From contig OZ025721.1 in the NCBI GenBank assembly GCA_964019335.1, forward strand, positions 418,528 through 482,527: a stretch of DNA of 64,000 bases, in the 5' to 3' direction. Position 1 is the first letter of the stretch. Every line of letters begins with the position of its first letter. The stretch comes from Diplonema japonicum. Its lineage: Eukaryota > Protista > Euglenozoa: Diplonemea. A model generated the notes under the pieces. The model was not told the DNA's origin. It made no database searches and saw nothing but the letters and a program-made list of their open reading frames with translations. The translations under genes and the position numbers were made by a program. Shown one piece after another: positions 1 through 64,000 of this stretch.

Positions 1-252
1 CTTCCCCTGCTCTTTCTCATTCTTCTTTTTTTTTTGTTAGAATTTTTATGTGTGCATCTCCGGAAAAAAAAAAAAAAAAATGGGAACAAAAAAAATGATG
101 GGTTTGCTTAGTTAACACTTTCTCTCCCCCATCGTGTTTTTTTTTTTTTTTTTTTTTTTTTTGTGAGGTCTTTTTTTTTTTTTCTTTACTTTTTTTTTTT
201 AAAGATTATTCGTACCAACAAAAAGGGGGGAAGGAAAAAAAAAAAAAAAAAA

Positions 253-1764
253 ATGGCATCAGAAGCAGAAAAAGGAACCCCCGTCCTTTCATCGACAAAA
301 CCCGGAGTCACCATGGAGGGGAAGGAGGACGAGCTGACTCAGAGGGCGCACGAGGTCTTCCAGAAGGTTGGAAAGGTCGCCAGGAAAAACAACAACAAAA
401 TGACGAAAGACGACATTCTCAAGACCCTAGAGAAGGATCACATCCTGGGCAACGCGCTCCTCAAGAACCTCAACGAGGACGAAAACGGAACTATAGGTGT
501 GTTGGAATGGCTCAGCTGGGTAGAAGAAATACAAAGCTCCGGTGGCGATCCCCTCTTCAAACTTCAATGGCTTGAATCCAGAGTAAGGCCTTTCATCCCA
601 TCAACCCCAGAAGGCGCGCTCATCACCAAGGAATCCACCCAATCTGTTAAGAAAGACCCCGTTCCAGCGAAAACGGAAAACAGCATCCCGCCATCACCCG
701 GTCAGACTTCTATCAAAAACGCCCCACCAACAAGCAGTGCCCCGCCTCCAGTGAACAAAGTAAGCAACAGTAGTGATGAGGAAACTGAAACAGATGATGA
801 CGAGAGTGAGTCCCCATCAGCAAGCCCAGAGGTTGTAAAGAAAACCAGTGTTCCACCATCACCGGTTCCATCTGTTGTTAAGGTTGTGAAGAAGAACAGC
901 GCGCCCCCCACGCCCGTCAAGAAGTCGTTGCAACAACCTGTGAAACGAGACAGTACACAGAGTAGCTCCTCAAAACCACTGCCCGCAAAACGAGTAAGCA
1001 GCGCGACTTTAATGCTCAAAACCCCTCCGGAATCGCCAAAAGACAAACAAGAAGAATCAACACCGAAAGGAGTCCTCTTAGAAGAGCTTGAAAAACTGAG
1101 AAATGAAACGGAACGCTTAAAAAAACAAGCTTCGGTTGTACCGTCGTCTGCTCCCGTTGACGTGTCAACTACTTGCGGAAGCGTGGGTGGTCTTGTTGCT
1201 CACAGCCCTGACGAAGAATTTTCCGTTATAGAGGAACTTCTTAGAGGGGTACCTGTTAAACTTGCGGAGGTTGCCTGGCGGGCGTCAACCCAATCCAACA
1301 CTGGCCGGATCAAACGGCTGGTTGTGGTTACCGATCGTGCGTTGTACTCATGGACCCCTCGGGGTAAGATGCAAAGGTGCATTTCGATACGAGATGTTTC
1401 TGAGATCTTCACATACCGGTCGTGGGTGGGCATTAAGGTTCCTTCAGAGTTTGATCTGCAGCTGGAGTTTGATCCAGAAGCTTCGTTCGAGTCTGTTTTT
1501 AAAAGTCTTTCCAACGTCAGGGTTACACCAGTGGGGGGGCTGTCTGAGTTATCTGCGAAGTTAAGTACTGTACGGCCGCCTGGGTGGGTGCTGAATCCGT
1601 CTGAGATCGTGCCGTTGAACCCTAAGGGGTACCCATCCGACCCCCGGTCGCCTGCGTCTCCCCCCAAACTTGTCGATGTCGGCAGGCTTCTGTGGATGCC
1701 ATCGAGCAACACCCCTATGCCGTTGATTCCCGGTCTTGAACGGCTTGAGATGCCTTCTGAATAG
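253..1764 (+). CDS. Hypothetical protein: EF-hand-like N-terminus, Pro/Ser-rich linker, C-terminal PH-like (myosin TH1-like) domain
   Basis: ATG follows an A-tract (MASEAEK). NEDENGTIGVLEW is EF-hand-like; KRLVVVTDRALY..RCISIRDVSEI is PH-like. Confidence 0.7.
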   Translation: MASEAEKGTPVLSSTKPGVTMEGKEDELTQRAHEVFQKVGKVARKNNNKMTKDDILKTLEKDHILGNALLKNLNEDENGTIGVLEWLSWVEEIQSSGGDPLFKLQWLESRVRPFIPSTPEGALITKESTQSVKKDPVPAKTENSIPPSPGQTSIKNAPPTSSAPPPVNKVSNSSDEETETDDDESESPSASPEVVKKTSVPPSPVPSVVKVVKKNSAPPTPVKKSLQQPVKRDSTQSSSSKPLPAKRVSSATLMLKTPPESPKDKQEESTPKGVLLEELEKLRNETERLKKQASVVPSSAPVDVSTTCGSVGGLVAHSPDEEFSVIEELLRGVPVKLAEVAWRASTQSNTGRIKRLVVVTDRALYSWTPRGKMQRCISIRDVSEIFTYRSWVGIKVPSEFDLQLEFDPEASFESVFKSLSNVRVTPVGGLSELSAKLSTVRPPGWVLNPSEIVPLNPKGYPSDPRSPASPPKLVDVGRLLWMPSSNTPMPLIPGLERLEMPSE

Positions 1765-2041
1765 GGAAATGTCTATTTTTTTTTTTAAAGACGCTTGTTC
1801 CCAAGATTCGATCACTGGCTGCGCCCTCGAATGAGGACATTTTTTTTTTTTTTTTTTTTTTTTTTTTCCCCAAATTTCACGCCTTCATATTCTCAATAAA
1901 TCGCGGAGGACACAGAAGGATTCCTCGCCGTCCTCAAGGGGGTAAAGATATTGAAAAAAATGTTTGGGAAAAAAAACCGTGATATAAAAAAAAAAAAAAA
2001 AAAAACCGAAACGACGGCATATTTTTTTTCTTCTTTTTTTT

Positions 2042-2078
2042 AGGCGTCCTGCCACATACCGCAGGTACCCTTAAATGT

Positions 2079-2081
<3 letters not shown>
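2042..2081 (+). repeat. Dispersed ~40-bp intergenic motif, copy 1 (others at 10828-10867 and 41317-41355)
   Basis: AGGCGTCCTGCCACATACCGCAGGTACCCTTAAATGTCTC vs AGGCGATCTGTCACATACTGCAGGTTCCCTTAAAGGTCAT vs AGGAGTCCTGCCACATGCAGGCCCCCAGGTAAATGTCTC. Confidence 0.6.
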
Positions 2082-2109
<28 letters not shown>

Positions 2110-2235
2110 ATTCTCCTGTTGTATTTCTTCCTTGTTTTTTTTTTTTCTGTTGTACTTTTTTTTTTTTTTTTATCTCCTTTTTCTTTTTATTAAAAAAAAA
2201 AAAAAAAAACAAAAAAAAAAAAAAAAACCATCAGA

Positions 2236-3621
2236 ATGCACGAACTAAAACAAAGGAACAAAACTAAAGAAAACATGCACTCCGTGGTCAGCAGCGTGAG
2301 CTTGGGCGACCACCCGACGGTTCTGAACAACAAGCTGATCCTTATCGCGACGATAGGACTCTTCAAAACATGTGTTGGCACAGCGGTCCTGTCCATGCCC
2401 AAGGCCATCTCCAACTCAGGCTTGGTAATATTCCCCATCCTCCTCTTCGGGTTTTCTGTCGGTGCGCATTACGGCTGCTGGCTGGTGGCAAAAACACTGG
2501 ACATTATTGGAAGAGACGACATGGATCCTGCAAAGGTGGGAGAATTTTCTGGCGGAAAATACGGGAAATGGTTTGCGCTTACCATGTGCGTACTGGACCC
2601 TTGGGGTTCCACAATTGCGTTCTTCAGCACTCTGGCCGACATCATCCGCCCGTTACTGGAAGAACACCACCTCTTTGGGGAAGGAACGATATGGACCTCG
2701 CACGGAACGGTTATACTGGCTCTGGCAGTTGCCGTCTTCCCGTTGATGCTGTCTACAAAGATTTCCGAGATCAGCTGGGTGAACACACTGGGAGTGATAT
2801 CACTTCTCGCGTTCACAATTGGGGTCTTGGTGAATACAATTCAGCACAATATAGGTCTATCAGGCGCTCCGCTTGGTTCCGCAGACACAAATGCGGTGGT
2901 GGCGTTGACAGTGATTGCATTTGCGTACGATGGTGGACAGTTAAACGTGTTTCCTTATTACAGGGATTTGCCGTCGCCGGCGAGTGGGTTCAAGGGTGAC
3001 AAGTTGGCTTTGATCTCCGGGCTTGCAAATTATGCAGGAGCGTGTTGTTATTTCTTGGTCGCGATCTTGGCGTACTCGACATATAGAGACGATACAAAGG
3101 ACGATGTGTTGAATAATTTTGGAAACTCGTCTTTTATTTACGTGACGATCAAGATAACGTTTGCGATTTCGCTGCTTCTCACCATTCCGTTGACGCTGTT
3201 CGAGTGCACAGCAGTTTTAAGAGAACACGTTTTCAGCGAAAACAAGTGGACGAATATCGCTTTAAACCTTGCTCTTATAGGAACTGCTGCTATTATCGCT
3301 TCATTTGTCCCTAGCATGTACAGTGCTTTCGCTTATGTTGGGGCAACTACCGCGACGGCATGGACAATGATTTTACCTCCTTTGTGGTTTATTTTCACGG
3401 TTAAGGAGGCGTATCGGGAGGGAGGCATCAATGATGGGAACGAGGAAGAGGACGAGCTCACGGAAGGTGGTGAGAGCAACATCCAGGAGGAAACCCCGCT
3501 TTTTGTGAAGAATCCTTCGCTGCCCCCCAAGCCGTCCAAAATCCAATTGGGCTGCGCGTGGGTCTTCATGATCACAGGGTGCTGTGCAGTGCCGTTCTTT
3601 ATTTACTCCACCGCGATATGA
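2236..3621 (+). CDS. Amino acid transporter, AAAP/SLC38 family
   Basis: About 11 hydrophobic segments; KTCVGTAVLSMPKAI..SGL motif; AFAY motif. Start may be 2275. Confidence 0.9.
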   Translation: MHELKQRNKTKENMHSVVSSVSLGDHPTVLNNKLILIATIGLFKTCVGTAVLSMPKAISNSGLVIFPILLFGFSVGAHYGCWLVAKTLDIIGRDDMDPAKVGEFSGGKYGKWFALTMCVLDPWGSTIAFFSTLADIIRPLLEEHHLFGEGTIWTSHGTVILALAVAVFPLMLSTKISEISWVNTLGVISLLAFTIGVLVNTIQHNIGLSGAPLGSADTNAVVALTVIAFAYDGGQLNVFPYYRDLPSPASGFKGDKLALISGLANYAGACCYFLVAILAYSTYRDDTKDDVLNNFGNSSFIYVTIKITFAISLLLTIPLTLFECTAVLREHVFSENKWTNIALNLALIGTAAIIASFVPSMYSAFAYVGATTATAWTMILPPLWFIFTVKEAYREGGINDGNEEEDELTEGGESNIQEETPLFVKNPSLPPKPSKIQLGCAWVFMITGCCAVPFFIYSTAI

Positions 3622-5709
3622 GGATATGAGGAGTTTAAAAAAAAAAAAAAAAAAAAGATTTTTATGTGGGCAGCTCAAATTTTTTTTTTTCAAGGTTTTA
3701 AAATTGGTGGTTTTGAGAAGAGGAATAAGAAAGAAAGAAAAAAAGAAAAAAAAATTTGGAGATGGTGATGGTGAAAGTGGGGAGAAACCCGGCATTGGAA
3801 AAAAGGTGAAGAACGTTCTGATTTAATTATATAAAAAAAATTATAAAAAAAAAAAGAAAACGAAGCGATGACGTGTGTAAGATATAAAAGAGTGGGGACC
3901 CGCGGTGATTTGTGAGCATGTGTTAAAGAAAGAAGAGAGAAAAAAAAAGGAGGGGGGAGGAGAGGAGAAGAGAGGAGGTTTGTTGTGGTGTGTGTTATGT
4001 TTTTTTTTTCTTTTTTTCCCCCCCTGCTTGCCCCCTTTTCTCCTTTTCTCCGTTCCCTCCCCCCCTTTTTTTTAATCTTTTTTTTTAAAAAATAATAATA
4101 ATAATATTTAACCATTGTTTCTGTAGCCTGTCTTACCTTTTTTTTTGCCCCCCTCCCCCTGTTCCCTCCCCTTAATTCTTCTTCTTCTTCTTCTTCTTCT
4201 TCTTCTTCTCCCCTAATTTTAGAAATGGTGTATGCACCCTTATTGTGGCATGTATTCATTTTACGCACCTTATACCCCCTCCCCTCCTCATTCTTTCTTA
4301 GCACCAAACTCCTTTTCAAAAAAAAAAAGGAGGAAAGGGTAGCAAAAAAAAAATTTTTTTTGAAAGGTGCATTTTATTTTATTTTATTTTTAATTGAACC
4401 AAGAAGAAGAAGAAGAAAAAAAAAAAAAAAAAGGAGGAAGCGCAAACCCGATTTTAAAAAAAAAAAAAGTCATTAGAATATAAAAAACGTAACAAAAGGA
4501 AAAAAAAGGGGGGGGCACAACAAGAGTTACTACATCAGTACTTAAAACTTGTTTCTTTTTTTCTTTCTTATTTTTATCTCAATTTTTTTTTCGATACCTG
4601 CAAAAAAGCTCACTTGTTTTATTTGAATAAGCCAGTCACCCGGCTAGGCGATCCGAAAAGAAAAAAGAAAATTGAAGAAGAGGAGGAAAAAGAAGAGTGT
4701 TTTCTTCAACAAGAAAGAAGAAAAAAAAATACCCCCCCTTCCCGCCCCCTTTTTTTATTGAATAATTTTTATTCCGAAAAAGTAAAAAAGAACAAATAAA
4801 TAAACAAGGTTTTTGCAGCTTTTTTTTTTTTTCCCTCTTTTCCATTCATCTTCTTCTTTCCGTAGTCCGTGAGTACAGCGGTGTCGGGGGGCGGAGGAGG
4901 GGGCGAAAGTATGGGCTTCTTGTTACGATGATGCCCTACCATATTGTCTTTCTCTGTTTCTCCCTCCCCCCCCCCCCCCCTCCCTTCCCTTCCCCCTTTT
5001 TTTATTTCATTTGCCCTTCCGTTCTGTTCCTTTTCTCCCCTCTTTCCCCCCTCTTTTCCTCTCGAGTGTGCCTTTAAGGAGTATAGAAGGGAGGAACATT
5101 CCCCACTATAGCTTTACATGTATTTTGTAAGATAAAAAGTTATTCAGGGGGAAAAATTGGAGGGGGGGGTAAAAAGAAGAAACAAAGAAATCGGACCATC
5201 GGGAGCCAGAAATGAAGAAGAAACCCCCCCCCCCCCCCCTGTTCTATCTCTACATCATTTTCTTTTTTTTTTTATGAAAAAAAAAGTTTCTCATGTTTAA
5301 CCTTCCTGAGTGCACTGTTGTTCGTTTCTTGTTGAAACGCTGTTTCTTTTTTTTTTTTTTTTTTTTTTTCCCCTGCAGTATGCTCATCCGGCGTACTGGC
5401 AACAGGGGGGCGTATGGAGCATTGGTGAGCAAGATACCCCGGTGTAGCAAAACCTTGGGTTGAATTGGGCAGCAGGTCGGACCTTCCCAAGCTGGGGATG
5501 GCAATACTTAGAATGCAAGAAGGCGACCACTACGATCCATTAGCGACCACGTCGTTGGCTTTGATAGGAGCGCCCTGTGGGCTGACGGCAACCAAGAAGA
5601 ATTTCCGGAAAGAAAGGATTGGAAGATATAAACGTCAGCTATGCACTACGGTCGGTAGCAGGGAACGACCCCAAAAGGAGGTAGCCACTTCGTTTCCTAG
5701 CAATCATGG

Positions 5710-5755
<46 letters not shown>

Positions 5756-5885
5756 CTCGAGCCGGGTTTTCAAGGGTGAAAGTGAAAAAAAGATTTTACA
5801 TTATGTCACTCCCAGCTTTATTTTCACTCCTGGGCCTAATTTCACCTATTTCACCTATTTTTACAATGGGAAGGAAGCCGAGGCA

Positions 5886-6490
5886 ATGGGCAAAAAGGCG
5901 AAGGATACAAAGGCAGAGGCGTCGAAGTTTATGAACGCCAGCTTGCCATGAAAAGCACTAGCACTTACGAAGCAGAGTGGCACCGCTTTTACTCTTTTCA
6001 CAACTTCAGAACAACAAGATCGAAAAGCCCGACGGAAGACGAGTTGGTACTGTAAAGCTCGTCAAAGCTGGGTATAGGGGCGAAAGACCCATCGAACCAT
6101 CTAGTAGCTGGTTCACTCCGAAGTTTCCCTCAGGATAGCTGGAACCAAAAAAGGAGTTACGCCAGGTAAAGCGAATGATTGGAGGCATTGGGGATAATAT
6201 TCGATAATATTAATATTTCCAAGACATGAAGGACATTTTGGGCTAGTTACAGCAAGATCAACGCCATCATCCAACGAAACTTCGGTAAAAAAAAATGCAG
6301 AGCTTTCCCAGGGTTGAACTTCTTTTGAAGCGCTTTGAAGAAGGCCATGAGGTGAAAAAAGCTTCGGTTTAGTCAAGAACAAATGAAAGAGTATCTGGCA
6401 ATGAAATTCAGCGACCCCTACAACATAGTGTGTCAGGCATATGCAGCTTGCATGTTTGCTAGCGGGATGAGGATAAAAAGAGTCGCACAA
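5886..6490 (+). pseudogene. Tyrosine recombinase remnant (N-terminal half, up to first catalytic Arg)
   Basis: Across stops and frameshifts it reads LPxKSTSTYEAEWHRF..PTEDELVL / TFWASYSKINAII..FPRVELLLKRFEEGHEVKKASVFSQEQMKEYL..ACMFASGMR, matching the recalled pattern of Crypton-type YRs. Confidence 0.7.
6057..6193 (+). rRNA. Isolated LSU (28S) rRNA fragment (pseudogenic insertion)
   Basis: Conserved core GGGTATAGGGGCGAAAGAC..ATCGAACCATCTAGTAGCTGGTTC..CCGAAGTTTCCCTCAGGATAGCTGG..GGTAAAGCGAATGATT; no flanking rRNA sequence. Confidence 0.9.
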
Positions 6491-6842
6491 ACTGAAATTA
6501 TTTAGCGACGACACTCTGTAACCCAAATCCCACTTTTCACCTGTTGCAACCCTGCAACCTCCCACCCTTTCAAACCCGGCTCTTGTTAAATAAAACAACG
6601 TATTAGTGAAAATAAGAGCATTATTCCACTTGTGGTGGCAGGTTTAACTCGTAGCTTTTTACTTCACTCGCTGCGCTCGTGAACTAAGATCCCTACTCGT
6701 TAAACCCCCTGCCACCACGCGTGAAATAATGCTACCTTATTTTCACTTAATAAATAGCTATTTTTTTTTTTTTTTTTCCTCTTGTTCCTTTTCCCAAAAA
6801 AAAAAAAAAGTCTTCAAAAAAAAAAAAAAAAAAAAAAAAAAA

Positions 6843-9800
6843 ATGCCCGAAGACGTACCGCAACCCCCAAGCGACGATTCTCTTGTGAAAGGGGATTTTG
6901 AAAAGAGAAAGGGTGAGTCACACCGACCCATACACGCCCTCGGCTACCGGAAACCACGGCCGGGGACTTACAAATGCATCGAGCACACCAGCGACGACTC
7001 CATCGTCTACCTAGTGGGGAAACAGGTCGCAATATACTCCTACGAAACCCATGTACACCGCTTCATGCCGTGCTCACCAAAAACAGTGGAATTAGTAGCC
7101 TTCGCCGTCTCGTACAACAAAAGGTACCTCGCGCTGTCAGAAAGGGTCATCGACGAGAAGACAAAGGAGCTCGGCATACAAATAAACGTATTCAATTTTG
7201 GAACGGTATCGAGGATCCGCACGCTGTCCCTGTCGTACCTGTCAAAACAACCTGTTGAGGCGCTGGATTTCTCAAGGGACAATAAATACCTAGCAACGGT
7301 AACCGCTCAGCCCGGATCTTTCATATACTTATGGCAGCTTGACAAAGCAAGACTGCTCGGAATGTGCGAGGCCCATGTAAAAATCAGCCAAGTCAGTATA
7401 TCACCATGGGCTCATTGGACAATCTGCACCACAGGCCCGTCTTCCTTACGACTCTGGCGGTACCAAGACAAACAGCTTAGAAGTATGGAACCGATCCCGA
7501 AGAAGAATGAATGGAACTTCACGTGTCATGTGTGGTTCGACGATGACCGACTTGCCGTGGGAACTATACAGGGAGATGTGTTGATAATCGACAATTGCGA
7601 GTTAAAACGGGTCATCCCGAGCGTACTCGCTCAGGCTGATTCAGCCGTCCCACTCAATGCAATGTACAGTATAGGACGTGGTCTAGTCTGTGGTGGTGAT
7701 GGTGGGCATTTTGCTCTGTACGAACGGACGTACGACGTCGAGTATTTTCAAAGCTACAAGAGGTTTGTAACACCGCATGCTCAGACCATTGTCGATATCA
7801 GTGTGGCGCCGAATGAAGAAACGCTGATATGCTGTCATTCTGACAACGAGCTGTCGAATTTCAGCCTTTCCAACATCGATATCGTCGATCACGAGAAGCA
7901 AGATGATATTGCGCAGGCTTTTAAAATCCTCCCGGCGGGGTTCCACCACGGGACCGTGACTGCCATCGACGTATGCGTTCAGAAATCTATTATCGTAACC
8001 GCATCTGTCGACCGGCACGTCCGGATCTGGAATTTCGCGAAGAAACGTCTCGAGGTTCGAAAACAGTACCCAGAAGAAGCGCTTTGCATATCATGCCATC
8101 CAACTGGCACAAGGCTTCTTATTGGTTTTAAGTACAAAATGTGTATGTACTCGATTCTCTTTGACAATCTCCACATGTGTCAAGAGTTCCCCATCAAACA
8201 GTGCAGGGAGGTGCGTTTTTCACACGGCGGGCAGTACTTCGCGGCGGTGGTCGTCAACCGGATCTTCATTTTCAGCGCGTACACCTTCGATCCCATAGGA
8301 CACCTCACAGGCCACTCCGGAATGGTGAAATCCTTTTGTTGGAGCAAAAACGACCAGTCCATCATATCAGCAGGGTTCGAAGGTGCCATCTACGAATGGA
8401 GAATTGAACAATGCAAGCGAAACGAGTTCTGCGAGTACGCTAGCAAAGCCATATCCTTCTCCGCAGTAGCATATGACGATCAAGCACAGTTAGTCGTCGC
8501 TGTCGGGTCGCACAAAATCGCGGAGGGTGGTATCCCTGAAGGGGAAACCTCCCTGCGTGTTTTAAAACTCGGGGAAGCGCAGGACCAAGCACCTCCTAAA
8601 GCCACCGCCAACCTCGGTCGTGTCACGGCGAAACATACACACAACAGAGCACAGACAGGCGAGGTTGCGATATCCCCTTCCGCGCAATGTTTATTCGTGG
8701 GTACATCTTCCGGTGAACTTCAGGTTTTTTCCTGGCCGATGAAGCCAGGTGTAGGGTCTCCCCAGTACACGATCGACCTCCACACTGGTGAGGTTTTGTT
8801 CGTGCAGCTCAGTGTCGACGAACGTTTTCTCTTCACAGTCGGCGACGATGGGTGTCTTTTCATGTTCGATGTGGACCTTCTCCTCGAGGGCAAGGTGCCT
8901 CCCAGACGGACGTTCAACTATTCCATTTTCGACGACATAGCGTTGGTCATGCTTCAGGACATCGACGAGAAGTCCCGCGAGGTGTCCGTCTTGCAGGCGA
9001 CGCTCCTTGACGAGCAGCGTTCGAGAAAGCAAGAAATCGAAACCGAAATGCACAAACACACGGAACTCATCAAAAAGATCCGGAAGGAGTCAGAACGGGC
9101 AGTCGCAGATATCAGGAGACAAAAGGACGAAGCGCTTGAAATCCTGGACGAGACCCAGATAAAAATGGCCGGCGAAGCCCACGCCGTAGAACAACAGAGG
9201 ATGCGGGATATACAAGAAGTCGAAACTTTGCATGCAAGACAGGACAAGGAACAAACCGCAAAATACGACATGCTTCTGGAAGAGAAGAACGACGCCATTG
9301 TGCGCTACGAGAATAAGCTCCACAAACTGCATCGCGAGCAGGAGCTCGAGCGGGCAAAACACACGCAAGAGGTTCAAGCGTTGCAAGGGAAGCTTGAAAA
9401 GGACCGCGAGACCTTCTTACGTCTCACCGCCGAAAAGGTGAAAGAGGCCGCCGCGATCCTCCAAGACACTGAACAAGAACACGAAGAAGAGATTTCCATC
9501 AAGGAGAAAGACATCGCTCTCACCATCGAAGCCCGGGAGAAGGAAAAATCCAAATGGCAAGCCGACGTCGACGGCCTGCGAAAGCGGCAGAATAAACACG
9601 ACAGCCACATCAAAGAACTCGAAAGAGAAGCACAAGAGCGCAAGGAAAAACTAAGGAAGAAAGACACTAAAATCGCGGAGCTCGAAAAAGCGATCCAAGC
9701 ATTGCGTTTGGAGATCAACGTGCGCAACGACACGATTTCAGCATCGGAGAAAAAAATCCTGGAGCTCAAAAAACAAACCGCGGAGTTGGAAAAACTACGA

Positions 9801-10745
9801 TACGTGCTAACGTTCAAGTTCAACGAGCTCCGAAAAGAAGTAATACCGAAGGAAGACAGCATCAGGGCTATGAACGAAAGAATCGAACAAATGGACAACG
9901 AGCTGGAACGAATAGGCACCGACAGGGACACGATCCAACAACTGCTACACGCTAAGGATGAAAAAAGCCTCGTTTTGATGAAAGACATCGGCAAGCAGCA
10001 GAGAGTAATGGACGATCAACGCAGGCTGGTCCAACTTGTGTTAAAGGACATTGCGATCCTGCTAGGCGAGAGCGACCAGAAGAAGGTTCTACTCCGTCTT
10101 CGAGAGATCCTTGACAAATATGATGATAAGACGAGCCAGACCGAGCCGTTGGGCGGGCAGAAAATGATAGAATTCGATCGCCAACGATTTTACATGGAAG
10201 CTCAGCTCACTGCAAGCAAAAAGCAAAACATGCGACGGGAAAGCTACATGAAACAAGAAGGCTACAAAAAAACAGGCGAAAACTCCCTCCTCGTGCGGGA
10301 AATCAATGATCTCCGCCACGAGAAAAAATCATTAGTTCAACGCGTGCAAGTAGCTGACACACAACTCAAAGAAACCAGAGCACAGCTTACCCAGAGAGTC
10401 TCTCTGACGCCCATTCAAGGTGCTCCAGCCAAGATCAAACTTCAGGAGAGTAAAAAGGAGAGTACCTCGAGCCCAGCTACCCCTACGTTCCTTGAGGAGA
10501 ACAGCACACACAGACGCCTTCAAAGCCCCCCCTGTGGGAAAGTCCACAAGGGGTCCACCCGCCCCCTCCGAGATCTCGCCATCATGGACCCTGCAAAGGT
10601 CGCCCAGATCATTAAACAGGTGGAGCAGAACAACAAGGAGATGCTCCAGCAACAGAACGAGATACAACGCTTGAGGGACTTCGTGCAGCATCTCTTGAAG
10701 AAGCTTCAGGCGAACTCCGAAGACGGCCATGGCGAGGAACCGTGA
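6843..10745 (+). CDS. CFAP57: Cilia- and flagella-associated protein 57 (WDR65): WD40 repeats plus long coiled coil
   Basis: WD repeats (TASVDRHVRIWN, FSHGGQYFAA, GHSGMVKSFCWS); C-terminal KKILELKKQTAELEKLRYVL and ENSLLVREINDLR. Confidence 0.88.
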   Translation: MPEDVPQPPSDDSLVKGDFEKRKGESHRPIHALGYRKPRPGTYKCIEHTSDDSIVYLVGKQVAIYSYETHVHRFMPCSPKTVELVAFAVSYNKRYLALSERVIDEKTKELGIQINVFNFGTVSRIRTLSLSYLSKQPVEALDFSRDNKYLATVTAQPGSFIYLWQLDKARLLGMCEAHVKISQVSISPWAHWTICTTGPSSLRLWRYQDKQLRSMEPIPKKNEWNFTCHVWFDDDRLAVGTIQGDVLIIDNCELKRVIPSVLAQADSAVPLNAMYSIGRGLVCGGDGGHFALYERTYDVEYFQSYKRFVTPHAQTIVDISVAPNEETLICCHSDNELSNFSLSNIDIVDHEKQDDIAQAFKILPAGFHHGTVTAIDVCVQKSIIVTASVDRHVRIWNFAKKRLEVRKQYPEEALCISCHPTGTRLLIGFKYKMCMYSILFDNLHMCQEFPIKQCREVRFSHGGQYFAAVVVNRIFIFSAYTFDPIGHLTGHSGMVKSFCWSKNDQSIISAGFEGAIYEWRIEQCKRNEFCEYASKAISFSAVAYDDQAQLVVAVGSHKIAEGGIPEGETSLRVLKLGEAQDQAPPKATANLGRVTAKHTHNRAQTGEVAISPSAQCLFVGTSSGELQVFSWPMKPGVGSPQYTIDLHTGEVLFVQLSVDERFLFTVGDDGCLFMFDVDLLLEGKVPPRRTFNYSIFDDIALVMLQDIDEKSREVSVLQATLLDEQRSRKQEIETEMHKHTELIKKIRKESERAVADIRRQKDEALEILDETQIKMAGEAHAVEQQRMRDIQEVETLHARQDKEQTAKYDMLLEEKNDAIVRYENKLHKLHREQELERAKHTQEVQALQGKLEKDRETFLRLTAEKVKEAAAILQDTEQEHEEEISIKEKDIALTIEAREKEKSKWQADVDGLRKRQNKHDSHIKELEREAQERKEKLRKKDTKIAELEKAIQALRLEINVRNDTISASEKKILELKKQTAELEKLRYVLTFKFNELRKEVIPKEDSIRAMNERIEQMDNELERIGTDRDTIQQLLHAKDEKSLVLMKDIGKQQRVMDDQRRLVQLVLKDIAILLGESDQKKVLLRLREILDKYDDKTSQTEPLGGQKMIEFDRQRFYMEAQLTASKKQNMRRESYMKQEGYKKTGENSLLVREINDLRHEKKSLVQRVQVADTQLKETRAQLTQRVSLTPIQGAPAKIKLQESKKESTSSPATPTFLEENSTHRRLQSPPCGKVHKGSTRPLRDLAIMDPAKVAQIIKQVEQNNKEMLQQQNEIQRLRDFVQHLLKKLQANSEDGHGEEP

Positions 10746-10756
10746 GAAACAAAAAG

Positions 10757-10787
<31 letters not shown>

Positions 10788-10937
10788 TTCCAGTTTTTAC
10801 TCTATTTTTTTTATTTTTTTTTTATTAAGGCGATCTGTCACATACTGCAGGTTCCCTTAAAGGTCATCTTTATTTTTTTTTTTTTCGACACAACAAAAAA
10901 AAGGCAATCGTGACCCCCCCCCCTCCCCCCCCCCTCC

Positions 10938-12365
10938 ATGTTGAAATGGCTCAGCAATTCACGACCAAGGACAATCAGCGACGCTGGGAGTAGCGTCAGC
11001 AGCGGGGGGATATCGACAAGTGGCACCACAGTGGGAGGCCCTCCGTGGGACCATGCGGGTTACGTGGTGTTGAAGGGGAAGAAAGTGTGGCTCGAACTGT
11101 ACGGCCAGAAACTGGCCGTGTGCAAGGAACCCGACGGCAAACCCCGCGAGGTCATGAACCTGGCAAAAGCCGTAATAACGGAAGAGAAAAACCAAAAGGG
11201 AATGCACCTCTGCGGCGTCGGCTTCTTCAGCAAGAAGATAACCTGCGATGACGAAGAACCCGTAAAAATGTGGCTCCACCAGTTCCAGCTAAACGGCATC
11301 GTTGTTAAGCGACGGAAAAACACCCCATCTGACGAGACGGAAAACATCTCATTCGACTGGGTCATGATCGAAAAAGAACTGATACCCAACAAAACCGCCA
11401 CCTCCTCGATGGCTGACTACCAAATCCTTGATCCAATCGGTACCGGGGGTTTCGGGAAGGTAATGAAGGTCTCTGACAGGAAAACAAACAATCTCTACGC
11501 CATGAAAATAATACAAAAGGAACACGCTACCACTATAGAAAAAGCGGTACTCCAAAGCATCAGACATCCCTTCATAGTGGGGCTCCATTCAGTTTTTGAA
11601 ACTCGGACGAAACTATGCCTGGTAATGGACCTCCTCGAAGGCGGTGAGCTGTTTCACCACATAAAATCCGGTGCCGGATTTCCAGAGCATCGAGCAAGAT
11701 TCTACGCAGCCGAACTCGCGCTCGCGCTGACGTTTCTACACGGAGAGGGCTTCATCTATAGAGATCTGAAACCGGAAAATTGTCTCCTTGACAGCACCGG
11801 CCACGTTGTTCTAGCAGACTTCGGCCTCGCGAAAAAAATCGACCCGTACTCAACAACGTCAACATTTTGCGGAACACCAGCTTACATCGCTCCTGAGGTT
11901 CTTCAAGGGAAAGGATGTACTAAGGCCGTTGACTGGTGGGGCTGGGGTTGCTTGTTGTACATATTACTAACGGGTTCTCCTTTATTCTCCGGAACACATA
12001 ACACTCGTGTGTATGATGCGATTTTGAATTCTGAGCCGCGGTACCCTGTGGAGGTGTCAGGTGTTGCAAAGGATTTGCTTTCATCGGTTCTTGAGAAGGA
12101 GCCTCAGAAACGACTTTCTGACGGATGCGTGGTCAAGAAACATCCTTTTTTCGCGGAGATTGAGTGGACCGATTTGTTCCACAAGCGAACCCCGCCTCCA
12201 AGCTACGATTCAGCTGTGTCGGCATCCGCCTTGCAGCCGGATTCGTCGTCCGCCGATCTGTTCTTCACGGAGTTCTCAGGGAAGTTTTCCTCGCCGATCC
12301 TTCACCCCAACACCTCGGAAGAGGCTTGCAGCCCCATGGCCGGGGATTTTAGGAGCGAGTTTTGA
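10938..12365 (+). CDS. AGC-family Ser/Thr kinase with N-terminal PH-like domain (Akt/RAC-like)
   Basis: GTGGFGKV, YAMK, YRDLKPEN, DFG, TFCGTPAYIAPE, VDWW. Confidence 0.9.
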   Translation: MLKWLSNSRPRTISDAGSSVSSGGISTSGTTVGGPPWDHAGYVVLKGKKVWLELYGQKLAVCKEPDGKPREVMNLAKAVITEEKNQKGMHLCGVGFFSKKITCDDEEPVKMWLHQFQLNGIVVKRRKNTPSDETENISFDWVMIEKELIPNKTATSSMADYQILDPIGTGGFGKVMKVSDRKTNNLYAMKIIQKEHATTIEKAVLQSIRHPFIVGLHSVFETRTKLCLVMDLLEGGELFHHIKSGAGFPEHRARFYAAELALALTFLHGEGFIYRDLKPENCLLDSTGHVVLADFGLAKKIDPYSTTSTFCGTPAYIAPEVLQGKGCTKAVDWWGWGCLLYILLTGSPLFSGTHNTRVYDAILNSEPRYPVEVSGVAKDLLSSVLEKEPQKRLSDGCVVKKHPFFAEIEWTDLFHKRTPPPSYDSAVSASALQPDSSSADLFFTEFSGKFSSPILHPNTSEEACSPMAGDFRSEF

Positions 12366-12413
12366 AGATGGAAAAAAGAAAAGAAAAAAAAAAAAAAAAA
12401 AAGAAAATAGAAG

Positions 12414-12447
<34 letters not shown>

Positions 12448-12718
12448 CTCCTTCCCCCCTCAGTATTTGCTGAAGGTTGAAAATAAAGAAACTTTTTTTT
12501 TTTCTTTTTTAATCCCGGTTCATGAGACTCTACTGGAGCTCCAAAAAAAAAAAGAAGAAGAAACAGAAAAAAAAAAAAAAAAAAAGAGTGTCCTATCCAA
12601 GGAGATTTTGCTTCCTTTTTTTTATTTCTTTTTTTCTTCCTCTTATATCACATTGCCTGTCCTTTTTTTTTTTATGGGTTAAGAACTAAAGCCAGGTTCA
12701 CCCCCCCCCCCCCTGGGT

Positions 12719-13748
12719 CTATGCTGGCATGGAAACGCGTTTCCATGCATTTTTTGAAAAAAAGGGAAACGGAAACGGAAACGGCCGTTTCCTTGGGGCA
12801 GAAACGTTTCCTTATTTTGGGGGTTTTAGAGACTTATTTTTTTGGGGGCAAATCACTCGGAAGAAATATACGAGACAAAGGGGGCAAGTGTTGGTGGCGC
12901 CCTGGGGTTTCGATGAAGGATGCGATTGTGGCATCCATTTTTTGAACAGCGTCGTCAACCAGCCTTCCGCTCAGAGCTTTCCTGTCCGGTAGCTCGTACG
13001 TGGCCCCGAGCGGAAGGCGCTTCACCTTCTCAAACAGTGCCTTGAATGTTCTGTGAACAGAAAATATGAGAGGACACGAAACAGATAAACATCATACCGA
13101 TGTTCGACCCTCAAAAATGGGGTCCCAGTTTCGAGAAAGAAATCCTAGTGGGTGCGGCCTTAGCAAGTCGAAAAGGAAGTGGAATTTTAAAAAAACGGCC
13201 CGTCCACGTCGTCTGGCGTGCTTGTAGCAGTTAAAAATGGCGTCATTGGCCTGTTCTCCACTTTACGCTTCTTCGTTCCCTCTGCCTCAGCCTTCGCCTC
13301 CGCTGTCGCTTTCTCCAACAGCTTCTTGTGGGGCTCCACACTATCCCCTTTGGGGACACACGTCGCTACTCCTTGGCCTTTTGTTTGGAACATGTGGGCG
13401 CGGAGTCTGCTGGTTGACGCTACTGTGAAGACCATATCACAGAAGCGACATTTTACTGTCTTCTTCTTCCGCCTGAACCCCCACCCCACCCCACAAAGCG
13501 CCTTTCGGGGGTGCTTTCTCTGGACCATGTTTACTTTCGTTTTTGTAGAGACCGACGTGCGCTTTCCTTGTAAAACCCCAAAAGTTTACTTAAGTATCTT
13601 CAAAAACCCCAAATAAATAAGGACCTTCTAAACAGTGTTTACCGAAATATACATAGCCGTTTCCATAACCATGGAAACGCGTTTCCATGAGAATTTTAAA
13701 AACATGGAAACGGAAACGGAAACGTTTCCACGTTTCCTGCCAGCATAG
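12719..13748 (-). mobile_element. Internally deleted hAT DNA transposon
   Basis: TIRs CTATGCTGGCA / TGCCAGCATAG; perfect 8-bp TSD CCCTGGGT (12711-12718, 13749-13756); subterminal GGAAAC arrays. The minus strand encodes a BED-type finger (CRFC..RLRAH..C) and PFLRVEHRTFKALF..YELPDRKALSGRLVD. Confidence 0.92.
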
Positions 13749-15236
13749 CCCTGGGTCGGGGAAAAAAAAAAGAAAATATTTTTTTTTTTAGAGATAAATT
13801 GTGTGATTGTCGTCCGAAAGAGGAGGGTTTCCCCCTGTCTGCTCCATCTTTGGCAACTACACGAATAAAAGGAAGCAATGGGAGGGGAAAAAAAAGAAAA
13901 AAAAAAAACGAAGAAGAAGAAAAAAAAAGGACCAATTGTTACCACTTCCCTCCAGTTTTTTTTTACTTCTTATCAAAAGCTTCTCAAGGGCCTAGATGAG
14001 AGTCGAAAACAGGAGAAGAAAAAAAAAAAAAAAAGAAGAAAAGAAAGAATAAGAAAAAAATTCGATAAAAAAAAAAGATAGAGAAGCTTCTGTGTACGAC
14101 CGGCAAACAGGTAAAGAATTAATTTTTTTTTTCTTCTTCTTTCTTATATATTCGTGCGACAACCACAGCAAAACACAACAAGAGAAAATAGAAACTTCAC
14201 TCTTCCCCCAAAGTGAAAGTTTCGGGGGAGGGGGGGATAGTTTTATTCAGATATTGTTAGAAGTAAAGAAGAAAGAGAGAAGGCAGCGTACTGATGCGAG
14301 ACAAAAAATGTTTCAAAATTCATTTCATTTTCTTTTTCTTAGATGGTATTCTTGTTTTTTTTTTTTTTTTTTTTTTTTTTTCAAAAATATTTACAACAAA
14401 AAAGAAAAGAAACTCAATACGCACCGACAGCACAGACGAAATGTGCTGTTCAGGAGGAGAGGAATATTTAGATTTTTTTTTTGTTTTGTTTTTTTGTTTT
14501 CTATATATACCAAACATACTCTCCTTTGATGTGTATGAAAAAAAAAGAAAAAAAAAAAAAAATCCATTTAGAGAAAAAAAAAAAGAAGAAAGAAAAAGAA
14601 AAAAAATAAGACCGTCTTGTCTCACTTCTCCAATTCCTCATTTTTTTTTTTTTTTTTTTTTTGCTAAGTTACGGTATGTGTTACTTTCCTCTCCCCCCAC
14701 CCCGAGAGAAGCTACAAACAGGCAAAGAAAAGCAAGAAAAAAAAAAAAGAAACCTTTAGGCACACAAACCTGAAGTTTAAAAAAAAAAACTTTTCTTTTT
14801 ACATTACTGCGAGGTGAAAAAGGTTTCGGGCCGAAAAAGTCTGGGCGGAAAAAAAGAAAAAAAAAATAGCCAATTTGTCAGCCAACCAAACCTTTTCGTT
14901 TAGTTTGGTAGTTTTTTGTGTGTTTATATAGGGAAGAAAAAAAAAAGAAAAAAAAAGAGAGAGAAGAGCAAGAAATGAATTTTTTCTCCCTTCTCTTATC
15001 GTACTTCATTGGGATTTATGCGAAAGATCCCCCCCCCCCCCCCCCCCCCCTCTGGTTCTCGCTGGGGAGGTTGGAAGTGCAGCACCTCTTTTTTCTTTTT
15101 TTTTTTCTCTTTTTTTTTTTATTCGATTCTATTGTATAAAAAAAAAAAGATCTTTTTTTTCTTCTTTTTGTTCTCTCTTTTCTCTGGCTGCTGTTATTCT
15201 CTTACCTTGCTTGTATCTCCTTCCCTATTTTTTTTT

Positions 15237-15273
<37 letters not shown>

Positions 15274-15481
15274 CCTGTAGTCACCACTCCCCCTCCTTCC
15301 CTTAAACAAGGGGAATAAAAAGAGGAACAAAAAAAGTGCATGAACTTATCTCGAATTTGTAGGCCCACGCTAGCTTGCAGGTGAGCTCTAGCAGAGTGAA
15401 TCAGGCATAGTTACCTTTGCACTTGCCCGTCTTTAAACCGGGACGAAATATTTTAGAGATATTGGGATGTTATACTTTATT

Positions 15482-15513
<32 letters not shown>

Positions 15514-16190
15514 CACACACACACCAAAAAGAAAAAAAGTACCTCCTTTACATGCAAAAAAACAATTTTCCTTTTTCTCTTCAAAAAGGGGGTGGGTGGT
15601 TTTGGTCTCTTTTTAAAACAAACACAACAACAACAACAACAACAAAAAATGGGAAAGGGTTCAAGATTTAGGGGTTGCACAATTTTAGCGTCTGTTGATC
15701 GACTGGGTAACAAAGATGACAAAAAAGTTTTTTGTTTCTTTTTTCTTTTTTATATAAATGGCCACGTCATCCAGAGCAAAAAAAATCCCTTATTTTTTTT
15801 TTTTTTCTCCTGAAATTCCTCATTATCAATACACTATGCCTTCCTAGCTGCCCCAAGAATAATCCTTGACTTTCGAGATCGGAGGGATAGGGGAAGGGGA
15901 AAAAAAAGAAAACAAGAAAAAATGTAAGGGACCTTTATGTTTTTTTTTCCAGGGAGGGGGAAAAAACACAGCGCGCAGAACCGAAAGAAGAGGAGGGGAA
16001 ATAAAAATTTGTTTATTGTTAATAGCACAGGGTTGTAGGGATGAAAGAAATCCTCTTTTTTTTTTTTTTTTTAGACGGCTGTTTTTTTGCGAGGGGGAGT
16101 TTTTTTTTGTTCCCCTAAAAAGAAAGAAGAAAAGTAAGAACAAAAGGGAATGAAAAAAAAAGGAGGGGCGTGGGGAAGAAAAAAAAAAAA

Positions 16191-16221
<31 letters not shown>

Positions 16222-16448
16222 AAAAACTAGTGCTCTTCCATCCGGTGCTTCCTCTGTCACGTTTTGCTTTTTAAAAATAAATAAAAATGAAAAAGAATCC
16301 TCTCTTGCTGTCCCCCCCCCCCCCCCTTTCCCCCTTTTTATTTCTCTTCCATATATCTCAATTGTGTTTTTTTTTTTTTTTCTCTTTTTTTTTTCTCCCT
16401 ATTTTTTTTTTATATAAAAGGGGGGCGGGGGGAGAGGGAGAAGAAAAA

Positions 16449-17032
16449 ATGGGTGCATGTGTGAACAAAGAGCAGGTGTCCCAGTCAGATGCAAGAGGGG
16501 CCCATCAGCAACAGGTGGTCAATAGTCAAATGCAGCAGGTTCAGGTACAGGTTCAGATGCAAGTTCAGCAACGGCACCACATGCAACAACCACAACCACA
16601 ACCACAACCACAACAGCCTAGAATAGTGGCCCCAGAAGTAGTGACAGCCAGGACAATAGTGAATTACACACATTTGTTGAAGGATAGCCTTGTGCTGCGG
16701 AAGGCGGAAGCTTCTGGGTCATTCCACCTAGCCTTCTTGGTGGACGCGACTGTTTCCTGCATTGCAAGCATATTCTTTAACTGTGAGGAGCTGGGCAGTG
16801 TTTCCGGGAACATTTCTTTCAAACCGTTGTCCTCCACAACTCAGCTGCAGCCTCTGCGGCCGAAAAAAATGGGGGACGGGTCTTCAATCGAGGTAACTGG
16901 GGGGGGGAAAAAAAAGGAAAAAAAAAAAAAAAAAAAAAAAACAGTACACAACCGAGCAACCCATCGACTTTACCAACCTCTCACCGAATATCAACAACAA
17001 GATAAATCAGGTGTGGTGTAAGAACACAAATA

Positions 17033-17063
<31 letters not shown>

Positions 17064-17169
17064 GTGGCCGCTAGTTATTCAACTTGAAAGTACCCCTCAA
17101 GGAGGTAAACCTCAGTACCAATACACGTACACAAAGGTGAAGATAGAAACTGAAGTATGATTTTACGGG

Positions 17170-17202
<33 letters not shown>

Positions 17203-17513
17203 AGAGCATCGAAGTAGGCATGCAAAAACTGCAGGTGGGTAATGAGGTTTTTGAAGTCGAAGATATCTACGGTGCCAACATCGACGAGGGTGGGCAAGTA
17301 GAGGGGACGGCTCTCAGTGCGGTACAAGATGAAGGGTGTACCTGTGTGATCTGTCTTGAAGGAGAGCGGGAAGTCCTCATCATGCCGTGCAGGCATAAAT
17401 GTTTGTGTGCATCATGTGCTGCAGACCTGCGTAGGGAAACCAACAAGTGCCCAATGTGCCGTCGAGGGATAGAGAGCCTGCTTACTTCTACCACAACTCC
17501 TCGGCCTTCTTAG
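16449..17513 (+). CDS. MGRN1/LOG2-type RING E3 ubiquitin ligase, probably N-myristoylated; 3 introns
   Basis: Starts MGACV; WPLVIQLE; QKLQV..EVEDIYG; RING CVICL..PCRHKCLCASC..CPMCR. Introns 16893-16944, 17011-17064 and 17155-17204 restore one frame. Confidence 0.88.
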
Positions 17514-17632
17514 TTGGGAAAAGATACATTTTTTTTTTATTTGCTGGAACAAGTATACAAACTTTGGGGGGGGGGGGGGGGGGAAGAGAGCAGCTTGTCC
17601 TTTTATCCCTACTGTAGGTGAAAACGGCTTGC

Positions 17633-17664
<32 letters not shown>

Positions 17665-17732
17665 GTGGAAAAGCCTGAGATGGCCCTCCCCCCTGCCCCT
17701 GAAGGAAATCCTGACAGATTCTGTCTGTCCTG

Positions 17733-17814
<82 letters not shown>

Positions 17815-17990
17815 CCTCGGTTGTCCTCACGAAACGGTGGTGGTGGGGGGGGAGGGGGACATACAGATATAATGAAATTGCGTTTCGTCATACCTCTACA
17901 AAGACTGTCAAGACACATAAGAAAAGTCAAAAAAAAAAAGAAGAAGAAGGGAGAAGTATTCGGGTAACTGAAGTCCCCCTACTTTTCTAC

Positions 17991-18025
<35 letters not shown>

Positions 18026-18438
18026 TACCGGTGCTTTCTTAGAGGTATAGGGGATGCTCAAGGAAATGAAACGCGCTCTTTAAGGGGGAGGAAAAAGAAG
18101 AAAATAGAAGGGGAAACTGAAAAAAAGAAAAAATGAAAAAAAAAAAAGGAACACACTAGAAAGAAAACCCTTCTTTGGGTTCTTTCTTTTCAAATACTAT
18201 CCAGCGCAATAAATGAGAGGGGGGGGGGGGGATGCAGAAAAAACTAAAGAAGAGAGATCGACGAAGAAGAAAAGCCCCCCCCCCCAATATTGTAGTGAAC
18301 AATCTGCTATGGTAAAATAAAAAAAAGAAAAAAAGAAGAAGAAGAAAAAAACAAAACTCAATTTGTATGAAGGAATGACGTAAGAAGTCCCCCTTTCTCT
18401 TCCCTCTCTCTCTCTTTCTCCCTCCCCCTCTTATGTTT

Positions 18439-18475
<37 letters not shown>

Positions 18476-18606
18476 TATTCTCGTCAGAAAAAAGCTAGAA
18501 ACGACAAAAAGAAAAAAAAATCAGGAAGGTGGGGGTGAGAGAGGGCGCGGGGAAAAAAAAAAAAAAAAAGAAAATAAATAAATAAAATAAATATAAAAAA
18601 AAAGAG

Positions 18607-19038
18607 ATGGGGTGTTGTGCTGCGAAAGATGACCGGAAGGAGAGGAACCAGCAAGCAACAGGAGCCAAGCCAGTTCGAAAGCCTTCCGGGGCCTTAGTAA
18701 AAAGCCCTGAAAAGGAAGGGGAAGGTGATGCCACTTCCAGCCCAAAGCGGGCTAGCAGCCCACCCAGCTCACCCCAGAGCATGGCTAATGGTAGGAGAGC
18801 ATCCACGTCCTCCCCCCACCCAAAGCCGAATATTACGAAGTTTATACCCACCGGTGCTGTTGGTAACGAGGTTGTTGCTCCATCTTCTCCAAGTAAAACT
18901 TGCGCAGCAACTCAAGAGCAGCAACCGGAGCCTGTGAGGGACCAATATTCTAATTGTACAGATGACCGAAAACCAATGACTGAGCATGAATATCAAAAGC
19001 AGATGGGGGCCCCCAGTGAAGAGGTGTGTAGTGAACTT

Positions 19039-19075
<37 letters not shown>

Positions 19076-19111
19076 AGGAAATACCAAAGCTCGTTGTTGA
19101 AATATGCGAAT

Positions 19112-19113
<2 letters not shown>
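18607..19113 (+). CDS. Small low-complexity protein with MGCC dual-acylation start; 1 probable intron
   Basis: MGCCAAK start; in-frame GT..A-tract..CAG intron at 19024-19077. Confidence 0.7.
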
Positions 19114-19143
<30 letters not shown>

Positions 19144-20914
19144 CCCAGTGTCCAGATCTGTTCAGTAAAAAAAAAAAAAAAAAAAAAAAAAGAAGAAGAA
19201 GAAGAAGAAGAAGAAGAAGAAAAAAAGGGCGCACACAAAACTATATTGTCAAAAAAAAAGATCCCCCCCCCCCGTACTCTTTCTTGTGTTCCCCCCTTCC
19301 CCATTCTATGGTTTTTTTTTCATTTCGTTGTAATTTTGCTTTTTTTTTTTTTTTTCTTTTTTTTTTCCGCCATTCTCCTCCTCCCCCAACGCCTACGTCC
19401 ACCTTTCGGGGCTTTCTTTTTTTTTTTCTTTTTTTTCTTTTACCCTCTTTCTGGATGTGGTCGAGCACCCTTAAGCAAGATTGGCTATGAGTTGCTCGTT
19501 TGGCAAAAAAAGATTTTTTTTGTCGGGCTGATGGGGAGGGTGGAGAGTTTACTGAAGAAGAAGAAGAAGAAGAAAAGAAATTTGAGGTCAATACTGTAAA
19601 GCAAAAAAAGGGGGAGTGGGGGAAGAAAAATGAGGGATAAAGAATTACTTGTAACAAATAAAAGAAAAGAGAAAAAAAGAAATGATTGCACACCCTCTTT
19701 TTCCCTCTTTCACCCCCCCTTTTTTTTTTCCTTCTTTTTTTTTTTATCTCTCGTTTTCATTCTTGGTAGTCTCACGATATTCCCTTCCAAGGGAGAGGGG
19801 AGGGGTGTCCCCTCCCAGATTTTTGAATTGTGCATTATGCTCTGCACAAAATTACCTGTACACCAGTTTCCCCCCCTTCCCCCTTATTGTGCCTGCCCTT
19901 TGTGTCCTCCCCCTCCCAAGAAAAGAAAAAGCTCTTTTTTTTTTTTTTTTTTTACATAGTGTGTTCAATTTTTCGAGGGACAGGGGGAGTGAGAAGAGAA
20001 AGGATTTAAAAAAAGGAAAAAAGAAAAAAAAAAAAAAAAAAGAGGCGGAAGAAGAAAATAAAGGGTGGCCCCGGTGAACACACCCTATGCATATACCATA
20101 TCCCCCCCCCCCCCCCCCCCCCATGATATTGATATAAAAAGGAAGAAGAAAAAAAGTGTAATCATCCTACGAGAGCGACAGAAAAGAAAAAGAAAAAAAA
20201 AGAAAATTACTCCATTTAGCCCCAGGGTTCCCCAACTGCCCCTCCCTCTCTCCCCCCAAACCAAACCAAAGAGGAGAACACGAGGAAGAATAAGGTGAAG
20301 GGAAGAAATAATTTTATATAAAAAAAAATAAAACAGAACTACCTCCCTTCCTCCTCCCCTCCGCCCTCTCGTCTTTTCTTTTTTCTTTTTTTTTTTTTTG
20401 AAATGTGTGCAAAGAAACATGCTCACTTTATGGAAGAGGGAAGACCCAAAGAATAAATTAAAAAAAAGCAAAACAAAACAAAAAAAAAAGGGGAAAAAAA
20501 AAGAACTGATAAGGGTATGGGGCGGCTATCGTGATGTTATAAAAAGGAAAAGAAAAAGAAGAGGGGGGGAAAAAAAAAGAAACTGCGAAATATGATTCCC
20601 CACGATGCAGTTGAGCTATTGATTTCTATACACAACATGCCTAGACCGAAGGCATCAAAAGGTTTAAATCGGCTCCTGCAAGTAAAGAAGAAAAGAAAAA
20701 GAAGAAGAAGAAGCACCAGAATAATAAGTCTTTTCTTTTTCTTTTTCTTTTTTTTTTTTTTAGATGTTACCGGTCCCTTCCCATATCCCTCTTTCTGTCC
20801 CCTCCCCCCCTTTCCCAGAATAATAAAAAAAAGATTTCCCTCCCCCCCCCCCCCCCTCCCCGTTTCAATACTGCGTGATTTCTTCCTTTTTTTTTTTCCC
20901 CCTTCTTCTTCTTC

Positions 20915-20954
<40 letters not shown>

Positions 20955-21014
20955 TATTTTTTTTTCTTTTTTTTCCGCATAGGTTTTTTTTAAAAAAAAA
21001 GAAAAAAAAGAAAA

Positions 21015-21857
21015 ATGACGACGGCCGACCCGACCACCTCGGGTGCTGACCCCCACCCTCACCCGTCGTCTCAGAAGCTTTACGAAACTATCGTGGGAAT
21101 TATAAAAGAGAAGAAATTAGGAGCAGGAGTGTTTGAAGAAGACGAGCTGCAAGGGTGGGAAAGGGTAAAGGACAAAATTTCGTTTATAAGTAGATGGGTG
21201 AAAACCATCAGTGAAAGGTTGGATGTTGACCTGGCCTGCAGCGCATCGGAAATTGTGCTGAAAGGAAACGAAAAGCATGTTGACTGGCTCTGCCGGTGTA
21301 GCAAGAAGGCGGCTGAGAAACTGGTGGTGCAAAACAAATCCCCACCACCACCCCCTCCCCCTCCCCCGGAGGGAAAAGTCGAGATAGCTATGCTGTGTTT
21401 AAACGAGGACACAGCCCGAAGGAATGTTAAAGAATTCTTCGAGGAAGTTTCAGGATTGTACCATCGCGTCTTCACCTCAATCTGCTATGGACATCTGACC
21501 TTGGTGATGATGTTTAACGAGAAAGTAGAGACCTTGAGGAACAGTCTTGCCTGTGTAGAGGTTCAGAACCGCTCAGAGCTGCTGCAGCTTCAGTGCGGGA
21601 TGTTCTGCGAGATCGGGCTGGCCTTCCACACCTCGTACCCGAAACCCTTCCCTTCCTACGTTTCCGTGGCCGTCGCTCCCCCGGCACTGACTCACAGTGT
21701 GGGGACGTCTCTGTCGATAGCCCAGCTTGCTGGTGCGATCCGGCATAACAAGATATCCTTCAGAGCGTTGAAACAGGTGTTCAGCTGCCCCATCGACATG
21801 AGCCAGTCGTTCGCGTCATCGGAGCCGTCAAGCAGTGAAAGTGAGTTAAGCACATGA
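21015..21857 (+). CDS. Hypothetical protein, possible degenerate TRAF3IP1/IFT54-like N-terminal domain
   Basis: 280-aa ORF after an A-tract; GVFEEDEL..KDKISFISRWV..SEIV resembles the IFT54 N-terminus (by eye, weak). Confidence 0.55.
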   Translation: MTTADPTTSGADPHPHPSSQKLYETIVGIIKEKKLGAGVFEEDELQGWERVKDKISFISRWVKTISERLDVDLACSASEIVLKGNEKHVDWLCRCSKKAAEKLVVQNKSPPPPPPPPPEGKVEIAMLCLNEDTARRNVKEFFEEVSGLYHRVFTSICYGHLTLVMMFNEKVETLRNSLACVEVQNRSELLQLQCGMFCEIGLAFHTSYPKPFPSYVSVAVAPPALTHSVGTSLSIAQLAGAIRHNKISFRALKQVFSCPIDMSQSFASSEPSSSESELST

Positions 21858-21977
21858 CAAAAAAAAAAAAAAAAAACACACACAAATATTTTACAATATT
21901 TTTTTCTTCTTTTTTTTTTTTTTTCCCCCCCGAGTAGAGAAAAAAAAGAAGGGGGGGGGGGGGGGGGGGAAGAAGAA

Positions 21978-22481
21978 ATGACGGCAAAAAAAATATTGGA
22001 ATTTGCCTTTAGCAAGAAGATGGCCTCTCTTGGGGTGGCCGCCATTGGTGTCAACGGAGCCGCAAAGGCAGCAGAGCTCGACTTTATGAAGTCTGAGTTT
22101 GACACGTTTGGGTATCCTGATGGCCTGATGCCAGTGGTGGGGTGTCTTGAGATGGCGGGGACGATTGGCTGCCTCACGAGGAGCCCCTTCGGCCCGCCTC
22201 TTATCCTTCTCATAGGGGGTGCCGGGTGCTACAGCACTGCAAGACGGTGTTTTCTCCCCGATGTTGACCCATTGGAGAGAACGGGGGAATTAACGTTCAC
22301 GGCTATCGAGGCGGCCGTGATACATTGGATGGCCTGGCGACACGGGAACCACTTGCAAAGGCTCTACCTCGGCCCGCAGCTTTACGGAAACCTGTCCGTC
22401 TTTTTATTGGGGGGCTTGTCCGGCTACGCACTGCACACCCTCACAGGGAAGCAGCCTGTTTGGAAAGGATGGCACCAATAA
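21978..22481 (+). CDS. DoxX-like small membrane protein
   Basis: GAAKA..MKSEFDTFGYPDGLMPVVGCLEMAGTIGCL pattern; several TM segments. Confidence 0.7.
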   Translation: MTAKKILEFAFSKKMASLGVAAIGVNGAAKAAELDFMKSEFDTFGYPDGLMPVVGCLEMAGTIGCLTRSPFGPPLILLIGGAGCYSTARRCFLPDVDPLERTGELTFTAIEAAVIHWMAWRHGNHLQRLYLGPQLYGNLSVFLLGGLSGYALHTLTGKQPVWKGWHQ

Positions 22482-22546
22482 CATTTTTTCCCCCCCTTTT
22501 TTTTTTTCACAATACAATTTTTCTCCAAAGGGGGGGAGGGGAGGGA

Positions 22547-23923
22547 ATGGATGAATACCAAACCATTAAAGGCATTGCGACCGGTGGCTTCGCTTCAGTG
22601 TTTCTAGTTCGTCGCTGCATCGACGGCAAGAAGCTGGCCATGAAAAAACTCCCCAGCATTTCACACAACGACTCAAAAGCAGCCTGCAACGAGGTAGAAG
22701 TTCTCAAAAGGCTTCACCACCCAAACATCATCCGATTTTACGACCACTTCTACCACGAGGGCAGCGTGCACATAGTCATGGAGCACGCAGGTGGGCTCGA
22801 CCTGAAAATGGCGATCGCACAGACAAAATCCTCACAAAACAGATTCAAAGAACAGGACATCATCCGCTGGTGGATACAGCTTCTCCTTGCCCTCCGGCAC
22901 CTCCATGGGTGCAACTTACTGCACAGGGACGTAAAACCAGCGAACATATTCTTCACGTCTAAAAAATTATTAAAACTCGGCGATTTCGGGCTGACAAAAA
23001 TCCTGTCGAATTCTTCCGAAGAAGCCCTCACGCAATGCGGCACCCCGTACTTTTTCTCCCCAGAGCTTTGCTGGAAGGTTCCGTACTCGTTGAAATCTGA
23101 TATGTGGGCCGCCGGTTGTGTCCTATACGAAATGATGGCGTTGGCCCACCCTTTCCGGGGTGCGAGCATGCGGCAGTTATACAGAAACATCACCAAGGTC
23201 CGGTACCACCCTTTGGACGGGCTTTACTCAAGCGAGCTAGAATCCATGGTTCACCTGATCCTCCGAAAGAACCCTAAAGAGCGGCCCGACGTGAACAGCG
23301 TCTTCAAAAACCCTTTTATGAAAAACGAGTTGCAGCAGTATGTTGATGACATAGGAAGCACTATGGGACGGGAGAACATCGCTGATAAATATATTGAAGA
23401 TTATATATACCCAAAGGACAGGAGTTCGGTGGAGGATGGCAAGGGAAAGGTTGTGGAATGGTGGCGGACGAAGGGCAGCCTTGAGCGGGATGCTAAGGCG
23501 CAGAAACAGTACAAACTTTTACGGGATAGATTGAATGGTTTAGTGAAGCCCGAGGAACTCCCACCACCTTCGCCGCCGAAAGTACCACCACCGCCTCTCC
23601 CTGGCAGGAGACCCACTCCTGTTAAAAACAAAGCCCAGCATGCTCTGAAGCAGCTCAACACCATTAAGCAGCATGTTGCCACAGCGCTTGAAGTCCCTTC
23701 TCCGCCAGCGTCAGACAGATCTCTCTTAGTTGCCTATGCTGAGCAGAACGAGGAGGCCGGGGAGTCCATCCTTGCGCATCTCTCACGGCTCCCTACCAAT
23801 GACATAAAGTTGCAGTGTAAGATGTTCGATGCTATCCTTTCCCTCCTCCCTCCTCCTGACGCGTTGAAACTTCACGAGGCTGTCTACCGGCTGGCCTTTA
23901 ACCCCCAATGGGGAAGTTCGTGA
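22547..23923 (+). CDS. NIMA-related kinase (NEK)
   Basis: HPNIIRF, HRDVKPANIF, KLGDFG, GTPYFFSPE, YSLKSDMWAAGC. Confidence 0.92.
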   Translation: MDEYQTIKGIATGGFASVFLVRRCIDGKKLAMKKLPSISHNDSKAACNEVEVLKRLHHPNIIRFYDHFYHEGSVHIVMEHAGGLDLKMAIAQTKSSQNRFKEQDIIRWWIQLLLALRHLHGCNLLHRDVKPANIFFTSKKLLKLGDFGLTKILSNSSEEALTQCGTPYFFSPELCWKVPYSLKSDMWAAGCVLYEMMALAHPFRGASMRQLYRNITKVRYHPLDGLYSSELESMVHLILRKNPKERPDVNSVFKNPFMKNELQQYVDDIGSTMGRENIADKYIEDYIYPKDRSSVEDGKGKVVEWWRTKGSLERDAKAQKQYKLLRDRLNGLVKPEELPPPSPPKVPPPPLPGRRPTPVKNKAQHALKQLNTIKQHVATALEVPSPPASDRSLLVAYAEQNEEAGESILAHLSRLPTNDIKLQCKMFDAILSLLPPPDALKLHEAVYRLAFNPQWGSS

Positions 23924-23994
23924 GACTACGATGATTGCTGTTGAGGGCGAAGGACACATTTTTTTTTTTTTTGTTGTTGCTATTTTCCTCCCCC

Positions 23995-24039
<45 letters not shown>

Positions 24040-24428
24040 TGCTGCGTTTTTTTTTTTTTTTTTTTTTTTTTTCTGCCGTGGAAGAACATCCGTGGGGCAG
24101 AAAATGCCTCAAAAAAATCATTACCCTAGCCATGAACTGTTGTTTGAAAAAAACACGCCCTCCCCCCCGACACACACAAAAAAAAAAACGAGATGTGCCT
24201 CTTTTTTTTTTTTTTTATTTATTCCACTTAAGTGGGGGGCTCCCCTCCCGAGTTTCCTCATTTTCTTTTTTTTTTTTTTTTCTTTCTTTTCTTCTTCTTC
24301 CACACTGTTGACAACAATACCGTGAAAGAAAATATCAAAAAAAAAAAAAAAAAATCACTTTAAGCAAACTAACACGAACACAGGAAGAGGGTGGAGGGGA
24401 GGGGAGGGGAGGGGAGGGGGGGAAGAGA

Positions 24429-25223
24429 ATGCACAAAGATGAAATCGACCTCGGGGTCGCGTTACAGGAGTACGAAAGGAACATAGAGGCGCTGGTGTTG
24501 GTGGACGTTCTGGAAAAAGCAGAGGGAGAGGAGCTGCTGAAAAAAGTAAAAATCGTACGGCAGCCGAAAGAAGAGCTGAAGTGTACTATAGAAAATGCTG
24601 GTAGGATGATGGGGTGGAAAACAAGCTTGCAAATGGCGAAAATAGAACTGGCGATGTCCGCATGGGACGAGGCATACAGAGTGCTGAGCACCATGACCAA
24701 GGTACAACCGTCAGCTCCTCCATTGCCTCCTGCCTCTTTTGGTTCCGAACCAAGTGAAGAAATTGAGGTTGTGGAAGAAACAAAAAGTGAACCTGAGGAG
24801 CAGAATATAAAAGAAGAACATCGAATAGAAACCGAGAAGCTTGAAAAGATCGACGAACCGTGCAGCCCGCCTCCTGTCCAGGGTTCTATGGAGTTTCGCT
24901 CGCGGTTGAGCCCTCAGGACTGTCAAGAAAACTATTTTGTCGCCAGTTCTTTTAGCTTCTCTGCATGGGCACAAAAACCCAAATCCAAAAAAAAGAAAAC
25001 CGCCTCGACTACCCGTAAGGAAAAAGTAGAAGAAAAAGAAGAAGAAACTCAGGTTTTCCCCAGCCCTTCTCCTCTGGATGCCCCTTCGGTGACCTGGCTG
25101 TTCAGCCACACAACCGATAAAGCACTTGTTTACGACCGCTCTTACTCCGGGAGAGTTCCGTCTAGGGCCCGTGGAACCCGACAGCTTCGCCCAAAAGTAG
25201 TTCCCAGAATGGTTCCTTATTGA
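24429..25223 (+). CDS. Hypothetical protein
   Basis: 264-aa ORF with coding-like composition between homopolymer spacers. Confidence 0.65.
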   Translation: MHKDEIDLGVALQEYERNIEALVLVDVLEKAEGEELLKKVKIVRQPKEELKCTIENAGRMMGWKTSLQMAKIELAMSAWDEAYRVLSTMTKVQPSAPPLPPASFGSEPSEEIEVVEETKSEPEEQNIKEEHRIETEKLEKIDEPCSPPPVQGSMEFRSRLSPQDCQENYFVASSFSFSAWAQKPKSKKKKTASTTRKEKVEEKEEETQVFPSPSPLDAPSVTWLFSHTTDKALVYDRSYSGRVPSRARGTRQLRPKVVPRMVPY

Positions 25224-25650
25224 TTTTTTTTTTTTTTCTTCTTCTTCCCTTGATCTTGACTCCCTCTCCGTTTTTTATTTTCATTTTTTTTTTTTATTTT
25301 TTATATACCTACGTTGAGAAGAAAAAAAAAGAAAATGAGGAATAAACGAAAGAACAAAAAAAAAAAAAAAAAGAACAAAAAAAAAGGCCTTTATCTGTGG
25401 TTGTGATGTATCTTTTTGCTTCCTTTTTTGTCATTTTACGACAAGCGATAAACGGCTCTTTTTTTTTTCTTCTTTTTTTTTCTTTTTTTTTTTTTTTTCG
25501 AGAGGTGAAGAGACACTGAGTATTTTACTTGTTTTTTCCATTTTTAGGTTTTTTTTTTTTTTTTTTTTTTTCTTTGGTGGGCCGTTGCAAAACACTTCGT
25601 TCCTATCATAGTGATTCTTTTTTTTTTTTTTTTTTTGGTTTCTATTTAGG

Positions 25651-25682
<32 letters not shown>

Positions 25683-25833
25683 GTTCTCACATCTGTCTAT
25701 TAGTTGGGAAGACCAAGGAAAGGGGAGAAGGGCAGGGCGGGAGAAAAAAAAAAGAAAAGTGCATCACTGACTCCTATTTTTTTAGCTATTTTTTTCAAAA
25801 TGTACACACACACACACAGGAGGACATGGAAAC

Positions 25834-28086
25834 ATGGGAGATACAGAAGCGGATCACAGTCTGGTAAATCTGTTCCATGTGCTCTCTACCTCAAAAGCCA
25901 GAGGATATGGAACGGGGGACATACACATTCCAGACACAGTCTCGTACCAACACGGCAGCCTAAGGTGGTGGTACCACTACGACCCACCTAGACACGAGAA
26001 GTCAGAGGACGGCACGTCGGTCCGAAAGCCAGGCCAGGTTGTGAAAAAAGAAAAACGAGACTGCACCCCACACAGGATCGAGGCGAGCTTCACAAGAAAC
26101 ACGGAGCAAGGCCAACCGGTCGCTACTTTTCTGTACAAAGTGGGGGGCTTCTTGGAGGAGACAACGGAAGGCTCTCCTACTGTGGTCGAGTTCTTAGACA
26201 CACGCGGGCTGCAAGCGTTTCTGCATCAACGTGACAACAAACCTGACGGCATCCTCCAACGGTTTGTGAAAACCGGTTCGTCAAACAGTGTCACACAAGT
26301 CGTATGGACGCCGTACCTTGCAAAGGCCGTGAGAAATCAAAACATCTACAAATTAGCCAACATGAGGGTACCCCTGTATGATAAGTGTGTGACCCATGAA
26401 GGGAGGTCGCATTTGTCACGGGAAGTGATCTGTTCCAACCAGGTGGTTGAGGAGCTTTCTTCCGCGTGCAAGATCATCAGCCAGCACTACCAGGCCACCG
26501 AGCACCGTGTCGTGACCCGTCTTGTTCTGTACTTTAAGTTCGACAACCAGAAGCTGCTTCTTCTTTACCCTTCTTCTATCATCACGAGCGGGATGTTTGT
26601 CCACAAGGGGCTTCTCTCGCACCCCGACTCCAGCAAACGTGTGATGCTCGATCTTAACCCCGTCTACACCAACGGGACAGCGGACGCCCCCAGGAAGGAC
26701 GAGCCCCGCCAGCTTTTCATGACGCCGTCCGGGGATTACCTTTCCCCAAACGATTTTTTCGTATCTACCACGGAACTTCGCGACCCGCTGTGCCCTGTTA
26801 TTAACAAGTACGCGACTAAGAAACGAGACGCGCTTCCTTTGGATGGGATGCTGGCGCTTGCCGCAAGGCAAGCGGCGCCCTACCCGTGCATGGCAGCCCG
26901 GAGCTGCCTCGTCGGTTCGTCTTCAGATGTCGTTAATAATTCAACGTTGCGCTTCACACGGGGAGGGGGTGGCGGGATGTACCGCCCGCCGTCTGCTGGC
27001 TCACGGCCTGCAACTGCTCCGGCGAAACAGATTGCATGCGACCCGAATGTTTCCCTGCGGCTTGAAGCGAGCTCTAGTAGCCGAAAGTCGGTCTCGCTCA
27101 CCTTCACAGGCGGGCCAAACAGCGACAACGGCAAGAACAGGCAGGAGTTCATGGTTCTTTGCGAGGCGGACCAAAGGGAGCGCGACAAGCATGGCGAGCG
27201 ACGCTCGCGAAGCAGCGTTTTGAGCAACCCTGGCAGCTCTGTAATGTCGCGGAAGCCCAGCACCCCGACGCAAAGTGAGAAATGTGAGATACCCCTCTCC
27301 GTCAGCAACCGCCAGTCGCACCTCGACATCGTACGCCTCGCACGCTCTGCCAAGATAGCCACCATGGACATCGACAGCACGCAGACGTGTGACGCACCTG
27401 GCAGCGCACCCGGTACACAGCAGAACCTCGTCGCGAGACGAGGATTCTGGAACTGGTTCACGGTTGCTATCCGAAGACGCGCAGCGGCTGTGTTGAAAAC
27501 ACACGAGAACATCACACAGCAGCTACAGGAAGCTATTTACAAGTGCTACTCACTGGACAGGTGCAAGGGCGGCGACGGGCACAGGGTCATACAGTTCCCT
27601 GCGACACTGTGCGAGCCAATCTTGAACCTGGTGAAGGAGAATCTGGGAGGGCTTGGGTTCCAAGAGTTAGAGGGCGACGGTGTCTCCCAGGGAATCGGGC
27701 ATCTCTCCAACGAAGGATGCTGCACGCTAGTCTTCAGGAAGTCCCGCACCACGTCCGACTCCACCATTTCGGTGCCTTCAACACATGCTATCAACCGAGC
27801 CGTGTCTTCGCTGAAGAGCTACATCGCGCACTCTAAGAACACACACGTCTTCGAGCTGCTCAAAACCGTCCACGCAGACCTCGAAGAAGCCCCGTCCCTC
27901 TTTGCCACACATACAAAGGGCGGTTCGGTAGTTATCCCTTCAAAGACACTCCACTGTACTTTGAACCTTGAAACATTAAGGCACCTCACCGCTGCGTGCA
28001 CGCAGCGCATCGATGAAGTCCAAGCCGCACTGTCCTCTTCAAACACATGTCTCGTGATCCCCATCGAGAGTGATGAAGAAAGCTGA
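25834..28086 (+). CDS. Hypothetical protein (750 aa)
   Basis: Long ORF; globular-looking N-terminal ~250 aa and Ser-rich middle; no family recognised. Confidence 0.8.
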   Translation: MGDTEADHSLVNLFHVLSTSKARGYGTGDIHIPDTVSYQHGSLRWWYHYDPPRHEKSEDGTSVRKPGQVVKKEKRDCTPHRIEASFTRNTEQGQPVATFLYKVGGFLEETTEGSPTVVEFLDTRGLQAFLHQRDNKPDGILQRFVKTGSSNSVTQVVWTPYLAKAVRNQNIYKLANMRVPLYDKCVTHEGRSHLSREVICSNQVVEELSSACKIISQHYQATEHRVVTRLVLYFKFDNQKLLLLYPSSIITSGMFVHKGLLSHPDSSKRVMLDLNPVYTNGTADAPRKDEPRQLFMTPSGDYLSPNDFFVSTTELRDPLCPVINKYATKKRDALPLDGMLALAARQAAPYPCMAARSCLVGSSSDVVNNSTLRFTRGGGGGMYRPPSAGSRPATAPAKQIACDPNVSLRLEASSSSRKSVSLTFTGGPNSDNGKNRQEFMVLCEADQRERDKHGERRSRSSVLSNPGSSVMSRKPSTPTQSEKCEIPLSVSNRQSHLDIVRLARSAKIATMDIDSTQTCDAPGSAPGTQQNLVARRGFWNWFTVAIRRRAAAVLKTHENITQQLQEAIYKCYSLDRCKGGDGHRVIQFPATLCEPILNLVKENLGGLGFQELEGDGVSQGIGHLSNEGCCTLVFRKSRTTSDSTISVPSTHAINRAVSSLKSYIAHSKNTHVFELLKTVHADLEEAPSLFATHTKGGSVVIPSKTLHCTLNLETLRHLTAACTQRIDEVQAALSSSNTCLVIPIESDEES

Positions 28087-28188
28087 AGTAATATGTTTTG
28101 TTTTTTGGTTTGTTTCTTTTCCCTCAAACCCTGGACTCAGGCAGCCGGTGAAGGGCTACAGAAGAAGAAAAAAAAAAGAAAAGAAACG

Positions 28189-29346
28189 ATGCCGAGCACC
28201 CTGCGGATTGAGAAGACGGTCACTGAAGTTTCGTCAATGAACCCCTTTTTCGACCGGGATGTGCCGGAGGTCAGCGTCCCCGTGCGTCCCAAGATCGGCC
28301 CGCGAACGGCCCCGGAGACGCAGCTCCGGCTTCTCCAAAAGTACATCTCGCAGTTCCAGTACAATTTCCTCCCGAGAACGTTTTTCAACTGTTTCAAGTA
28401 TAGGCCCCTGAACAGGATACTGGAGACCGCGAAGGAGGTCGTAAAAGAGTCCCTTCCGATTAGATGCTTGGAGGCGACGTTTTTGGCGGTTTACCTGACG
28501 CAAGATCTGAAATGGTTTGACAGGTGCCCTCTGACGTTCAAAACGGTTTTTCACGGACAGACCTGCAGGCACATCGTCCTCGCTGTGAAGTGCGAAGGGA
28601 AGGGTTGGGGCGCTCTTGGGCTGAGCCGGAAGGACGATCTAATGTACAAAAAGCTCAAGGACCAAACACTGCCGGAACTGGTCGACGACTACAGGGAAGC
28701 GTACCGCCGCCATGGGCACGAGGTGCTCGCTGTGAAGGTCGGTCTTCCTGTGTCCCACAACAGCACATCAAGCCTGACTCCTTGTTGGAGATTTTTGTGC
28801 CTGAGCTACAAGAACCACAGCCAAGAGGAGATCACAGAGAGCCTCAACAAGTACAGCGACATCGCGAAAAAACTGGCCGCAGAGTGGGAAGGGATGCGGC
28901 ACCAGACAAGGAACGCAAGACTGGTTAAGAAGGTCGCTCCACCACCTATCTTGACACCCGCGCCTCTCTCCTCCGAGAGGTCTTCTAGCGACTGTGAAGA
29001 CGATGAGGACGGGTCGGAACAGTACAACGACGAGGCCGAGATGGAGGACTCCGATGGGGACGAGACCAACGAGGTGCTGTACTCCATCCTCGCAAGCCGG
29101 TCGCCCTTCAGGCGGAACCAGTTCAACAACCCGACGCTCGCCAAGCTTGCGGCCGCGACCCCCGCCTCTCCGACCCAATCGCAGAAACAACAGGCAAACA
29201 GTACAACGGAAACAACAACAGCAACTACCACAACCCAAAGCGCTGAAAGCAGCGCTGTAGTAGAAACAAAGGAGGGGCAAGAAGAAGAACAAGAAGAAAA
29301 GGTAGAAGTAGAAGTAGAAAAAGAAGAAGAACAAGAGGAAAAGTGA
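28189..29346 (+). CDS. VASH: Vasohibin (tubulin tyrosine carboxypeptidase)
   Basis: QYNF..F, LPIRCLEA (catalytic Cys), RHIVL (His), GALGLSR..LMYK (Ser); acidic tail. Confidence 0.92.
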   Translation: MPSTLRIEKTVTEVSSMNPFFDRDVPEVSVPVRPKIGPRTAPETQLRLLQKYISQFQYNFLPRTFFNCFKYRPLNRILETAKEVVKESLPIRCLEATFLAVYLTQDLKWFDRCPLTFKTVFHGQTCRHIVLAVKCEGKGWGALGLSRKDDLMYKKLKDQTLPELVDDYREAYRRHGHEVLAVKVGLPVSHNSTSSLTPCWRFLCLSYKNHSQEEITESLNKYSDIAKKLAAEWEGMRHQTRNARLVKKVAPPPILTPAPLSSERSSSDCEDDEDGSEQYNDEAEMEDSDGDETNEVLYSILASRSPFRRNQFNNPTLAKLAAATPASPTQSQKQQANSTTETTTATTTTQSAESSAVVETKEGQEEEQEEKVEVEVEKEEEQEEK

Positions 29347-29467
29347 AGAAAATAAAAGACAGTCCCTGTTTTTGCTTCCACTTTTCAATTCATTTAATCC
29401 ATTCAGCGGAGCGGGGGGGTTGGGAGGGAAAGAAGAAAGAGAAGAAGAAGAAAGGAAGAAAAACCAC

Positions 29468-32305
29468 ATGGCGGATGTAGGAGGTGGTCTGGCTGACTCG
29501 AAGTCGAAGGAGTTCGAGCAGCTTGCGAAGGTAGTGCATCAGATCGACGGTGAGGTGCTCCTCACCGGTGTGTCTGCGCTGCAGACTATTAAGCGTACTG
29601 GGAAGTCTGCTTTGAAGAAAAGTCGTGTCCTGGCCGTGACAAAATCTCTTTGCGGGAAGCACTTCAACCTGTACCTGTTGAAGAAGGAGAACAACAGCGT
29701 GAAGGAGAAATGCAGGCTCAAGATAGGAACGCTCCTGGCGGAGAAAGACCACGAGCTGACCCTCCACCTCGAGGACGAGGTCCTGGTCCTGAGCCTACGA
29801 ACAGGGAAGGAACGAGATTACTTCCTGGCAACCTGCGACAGATATTTAAGAGAAAATAGAAGATCAATGCCCGTGAGCAGTTTTCAAAACCTGGACATCC
29901 CAAGTCCCGATACACCAGTTAAAAAGCAGAGTACCGTAGTGGAAGAAAAGAAAGGGCTGCTCACACAGGCTGATGACGACGCGCTGGCACTGATCCTAAC
30001 GAAGTACGAGAAGACGGGGAACAACGATGCGAGGCAGCTGAGAGATCATGTAAACGGCATTATCGCACAGCTTCAAACGGAAAACGCTGCAACCATCGTG
30101 CAGGGCGAGAAGGAGTGGTCTGGCCTCGTCGATAAATTCGAGACAATGGCGTGGGAGCTCAGCAATGTACAAGCCCGGCTTGTTCAGTTCACCAACAACC
30201 TCGAGAAGAAAAGCGAGAAAATCGGAATCGTGGAAAGGGAACGCGCCACCCGCGAGACGGTCCACACCAACTACGACAAGCTCGTCTCCGAACTAGAAGG
30301 CCTCCAAGACCAATTAGAACCCGCCACACATTTCATCCAGACCCTTCACAACTCCGGGTTCGGTCCCTTAGAACGAACCAGAATTATCGAAGCCATGAAC
30401 TGGGCGAAGACATTCGACAAGAAAAACCTGGAAGGCACGTATTCCGTCGCCGCTGTAAGAAGCACCATTGCACAGGTGGACAGTGCAAAACACAAAATGG
30501 CAGATCGGCTAGTCGAGTACCTTGAAGAAGACTTCAAGGTAATGGGAACACGTTTGAAGGCCCAATCAATGAAAAAGAAAAAACTCTCCGCGGGCAATCT
30601 GAAGTGGCGGTCGCACCAACAACACCACAACACATGGCTTCAACTCCGCCCGTTGATGCCGTCTGTTCTAAACAAGGGCGTGACCGTCGTCATGAAACTC
30701 TGCAGAACATACGCAGGGCAGATGAAACCCTCGTACCGGCAAGAGATCCATGGGTACTTCAAAGAGTTACGAGCGAAGCTGCTAAGGAAGAAACACAAAT
30801 CAGTGTTCTACCTCGGGGCCGATGTGAAGGAACTAAAAGGACTCGAGCTTCTTGCAGAGCTGAACCAAGGAAGTTACGGAAGCAGCTACGCAGCTTCGGA
30901 AGCCCCAACAATGATGAGCGTGGCACGAAGCGGGGTGTCCGCCGCAAGCGAAGAATTCGAAGAAGAACCATCCATTCTAAACGAGCTTGGAATCTGCGTG
31001 TACAGAGGAAGCGGTTCGGGCAACATAACAGCAGGTGCTAGCGAACCATACTCATCACGCAGATCGTCGCGAAACGGGTCCATTTCAATGGGAAGCGACG
31101 GTGTCTCTGCTCAATCCACCACAATAACCGACAAAGACGGGAAGGAACGAATCCCCCCATACACGGCCTTGATACAATCGATAATATGCTGCACGGAAGT
31201 CGTTCTTGCGGAACAGGAATTTCTGGAGAGAATGTTCGGCCTAACACAGGACCCCGGATCCGACGGCGATATGGTCACAATGGTGACTCATATGTTCCGT
31301 GACGATGGGCTGAAAAAACACCTCATCGCGCATGAGCTGATGGAGAGCGTTGCGTATATAAAACATGAGTGTGACATGATGGCGTTGATCCCTGTTTCGC
31401 TTGTGGTGTCGCAGCTACAAGATGCCATGTCCAGCAGGTCGACCGTTCTTTCCGACGTTCTTCAAAGCGTAGGCGGCGGTGTCAAGGACGCGCTATTCGA
31501 GTGGCAGGAACAACAGCTCAAAACCGTTGACAAGTACAAAACGGACATTAAACACTGCACCGTCCTGCCTTGCTTCATCCGGTTCAAACTGTTCATCAAA
31601 AGGCTTGAATCAATGTGCGCACCCATTCCACTCACCGCACCCTTCGAAATAGTACAGAACATCATCGATGTGGTGTGCAAGTCGATGTTCAACAGACTGG
31701 CGTATCTGTGCGAGACGGATTCGAAGTACAAGGATTTTTTTTATATTAAAAATCTGTCGTACTTCTTGGAGTTCATGAAGGATGCGAGGATGGTTCCGTC
31801 CGGGCTCACGGAGAAACTGCTCAGCAAGCAGTTCGAGCGGACGGAGCAGCTGGAACGAACAAGGAAGGACAAGGAGCGCCAGTACATCGTGAACACGCTG
31901 CTTCAAGATGTCTTCGCGACGCTGTTTGAATTCATCGATGCTGCTGAGAAGTGTTTAGAAGCCAACTCGCAAAAAGTTGAAGAACTCAATATGCACCAAC
32001 GGTTCAGCCACAGTAGTGTGGAAGCTCTTCTCAGCCAAACCCGGCTCAAGACGGTGCAATCGCAGATCCACGTTGTGTACAAAAGGCAGAACAAACACTT
32101 CTTCGAGCACACGACATCTAGAGACCAGTTCATCAACCTGCTGTTCCACAACACCTGGGAGGCCACCAAGGCCTACATCCTTGACAACTGGGCGCGGCTC
32201 CAATCCCTGCTCCACAAATGCTACCCGCAGCTCCTCAAGGCCTACAGCTGCGATGTTACCCGCATCACCTCCATCCTCGACCAGCAGAATCTTGGAGGGA
32301 CGTGA
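29468..32305 (+). CDS. SEC3: Exocyst component Sec3/EXOC1-like
   Basis: N-terminal PH-like region, coiled coil ending NYDKLVSELE, helical C-terminus with YKRQNKHF..W..CYP. Confidence 0.75.
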   Translation: MADVGGGLADSKSKEFEQLAKVVHQIDGEVLLTGVSALQTIKRTGKSALKKSRVLAVTKSLCGKHFNLYLLKKENNSVKEKCRLKIGTLLAEKDHELTLHLEDEVLVLSLRTGKERDYFLATCDRYLRENRRSMPVSSFQNLDIPSPDTPVKKQSTVVEEKKGLLTQADDDALALILTKYEKTGNNDARQLRDHVNGIIAQLQTENAATIVQGEKEWSGLVDKFETMAWELSNVQARLVQFTNNLEKKSEKIGIVERERATRETVHTNYDKLVSELEGLQDQLEPATHFIQTLHNSGFGPLERTRIIEAMNWAKTFDKKNLEGTYSVAAVRSTIAQVDSAKHKMADRLVEYLEEDFKVMGTRLKAQSMKKKKLSAGNLKWRSHQQHHNTWLQLRPLMPSVLNKGVTVVMKLCRTYAGQMKPSYRQEIHGYFKELRAKLLRKKHKSVFYLGADVKELKGLELLAELNQGSYGSSYAASEAPTMMSVARSGVSAASEEFEEEPSILNELGICVYRGSGSGNITAGASEPYSSRRSSRNGSISMGSDGVSAQSTTITDKDGKERIPPYTALIQSIICCTEVVLAEQEFLERMFGLTQDPGSDGDMVTMVTHMFRDDGLKKHLIAHELMESVAYIKHECDMMALIPVSLVVSQLQDAMSSRSTVLSDVLQSVGGGVKDALFEWQEQQLKTVDKYKTDIKHCTVLPCFIRFKLFIKRLESMCAPIPLTAPFEIVQNIIDVVCKSMFNRLAYLCETDSKYKDFFYIKNLSYFLEFMKDARMVPSGLTEKLLSKQFERTEQLERTRKDKERQYIVNTLLQDVFATLFEFIDAAEKCLEANSQKVEELNMHQRFSHSSVEALLSQTRLKTVQSQIHVVYKRQNKHFFEHTTSRDQFINLLFHNTWEATKAYILDNWARLQSLLHKCYPQLLKAYSCDVTRITSILDQQNLGGT

Positions 32306-32425
32306 TGGAAAAAAAAAAAAAAAAAAAATAGATGGGGGGAAGAAAAAAAAGTTTTTCTTTGTTATACTTGCGCTGAACCAAAAGAAAATGACAAAAAAAG
32401 AAGAAGAAAACAACACAAAAAGAAA

Positions 32426-33908
32426 ATGGCGGGCCTCGATGCAAAGACAGGAAAGGGTCACCACGAGTTTGGGCTCTTGAAGGACGAGCTTCCAAGGGAG
32501 CTTGAGATGTTCAAGGGAAGGTTGTCTCCTAGGTTCTTCGAGATGAGGAAGAAGGTATAGGGGGGGGAAAGAAAAAAAAAAAAGAAACACTCATTCCCAA
32601 CAGATCATTAGCTTCATCAAGGAGGACATCCTCCCCGAGATGGACACGTACGCCAGGCAGAAGGCGCAGCTCGAGAAGGAGGCTGAGCACTCAACTTTGG
32701 CACCGGAGCCGCCCATCTTGAAGGTTTGCAGAGAGAAGGCGAGGGCGAGGGGTTTGATGAACTTCTTCCTCCCGGAGGTCTGCAAGCTGACCGTACTGGA
32801 GTATTCCCCCATCGCGGAGATCTTGGGTACGGTGCCCCTCGCCAACTATGCCATGAACTGCTCGGCACCGGACACTGGAAACATGGAGGTCCTTGAAAGG
32901 TACGGCACACCGGAGCAAAAAAGACAATGGTTGGAACCCCTCCTGGAAGGGAAGATCAGGTCTGCCTTCGCCATGACCGAGCCGGGTGTTGCTTCCAGTG
33001 ACGCGACCAACATCTGCTCGACGATTACCAGTATGGAAAGAAAAAAAAAAGAAAAAAAAATAGGGGACGGCAGTGACTACATCATCAACGGGCACAAGTG
33101 GTACATCAGCGGGGCCATCAGGCCGGAGTGCAAGGTGTTCATTTTCCTGGGGAGGAACTCGTTCGAGGGCCCGATCCACAGGCAGCACTCCATGATGATC
33201 GTCCCCAAGGACCTCCCGGGGATCAAGATCCTGAGGCCCCTCGCCGTCTTTGGACACGAGCACGACCACGCAGAGATCATCTTCGACAATGTAAGGGTCC
33301 CTGCCGCCAACATGCTGTTGGGTGAGGGGAAGGGCTTCGAGATCGCGCAGGGGAGGCTGGGGCCCGGCAGGATCCACCACTGCATGCGTACCATTGGTGT
33401 TGCAGAGGCAGCACTCGACTCCATTCTGTTCAGGGTGCAGGGAAGACATGCTTTTGGGAGCGTGCTTGCGAAGAAGGACACTATTAGGCAGCAGATCGCA
33501 GAAGCGAGACTTGACATCACCAAGTCCCGTCTCCTGTGCTACATGGCAGCCTGTGAGGCTGATGACAAGGGGTTCAAGGCAGCACGCACGGCCATCTCCA
33601 TGACTAAGGTGGACGCGCCACGAATGTGCTTGGCCCTGCTCGACAACGCCATTCAGATCCATGGTGCACATGGTATCTCCCAGGACTCCCACCTCTCGGA
33701 CCTTTTTGCGAACATCCGTACTCTGCGTGTTGCTGACGGCCCGGACATCGTTCACCTGAACACCATCGCCAAGGAGGAACTCAAGAGGAAGCCCACCACC
33801 TTGGGCATGACAGTGTCGGGCATCAACACTAACATCGAGAAGTACGGGAAGTTCAAACACCACAAGCCCATCATCGGGAAGAGGGGTGCCATGATTTCCA
33901 GGCTCTGA
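32426..33908 (+). CDS. Acyl-CoA dehydrogenase (ACAD10/11-type) with PTS1 (-SRL); 2 introns
   Basis: NCSAPDTGNMEVL, SAFAMTEPGVASSDATNI, QGRLGPGRIHHCMR, LRVADGPDIVH. Introns 32555-32603 and 33031-33063. Confidence 0.95.
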
Positions 33909-33938
33909 TGATTTGAAAAGGACTCCATTATATTAAGC

Positions 33939-33969
<31 letters not shown>

Positions 33970-34961
33970 GTACCCTTCCCCCCTTCCTTTGCTCATTTTC
34001 TTTTCGGTGCGGGGAGCGTGCTTGTGGAGGCGACTTAAAAAAGAAAAAGAAGAAGAAAAAAAAAAAAAGAACAAAAAGTTTTTTTTTTTTTTTTTTGCTT
34101 TTTTTTTTGGAAATTCGCCTGAGGGATTTTTTTTGAATGGGGTTCCCCCCCCCCCCCCCCAATGAAACGATATTTTCTTTTCTTTTCTTTTCTCCCCCCC
34201 CCCCCCTGCTCCACACCTCCTCGCTTTCGTCTGCGGTACACTCCTGCTTAAGACATTAAATATAATTTATCTTTTTTAAAAAAAAAAGCCGGTGATGTGC
34301 ACACTCACATACTGGAGAGGATCTTTTAAATTATATAAAAAAAAAAGGCCCCCCTTCCCGTTTCTTCTTTTTTTCACAATTGTCTTACGAAAGTCCCGTT
34401 TTTTTTGGGGGGGTAACTGCGATGACTAGGATAGGTGAGCAAAAAAAAAAAAAAAAAAATGCAATCCTTTGAATCTAGTAAACAATAAGTTCACTTCGTT
34501 TGTTTCATCCCTTTTTTTTTTTTTTTTTTTTTTTTGTTTCCCCTCCTTCCTTTTTTTTTTTCACTTGTTTTAACGTGGGATAATAGAAAAAAGAAAAAAA
34601 AAAAAAGAAAAAAAAAGAGAAAGAAAAAAGAAAAGGGGTGGAGCAAGAAGTTTTTTTTCCCCTCGTGTGTGTGTCTCGGTTTTTTCCTTGTTGAACATAT
34701 AAAGAAAATGGGGGAGGGGGAAGTGATACTTTTTTTTTTTTCCTTTTGTTTTACGAAAACTTTTTTTGAACAAAAAAAAAGGGGGGGGGGAAACTGAGGG
34801 GGAAAAAAAAAAAGAAAAAAAAAAATTGTGTGGAATTTTTCCCTTTTTTTTTTTTTTTCTTTCTTCTCGTAAAACTTTTTTCCCCTCTTTTTTTTTTTTT
34901 TTTTTTTTTATTTCTACAAACCCGAACACCATTATTTCCCAGGCCTTTACACTGTCATGAT

Positions 34962-35099
34962 ATGAACAAGGGTCATGTTGTTAAGTGGGTGGAAGGAAAG
35001 GACTTCGGTTTTTTAGAAGCTGATGCTTTTGATGAAGATGTGTTCGTGCACTCAACAAGCTTCACTGGAAGGGGACTGATACAGGTACTTTGGGGCGGG

Positions 35100-35130
<31 letters not shown>

Positions 35131-35509
35131 AGGGTGAACGAGTTTACTTCGACATCAGCACCAACAAGCAATCAGGCAGACGGCTAGAAGCCACCAACGT
35201 GACTGGCCCGGGTGTAGATACAAGGCAGCCCAAAACTACCCGAAGGGACCGAGAAGGCCGAGGCCCCAATGCTGCCCCATCTGAGTCGTCAAGTGAGGCT
35301 TCCGATCGTGACCGGAGGAAAACCCAGCACAGAGAGAGGGACAACAGAGACAGAGACAGGGACAGGGACAGAAGACGTGAGTCAAGGCGAAGGTTTAAAA
35401 AACAAAAAAAAAAAAAAAAAAACAAAACAAAAAAAAAATCAGACGCCGCAGCAGTACCCCAATCAGCGACTCGTCTTCGCAAAGCAGGAGACGCAGACGA
35501 AGGAGGTGA
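34962..35509 (+). CDS. Cold-shock domain protein with Arg/Asp/Ser-rich tail; 2 introns
   Basis: GHVVKW..KDFGFL, DVFVH, ATNVTGPG. Introns 35085-35132 and 35393-35442. Confidence 0.88.
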
Positions 35510-35645
35510 TGGGGGCTACGAGAGTGTGGTTTTTTTTTTTTTTTTCCTTTTTTTTTTCCCCCCCATTGCTTTATTTCTTGTATTAGGGCGGGAGGGGTGT
35601 TATCTGAGAAAAGAAGAAGAAGAAGAAAAAAAGAGGGAAAATAAA

Positions 35646-38116
35646 ATGGTGGAGAAATTAGAAAAATTGCTCCTCGTGAATCCGAACGTGGAGGAGGTGG
35701 TCCTCAGCAACGAGGGCCTGGATGACCTGCTGCCGTTGGTCCCGCTGCTGTCGAGGATGACGCATCTGAAGGTCTTGAAGTTGAACAACAACAACATCCA
35801 GAAGCTACCGGAGGACCTGTCGGCCCTGCGGTCCCTAGAGTACCTGGACATCTCGCACAACCCCATCCCTGGCCTTGGCGCAGTCATACGGGGCCTGTTC
35901 TCCCTCAACAGCCTGAAGCACCTGTACGTGGACCTACCTTACGAGACAGATGAAGACGAGATCATCGTGTCCCTGACGTCCTTGGAGTCCTTCAACGGTA
36001 CACCCTTAACAGATAACGGTGATGATGAACTGGACGATGTGGAAGAAAGAGAGTCTCCTGGTGGTGGTGTGGGTCTTTCCACAGCCCCGTTGCACCAGCC
36101 TCATGGTGCGTGGGGTGCGTCACCGGGGCTCCCCTCGCAGGCAGCCACACCTCCGTCCATGACTGGTCTTAACATCTCTATGCCGCCTCAACAGCAGCAG
36201 CAGCAGCAACAGCCTGTTCATGCATCGATTCCCCCTAGTACCAACATCCCCGCCGCCGCCCAGCAGTCGTCTGCATCTCACCTCCCTTCCCTCAGGTCCC
36301 GCTACTCCGCTCCTGGTCAGCAGCCGGGTGCGTCCGTCCCAGATGACTACCAGCCGAAGTGCAACTGGGAGTCCAGCGACATGGACCAGATCCAGCGTCT
36401 CTACCGCGCAGCCAACTCCGTCTCTGGCAGGATCGCCAACAAGGTCGAGTTCGAGGACTACGTCAAGAACATCATCGCGCACCTGCACACACTCCTGACG
36501 GGCGAGGAGGACCCGTACAAGAAGGAGTCGGAAATCCTTAAGGTCAAGAAAATGTATGGTGGAAACAAAGAAGAAGAAAAGAAAAAAAAAAAAAAATCAA
36601 CACCCCCCCCGCAGCATGTTCGAGTACTGCTTTGAGGAGATCTCGCGCAGCTCGTACAGGTTCGACTCCAACTTGTCGACGGTGCTCACCACTCTGCAGG
36701 AGACGTATGGGAATTAACGAAAAAACCACCCTCACAGGTACGCGAACCTTTTAGGAAACTACGACAACCTCATCAAGTCCATGCAGACGCACAAGGACAA
36801 GAAGCTCGAGGTCATGAGGACAGACATGCAACATGCTATTCAAGAAATCGAGCAGCTCATGCAGCAGATGGATGCGAAGGACGCTTATGGTGGTGGGATG
36901 GGCAGCGGGCGTGGCGGCGAGGACACCGCCCAAATGGCCAACGAGATCCAATGGCTCCGAAGCGAGAACGAAAAGCTGCAGGCGAGGCTGAGGCAGTACG
37001 AGGTCGGGAGGCAGAAAATGGCGTCTCAGATCGACAACGACTCAGCCTGGGGCAGCGAGAAGAAGGCGGGCAAAGGCCCCTCTGTAGGAAAGGCTTTGAC
37101 CCACAGGCAGCTCAAGGAAATCATCGAAGACATCTACGCCAGCAAATCAAAGTTCGACATCAAATGCCTCGAGACACACCTGCCCAGGGAGACCATGGAA
37201 CAACACCTCTACACTTACCTCAACCAGAAATACGGGCTTAAAAACCTCATCCTCGACTGGGCACAGGCCATCATCAATGGTGTCAGGAAGTACAGCGCGG
37301 AGGTATATTAGGAAAACAAAAAAAAAAAAATTATTTTTTTTTGAAAAGGACAACGATGTTGCGGTGTTTGGGAAGATCTTGCGAAATGAGATCGACGAAG
37401 AGTTCAGATTCGTGCAGAGGCAGTTGAAGGAGACCGTGCACGAGCTGCTGAGGATGTACCTTAAGGGGAAGATGCCCATGAAGGGTGATGACGAGGTGAA
37501 CAATCTGGTGCACAAGAGAACGGCGGGCTACATGCAAGAGGTGTTTTTCTTTTTTTTTTTTTTCTTTTCAAAAAAAAAAAAAAAAAAAAAAAAAATTCCA
37601 GGAGGAATGGGTTGACATCGTGAAGTACATGTACAACGCAGAGGACAGCGTTTCTATTATAATGAGGGTCAGAGAGGTCATTAAAGAAAAGAACCCTCCG
37701 AGGAGAAGGGCTGTTGGGAGAAGGTATACCTTTTAAAAAAAGGGGGGGGGGAAACTATTTTTTTTTTCAGAACGGATTCTGGCGCGCCCCGCGAGCAAAA
37801 CAGTATTCTTTACCACGACTTCTTGAAGGTCTTATTGGACTTCCAGCTGCAAGGGCACGAGAGGTTCCTGGGGAAGTTCGTGAAGCTCTTCAAACAGTTT
37901 GACGCAGACAAGAACGGAATCTTGAATGAGGCTGAGTTCGTGCAGCTCCTCAAGGCCATCGACCCTGCTAAGTTAGACGAGGAGATCAACGCCCTGCTGG
38001 ACCTGATTGACCCGCATGACAACCAGCTGATCAACTTCTCTGAGTGCGTCACCTTCCTCTCCTCAGAACTTGTCAAGATGATGTCTGAGATGAAACAGCA
38101 GCAGTCTATGGAATAA
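35646..38116 (+). CDS. LRR + coiled-coil + C-terminal EF-hand protein; 5 introns
   Basis: LRRs (LKVLKLNNNNIQKLP); ETMEQHLYTYLNQKYGLK; EF-hands DADKNGILNEAEF and DPHDNQLINFSE. Introns 36554-36614, 36705-36737, 37303-37348, 37541-37601, 37724-37770. Confidence 0.85.
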
Positions 38117-38984
38117 GAAGAGGGAAAAAAAAAAAAATTAGACCCCTGTAGATTTTATACAATTCCCCCCTCCCCTCCTTTTTCTGCATTAGATTTTTTT
38201 TTTTTTTTTTCCATGCTCCCACTCACCTCCCCCTCCCGGCAATTTTTTTTTTTTTTTTTTTTTGTAAAGGAACGAACATAATTAACCGGTGAGGGAACGT
38301 CTTTTTTTTTTTGTGTTTTTTTTTTCCTCACCTCTCCTCGCAGAGGAAGAAAAAAAAAAAAAGAATATCAAGAGGGGGGAAAAAAGAACTGGCCCACAAG
38401 CAAGAAAGTGAAAAAAGAAAGGCGTGATGGGGGAGGGGGGTCTTTATTTATTAAGAGGGAGCGGAGGGGTTTTTTTTTTCTTTTTTTTTTTAAAAAAAGG
38501 GTTCTAGTTTCTTCTTTTTTTTTTTCTGTTTATTGTAAAAAGAATGTCCGAGGGGGAATGGAGCCCTCATTGTTGTCACTTTCTTTTATTTTTTTTTGGA
38601 CCCTCCTCTTCCTTTTTAATACCCTCACCACTCCCTTTTTTGGTTCCTTCTTTTTTTTTTTTTTTTTTTTTTCTTTTTTTTTTTTTCTTTGACTTGCACG
38701 GACCTAGGCACTCAGTATGTCGAGTTACCCCCCTTTTTTTCCTTCCTGTCTGTATTTTACCCCCCTCCATTGTCCCTGAATTTTTTTTTTTTTTTCTACC
38801 CTTCCATTGCCTCACCTCCCAAAAAAAAAAAAAAGAAAAATCGCAAAACAAAAATGAGGCTCTCCCCACCCCCTTTGTTTTTTTTCCCAACAGCTTCCCA
38901 TCTCCCTTTTTTTTTTTCTTATTCTTTCTTTTCCCTCTCACAGCCCACCTTATAGTAGGGGGGGAAAGAAAAGAAAAAAAGAAA

Positions 38985-40139
38985 ATGCAAACCCTCAACG
39001 AGACATTTAATACAAAGATGGAATGGGTGGAAGAGCAGGTGAGACATGCAAAGGGGTACGTGAAGCTCTTGAAAGAAGCAGAGACACATGAGGAGAACTT
39101 CGAGGAGGTGAAAGACGAAGCAGAGTTCGAACTGGGCCTCGGCATGTCCCGGATGAAAGCGGGGCTGCGCGATGTACGTGCCACAGTGGAAGGGTACCAA
39201 CAGGAGATCAAATCCCGCATCTCCGAAAATGAAGAGAAATCGCAAATAATATCTGACTTACAACATGAGGTAGCAGTCTATAAAGAGAAGGAGATCATGG
39301 GGCCCATCCTTGCCGCGGAGGGTGTACAACGGCTTCTGATGTCGGGCATTCCCGGAGCACCACCACCACCTCCTCCTCCACCGAAAAAACCACCATGCTC
39401 CTGTGCAGAGCACACTACTGCCTCCGACCACTGCCCTCATCGTGAGACGCTTGCCAATAAAGTGATAGATGGTGTTTTTGACAGACACACATTGATTTTA
39501 CGAAAAAAAGTAAAGTCTTTGGAAGCCGAGCTAGCAGCGTTAAAAGCCACCCCACAGATCACCCAACTCGAAGAAGAAATCTTATCTCTCAAAACCGATC
39601 TTGAGGCTGTCAGCTCACGGTGGGTCGAAGCCTCTAACAAACACCTTTCTGCAAAGGTTGAAGCGGACACGCTGCGATCCACCGTGGCCGACCTCGAGTC
39701 CAAGCACAGTCGCGCGGAACAGCAGTACAAAGACATTCAGGAAGAAGGGAGGGTGTGGGGGGAGACCATTGCATTTTCATGTAAAAGGTTCAGGGAATCT
39801 GTTGCGGGGCTTGCGGGAGAGAGCGATGAAAACGAGAGTTCGGTCCCGTCGATGGTGAGCAGGCTGCTTGCTGACACCATGGAGTATGTCAAGAAGCTGT
39901 CGCAGGACCTTGCCAACGCCACCTCCAAGCCTGTGCAGCGTCGGGCACCGTCTCTGCCCCGTGTGAGGTCCGGCAGCGGGAGCAGCGTTGCAAACCCTGT
40001 CAAGCAGGAGGACCCCGACACCCACCACTACGCCTCCGGCCCGTCCTCGATCACACGGGCACCTATAATGCCCCGGACAGATCGCCCCAAACGTACACCC
40101 TCCAACCCTTCACTCGTGGTGAGGCTTGACCAGTTCTAG
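38985..40139 (+). CDS. Coiled-coil hypothetical protein
   Basis: ATG after an A-tract (MQTLNE); heptad-rich; central poly-Pro. Confidence 0.75.
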   Translation: MQTLNETFNTKMEWVEEQVRHAKGYVKLLKEAETHEENFEEVKDEAEFELGLGMSRMKAGLRDVRATVEGYQQEIKSRISENEEKSQIISDLQHEVAVYKEKEIMGPILAAEGVQRLLMSGIPGAPPPPPPPPKKPPCSCAEHTTASDHCPHRETLANKVIDGVFDRHTLILRKKVKSLEAELAALKATPQITQLEEEILSLKTDLEAVSSRWVEASNKHLSAKVEADTLRSTVADLESKHSRAEQQYKDIQEEGRVWGETIAFSCKRFRESVAGLAGESDENESSVPSMVSRLLADTMEYVKKLSQDLANATSKPVQRRAPSLPRVRSGSGSSVANPVKQEDPDTHHYASGPSSITRAPIMPRTDRPKRTPSNPSLVVRLDQF

Positions 40140-40260
40140 CTTCTCTGAAGTATAGTATCCCTAAATGCTATCCCCTACTCCCCCCTTTCTTTTTGACTTA
40201 ATTGTTGAAGGGATATAATAACATTATAGAAAGTGAAAATAAAAAAAGGTAGGGGGGGAA

Positions 40261-41064
40261 ATGGCCATGCTTCTGAAGGGCAGAACAGCATTGATCACAG
40301 GTGCGAGCAGGGGGATCGGGAAGGCCATCGCCGAGGTAATTTTTTTTTTTTTCTTTTTTTTTTTTTTTAAAAAAAAAACCACAATCTCACACACAAATTT
40401 AAAAAAAAAAAAGGCGTACGCAAAGCAAGGCGCGAACGTAATCCTTGTGGGCAGCAAGCTGAGCACTCTGCAGGAGGTTGAGAAGTGCATCAGCGGGGTT
40501 GAGGTCGTGTGCAAGGAGTGCGACCTGAGCGTGTCGGAGAAGGTGGACGAGCTGGTGAAGGAAGTGACAGCCTCGGGAGGCGTGGACATCCTTGTGAACA
40601 ATGCAGGGGTAAAAATAAACGGGAGCGCAACAGAGGGCGACCCTGCTGAGTGGGAGAAGATGATGGCCATCAACGTGAATGCCCCGATGAAGCTGACAAG
40701 AACACTCTCAGAGAAGATGGTGAACCAGAAGTGGGGTGCTGTCATCACCATAGGTTCGGTTTCCGGCATAGAGCCGATGCCGGGCAATGTGGCTGCCTAC
40801 GCTGCTTCAAAATACGCCATTGTGGGCTGGTCGCGTTCCATCTACACCTCCCTGCGGCACCACAACGTCAAGGTGATGATCGTGAACCCTTGCTACACGA
40901 ACACGGACATGGTGGCGGCCGACCCGAACCTCATCGGCAAGCGCATGATACAGCCGGGAGATGTTGCTGATGTCTGCATGCTGCCCTTCTCCCTCTCTTC
41001 GGGATGTGTTCCTGAGGAGATCACTTTGCGGTTGACACTCTCCCCCTTCAAAGATGCAAAGTAA
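40261..41064 (+). CDS. Short-chain dehydrogenase/reductase, copy 1; intron 40336-40413
   Basis: TGASRGIG, NNAG, YAASK. Confidence 0.93.
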   Translation: MAMLLKGRTALITGASRGIGKAIAEVIFFFFFFFFFKKKTTISHTNLKKKKAYAKQGANVILVGSKLSTLQEVEKCISGVEVVCKECDLSVSEKVDELVKEVTASGGVDILVNNAGVKINGSATEGDPAEWEKMMAINVNAPMKLTRTLSEKMVNQKWGAVITIGSVSGIEPMPGNVAAYAASKYAIVGWSRSIYTSLRHHNVKVMIVNPCYTNTDMVAADPNLIGKRMIQPGDVADVCMLPFSLSSGCVPEEITLRLTLSPFKDAK

Positions 41065-41530
41065 AAAAAAAAAAAAAAGAAGAAAAAAAAAAAAAGAAAT
41101 GGTGGAGATGCATTCTTCTTTTTTTTTCTTTTCTTTCCCGTGCGTGGTCTTGCTCTCCCCTCGAAGAAAGAAAAGAAAAGAAAAGAAAAAACAATAGTTC
41201 TGGTTGTTTATTACACTCTTACTTAAATAATTCACGAACGACGAAAAAAAAAAAAAGAAAAAAAACCCCTCATTAGTCGCAACGCCTATCTCTTTCTTTC
41301 CTTTTTTTTTTGTGGAAGGAGTCCTGCCACATGCAGGCCCCCAGGTAAATGTCTCTTTTTTTTTCTCTTTTTTTTTTTCCCTTCCGATTTTCGAAGCAAT
41401 TCGAAGACAGGACGGGCTGCCTAATTTGCCGCAGCAGAAAGAAAAAAAAAAGGAAGAAAAAAACCACAACGAAAAAAAACAAAACAAAAAAAAGTGAGAA
41501 ACAAAAAAAAAAAAAAAAAAGAAGAAAAAA

Positions 41531-42330
41531 ATGTCCATGCTTCTGAAGGGCAGAACAGCTTTGATCACAGGCGCGAGCAGGGGGATCGGGAAGGCCATCG
41601 CCGAGGTACTTTTCTTTCTTTCTTTATTTTTTTTTTTGAAAACCACAATTTTACACAAAAAAAAAAAAAAAAAAAAAAAAAGGTGTACGCAAAGCAAGGC
41701 GCGAACGTAATCCTTGTGGGCAGCAAGCTGAGCACTCTGCAGGAGGTTGAGAAGTGCATCAGCGGGGTTGAGGTCGTGTGCAAGGAGTGCGACCTGAGCG
41801 TGTCGGAGAAGGTGGACGAGCTGGTGAAGGAAGTGACAGCCTCGGGAGGCGTGGACATCCTTGTGAACAATGCAGGGATCTACGCGAAGGGCAACGCAAC
41901 AGAGGGCGACCCTGCTGAGTGGGAGAAGATGATGGCCATCAACGTGAATGCCCCGATGAAGCTGACAAGAACACTCTCAGAGAAGATGGTGAACCAGAAG
42001 TGGGGTGCTGTCATCACCATAGGTTCGGTTTCTGGAATGGAACCTATGTCTGGTGATGCAGCTGCCTACGCCACTTCCAAGCACGCCATTGTGGGCTGGT
42101 CGCGTTCCATCTACACCTCCCTGCGGCACCACAACGTCAAGGTGATGATCGTGAACCCTGGGTTTGTGAACACGAACATGGTGAGCGGCCCGAACGTCCT
42201 CGGCGAGCGTATGATCCAGCCGGGCGATATCGCAGATGTCTGCATGCTGCCCTTCTCCCTCTCCTCGGGATGTGTTCCTGAGGAGATCACTTTGCGGTTG
42301 GCCCTCACACCTTTTGTCGAGCCTAAGTAA
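41531..42330 (+). CDS. Short-chain dehydrogenase/reductase, copy 2; intron 41606-41682
   Basis: TGASRGIG, NNAG, YATSK; tandem paralog of copy 1. Confidence 0.93.
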
Positions 42331-42856
42331 AAAAAAAGTCCCTTACGTCTGTGGCCATAGTAGAGATCTCTTTTCCTTCTGATGTCCCCCCCCCCCTTCT
42401 TTCCCCCCTTTTTTTTTGTAATTTTCATTCTATACGTTGCACCGAGACCAAACCGGTGCTTTTTAAAAATATTAAAAAAAAAAATATGGGGGGATGTGGG
42501 TAACTTTTTATTCTATTTTTTCCCCCCGGAAAAAAAAAAAAAAAATGTGTTTTGAAAGGGGAGAGTTTTCTTTTTTCTTTTTTTTTTTTTTTTTAAATCC
42601 TTGTGGGGATACTAAACAAGGGTTTAAAAAAAAAAGGAAAAAAAAAAAAAAGAAAGTTATTACTGTGTGTTGATCCGACACGCGCTACATTTCTTCCGTT
42701 GGTTGTTGTTTAACACCCCTCCTCGTTTCATTTCCCAAATACTAAAGTTCATAAAGAGTACCGTCATGTAACTATTTATTACCACTGCCGGCACTTTTTT
42801 TTTTTCTCTTTTTCTTTTTTTTTTTTCTTTCTCTTCTCTTGTTTTTCTTGGTTTTC

Positions 42857-42913
<57 letters not shown>

Positions 42914-43017
42914 TATTTATTTATTATTTATTTACTTTTGTCCTCTGCGGGGAAAAGAAAAAAGGGGAAACTTGAAGGGTTTACACTACAAAAAAAAAAA
43001 AAAAAAAAACAAGAAAA

Positions 43018-43530
43018 ATGAACAACAAGGCAGCCCCGAAAGCAGCAGCACCGACACCCTTCGGCGGGTACGGCATCCTTGGGACAAAGGACGTGAACTT
43101 CGGCCCCACAAAGCTCATCACATCCCCGTCGGTCACCTGTGGTGGAACCAGAGACGAAGGCAAGGGACCTGACTACACGGTGTGGCCGTTATTTCTTTTT
43201 TTCCGCAAACCCGCAAAAGAAAAGAAAAAAAAGAAAGAAAAAAAAAAAAAAAAAATGGCTTTTCGAATTTCCATCAGCATTGACGTGCGTGTTGTGGGGG
43301 CCGGGTGCAAACAATTTTTATCTGCATAACTGTTACGTGCGTCTTTGCCCAGCGTGCTTGACTATCACGAACCAGATATACCAAGTCCTAAAAGCAAAAT
43401 CTATAGCACCCCGAGGCGCAAGCGAACAATTAAGCAACTGTCTAACTTGCGGGTGGGGTTTTTATAATTTATTTACTCCTTTGAATTCTCCCACGCACAG
43501 CTCAAGCAGTACACCTACACCTGCCATTAG
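43018..43530 (+). CDS. Microprotein type A, copy 1 (63 aa); exons 43018-43179 and 43501-43530
   Basis: MNNKAAPKAAAPTPFGGYGILGTKDVNFGPTKLITSPSVTCGGTRDEGKGPDYT|LKQYTYTCH*. Exons match across three copies while the introns differ. Confidence 0.82.
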
Positions 43531-43580
43531 AGGGGCGGGTAGCATAGGAAGAAGGGAAAGGAAGAAGAAGAAGACACGGG

Positions 43581-43613
<33 letters not shown>

Positions 43614-43677
43614 TACCTTCGTAAGTAGAGCATTTACTTCTATTAGTTGACACCAACTGTCGCCGCAGAAAGCAATT

Positions 43678-43719
<42 letters not shown>

Positions 43720-43754
43720 ACATAAAGTAACACTACACTTTGGACAACAAAAAA

Positions 43755-43969
43755 ATGGTCGGCAAGGCAGCCCCGAAAGCAGCAGCACCGACACCCTTCG
43801 GCGGGTACGGCATCCTTGGGACAAAGGACGTGAACTTCGGCCCCACAAAGCTCATCACATCCCCGTCGGTCACCTGTGGTGGAACCAGAGACGAAGGCAA
43901 GGGACCTGACTACACGGTGTGGCCGTTATTTCTTTTTTTTTCTCTTTTTTTTTTTTTTTCCTTTACTGA

Positions 43970-44000
<31 letters not shown>

Positions 44001-44034
44001 ACAGCTCAAGCAGTACACCTACACCTGCCATTAG
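43755..44034 (+). CDS. Microprotein type A, copy 2 (63 aa, starts MVGK); exons 43755-43916 and 44005-44034
   Basis: Identical to A1 from codon 4 onward; GT-AG intron 43917-44004. Confidence 0.82.
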
Positions 44035-44129
44035 AAAAAGGGCGGGTAACACTTTACACTTCATATTTTGTTATTTTTTCCTCTTAGCTTTTTCTCCTCC
44101 ACCCTCAGCCCACACTAGGAGTTGTCAAA

Positions 44130-44517
44130 ATGCCCGCACAGCAGCTTACGCTACACCACATGTGGGGAGGCTGCCCGCATGTCACGTCAGTGTCAGGTAC
44201 CATCGAGCCTGCACAGATGGCACCTGCGACGGTGACGCTGCACCAGGTATGGATTGCACCATCGGCAGCACTGCCACCACCCAACCCAACCACAGGCAAA
44301 GCTGAAGCCCGCCACTGGGAACGGCTTCACCGCAATTTACAAAAACGCGTTGTTCGGGACCACGCAAGAACAGGTATTCTGGGAGGGGAACACAAACAAA
44401 AAAAACAAAACAAAACAAAAAAAAAAACAAAACAAAAAAAAACAGGAATTCGGAACCGGCGGGACAAGCGGCTACAACAACGGAAGGGGAAACTTCTCGG
44501 GCTCCGTGGCGAAATGA
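44130..44517 (+). CDS. Microprotein type B, copy 1 (88 aa); exons 44130-44246, 44296-44373, 44446-44517
   Basis: MPAQQLTLHHMWGGCPHVTSVSGTIEPAQMAPATVTLHQ|AKLKPATGNGFTAIYKNALFGTTQEQ|EFGTGGTSGYNNGRGNFSGSVAK*; CAG|GTAT..ACAG introns. Confidence 0.78.
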
Positions 44518-44740
44518 TAACCCAAACACTACACACAAAATAAATAAATAAAAAAGGAAAATACCCTTTCCCCCCTCTCCCCTCCCCCCCCCCCTCGTAC
44601 ACATTTCATTGTTTTTTTTTTTTTTACCCCAACACCCTGCAACACACTACAAAACACCCCCACCAGGTTTGTATTATAAAAGGCGGGGGGGAGGGGTTTT
44701 TTTTTTTTTTTTAAACGAAAAAAAAAAAAAAACAACAACA

Positions 44741-46204
44741 ATGAAACGTGTGGTGATAAGCGGAGCGGGTGTGGCGGGGGCTTCAGTGGGAATGCATCTT
44801 GCGAAAACAATGGGCGGGAAATGTGAAGTGATCCTGGTGGACCCAAGACCGCCGATGACAGGCACCAGCCAGTACAGCTCCGAGTGCTACCGAAACTTCT
44901 TCATGGACCCCGCAGCTGTTCCCCTAATGGAGCGGTCCATCGAAATCATCGAAGACATCGACTCCCGACACAACATATCCATGAACAGGAAGGGCTATGT
45001 CTTCCTATCAGGGACAAGGGAAGGCACCGAGGCTCTCCTCAACATCGCAGGCCATTCTTCCAAATACGGAGCAGGCGAAGTAAGATGGCACGAAAAGTCA
45101 AACACATACATAAAAAGCCCTGTAAAAGGCCTCACAGACACACAAGGAAACACCTTCGAAGGATTCGACGTCGTACAAGGAAACGAGGAGATACAAAGAA
45201 TATTCCCAAATGTATCGAACGAAGCGAAGTGTATGCTGCATTGTCGAAAAGCGGGATGGCTTGACGCACAAGGGCTCGGATCGGCTTACTTAAGAGAAGC
45301 TCGGCAACACGGGATGCAAACAATACTAGGGGGTATTAAAGAAATCGACACCTCAGGAGGTTCGGTCAGAAGGGTTCTAGTACACAACAAGCAACGAAAC
45401 ACCTCCGAGTGGGTTCAGTGCGACGCATTCGTGAACGCTTCCGGCGCATGGACACAACACATCAACTCTCAACTAGGCGCACCGACGCTCGATCTCAAGA
45501 CAGAGATCATCGCTAAGGTCATTTTAAACGATGTCCACAACATCGTCCCGCAGCAGGAAACACCTTTCATGGTATGGCGCGACCCGGTGACCATCGATTG
45601 GGGTGCTGAAATGTCAGAAGCACTTGCTGAACTAGACGACACGCCCGAAGGCGGCTGGAACAATTGCAAAACATGGATAGACGAACAACCTGGCGGGCAG
45701 CATCTCCGGCCCCTCGGCAACAACAGGGTTCTTCTCATGTGGGAGCATGTTCACCGCCATATTGATATTGATGAAAACCCTGAATTTCCCATTTCTGATG
45801 TTAACGAGTTCTACCCCCAGCTTGCCTTGAAAGGATGTCAAAAAATAATGCCTGGATTGAGTATTTACGACGATGCCTTAGGGAAGGATACCACAGTTGA
45901 TGCGGGGTATTATTCATCTACGTCTGATGGGCGGCCTATCGTTGGGCAGCACGGGCCTTCAAACGCATTTGTTCTCGGTGGGCTCTCGGGTTGGGGGATT
46001 ATGTCTTCTGCTGCGTGTGGGGAGCTGCTTGCTCAGACGATAGCTGGGTCGGTGCCGCTTCCTGCGTACCACACTGCGTTCACTGTTCCTCGTGTTGATC
46101 CGCTTCGGGGGCCCGTTGTGAGCCTGCTTGACCCGCCGGTTGAGGTTGAGAATATTGTTGGTGTTTGCAGAGAACCTGAGAGAATTAAAATGACTGCTAT
46201 TTGA
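44741..46204 (+). CDS. FAD-dependent oxidoreductase (DAO / sarcosine-oxidase-beta-like family)
   Basis: VVISGAGVAG, VNASGAW, GYYSSTSDGRPIVG, SGWGIMSSAACGELLA. Confidence 0.9.
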   Translation: MKRVVISGAGVAGASVGMHLAKTMGGKCEVILVDPRPPMTGTSQYSSECYRNFFMDPAAVPLMERSIEIIEDIDSRHNISMNRKGYVFLSGTREGTEALLNIAGHSSKYGAGEVRWHEKSNTYIKSPVKGLTDTQGNTFEGFDVVQGNEEIQRIFPNVSNEAKCMLHCRKAGWLDAQGLGSAYLREARQHGMQTILGGIKEIDTSGGSVRRVLVHNKQRNTSEWVQCDAFVNASGAWTQHINSQLGAPTLDLKTEIIAKVILNDVHNIVPQQETPFMVWRDPVTIDWGAEMSEALAELDDTPEGGWNNCKTWIDEQPGGQHLRPLGNNRVLLMWEHVHRHIDIDENPEFPISDVNEFYPQLALKGCQKIMPGLSIYDDALGKDTTVDAGYYSSTSDGRPIVGQHGPSNAFVLGGLSGWGIMSSAACGELLAQTIAGSVPLPAYHTAFTVPRVDPLRGPVVSLLDPPVEVENIVGVCREPERIKMTAI

Positions 46205-46407
46205 AGGGGACAAGAAAAAAAAAAAAAAAAAAAAAAAAAAAAGAAAGTTTTTTAAAAAAAAAATGATAACGTCGTGGCCTCGTTCCCCCTCCTCGTCCCG
46301 TCTTTTTTTTCTCTTTTTCCGGTATTTTTTCTAATTCTTTCTGGTTAAACAGTTGGGGTTTTTTTCTTTCTTTCTTTCTTTTCTTTTTTTTTTTTTTTTT
46401 TTTTTTT

Positions 46408-46976
46408 ATTTCACTCTTCGTCATTTTCTTCACTCACTAGGGGCCTCATTATTTAACGCGAAATGGCCATTATTTAACGCGAAACGGCCATTATTTAACG
46501 CGAAATCGCCATTATTTAACTAGTTAAATAATGAGATTTTGCAGTTAAATAATGGCCCTTCAGAGTGAAAAAATGGGTCTTGTCGTGGAAAAAAATGCAC
46601 CCAACCCCTTGAAAAATTTTTTTGGGGTGGGGGTATTTTGACTATTTTTGGCCATCTGAGGCCATTCCAGCCCTTAAAAGTGGGAATAAGTGCCTTACTT
46701 CCCCTTTAAATGCCACGGCGAAATAGCTACCCTGTATTACCTTAGGAAAATCCCCAAAAAGCTGACCTGCGTGAAAAAAAACAGCAGTGAAAGCAGTGAA
46801 GAGTGAGTGACTCAAATGACGAAGAGTGAAATAAAACGACTTACTTGCCGCCAAATGAGCCATTATTTAACACTCGTTACCCGTTTTTTTGCACTCGGGC
46901 CCTGCGGGCCCTCGTGCAAAAAATTCGGGAACTCGAGTTAAATAATGACTCATTATTTGTTGGCAATAAATAGTTA
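46408..46976 (+). mobile_element. Non-autonomous Crypton-like element (asymmetric IR plus terminal hairpin)
   Basis: IR 46408-46438 / 46802-46832 (28/31), hairpin 46845-46966, end AATAAATAGTTA, T-run flanks. Same layout as 5750-6760. Confidence 0.72.
46447..46554. repeat. 21-bp tandem repeats and inverted copies of CATTATTTAAC
   Basis: Three 21-bp units from 46447, a fourth core at 46510, and inverted copies at 46523 and 46544. Confidence 0.9.
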
Positions 46977-47980
46977 TTTTTTTCCCGAAAAGAGAACAAC
47001 AACAAAAAAAAAAAAGAAAAGTTTATTAGTTTTAATTTTTCCAGGAAAATTGTAGCATTTTAATTTTTTTTTTTTCTCGTCCCCCCCCAAACCAGTATTT
47101 TCCCCATTTTTGGGAGTACATTAGCACACGGAGCGTGCGTATCAAAGATGCTGAATGTGCCTGCCTTCTTAGGCAGGGAGATCTTAATATAGGTCTGCGT
47201 TGGACGCTCTCTCCTTCTCCCCCCCCATTCCTCCTAATTAGGTTCTTGATACACATGGTATCAGGGCCTCTTTTTTAAATAAAAGCCCCCCTCTCCGGAG
47301 GGCAACACCCAAGAAGCCTTAGGCTCCTACTCTTGCGTTCCTGTTAAACAAGGGCAATGGAAATATTTTACGGAAATACCTTCTGCTTCTGTGGTGTGGT
47401 TGTTCCTCTTTTGATCCTCCCCCCCCCTTCCCTTCTCTTCAGTAATATTATTTTATGAGGTGAGTTTGAGATTTGACACGGTGGAAAGAAAAGAATGAGA
47501 AAAAAAAAGAAGGAAAAAAGAAGGGGCAACATAAAAAATAAATCGATTCCATGTGATAGGAAAAGATGTGATTGTTTTCCCTCTTTTTCTAAATTGTCAT
47601 TTATCGCTTCTTTTTTAACTGAGATCTTAACCCGGTATTTTGAAACTTTGGCTGTGTTTTTCTTTCTTTCTTCATTTCAGCAGTTAACTACTTTTTGTTT
47701 TACCATTTTTTGTTTCAGGAGCGACTGCTGAACATGAGGAAAAAGAGAGTCCATGGTATTATCTTTTTATTTTCTTCTCAATCCATCGTGTGCATCTTCA
47801 GTTGGTGTTGCATGAAGAACTTTTATTGAACTTGAAACCACTAAATTTGAACGAGAAATCTTCATTCCCCCTCACCCACTCAATTATTATTATTCAACGG
47901 AACCTTTTGAAAAACCAAGCATCAAAAGCTTGGATGTCTAGAAGTGGGAAAGCAGTGGAATTTAAGAAGGAAAAAAAAAA

Positions 47981-48052
47981 CATCCGAGGCAGGACTCGAA
48001 CCTGCAACCGCCTGATTCGTAGTCAGGCGCTCTTCCATTGAGCCACACGGAC
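47981..48052 (-). tRNA. tRNA-Arg(ACG)
   Basis: Cloverleaf with CCTGA-CT-ACG-AA-TCAGG arm, GGTTCGAGTCC T-arm and a T10 terminator; U6.U67 mismatch in the acceptor stem. Confidence 0.93.
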
Positions 48053-48859
48053 TTACAATTTTCGTGGGCGTGATGCAGACGCGTGGATGTCGCGAAATTA
48101 CTTCGTTTAGTGAATCTAAATCTTGATCCGAAGTTCTATTAATCGACTCCCACAGGCAGGTTTTCAAACTTTTTCTTCCTCTTTTCATTGCACCTGGGCT
48201 AAGAGTTCTTGTTGTACATAAGAACAAATGGAAATACAAAAGAAATAAGAACAAATGGGGGAAACCGCATTTCTCTCGGGGTGCCGCCTTAAGTCATTCT
48301 TCTTCCTTCGTTACAAGACAATACCAGTACGTATTTCCCCTGAGTATGTGAATGCATGTTTATTTCTCCATTCCCTTTCCGACTTACCTTTTTTTCTCGT
48401 TATTTTTAATCCCTTGAAATTGAAGTAAAAAAGAATTTTTTTTTTTTTTGAGAAGCACCCCCCTCACCCCCTTTCTGTCTCTTTCATGTTACCCAGTCGT
48501 GACATGGCCTTAAAACCCCCCACCCACCCCTTCCCCCGTTCCTTCGTGGACCCTTCCCTTCCCTTTCATAGGAAGGTGTCGCCTGACGCCAGCCCTCGAG
48601 AAGATAGGGGAAAGAAGAAGGGGGGGAAAAGGAAGAAGGAAAAGGAACGAGAAAGCAAAAATATACATTTTTTTTTTTGTGAAAGGCACAGTTTGCTACT
48701 CGCCTTCTCTCCCTCTCTGGTTGTAGTGAAACAAAAAAAAAATCCTGGTACATTTCTTTTCTTTTCTTTTCCTTTTTCGTTTTTCCTTTTGTTTTCCTTT
48801 CCACCCTGACAATTTTCTTAAAGGAGAGTTGACAAAAAAAAAAAGAAAAAAAGAAACAA

Positions 48860-49226
48860 ATGCCCGCACAGCAGCTTACGCTACACCACATGTGGGGAGG
48901 CTGCCCGCATGTCACGTCAGTGTCAGGTACCATCGAGCCTGCACAGATGGCACCTGCGACGGTGACGCTGCACCAGGTATGGATTGCACCATCGGCAGCA
49001 CTGCCACCACCCAACCCAACCACAGGCAAAGCTGAAGCCCGCCACTGGGAACGGCTTCACCGCAATTTACAAAAACGCGTTGTTCGGGACCACGCAAGAA
49101 CAGGTATTCGGGAGGGGAACACAAACAAAAAAAACAAAACAAAAAAAAAAACAGGAATTCGGAACCGGCGGGACAAGCGGCTACAACAACGGAAGGGGAA
49201 ACTTCTCGGGCTCCGTGGCGAAATGA
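48860..49226 (+). CDS. Microprotein type B, copy 2 (88 aa)
   Basis: Exons and intron 1 match B1; intron 2 (49104-49154) is shorter. Confidence 0.78.
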
Positions 49227-49285
49227 TAGGGGAAGAAAAAGGGCAGTTTAACACATTACACCAGAAACCTCCTTACACTACTCTC

Positions 49286-49328
<43 letters not shown>

Positions 49329-49419
49329 CGATCCCCTTTTTGTGTTTCTGTTTCTTGTTTGTTTATGGACCTCTCCTCTAGACCTGTACACTAAAAAAAA
49401 GAAAAGAAAAAAAAAAAAA

Positions 49420-49724
49420 ATGGGTGACTTCAACCCCAACGCTGCACAGAAGGCCGACCCCAACTGCCCAACCTTCTTGAGTATGGTTTTTCTTTCTTTT
49501 TTTTTTCTTTTTTCCATCCCCCCAACACAGAGGTTAAACCGCACTTGTTGACCTCCGCAAAGCTGAACCCCGGTAGTTTTACTTTGCATGCTGCATCCAT
49601 TGCTTCCCCTGCCAAGTGGGGCAAAATCAGCATGAGCATGAGCAACGGGAAGTCACAGAGCGGCATGGGCAGCATTGGGAGCACTGCGGTGAGCAAACCG
49701 GACCTCCCCGACTCCGGCTGGTAA
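49420..49724 (+). CDS. Microprotein type C, copy 1 (84 aa); intron 49481-49530
   Basis: MGDFNPNAAQKADPNCPTFLKVKPHLLTSAKLNPGSFTLHAASIASPAKWGKISMSMSNGKSQSGMGSIGSTAVSKPDLPDSGW*. Confidence 0.85.
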
Positions 49725-49926
49725 AGAGAGTGCAAAAGCAAACACAACACACTGCTGTCTACACCTTCCTTCTTTTTTTTTTTTTTTTTTTACACACCGA
49801 TCCAGTAACTTCTAATATTTTTCTCCTTTCGCAAACCCGTTTCGCAAAAAAACTGAGAAGCTTCAAAAAAGTCTTTTTTTTTTGTTTTGTTACACTAAGA
49901 GAACGAAAAAAAAAAAAAAAAAAAAA

Positions 49927-50218
49927 ATGGGTGACTTCAACCCCAACGCCGCACAGAAGGCCGACCCCAACTGCCCAACCTTCTTGAGTATGATTTTTTT
50001 TTCCCCTTCCAATCCCCAACACAGAGGTTAAACCGCACTTGTTGACCTCTGCAAAGCTGAACCCCGGTAGTTTTACTTTGCATGCTGCATCCATTGCTTC
50101 CCCTGCCAAGTGGGGCAAAATCAGCATGAGCATGAGCAACGGGAAGTCACAGAGCGGCATGGGCAGCATTGGGAGCACTGCGGTGAGCAAACCGGACCTC
50201 CCCGACTCCGGCTGGTAA
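49927..50218 (+). CDS. Microprotein type C, copy 2 (84 aa); intron 49988-50024
   Basis: Same protein as C1; the two exon differences seen (GCT/GCC, TCC/TCT) are synonymous. Confidence 0.85.
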
Positions 50219-50379
50219 AAAAAAAAAAAGAAGAAAAAACAACGACAAACAAAAACAAAAAAAAAAAAAAATACACAAACCCCTTTTACACTTTCCTTGT
50301 TGTTTTTGGCATCGTAAAAAAAAAGTTTTTTTTTTCTCCCCAATCTTTTTTCAGTGTTACACTCAAACCCTTTACTAAG

Positions 50380-50669
50380 ATGTCCGACTTCGCATGGGGT
50401 GGTGCTGAGCAGGCGACTGGTAGCTCCATCATCAAGGCTCATCACGCTGGCAACGACACTACCAACTGCCCCACATTTTCTGGTATGGAAGAAGGGGGGG
50501 AAAGTACTTGCTCACAGGCATTAGGCCGCATGCGCTGACTGCTGCTTCTGTGATTCCCGCCTCTGCGACTCTTAAGCAAGCAAAGATCACCCAACCTGCT
50601 TACTTATCGTCCGTGAACGTGGGGATGAGCAATGGGACTAAGAAGACGTTTGGACCGTTCCACAACTGA
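50380..50669 (+). CDS. Microprotein type D (84 aa), divergent paralog of C; intron 50483-50517
   Basis: MSDFAWGGAEQATGSSIIKAHHAGNDTTNCPTFSGIRPHALTAASVIPASATLKQAKITQPAYLSSVNVGMSNGTKKTFGPFHN*. Phase-1 intron at the same position as in C. Confidence 0.85.
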
Positions 50670-50955
50670 AGAAGAAAAAAAAAGTACAAAACACACTATC
50701 GAACAAAACACAAAAAGGGAAAAAAAAAAAAAAAAAAAGACTTTTTTGAAGTTTAGAGTCCTGGTTACACTACACCATTTCTTTTTTTTTTTATTTTTTT
50801 TTTTATTCGTTTGAAAAAAAGATTTTTTTTTTTTTCTTTTTTTTTTTTTTTTGCAGCCAATGCCGAAAAAGAAGAAGAAGGAGAAACCCCCCCTCTCCCC
50901 TCCAAGGACTTTACACTAAAACACACAACAAACAAAAAAGAAGAGGGGGAAAAAA

Positions 50956-51129
50956 ATGAACAACAAGGCAGCCCCGAAAGCAGCAGCACCGACACCCTTC
51001 GGCGGGTACGGCATCCTTGGGACAAAGGACGTGAACTTCGGCCCCACAAAGCTCATCACATCCCCGTCGGTCACCTGTGGTGGAACCAGAGACGAAGGCA
51101 AGGGACCTGACTACACGGTGTGGCCGTTA

Positions 51130-51169
<40 letters not shown>

Positions 51170-51241
51170 CCTTTTTTTACTGATTTTTTTTTTTTTTTTT
51201 TTACATAACAGCTCAAGCAGTACACCTACACCTGCCATTAG
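50956..51241 (+). CDS. Microprotein type A, copy 3 (63 aa); intron 51118-51211
   Basis: Exons match A1. Confidence 0.82.
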
Positions 51242-51435
51242 AAAAAGGGGTATTTCTCTTTTTTTTTTTTTTTTTTTTCCGGCCTTGAAGCCTCACCAGT
51301 TTCATTTTTACGTACACGATTCCTATCTTTTCTGTTCCCCTTTTTATTTCTTCCTTGCAACAATTTTCCTTTTTGTATCTCAGTTAAGGGAAGTTCTTTC
51401 GTGGGGAGGGAGGGGGAGGAAAAAACAAAATAGAG

Positions 51436-52104
51436 ATGAGCGAAATAAAGGTAAAAGATCCGGAAGAGATGGTGGACTACCAAAGGATAGGCGACAACGA
51501 TGACAGCGAACAGTGCAAAGTAGTGGCGGCAAATGAGATCACGGAGATGGAATTGAGCGACAGTGAGGTGGGAACGCCAAAGGAAAACCCACTTACCTAC
51601 CTGGACAACAGGGTGTGGTCACCTGTTAATGGGGAAGCACTGGACAAAACGACTGCTGCAAAATTAACGCTGGCTTCAGAGATATCAGTTCTGAGGGCAG
51701 AATATGAAGAGCAGACCACGAAGCTTGCAGAGAGGCTGGCGGCAATAGAAGAAGGGGCACCGATGAACTCAACAGAAGCTGATCAAAGAGAGTACCACCT
51801 TGACTATCTCCGGAAGTGGATGGAGACCATCGTTAGTAACGTCTGTCTCTCGCACCCCACCGCCACAGATGTTTCTCTCCTCTTGCAAGACTTCCAAAAA
51901 AGGCTGCGCAGCACTGTGCCCCAGGGATACGAAAGTGAAACAGAGGACGAACCCGAAGTATGCAGCTGGAAAAAAAAAAAAAAAAAAGAGGCAAAACAGA
52001 TCGCTTCACCCGATGTGATGTCTCCGGTGGCTCCCATGCAGGGGCCCAGTTTCACCTCTCACCAATCCCAAAAGGATGGCTGCAGCTGCTGTGCCATTTC
52101 GTAG
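51436..52104 (+). CDS. Hypothetical protein with C-terminal CaaX (GCSCCAIS); probable intron 51958-51999
   Basis: ORF with a short coiled coil; Cys cluster plus CAIS* suggests prenylation/palmitoylation. Confidence 0.75.
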   Translation: MSEIKVKDPEEMVDYQRIGDNDDSEQCKVVAANEITEMELSDSEVGTPKENPLTYLDNRVWSPVNGEALDKTTAAKLTLASEISVLRAEYEEQTTKLAERLAAIEEGAPMNSTEADQREYHLDYLRKWMETIVSNVCLSHPTATDVSLLLQDFQKRLRSTVPQGYESETEDEPEVCSWKKKKKKEAKQIASPDVMSPVAPMQGPSFTSHQSQKDGCSCCAIS

Positions 52105-52248
52105 CCGTTTCCTCCCGTCGCTCTTCCTTTGTAAATAAAACACGCAAAAAAAAGAAATTCTATGTAGAACTTTTCAGGATTCAGTGTCAGTCTATCCACA
52201 ACTTGTATTCTTTTTACCAAAATCCAAACACAATGGTAAATAAAAAAT

Positions 52249-52330
52249 CGCTGACGGCAGGGTTTGAACCTACGCGGGCAGGGCCCAATGGATTTCAAGT
52301 CCACCTCCGTAACCACTTGGATACATCAGC
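52249..52330 (-). tRNA. tRNA-Ser(TGA), copy 1
   Basis: 82 nt; GTGGA-CT-TGA-AA-TCCAT arm; long variable arm; T-run terminator. Confidence 0.95.
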
Positions 52331-52425
52331 TGTGTGGACTGGGGAGGCGAAATAAATTATGTGGTAAATATTTTTACGTTCGTAACCCCTTGTCTCCATC
52401 TATATCTCAGCTACGAGATGCCGTA

Positions 52426-52507
52426 GCTGATGTATCCAAGTGGTTACGGAGGTGGACTTGAAATCCATTGGGCCCTGCCCGCGTAGGTTCAAACCCTGCC
52501 GTCAGCG
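52426..52507 (+). tRNA. tRNA-Ser(TGA), copy 2 (identical, divergent orientation)
   Basis: Exact reverse complement of copy 1. Confidence 0.95.
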
Positions 52508-52914
52508 ATTTTTTATTATCCCCAGAAGTTCCGGGTTTGTGACCGGGTGCGTCCCCTCCGCCCCCTTGCTCCGTCGGTGTCGGGTAGGGGCCTGGCGTGC
52601 TTACGCCCTGCGCCTGGTGCCCCTTCGTCCCTGCCTTGGTCCCAGCCTTGGCCCTGGAGGTCGCGGACCGTCGCCTGCAGACCGTCGATGGTAACCTGCA
52701 TCGACTGGATCAGCGCGAGGAGCGCCGGGACCTCAGGTTGACCGGCGTTTGGAGCCTTCTTGGTGCGGGGCGGGAGTGTCGGCGACGATGAAGAACACGA
52801 GCTGCTTCGTGCCCTGGACTTGTGGTGCCCTGGCCTCTTCTTCTTGTTGATCCCTCCTGGCATTACTTAATTTCCCTAGAATATATTTCTAGATCGCACC
52901 TGTCAGAAATTGTC

Positions 52915-52986
52915 TCCTCGGTAGTATAGAGGTCAGTATATCCGCCTGTCACGCGGATGACCCGGGTTCAATTCCCGGCCGGGGAA
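52915..52986 (+). tRNA. tRNA-Asp(GTC), with A at the discriminator position
   Basis: TCCTCGG/CCGGGGA acceptor stem, TCCGC-CT-GTC-AC-GCGGA arm, GGTTCAATTCC T-arm, T6 terminator. Confidence 0.92.
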
Positions 52987-53055
52987 TTTTTTCCCCATTT
53001 TTGTCATGCTTCTAACAGGAACAAATGCAATAGAACGAAAGAAGGAAACACAGAA

Positions 53056-54903
53056 ATGGTGTCCCGATGTCCTGTATTCCCGAAACCACGCTGTCCTGTT
53101 GACGGGGAGTGCCCCGCGCTCAATGACACACGGCATCAGGCGTTTTATCGCCATATGTGCACGTTCAAGCCGTGCCCTTATGTACACACATTTCCGTCGC
53201 ATGCACTAGCCTTCATCCATGAAGAGCTCGAAGGCCCCCAGGAGCCTCATAGGACTGCGCCAAGAACACCTCTGCACCCGATGCCTGTGAATGACCGTGA
53301 TGCAGCAGTTTTCGAAGATCAGCTTCAAGGTAGTTATGAAAGTATTGCACCACAAGTGCGCTCGGAGTCCAGGCAAAAACCCGTGAGCAAAAAAAAACTA
53401 AGTACAACGAAGGATTCTTATGCGATGCTTCCAAAGGCGGTGAAGCTAAGAGAAGAACGAGATCGGAATACCTTAGCTGAGACAAAAAAAGTGAAGGTAG
53501 GGAACAGGACCGCAGCGTGGGAAGCTGTGGGAGATGTACCTGATGGGCAGCCACTGTTCGCAGACCCGCAACATGAAATTGTCCGGCACAAAACGGAGTT
53601 GCGCGTTGTTGAGCAGCAGCTAGCCGTTCCTGCGACTGGATCGGGTTTGCAGAAACAGGAAGAGACACAAGACCATAGTGCATTATTCGATGAACTGCAA
53701 CACAACAGACCTACCCTCCGCCATGTCTCACCTCCGCAGGCGAAGCTGCCCGATACGTACAAAGCCGACTCTTCACCAGCATCACCTCCAGTTGTACTCA
53801 AAACGTACACGCAGTCCCTCCAGACATCCTACGAGTCTGACAAGCAAAAGGATACCATGATCGAACAGCAGCAGAATAGTCTCGATGAGCAAAAGAGGTT
53901 GCTGGAGGACCAGACACGCCGTCAGCAAGATCTCGAGGAACAACAAGAGCATCTCAAGCGGCAGTTGCTGGAAATGCAGGAAAAACAGAATGAAGCAAAA
54001 GAAGAAGCATATTACCAACGCAGTGAAGATTCCGTACGCTCATCACGAAGACCTACCACGGCCACCATGAGTGTCACAGAAGCAGCAAGCCCAGCGAGCT
54101 ACACTATTGCAACCAACCCGCATTCACCAGCTCCTATCTCAGTCATGTCGCGTGACAGCCAGGTGGTGCTCATCGACTACCCTGATGATGACTCTCCTCA
54201 ATCAGCCAATGTGGTGTACATCCCAACAGATGACCCGTCGCCTCCAAGAAGTGCGCCTCTTGCCTTGGCCCCCCACCGTCCTGTCATCACTCCCTCGGTA
54301 TTGCCGCTGCCACAGATGACACCTTCGTTCGCACGAGAAACCGAACCCCAAGATGCCCTCGATGAAATACGGAAAGAAAGAGAACAAGTGTTGAAAACAC
54401 TGCAGAGAAGGGAGATCAAAGAGTCTGAAAACAAGGTGGTCAAGATGTCCAAGAACCTTCCCCATCACCATCCGGTTTCTATCAAAGCAAAAAAGAGTGT
54501 ACCCACAGGTGGAAGTCCTACGAGAGTGAACAGTTGCGTGCACTGCAGAGGTGCTGTACCTATCAACGCGTCATTCTGTATCCATTGTGGGAAGGGCCTT
54601 ACTGTAGCACTGTCCAGCAGCACGTGTAGGGGTTGCAACACCCATCTCAGCGCCAACGCAATGTTTTGCACTAAGTGTGGCACACCCACTGATTTTTCAC
54701 TCCCCAGAACACCATCCAGCACCTTGCCACATAGTACTTTGCTCCATAATACCTTGCCCCACAGCACGCAGCGTGTCCACAATGCTTCAAGCAGCATCTC
54801 TGAAATGGTGTGGTGCCCCTCATGCCCCCACCTTGTTCGCCCTGACAACACGGGACGGTGCTCCGAGTGCGGCACTACCCTCAATGTACGAGCCACTAGA
54901 TAG
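53056..54903 (+). CDS. Protein with tandem PBZ-like C2H2 fingers, WH2-like motif, coiled coil and C-terminal zinc ribbons
   Basis: CPVDGEC-x7-H-x5-H and CTFKPC-x8-H-x5-H; SALFDELQHNRPTLRHV; CxxC-x10-CxxCG twice plus a terminal ribbon. Confidence 0.75.
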   Translation: MVSRCPVFPKPRCPVDGECPALNDTRHQAFYRHMCTFKPCPYVHTFPSHALAFIHEELEGPQEPHRTAPRTPLHPMPVNDRDAAVFEDQLQGSYESIAPQVRSESRQKPVSKKKLSTTKDSYAMLPKAVKLREERDRNTLAETKKVKVGNRTAAWEAVGDVPDGQPLFADPQHEIVRHKTELRVVEQQLAVPATGSGLQKQEETQDHSALFDELQHNRPTLRHVSPPQAKLPDTYKADSSPASPPVVLKTYTQSLQTSYESDKQKDTMIEQQQNSLDEQKRLLEDQTRRQQDLEEQQEHLKRQLLEMQEKQNEAKEEAYYQRSEDSVRSSRRPTTATMSVTEAASPASYTIATNPHSPAPISVMSRDSQVVLIDYPDDDSPQSANVVYIPTDDPSPPRSAPLALAPHRPVITPSVLPLPQMTPSFARETEPQDALDEIRKEREQVLKTLQRREIKESENKVVKMSKNLPHHHPVSIKAKKSVPTGGSPTRVNSCVHCRGAVPINASFCIHCGKGLTVALSSSTCRGCNTHLSANAMFCTKCGTPTDFSLPRTPSSTLPHSTLLHNTLPHSTQRVHNASSSISEMVWCPSCPHLVRPDNTGRCSECGTTLNVRATR

Positions 54904-55040
54904 ATCCCAATATTTCAATGTTTAATGTGTTAAGAAAGAGAATAGAGTTCTTGTATTAAGTGATAACCCCCTCTTTTTTGTTGAATTACCAATAACAATT
55001 CATAGGCGTGGATGGGAAGGGGACACAGAAGGACCTGAAA

Positions 55041-57973
55041 ATGAGGCGCAGTGACTCAAGGGGGAGAACTGCCGGGGTGGCGAGAGCTAGGTCTCCCTCA
55101 GCTACAAGAGGGAGAGATGCAAGGGGGAGGTCTGTCAGCCAGGGTCGGAACACGCGGCCTTCACCGTCCCCGATGGGGAGAACCAGGGCGTCAGCATCTC
55201 CGATGCCCCAAACTGCCGCTGCTCAACGGAAGTCGTCGCCACACCCTGTGTCATCTTCACCGAGGCCGAAGTCCCGCAAGTGGTCCAGTGCCGATCCTGT
55301 TTCAAAGAGGGTGCTCGAGGCGTCAGTTCCCCGACGTCACGTTTCAAACACAGTTGCTAGGGCATCCCAAGGCCTGTATGACGCGAAGCAGTTTTCACGT
55401 TCTAAGACCCAGCAGCAGCCCACGACACCGAGGAGTAGAACAGGGCTGGGCGTATCCACGCGGTACGCTATGGAGCCCCTGCCGAAGTCCCTGACCAAGC
55501 AGCACGATGCCACACTCCATAAACCCATCTCAACAGCACCCGTGTCACACTCCATGCTGTCGAGAGGGCCGGGGCGCGACTACAAAAGCACCAACGAAGA
55601 GGCCATTAAAGTCATGAAACGTGTGAAGCGGCTTATGTCAGTCCTCGGAGACCAGGAAGAGGAAGAAGACGACATACTAGAGCCGCCGTCTCTTCAGCAA
55701 CAGTTGGAAGCACAAGAGATGCGCAGATATTCAAGGCCACAACAACACCACATATCGCCCCCAAAACTTCAAGGTGCAGGGCACCATGTTGGGCACAGCA
55801 CACAACCGGTGTCTACCTTTGCAACACCTTCAGTCAACAAGCCTGTTTATGGGGCGCCATCTACACGGCCCTCGACAGTGTCAAATGATTCCTACAACCG
55901 TTTCAACAGCGAAGGGTTTGTGAGGAGTAAGTATGCGGACCCTGCTTTTGTATCGCCCGTTACGACTATCACGTCCCCAACTCTGCTGAGGACAAGCACT
56001 GGGATGAGACAGCAGTACATGACTGACTCCATAGGTGCTGGGAGTAGGTTTGAGAGCCGCGTTGGGGGGCCTGGAGGGAGGGCGGCCTACCAAAGCTACC
56101 ATTCGACGTTGCAGCAAGCTCTTTTGCATCAAAAGTTAGAGAAGGAGAAGGAGCGTGAAGCGAGGAAGCTAGACTACTCATCGGACAATATCACGTCTTC
56201 TGATGTAAACGTCACGTCCTCGCTTAACATGTCCTCAGAGCTAGACCTTAGCGCCGCCTCGCGCATGGAGGAGAAGATGGAAGAGGAAAAAACGAAGGAG
56301 GAGCTGAGCGAGAGAATAAGGACAAAGGAAACGCTGTTGCATGGCTTCAAGAGCCATGTCGCAACGTCCCCACAACCAGCGTCGCCAAAGCCGCTACCTG
56401 ACAGGAGCATCCTGAACGCCAACAGAGCAAAAAGCGAAGAACTGTTGATACTGCTGAGCAAGTCATCGCCTTCGAAGTATTCCAATCCTCGCTCTAGCAA
56501 GAGCACATCCCCGAACGACGCATCTCCCCCTCCAAGACAGCCGCTATCTTCTCACCCTCCTCCCACTTTAGATACAGACATCCCACCACCGCCCCCTTCC
56601 GAGCCCGAACCTAGATTAGATGCCTTCTCAACGGTATAATGCAGCGGTAATAATTTTAACAACACAGACTTCCAAGCCATCCCCTTCAAGGGTCAGCTGG
56701 CCTGTAGAGCCAAGTCCCATGCGGACAGACATGGTGCTGCCTTCCCTCCCCCTTCCTTCTGCGTCGCCACCTGAGATGCACACGTCGCCTGCAAGGTATG
56801 GTATTGCGATCTGCACCATATTATCGTAGATCGCAAAAGGATCTGCAAGTGCCCGCTGTATCTCCAACAGTTGCAACGGAAAGGTCTATCTCTCCGCATC
56901 CTGTCGTGGTGCAGAGCAGGTATCGTAATTATTTAAGCTGCTTATGAACAAACTAAACAGTACACGTTCTCCTCAACAACTGACTGTGATAACGCCGCCC
57001 GTGTCTCCTCACAGCAGCGGGCTGTCGCCTTCGCAACACAGCCTCCCCCCACCCCCTCCTACAACCCCCCCCAAATCACCGTCTTTGGGCAGATCAAATG
57101 GTCTGCGCACGGGGAACGAAGAAGCGAATATTATCCGTGATTTGGCGAACAACTTGCCAGGATCCCCACCGCCTACCAGCCCTCTAAGAACTTCACCTAG
57201 CAAGTATGGCCCACGATTATCTTTTATCCCAGCAGGCATCCTGAACGTGTGTTTTCCCCGCCACCACAGCCGCCGCAACGATCTGTTTCTGTTGAGGTGT
57301 GATTAGAACTAATCTAGACATCTTATTCTTTTACACTTAGGTTTTGTTGCAGTCGCTTAAGCCGAAAGAAGAACCCGCGCTTGAAGGGGCGTCGAAGAGG
57401 CCAGATGCACCGAAGGAAACCAAGGAAGAGGAGATGGACAGGTGCGAGCAAGAGGCAGAGTGGTTGCGAAAGGCTGGGAAGCTATACTCCAGCACGGGGT
57501 TGACGGGGACGCCAGATCTAGGGTTGCTGTCCATGGTCATCACGAGTAAAATTGTTGAACCGAAGAATAGCGAGATGAGACAGCTTCTGGGAGACACGGT
57601 GGCACAAGCGGTGGGTATTGCAAGGGACAAGGCAGTGCAGGACACGATGCTTGGTGTGACATTTGGCAGGATGAGGGTGAAGTCCCTTGCTGCGCAGATG
57701 AAGGGACATGTTGGAGCGCCGAAACACGACGACAAGAAGATTGCAGAAGAGGTGTCCAAGATATGCGAGCACTGGGCGGATTTGAAGGAAGCTGACGGTC
57801 TTGCCACGGACGGCCTGGCGCTGACCGAAACACTGCACGCTACCGACGGCTGGAAGCTCTCCACAAAAGAGTCCCGTGACCACGTCCTCAACCGCTGGAC
57901 GGAGGAAGTTCTTGACGACCTTCTGAAAGACACTGTACAATACTTCAATGATGCCGAGGCCCGTAGTTTGTAG
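55041..57973 (+). CDS. Large low-complexity Ser/Pro/Arg-rich hypothetical protein, multi-exon (exon structure partly ambiguous)
   Basis: ORF pieces 55008, 56620, 56944 and 57344 can be joined by GT-AG introns (56634-56667, ~56796-56829, 56920-56960, 57247-57340 region). Confidence 0.6.
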
Positions 57974-58110
57974 TCGGCCATAGACATAGCATCACGGCAC
58001 TCCTGGTTAGATCTAGATCCCAGTGTGTATTTAACCCAAAGCCCCTCCCCCGTTGTGTAACCTTTATTTCACACCATTTCCGCTCTAACAAGTCGCCACA
58101 GGATGCGGTA

Positions 58111-59394
58111 ATGTCTGAGGTCAGACGACCAATATGTGAGCTGGTCCCTCTGAAGGGCAGCGAGGGTTGTGTTACGTACGAAGAGGACAAGTGCTTCACA
58201 ATAGAGAAGATCATTGTCGACAGGAGTCCTTTTAAGATAGGCAGAGACTTCAGCGGGAACTATAAGAGCAACAACCCGGCGATAAGCAGCTTGCACTGTT
58301 TGATAGAAGAGAGGGGGAACAAGATGGTGCTGAAGGACAACAGCAGCAACGGGGTTTATGTAAAGGGGAAAAGGCTCGGGAAGGGCGAGGAAGCAGAGCT
58401 GTGCCACGGGGACGAGGTGTTGCTGGTGAAGTCGAAAAAAGAAAATCTGCAACAGTTCGACATGGGGTTCGTGGTGAACGATCTACAAAAAGCAGACGAA
58501 GCACAGCTGAAGAGAGATGTCGCAGCGTATTACTTTCTTGATGACATCATCGGGAAAGGCGCATATGCGGAGGTAAGGCGTGCAACCAACAGGGCAACAG
58601 GGACACAGGTTGCAGTGAAGGTGATTAACAGGAAGAAGATCGAGTTATTGTCGAATGACGTCACTCTGGAGAAGCAATGGAGGGAGGTGGCGATTCTCCG
58701 AAAAATCAACCACCCCAACACGGTCAAGGTGCTTGATGTATTCGTCTCTTCAGAGGCGATCCAACTTGTCATGGAACTGGCAACGGGAGGCGACCTCTTC
58801 GATCTCATCAGAAAGCGCGGGACGATAAGCGAACCCGACGCGAAGACCATCTTCAAGCAGCTCACCAGTGCCGTCTCGTACCTCCACAACATGGGTGTCG
58901 CACACCGTGATATTAAACCAGAGAACATCCTCCTCGCAGAGCAGGACAACGTGCGCACTATTAAACTCACTGACTTCGGCCTCGCCAAGGTCTTTGGTGA
59001 AGGTGTTGAGGACTCCCTCAAAACAACATGCGGCACGCCTATGTACGTGGCACCCGAAGTGCTCAGAAGAGGGCCCATCTCATACACCGAATCTGTCGAT
59101 GTGTGGTCTTTGGGCATAGTCCTGTGGGTCATGGTCACCGCCAAGCCGCCCTTTCCTCGGAAAAGGCTTCCCAACGGTGGGATCTCGAAAAACCTCGACT
59201 TCGAACGGGCGTTAGATTTCAACACCCCACCCCTCCCACGTCTCTCCCAGCATCTCAAATCCCTCATCAAAGGCATCGTTATGGTGGATGCTGCAAAGAG
59301 GCTCACCCTCCCAGGCATAAACGTGCACCCCTGGCTCGAAGAGGAAGATGCCAGCACTGAAATGAACCCTCCCAAGAAACATCGAACTTCGTAG
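58111..59394 (+). CDS. FHA-domain Ser/Thr kinase (Chk2/Rad53/Dun1-like)
   Basis: FHA motifs IGR, ISSLHC, DNSSNGVYV; kinase motifs GKGAYAEV, HRDIKPEN, DFG, CGTPMYVAPE; C-terminal PPKKHR NLS-like. Confidence 0.9.
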   Translation: MSEVRRPICELVPLKGSEGCVTYEEDKCFTIEKIIVDRSPFKIGRDFSGNYKSNNPAISSLHCLIEERGNKMVLKDNSSNGVYVKGKRLGKGEEAELCHGDEVLLVKSKKENLQQFDMGFVVNDLQKADEAQLKRDVAAYYFLDDIIGKGAYAEVRRATNRATGTQVAVKVINRKKIELLSNDVTLEKQWREVAILRKINHPNTVKVLDVFVSSEAIQLVMELATGGDLFDLIRKRGTISEPDAKTIFKQLTSAVSYLHNMGVAHRDIKPENILLAEQDNVRTIKLTDFGLAKVFGEGVEDSLKTTCGTPMYVAPEVLRRGPISYTESVDVWSLGIVLWVMVTAKPPFPRKRLPNGGISKNLDFERALDFNTPPLPRLSQHLKSLIKGIVMVDAAKRLTLPGINVHPWLEEEDASTEMNPPKKHRTS

Positions 59395-60067
59395 TAGAAA
59401 ATGACCCCCCCCCCCCCCCCCCCTCTAGTACCGTTTCTTTGTATTTGCTGGAGTGTCAACCTTCTTTCCCCCCTTTATTTTTATTTAATTTTTTCTTTCC
59501 TGTATTACAAGGGGTGGGCACCGGGCTATTATGGACGTTTTGTGTGTCCAGCCCCTTTCGGGTGAAAGAGTAATTGTTTATGCCTTTCTCCCTCTCCGGT
59601 TTTTTTTTTTCTTCATCCCCCCCCCCTTTTTTTTATTAGAAGTGTTCTTATTTTTTTTTTTTTAGAAAAGGAATGTCGAAATAGGGGGCACAGAAATTAG
59701 CCCTGGGTTGAGCTTGGCCAAAAAAAAAGACCTGAGGCGAGGGGTAATATTTTACGGTAGTCGCCAAGACCATCCTGTGGCATCGTGGTGATACGGCTAC
59801 GAAGAACCCCCAAGAAGGAGTTTAATATCAGAACTTGCTTTGCAGGCTGGACCCGAAGGTCTGCGGAAATCCAGTCCAAAAGAGAATGTCCTGGGGGGGG
59901 GGGGGGGGGGGGCGAAAACCACTCAGGGAGCAAAATTCTGTACCCTATTTTGAAGTTTCTCCATAGATATTTTACCCCCCCCCCTTTTTTTTGGCTTTAC
60001 AAGGAAAAATAAAATTTAAAAAAGAAGGGAGGAAAAAAAAAAAAAAAAAAAAAAGAAAAAGTAAAAA

Positions 60068-60816
60068 ATGGGTTGCGGGGGCTCTTCACAGGCACAGCCG
60101 GAGACCATTGTAGTGGAGCTGAGCGAAGCTGACAGGAACGCGATCGCGGTGCAGGGGTTGAAGGATGCGTTGAAGTGGGCACTTGAGGAGTCGGTGAAGC
60201 TGGCGAAGGTGATGGACACCTGGAAGGAGGACGGGATCAAGATACAGATGCCGTGCATGGATAAGGTAAACGCCTTGAAGGAGAAGGTGGGGGGCATCCC
60301 GGTGGTGGGCGGTGGGGCGCAGAAAGCTATCGACGAAGCCTTGTCGCCGTTTGAGAACCTCTTCGCAGAGGCAGGGGTGGCCGTGTGCGGTGACGCACGC
60401 ACCACCTCAGCCATTGCAGGCATCGTCAACAACCTTTCTGTAGACAATGCCGTCTACCTGTGCAGGGAGGGCGGTGTTACTGCGTGTGTGGACTACCTCC
60501 GCGACTTCGCAAAAGCACTGCTCAAAGAGGCCCTCACCCCCATCGTCAAGGACATCATGAATGGCCACGCCCTCACCAAGGCATGGAAGACTCTTGTGGA
60601 CGCTATCAACAAGGCTGCGTCTTTGGTGTGTATTTTTTTTTTTTTCAAAAAAAGAAATCTCCCCAGACCAAAATGGACCAACTTGACTTCGACCTTGATG
60701 AGTATGTTTACGAGCAGGCGATGAACTCTCTTATGGTTCTCATGATGAAGAAGGAGAAGGAGATCAGAGACGCACCCGCTCAGGTCTGCATGGGAAAGAG
60801 GAAAAAAAAAAAAAAG

Positions 60817-60847
<31 letters not shown>

Positions 60848-60917
60848 GGTCTCATGGGCGGTTCAGCAGTGCTTCGGTGCCATCGACCCCAAGAAATGGA
60901 AGAAATCCAAGGAATAG
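60068..60917 (+). CDS. DUF4197-like protein with MGCGGS dual-acylation N-terminus; 2 introns
   Basis: GLKDAL..IKIQMP..ACVDYL..LTPIV..TKAW..DLDEYVYEQA..KEKEIRDAP..CFG follows the recalled DUF4197 pattern. Introns 60626-60666 and 60784-60845. Confidence 0.72.
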
Positions 60918-62550
60918 AAGGCAAGGTGGAATTTTTTTTTTTTTGGAAAAAAAAAAAGAAAAAAAGTTAGTAACCCCCCCCCCCCCCCCCAACGATTTTT
61001 TTGTAATCATGGCAACGAAGAAGGGCGGGAAAAAAAAAGAATACACGTTTCTTTTTTTTTTTTTTTTTTTTTTTTTTGAATTGGTGGTCCCTCATGTGTT
61101 TCTTTTCCTTGAGCAGTGAGCACTCCCCATGCATACTGAAACTTTTATCGAATTTCTTTCCTCTCTTTCTTTTCTAAGAAAAAAAAAAATACCCTTTAAT
61201 ACCGCAAGGTTTGCTGCGACAAATTTTGTGATGGGCTCCAAGAGAGAGAATAAGAATATGTTCCCCTCCTCCCGTCCCCCCCCCCCCCCCCCCCCCCCCC
61301 CCACCTGCAAATCGTACAAGTAGCTTAAGGCAAGACTTGATATGCAAAAAAGAAAAAAAAAAAGAAAAAAAAAGGAAGAATGGAACGAAACTACGATTTA
61401 ATTTCTTTTCTCCTCTTTTTTTTTTCTCTAATGCTCCCCTTCCCCCCCCCTTTTTTTTGTGTTTAACAAGTACTGCTCGGTCTGTTCGAGGTAAAGGAGT
61501 AGTGGTAGCATGCAGGTACTCAAGATCTCAGGATGTGTACCGTGTGCATAAATAAAAATACTTGGGTTTTAACTTTTCTTTATGTGTTTCTTCTTTGGTT
61601 CGTGTGTTGTTGGGCCTTTCTACAAAAAGAAAATAATTAAAAAGATTTGTAAGAAGAACATGGCATTTTTTTTTTCTTTTTTTTTTTTCCTCCACCTTCC
61701 TCTTTAGTTGTTGTGATACATGCTTTGGTAAAGGAAAAAGAAAAAAAGAAAAAAAAATGCAATCGCAACCTTTCAAACAGGCGTTGAAAGAAAAAAAAAA
61801 AAAAAAGAAAAAAAAGAGAAAAAAGAGAAAAAAAAAGAAAAACCAACACAACATACGAGAAAGGGTACACAGAGAAAGAAGTTTCACGAGGAGGGAAAAA
61901 AAGAAAAGATCGTCCCCCCCTCCCCTCCCTCCCTCCCGTCCCCTCTTTTTTTTTTCCCCACCTTGCAGAAAGAAGAGAATCCGTATACCTTCTACTCCAC
62001 CTGCTTTGTCTGCAGTTGCACCAAGGTATCACCTTCTAAGAAGACAGTCCCCATTGGGGCGCAAAGATAGTAGATTCTATCCTTCGTGTGCCGCTTGCGG
62101 CTTGAGGCAAGAATCGAGTCCGTGACAAGTAAAAACAAGGCAAAAGAAAAAAAAAAGAAAAAAAAAAAAAGTAAAATATCAGCCTTCCCCAGAATATGGG
62201 TCCAACAAAAAAAAAAAGATTTTTTTTTCTTCCTTTTTTCAAAAGATACACCTCCCCCTGCACTTGTTCTCGCTTCTTTTTTTTTAACCCCCCCACCCCA
62301 CCCCACCCTCCTCCTTTGCTACGGCAAGAAGAAAAGTAAAAAAAAAGAAAAAAAATGAGAAATAACAAAGAAAGAAGAAAGAAGGAGGAAAAAAAAAAAA
62401 AAAAAAAAAAAAAAGACAAATGTTAAAAGACTTCCCAACTAAGTACCCCCTTCCCTTCCAAACCACCCTCTCCCTTCCGTTCCTGTTGCACGTTTCTTCA
62501 CAAATAAAAATTAAATAGGATAAAAATATAAAAGAAAGAAAAAAGAAAAA

Positions 62551-63898
62551 ATGGGCCCGCACCAAAAGGGAGAGTGCCAGTCCACAGCAACGAAGTTCGA
62601 CGACGACAAGGAGGACAAGATCATCCCCTTGACTGAAGATGACATCGCAGTGTTGAAGGTGTACGGCAGTGGCCCCTACGGGGAGGAGATCAAGGCTTTG
62701 GAAGACGCGATCAAGGAGAAGGTGAAGGCCATCAACGAGATCAGCGGGATCAAGGAGCTGGACACCGGGCTGAGCGCACCCCACTACTGGGACCTCGCTG
62801 GCGACAAGCAAGCCCTTGGCGAACAAGCCCTTCAGGTTGCCCGGTGCACCAAGATCATAGGCGCCGCCCCCGAACTCAAATACCTCATCAACATCAGACA
62901 GTACGCCAAGTTCGTAGTAGCACTAAGCGACAAGGTTGCCCCGTCCGACATAGAGGAAGGCATGCGTGTGGGTGTTGACCATCAAAAGTATCAAATCAAC
63001 ATCCCCCTCCCACCGAAGATCGACCCGTCCGTCACCATGATGCAGGTAGAGGACAAGCCGGACATCACCTACGCCGACATCGGCGGTGCAAAGGAGAGTA
63101 TCGAACAGATAAGAGAGGTCACGGAGCTGCCATTAACGCACCCTGAAAGGTTCGAGAAGCTTGGGATCGACCCTCCCAAGGGTGTTCTCTTGTACGGCCC
63201 GCCTGGAACAGGGAAGACACTCTGCGCTAAGGCAGTTGCAAACCGAACAGACGCGTGCTTCATCAGGGTTATCGGGTCGGAACTTGTCCAGAAGTACGTG
63301 GGTGAGGGTGCTAGGATGGTGAGGGAGCTCTTCCAGATGGCAAGGACCAAGAAGGCTGCCATTATCTTCTTCGATGAGGTGGACGCGATAGGCGGAGCAA
63401 GGGGCGACGAGTCGGGACACAGCGACACAGAGGTGCAGCGTACCATGCTTGAGATAGTCAACCAGTTGGACGGCTTCGACGCGAGGGGGAACATCAAGGT
63501 GCTCATGGCGACTAACAGGCCCGACACCTTGGACCCCGCCCTCACAAGGCCCGGTAGGATGGACAGGAAGATTGAGTTCGGGCTCCCCGACCTGGAGGGG
63601 CGTACCAACATCCTCAGGATCCACTGCCGTGCCCTCTCCTGCGACAAGGATATCAGGTACGAGCTTCTTGCCAGGCTTTGCCCCAATGCCACCGGGGCGG
63701 ATCTGCGCTCTGTGTGCACCGAGGCTGGGATGTACGCTATTCGGGCAAGGAGGCAGGCTATAAATGAGAAGGTGTGGGGAAGAAAAAAAAAAAAAGAAAA
63801 AAAAAAACCTAATCCAGGACATGCTTGAAGCCGTTAACAAAGTCATCAAGGGGCACAGCAGATTTTCCGCCACAGCAAAATACATGGTTTACAACTAG
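62551..63898 (+). CDS. RPT1: 26S proteasome AAA-ATPase subunit Rpt1 (PSMC2); intron 63772-63817
   Basis: [35 protein letters not shown], last exon [11 protein letters not shown]. Confidence 0.96.
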
Positions 63899-64000
63899 AG
63901 AGGGAAAGGAAGGGGGGGGGGGGGGGGGGGTAATAAGGGGGTAAAGGGGGTGGGTGGGGTATATTTGTTTTTTTTTTTTAAAAAGCAGTGTTTTTTCTTC

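Follow-up and report, generated by a model that had tools for sequence, protein, structure and literature searches.

The window, the whole 64,000-nucleotide stretch of the Diplonema japonicum genome that was analysed, contains eight genes for microproteins of 6-9 kDa that fall into four types, A, B, C and D. Along the plus strand they are arranged as A1, A2 and B1, followed by a FAD oxidoreductase, a repeat-ended element and a tRNA-Arg, and then by B2, C1, C2, D and A3. All eight models (A1-A3, B1-B2, C1-C2 and D) were reproduced exactly, with the gene order, GT..AG introns and spliced product lengths (63, 88, 84 and 84 amino acids for A, B, C and D, respectively) that a preliminary description of the locus had given.

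Gene A1 (43018..43530, plus strand, 63 aa) has exons at 43018-43179 and 43501-43530 that are 98-100% identical to those of A2 and A3, and a GT..AG intron of 321 nt that cannot be aligned. The 63-aa product of A2 (43755..44034, plus strand; exons 43755-43916 and 44005-44034, intron 88 nt) begins with MVGK, and the loose end of an X2 transcript contig corresponds to the A2-specific 5' UTR and start. The two B genes, each encoding 88 aa on the plus strand, have identical coding sequences: B1 (44130..44517) has exons at 44130-44246, 44296-44373 and 44446-44517 and introns of 49 and 72 nt, and B2 (48860..49226) has exons at 48860-48976, 49026-49103 and 49155-49226 and introns of 49 and 51 nt. Genes C1 (49420..49724; exons 49420-49480 and 49531-49724) and C2 (49927..50218; exons 49927-49987 and 50025-50218) encode 84 aa on the plus strand and have phase 1 introns of 50 and 37 nt, respectively. 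The mRNA of gene D (50354..50704, plus strand, 84 aa) has a spliced-leader (SL) acceptor just before 50354, coding exons at 50380-50482 and 50518-50669, and a 35 nt intron that shares both its position and its phase 1 with the C intron, as previously proposed. The A3 mRNA (50906..51241, plus strand, 63 aa) has an SL acceptor just before 50906, coding exons at 50956-51117 and 51212-51241, and an intron of 94 nt.

Between B1 and B2 lie the DAO-family FAD oxidoreductase (44741-46204), the repeat-ended element (about 46400-46980) and a tRNA-Arg(ACG) on the minus strand (47981-48052). None of the neighbours considered (the FAD oxidoreductase, two SDR genes and a zinc-ribbon protein) recurs at the paralog loci; therefore, a functional gene cluster was not found. 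Genes that are neighbours in polycistronic euglenozoan genomes need not have a common function.

The two introns of B and those of C and D are missing from transcript contigs of public runs. For B2, X1 record 1 and X4 record 14 read from exon 1 through exon 2 to exon 3 with neither intron present. X4 record 15 carries C2 exon 1 (49937-49987) joined straight to exon 2, and the match of one X1 contig to C1 begins exactly at the acceptor, 49531. At gene D, X1 record 4 and X2 record 9 have position 50354 directly behind the diplonemid spliced leader (...AGCTACAGTTTCTGTACTTTATT) and skip 50482-50516. For A3, X1 and X2 contigs show the same leader (...AGCTACAGTTTCTGTACTTTATT) joined at 50906. In X2, X4 and X11, contigs lose their match to A3 exactly at the donor, 51117, with 34-38 unplaced letters beyond; they thus show A up to the donor and not the splice joint itself. 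Genome-wide, there are 154 copies of the leader with GT directly behind it, versus 0 in a reversed control. The introns of the cluster are 35-94 nt long apart from the one of 321 nt, and their donors are mostly GTATG. They agree with the published features of D. japonicum introns, which have a median length of 41 nt, a GTATG donor and an A-rich 3' tract (PMC12621601). No AUG occurs between the mapped SL site and the start codon of either D or A3, so that the start is the first AUG. The eight loci are transcribed nuclear genes of a diplonemid. Their transcripts are SL-capped (the leader was mapped at D and A3), lose short GT-AG introns by cis-splicing and are each translated into a cytosolic protein, beginning at the first AUG.

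Exons of the tandem copies are 98-100% identical, and the flanks and several introns do not align, so the reported drop in conservation outside the exons is present. C1 and C2 differ at two nucleotides, both changes being synonymous, also as described. Comparisons with transcripts from other runs gave a similar picture: 15 of 19 coding differences are synonymous, as are 11 of the 13 differences listed between C1 and an X4 contig. Older paralogs were identified on five other contigs, with synonymous change saturated and dN/dS of 0.01-0.2. The lowest value (0.012) is that of B1 against the B gene of contig C5, where 47 of 63 synonymous sites differ versus 9 of 201 non-synonymous sites; for the diverged copies of C, D and A, dN/dS is 0.06, 0.13 and 0.2, respectively. 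In total the genome encodes 11 genes of the B/C/D types and five of the A type, including an additional three-copy B array on contig C10. These rates point to strong purifying selection over the whole length of the proteins, in ancient paralogs and in orthologs from other diplonemids. High conservation is also possible for small soluble ligand-binding or regulatory proteins. Spliced and SL-joined contigs, low dN/dS and repeated copies bear out the proposal that these are genuine, spliced, dosage-amplified protein-coding genes.

The four types were originally described as related. We assign B, C and D to one family because profile comparison (hhalign E=2e-11 for C-D, 4e-5 for B-C and 7e-4 for B-D) and common intron positions agree; the first B intron lies where the intron of a D paralog on genomic contig C1 is found. 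The family has a common core of about 34 residues with an invariant Cys-Pro and a T-L-[H/K] motif, and C and D also have Pro-His. All members of B, C and D, and all orthologs, that cover the site have the pattern [N/D/Q/G]-C-P-x-[F/V]. The claim of a fourth related type fails for A, which showed no significant similarity to B, C or D by hhalign (E 0.13-0.69) and has its intron elsewhere. A proteins have two conserved Cys and no CP, and the A' and A'' paralogs share the position of the last intron with the A genes. A single A+B+C+D superfamily was considered and is not supported by the hhalign values for A. The A type is tied to B/C/D by adjacency only, at two loci; on contig C26, A' precedes C' by about 1.2 kb.

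Across diplonemids the proteins have changed very little. Orthologs were identified in Diplonema ambulator and in several Tara Oceans metatranscriptome samples, where many of them start with translated leader sequence; the B/C/D family thus occurs in open-ocean metatranscriptomes. Database searches recovered no homologs outside diplonemids, and a word-indexed search with A exon 1 gave no match. An exhaustive phmmer search with C exon 2 returned one true ortholog, a bacterial T9SS repeat protein (P0003) and a further repeat protein (P0004). The latter two were rejected as homologs and judged to be compositional or beta-strand-pattern matches. EukProt, the MERC marine catalogue and one ENA entry account for all database matches, none of which is an NCBI-sourced protein. 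Literature searches found neither a description of these proteins nor the molecular composition of euglenozoan extrusomes. Annotation of the D. japonicum genome has not yet been made (PMC13598402). The locus adds two conserved, amplified and transcribed families of tiny proteins, whose genes should enter annotation and proteomic search databases.

Queries for the sequence and fold searches were single exons or, in place of the full-length products, the database proteins P0005 and P0016; the spliced, joined sequences were used for translation, dN/dS and hhalign. Pfam gave no match at E<=10 for any exon or for four full-length orthologs, PDB sequences gave none at E<=10 for the B/C/D profile or for A, Foldseek with a D-type model found nothing below E=2.9, and the ESM Atlas provided no usable lead. 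The earlier statement that no family is recognised stands across these four resources. AF2 models reach a pLDDT of 62 for the D type, with a C-terminal beta-hairpin as the sole fold, and of 52 for the C type; the lack of a fold is weak evidence because the input alignments were shallow (11-13 rows). As reported, the proteins are rich in G/S/T/A/P (about 50%) and lack a hydrophobic segment that could serve as signal peptide or TM helix (no member exceeds a 15-residue Kyte-Doolittle value of 1.2). The tail of B is rich in G/Y/N/S, charged residues make up 9-17%, the pI is mildly basic (7.8-9.6), and, relative to the charge-hydropathy boundary, mean hydropathy places the proteins on the ordered side. 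The proposed beta-rich character survives as some beta tendency, seen in the AF2 hairpin and in a weak and repeated resemblance between the C core and an ~82-aa repeat from a beta-rich bacterial T9SS surface protein. The pentapeptide-like part of that proposal does not. B, C and D have a few L-x-x-A-x-L-like spacings in common with pentapeptide-repeat beta-solenoids (PF00805 clan), but they lack tandem five-residue periodicity and a Pfam match at E<=10, and the AF2 models contain no solenoid.

We tentatively suggest that the A-D microproteins serve an abundant assembly of the cytoplasm as structural subunits under tight constraint. Stoichiometric structural subunits appear most likely because the proteins have no fold of their own and few charges, because nearly every residue is constrained, and because gene dosage is amplified; abundance is here taken from copy number and contig depths only, and the depths cannot rank genes. 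Within the assembly, the proteins would lie against partners in an extended or beta conformation, and the most plausible partner would be a scaffold of the cytoskeleton, for example the microtubule corset, the axoneme or the fibres of the feeding apparatus. Self-association may be a less likely sub-case. Microtubule inner proteins and extended 'staple' subunits are similar in being small, without an autonomous fold and constrained along most of their length, and they become ordered only on their scaffold, a mode that we think may be the most likely one for A-D; unlike them, A-D have no homology to any solved chain. If they are structural, the A-D families would offer a way into a cellular structure specific to the lineage. 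In an unlikely, more specific version, A, B, C and D would assemble with one another in the cytoplasm into a polymer or lattice that is rich in beta structure and specific to diplonemids. With its 6-9 kDa subunits, it would represent a new class of cytoskeletal filament. Such a polymer might be located in the fibrous material of the feeding apparatus, in a corset-associated layer or, via non-classical delivery, in extrusomes.

Also unlikely is a role of B, C and D as small soluble ligand or redox proteins, in which the Cys-Pro, with His nearby, would act as a heme-regulatory CP, metal or thiol site, for example in heme buffering or trafficking. Heme regulatory motifs are defined by a CP dipeptide followed by hydrophobic residues and lie in disordered segments. 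The invariant Cys-Pro of all B/C/D members and of orthologs covering the site, with a hydrophobic residue shortly after it in an unstructured segment, fits this description, and C and D also have an invariant Pro-His. However, the resemblance is at the level of the motif, with no family relationship, constraint in B/C/D spans the whole protein far beyond it, and CP is absent from A. CP is a motif and not a family, and therefore this function is not established.

We consider it rather improbable that A-D are intrinsically disordered cytosolic stress protectants or phase-separating hydrophilins. Low AF2 confidence, the ~50% of G/S/T/A/P and the composition of the B tail would suit such proteins, but these usually evolve fast, whereas dN/dS here falls to 0.01 with saturated dS; the few charged residues and the position relative to the charge-hydropathy boundary also speak against this reading. 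Comparably improbable is the proposal that they are lineage-specific accessory subunits of a giant non-cytoskeletal complex (the respiratory chain, the mitoribosome or the cytosolic ribosome). Their size, basic pI, extended predicted shape and tight constraint are all suitable, and many extra subunits are known from diplonemid complexes (PMC10325924). Against this, no chain of a solved structure was matched and a targeting sequence is not evident. Tandem amplification of several types to 2-3 copies, as found here, is moreover unusual for accessory subunits.

R-body Reb proteins and the ribbon proteins of cryptophyte ejectisomes, which are small, related subunits that are encoded together and polymerise into an extrusive ribbon, are the closest precedent for an extrusive polymer; A-D, known here from genes and transcripts, differ in having no Pfam match, and neither the B/C/D profile nor an A exon has a PDB sequence match. 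The idea that A-D co-polymerise into a beta-rich hetero-polymer forming the shaft of the euglenozoan tubular extrusome, a candidate of the preliminary description, draws on the clustered, amplified small paralog types, on the beta tendencies noted above and on the production of tubular extrusomes by D. japonicum (PMC5845003), but is very improbable: these organelles have a thick bounding membrane and are confined to the sessile and swimming stages, which are starved (PMC5845003), the absence of a signal peptide and TM segment in proteins whose start codon follows from the SL site argues against cargo of membrane-bound extrusomes, and homologs were not found beyond diplonemids, yet extrusomes are a trait of Euglenozoa overall.

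The Pfam models for R-body Reb, KMP-11 and sperm-tail PG-rich repeats were not matched at E<=10. KMP-11 (kinetoplastid membrane protein-11, PF03037) is a helical, euglenozoan-restricted protein of about 11 kDa that is associated with the cytoskeleton and flagellum and encoded by tandem copies in polycistronic arrays. A-D differ from it in having no Pfam similarity (E<=10), in being predicted non-helical and in having cis-spliced genes, and resemble it in that dosage is raised through gene copy number.

The eight genes at 43018-51241 are real, expressed, conserved and dosage-amplified, and their products are cytosolic microproteins of two undescribed families. Starts, donors, acceptors and stops were located by pattern in the window and the exons joined in a local script, which recovered exactly all eight models of the preliminary description, each on the plus strand. 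The A type (63 aa) is encoded by A1 (exons 43018-43179 and 43501-43530), A2 (43755-43916 and 44005-44034) and A3 (50956-51117 and 51212-51241), and the B type (88 aa) by B1 (44130-44246, 44296-44373 and 44446-44517) and B2 (48860-48976, 49026-49103 and 49155-49226). The C type (84 aa) is encoded by gene C1 (49420-49480 and 49531-49724) and C2 (49927-49987 and 50025-50218), and D (50380-50482 and 50518-50669) encodes a further protein of 84 aa. The introns are GT..AG throughout and 35-94 nt long, except that of A1 (321 nt). As had been noted from the sequence, conservation drops outside the exons: copies of the same type share 98-100% exon identity, whereas no alignment is seen in the 150-nt flanks, in the A1 intron or in portions of other introns. 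The two differences between genes C1 and C2 are both synonymous, again as described.

Transcript evidence came from four public sequencing runs, used as assembled contigs rather than raw reads and compared with the region 48700-51400, which includes all four types. Run X11 is a recorded metatranscriptome and the other three (X1, X2 and X4) are presumed to be RNA; contig depth is unsuited to ranking expression. For B2, X1 record 1 and X4 record 14 span the three exons in contiguous record coordinates, so both B introns are absent from them. The D intron is skipped in X1 record 4 and X2 record 9. Exon 1 of C is joined straight to exon 2 in X4 record 15, and an X1 contig match starts exactly at acceptor 49531. 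For A3, contigs of X2, X4 and X11 match exactly up to donor 51117 and no further, leaving 34-38 letters, a length that exon 2 and a few extra bases would roughly account for. The predicted removal of GT-AG introns thus holds for B2 (both introns), C and D, and A-type splicing in RNA is supported by the stop at the donor, the joint itself not being displayed. The cluster introns fit those published for D. japonicum (98% canonical, median 41 nt, donor (G)/GTATG and a 3' tract that is unusually rich in A; PMC12621601).

The contigs have loose 5' ends with the sequence ...AGCTACAGTTTCTGTACTTTATT, which are attached at 50354 (D) and 50906 (A3). With GT directly after it, this string has 154 occurrences in the genome and none in a reversed control, so we identify it as the spliced leader. 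The 5' UTRs of D and A3 both lack an upstream AUG, which fixes the start codons.

We searched the entire assembly (62.5 Mb, 132 contigs) one exon at a time and modelled paralogs by script. C-type and A-type paralogs lie 1.2 kb from each other on contig C26, a second outlying A-type paralog is on contig C67, a D-type paralog on contig C1 (locus L009, 700523-700810), a B-type paralog on contig C5 and a three-copy B-type array on contig C10 (L017-L019, 457500-458540). The genome totals are 11 B/C/D-type and five A-type genes. Between paralog pairs, synonymous sites are saturated and the proteins conserved: dN/dS is 0.012 for B1 and the B gene on contig C5 (47/63 synonymous and 9/201 non-synonymous differences), 0.06 for gene C1 and the C gene on contig C26, 0.13 for D and its paralog on contig C1, and 0.2 for A1 and the A gene on contig C67. 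Coding differences in transcript contigs of other runs are synonymous in 15 of 19 cases. Transcripts, low dN/dS and multiple near-identical copies bear out the earlier view of these as genuine, dosage-amplified coding genes. This genome, in common with those of other euglenozoans, is assumed from kinetoplastid biology to have little gene-specific transcriptional control.

The Diplonema ambulator ortholog P0005 (EukProt EP01059) is 88% and 80% identical to the two D exons of the window, and two EukProt gene models are further orthologs, as are sequences from several metatranscriptome samples of Tara Oceans. A search that relies on shared words turned up no A-type relative beyond the D. japonicum genome. 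'MGFLYFI', a translation of the leader, opens many of the Tara ortholog sequences; such N-termini (translated spliced leader plus 5' UTR) occur on the Tara/MERC proteins P0001, P0007, P0009, P0012 and P0016. Diplonemid catalogue proteins are thus N-terminally over-extended, and 'MGFLYFI' could mark diplonemid transcripts within metatranscriptomes.

The four types had been described as related. Local profile-profile comparison upholds the kinship of B, C and D (C-D, E=2e-11; B-C, 4e-5; B-D, 7e-4) and not that of A, whose comparisons with B, C or D gave E-values of 0.13-0.69 over only 1-8 aligned columns. Intron positions are consistent with this grouping. An intron in phase 1 after NCPTF[L/S] is common to C and D, as previously reported. 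The D paralog on contig C1 lacks it and has a phase-0 intron after TLKQ, the exact site of the first B intron (after TLHQ), and the B genes on contig C10 are without B intron 2. Every A gene is interrupted by an intron in phase 0 after GPD[Y/F]x, and the two outlying ones have one extra, first intron. Profiles and introns thus indicate two families, and A is linked to B/C/D by adjacency only, at two loci (the window and contig C26). The loci on contigs C1 and C10, with contig C26 435780-436010, offer a compact case of intron gain or loss among paralogs.

The microproteins (6.1-9.2 kDa, pI 7.8-9.6) are rich in G/S/T/A/P, as had been remarked, at about 50%, with charged residues at only 9-17%. 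Their maximum 15-residue hydropathy is <=1.2 and a hydrophobic segment is absent, in agreement with the predicted lack of a signal peptide or TM helix. A Cys-Pro is kept without exception in types B, C and D and in every ortholog, and four further elements (Pro-His, L-T, A and T-L) are invariant within C and D. AlphaFold2 models, resting on shallow alignments, gave for P0005 (D-type) a pLDDT of 62 with a C-terminal beta-hairpin (residues 64-83) as the sole structure, and for P0016 (C-type) a pLDDT of 52 and no secondary structure. The suggested resemblance to pentapeptide solenoids fails. No family had been recognised, and queries with single exons, ortholog proteins, a B/C/D profile or a D-type model found no match in Pfam, PDB sequences, Foldseek or the ESM Atlas; the exhaustive protein search used a single C exon, not a profile. 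In a bacterial T9SS surface protein, every one of the ~82-residue repeats aligned weakly with the C core (26-39% identity), which we read as a common beta-strand pattern rather than homology. Literature searches returned no description of these microproteins. Annotation of the published D. japonicum YPF1604 assembly (62.3 Mb in 118 pseudomolecules) is pending (PMC13598402), and the genome is so far without public annotation.

Whole-length constraint, no predicted fold of their own, low charge and copies amplified in a genome of presumably little gene-specific transcriptional control are features expected of stoichiometric structural subunits, which would become ordered upon contact with partners; we tentatively favour this role for the microproteins. 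Accessory subunits bound to a scaffold are likelier than a self-polymer, and the A-D hetero-polymer proposed earlier is possible. A ligand- or redox-binding role through the invariant Cys-Pro, which resembles a heme regulatory motif, is an unlikely candidate at the level of the motif. A role as disordered stress-protectants agrees with the composition and conflicts with the very low dN/dS; it is improbable, as is membership, as accessory subunits, of another giant complex. The tubular extrusome is a very unlikely destination, since in D. japonicum this organelle has a thick enclosing membrane and forms only in starved stages (PMC5845003), and the proteins have no classical signal for entering the secretory pathway.

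Almost every large ORF in the window is on one strand, and the genes are set apart by long tracts of poly(T) and poly(A). Between B1 and B2 are three features unrelated to the microprotein genes: an FAD oxidoreductase of the DAO family (44741-46204; Pfam PF01266, E=8e-38), tRNA-Arg(ACG) (47981-48052, minus) and, in the gap separating these, a repeat-ended element (~46400-46980) in which the 12-mer CCATTATTTAAC forms arrays close to one end and recurs as inverted copies (GTTAAATAATG...) inside and near the opposite end. Two tandem short-chain dehydrogenase (SDR) genes (40261-41064 and 41494-42330; 89% protein identity over 211 residues) lie directly upstream of the cluster. Neither the FAD oxidoreductase nor the SDR genes recur at the paralog loci, and thus no functional gene cluster with the microproteins was seen. 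On contig C26, an Ala/Pro-rich protein gene lies on the reverse strand (~434950-435450) between the A- and C-type paralogs; read by eye, its product has a putative C-terminal twin Cx9C motif (CHCH, Mix17/CHCHD2-like) and a His5 run. Just downstream of the window cluster are a divergent tRNA-Ser(TGA) pair (52249-52330, minus; 52426-52507, plus) and tRNA-Asp(GTC) (52915-52986, plus), so that, counting tRNA-Arg, four tRNA genes fall within 5 kb of this array of protein genes that run in one direction.

In the window there are 13 copies of the heptamer TTACACT (4.5 expected), with eight sites inside the microprotein cluster (plus strand; 42981, 44054, 49273, 49890, 50286, 50357, 50765 and 50911). 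In D and A3 it begins 3-5 nt past the mapped spliced-leader junction. On other contigs, TTACAC-like strings lie ahead of most start codons of the paralogs, and a few TTACACT sites (34947, 41211 and 57331) are upstream of unrelated genes. It is possibly a 5'-UTR or trans-splicing-associated element.
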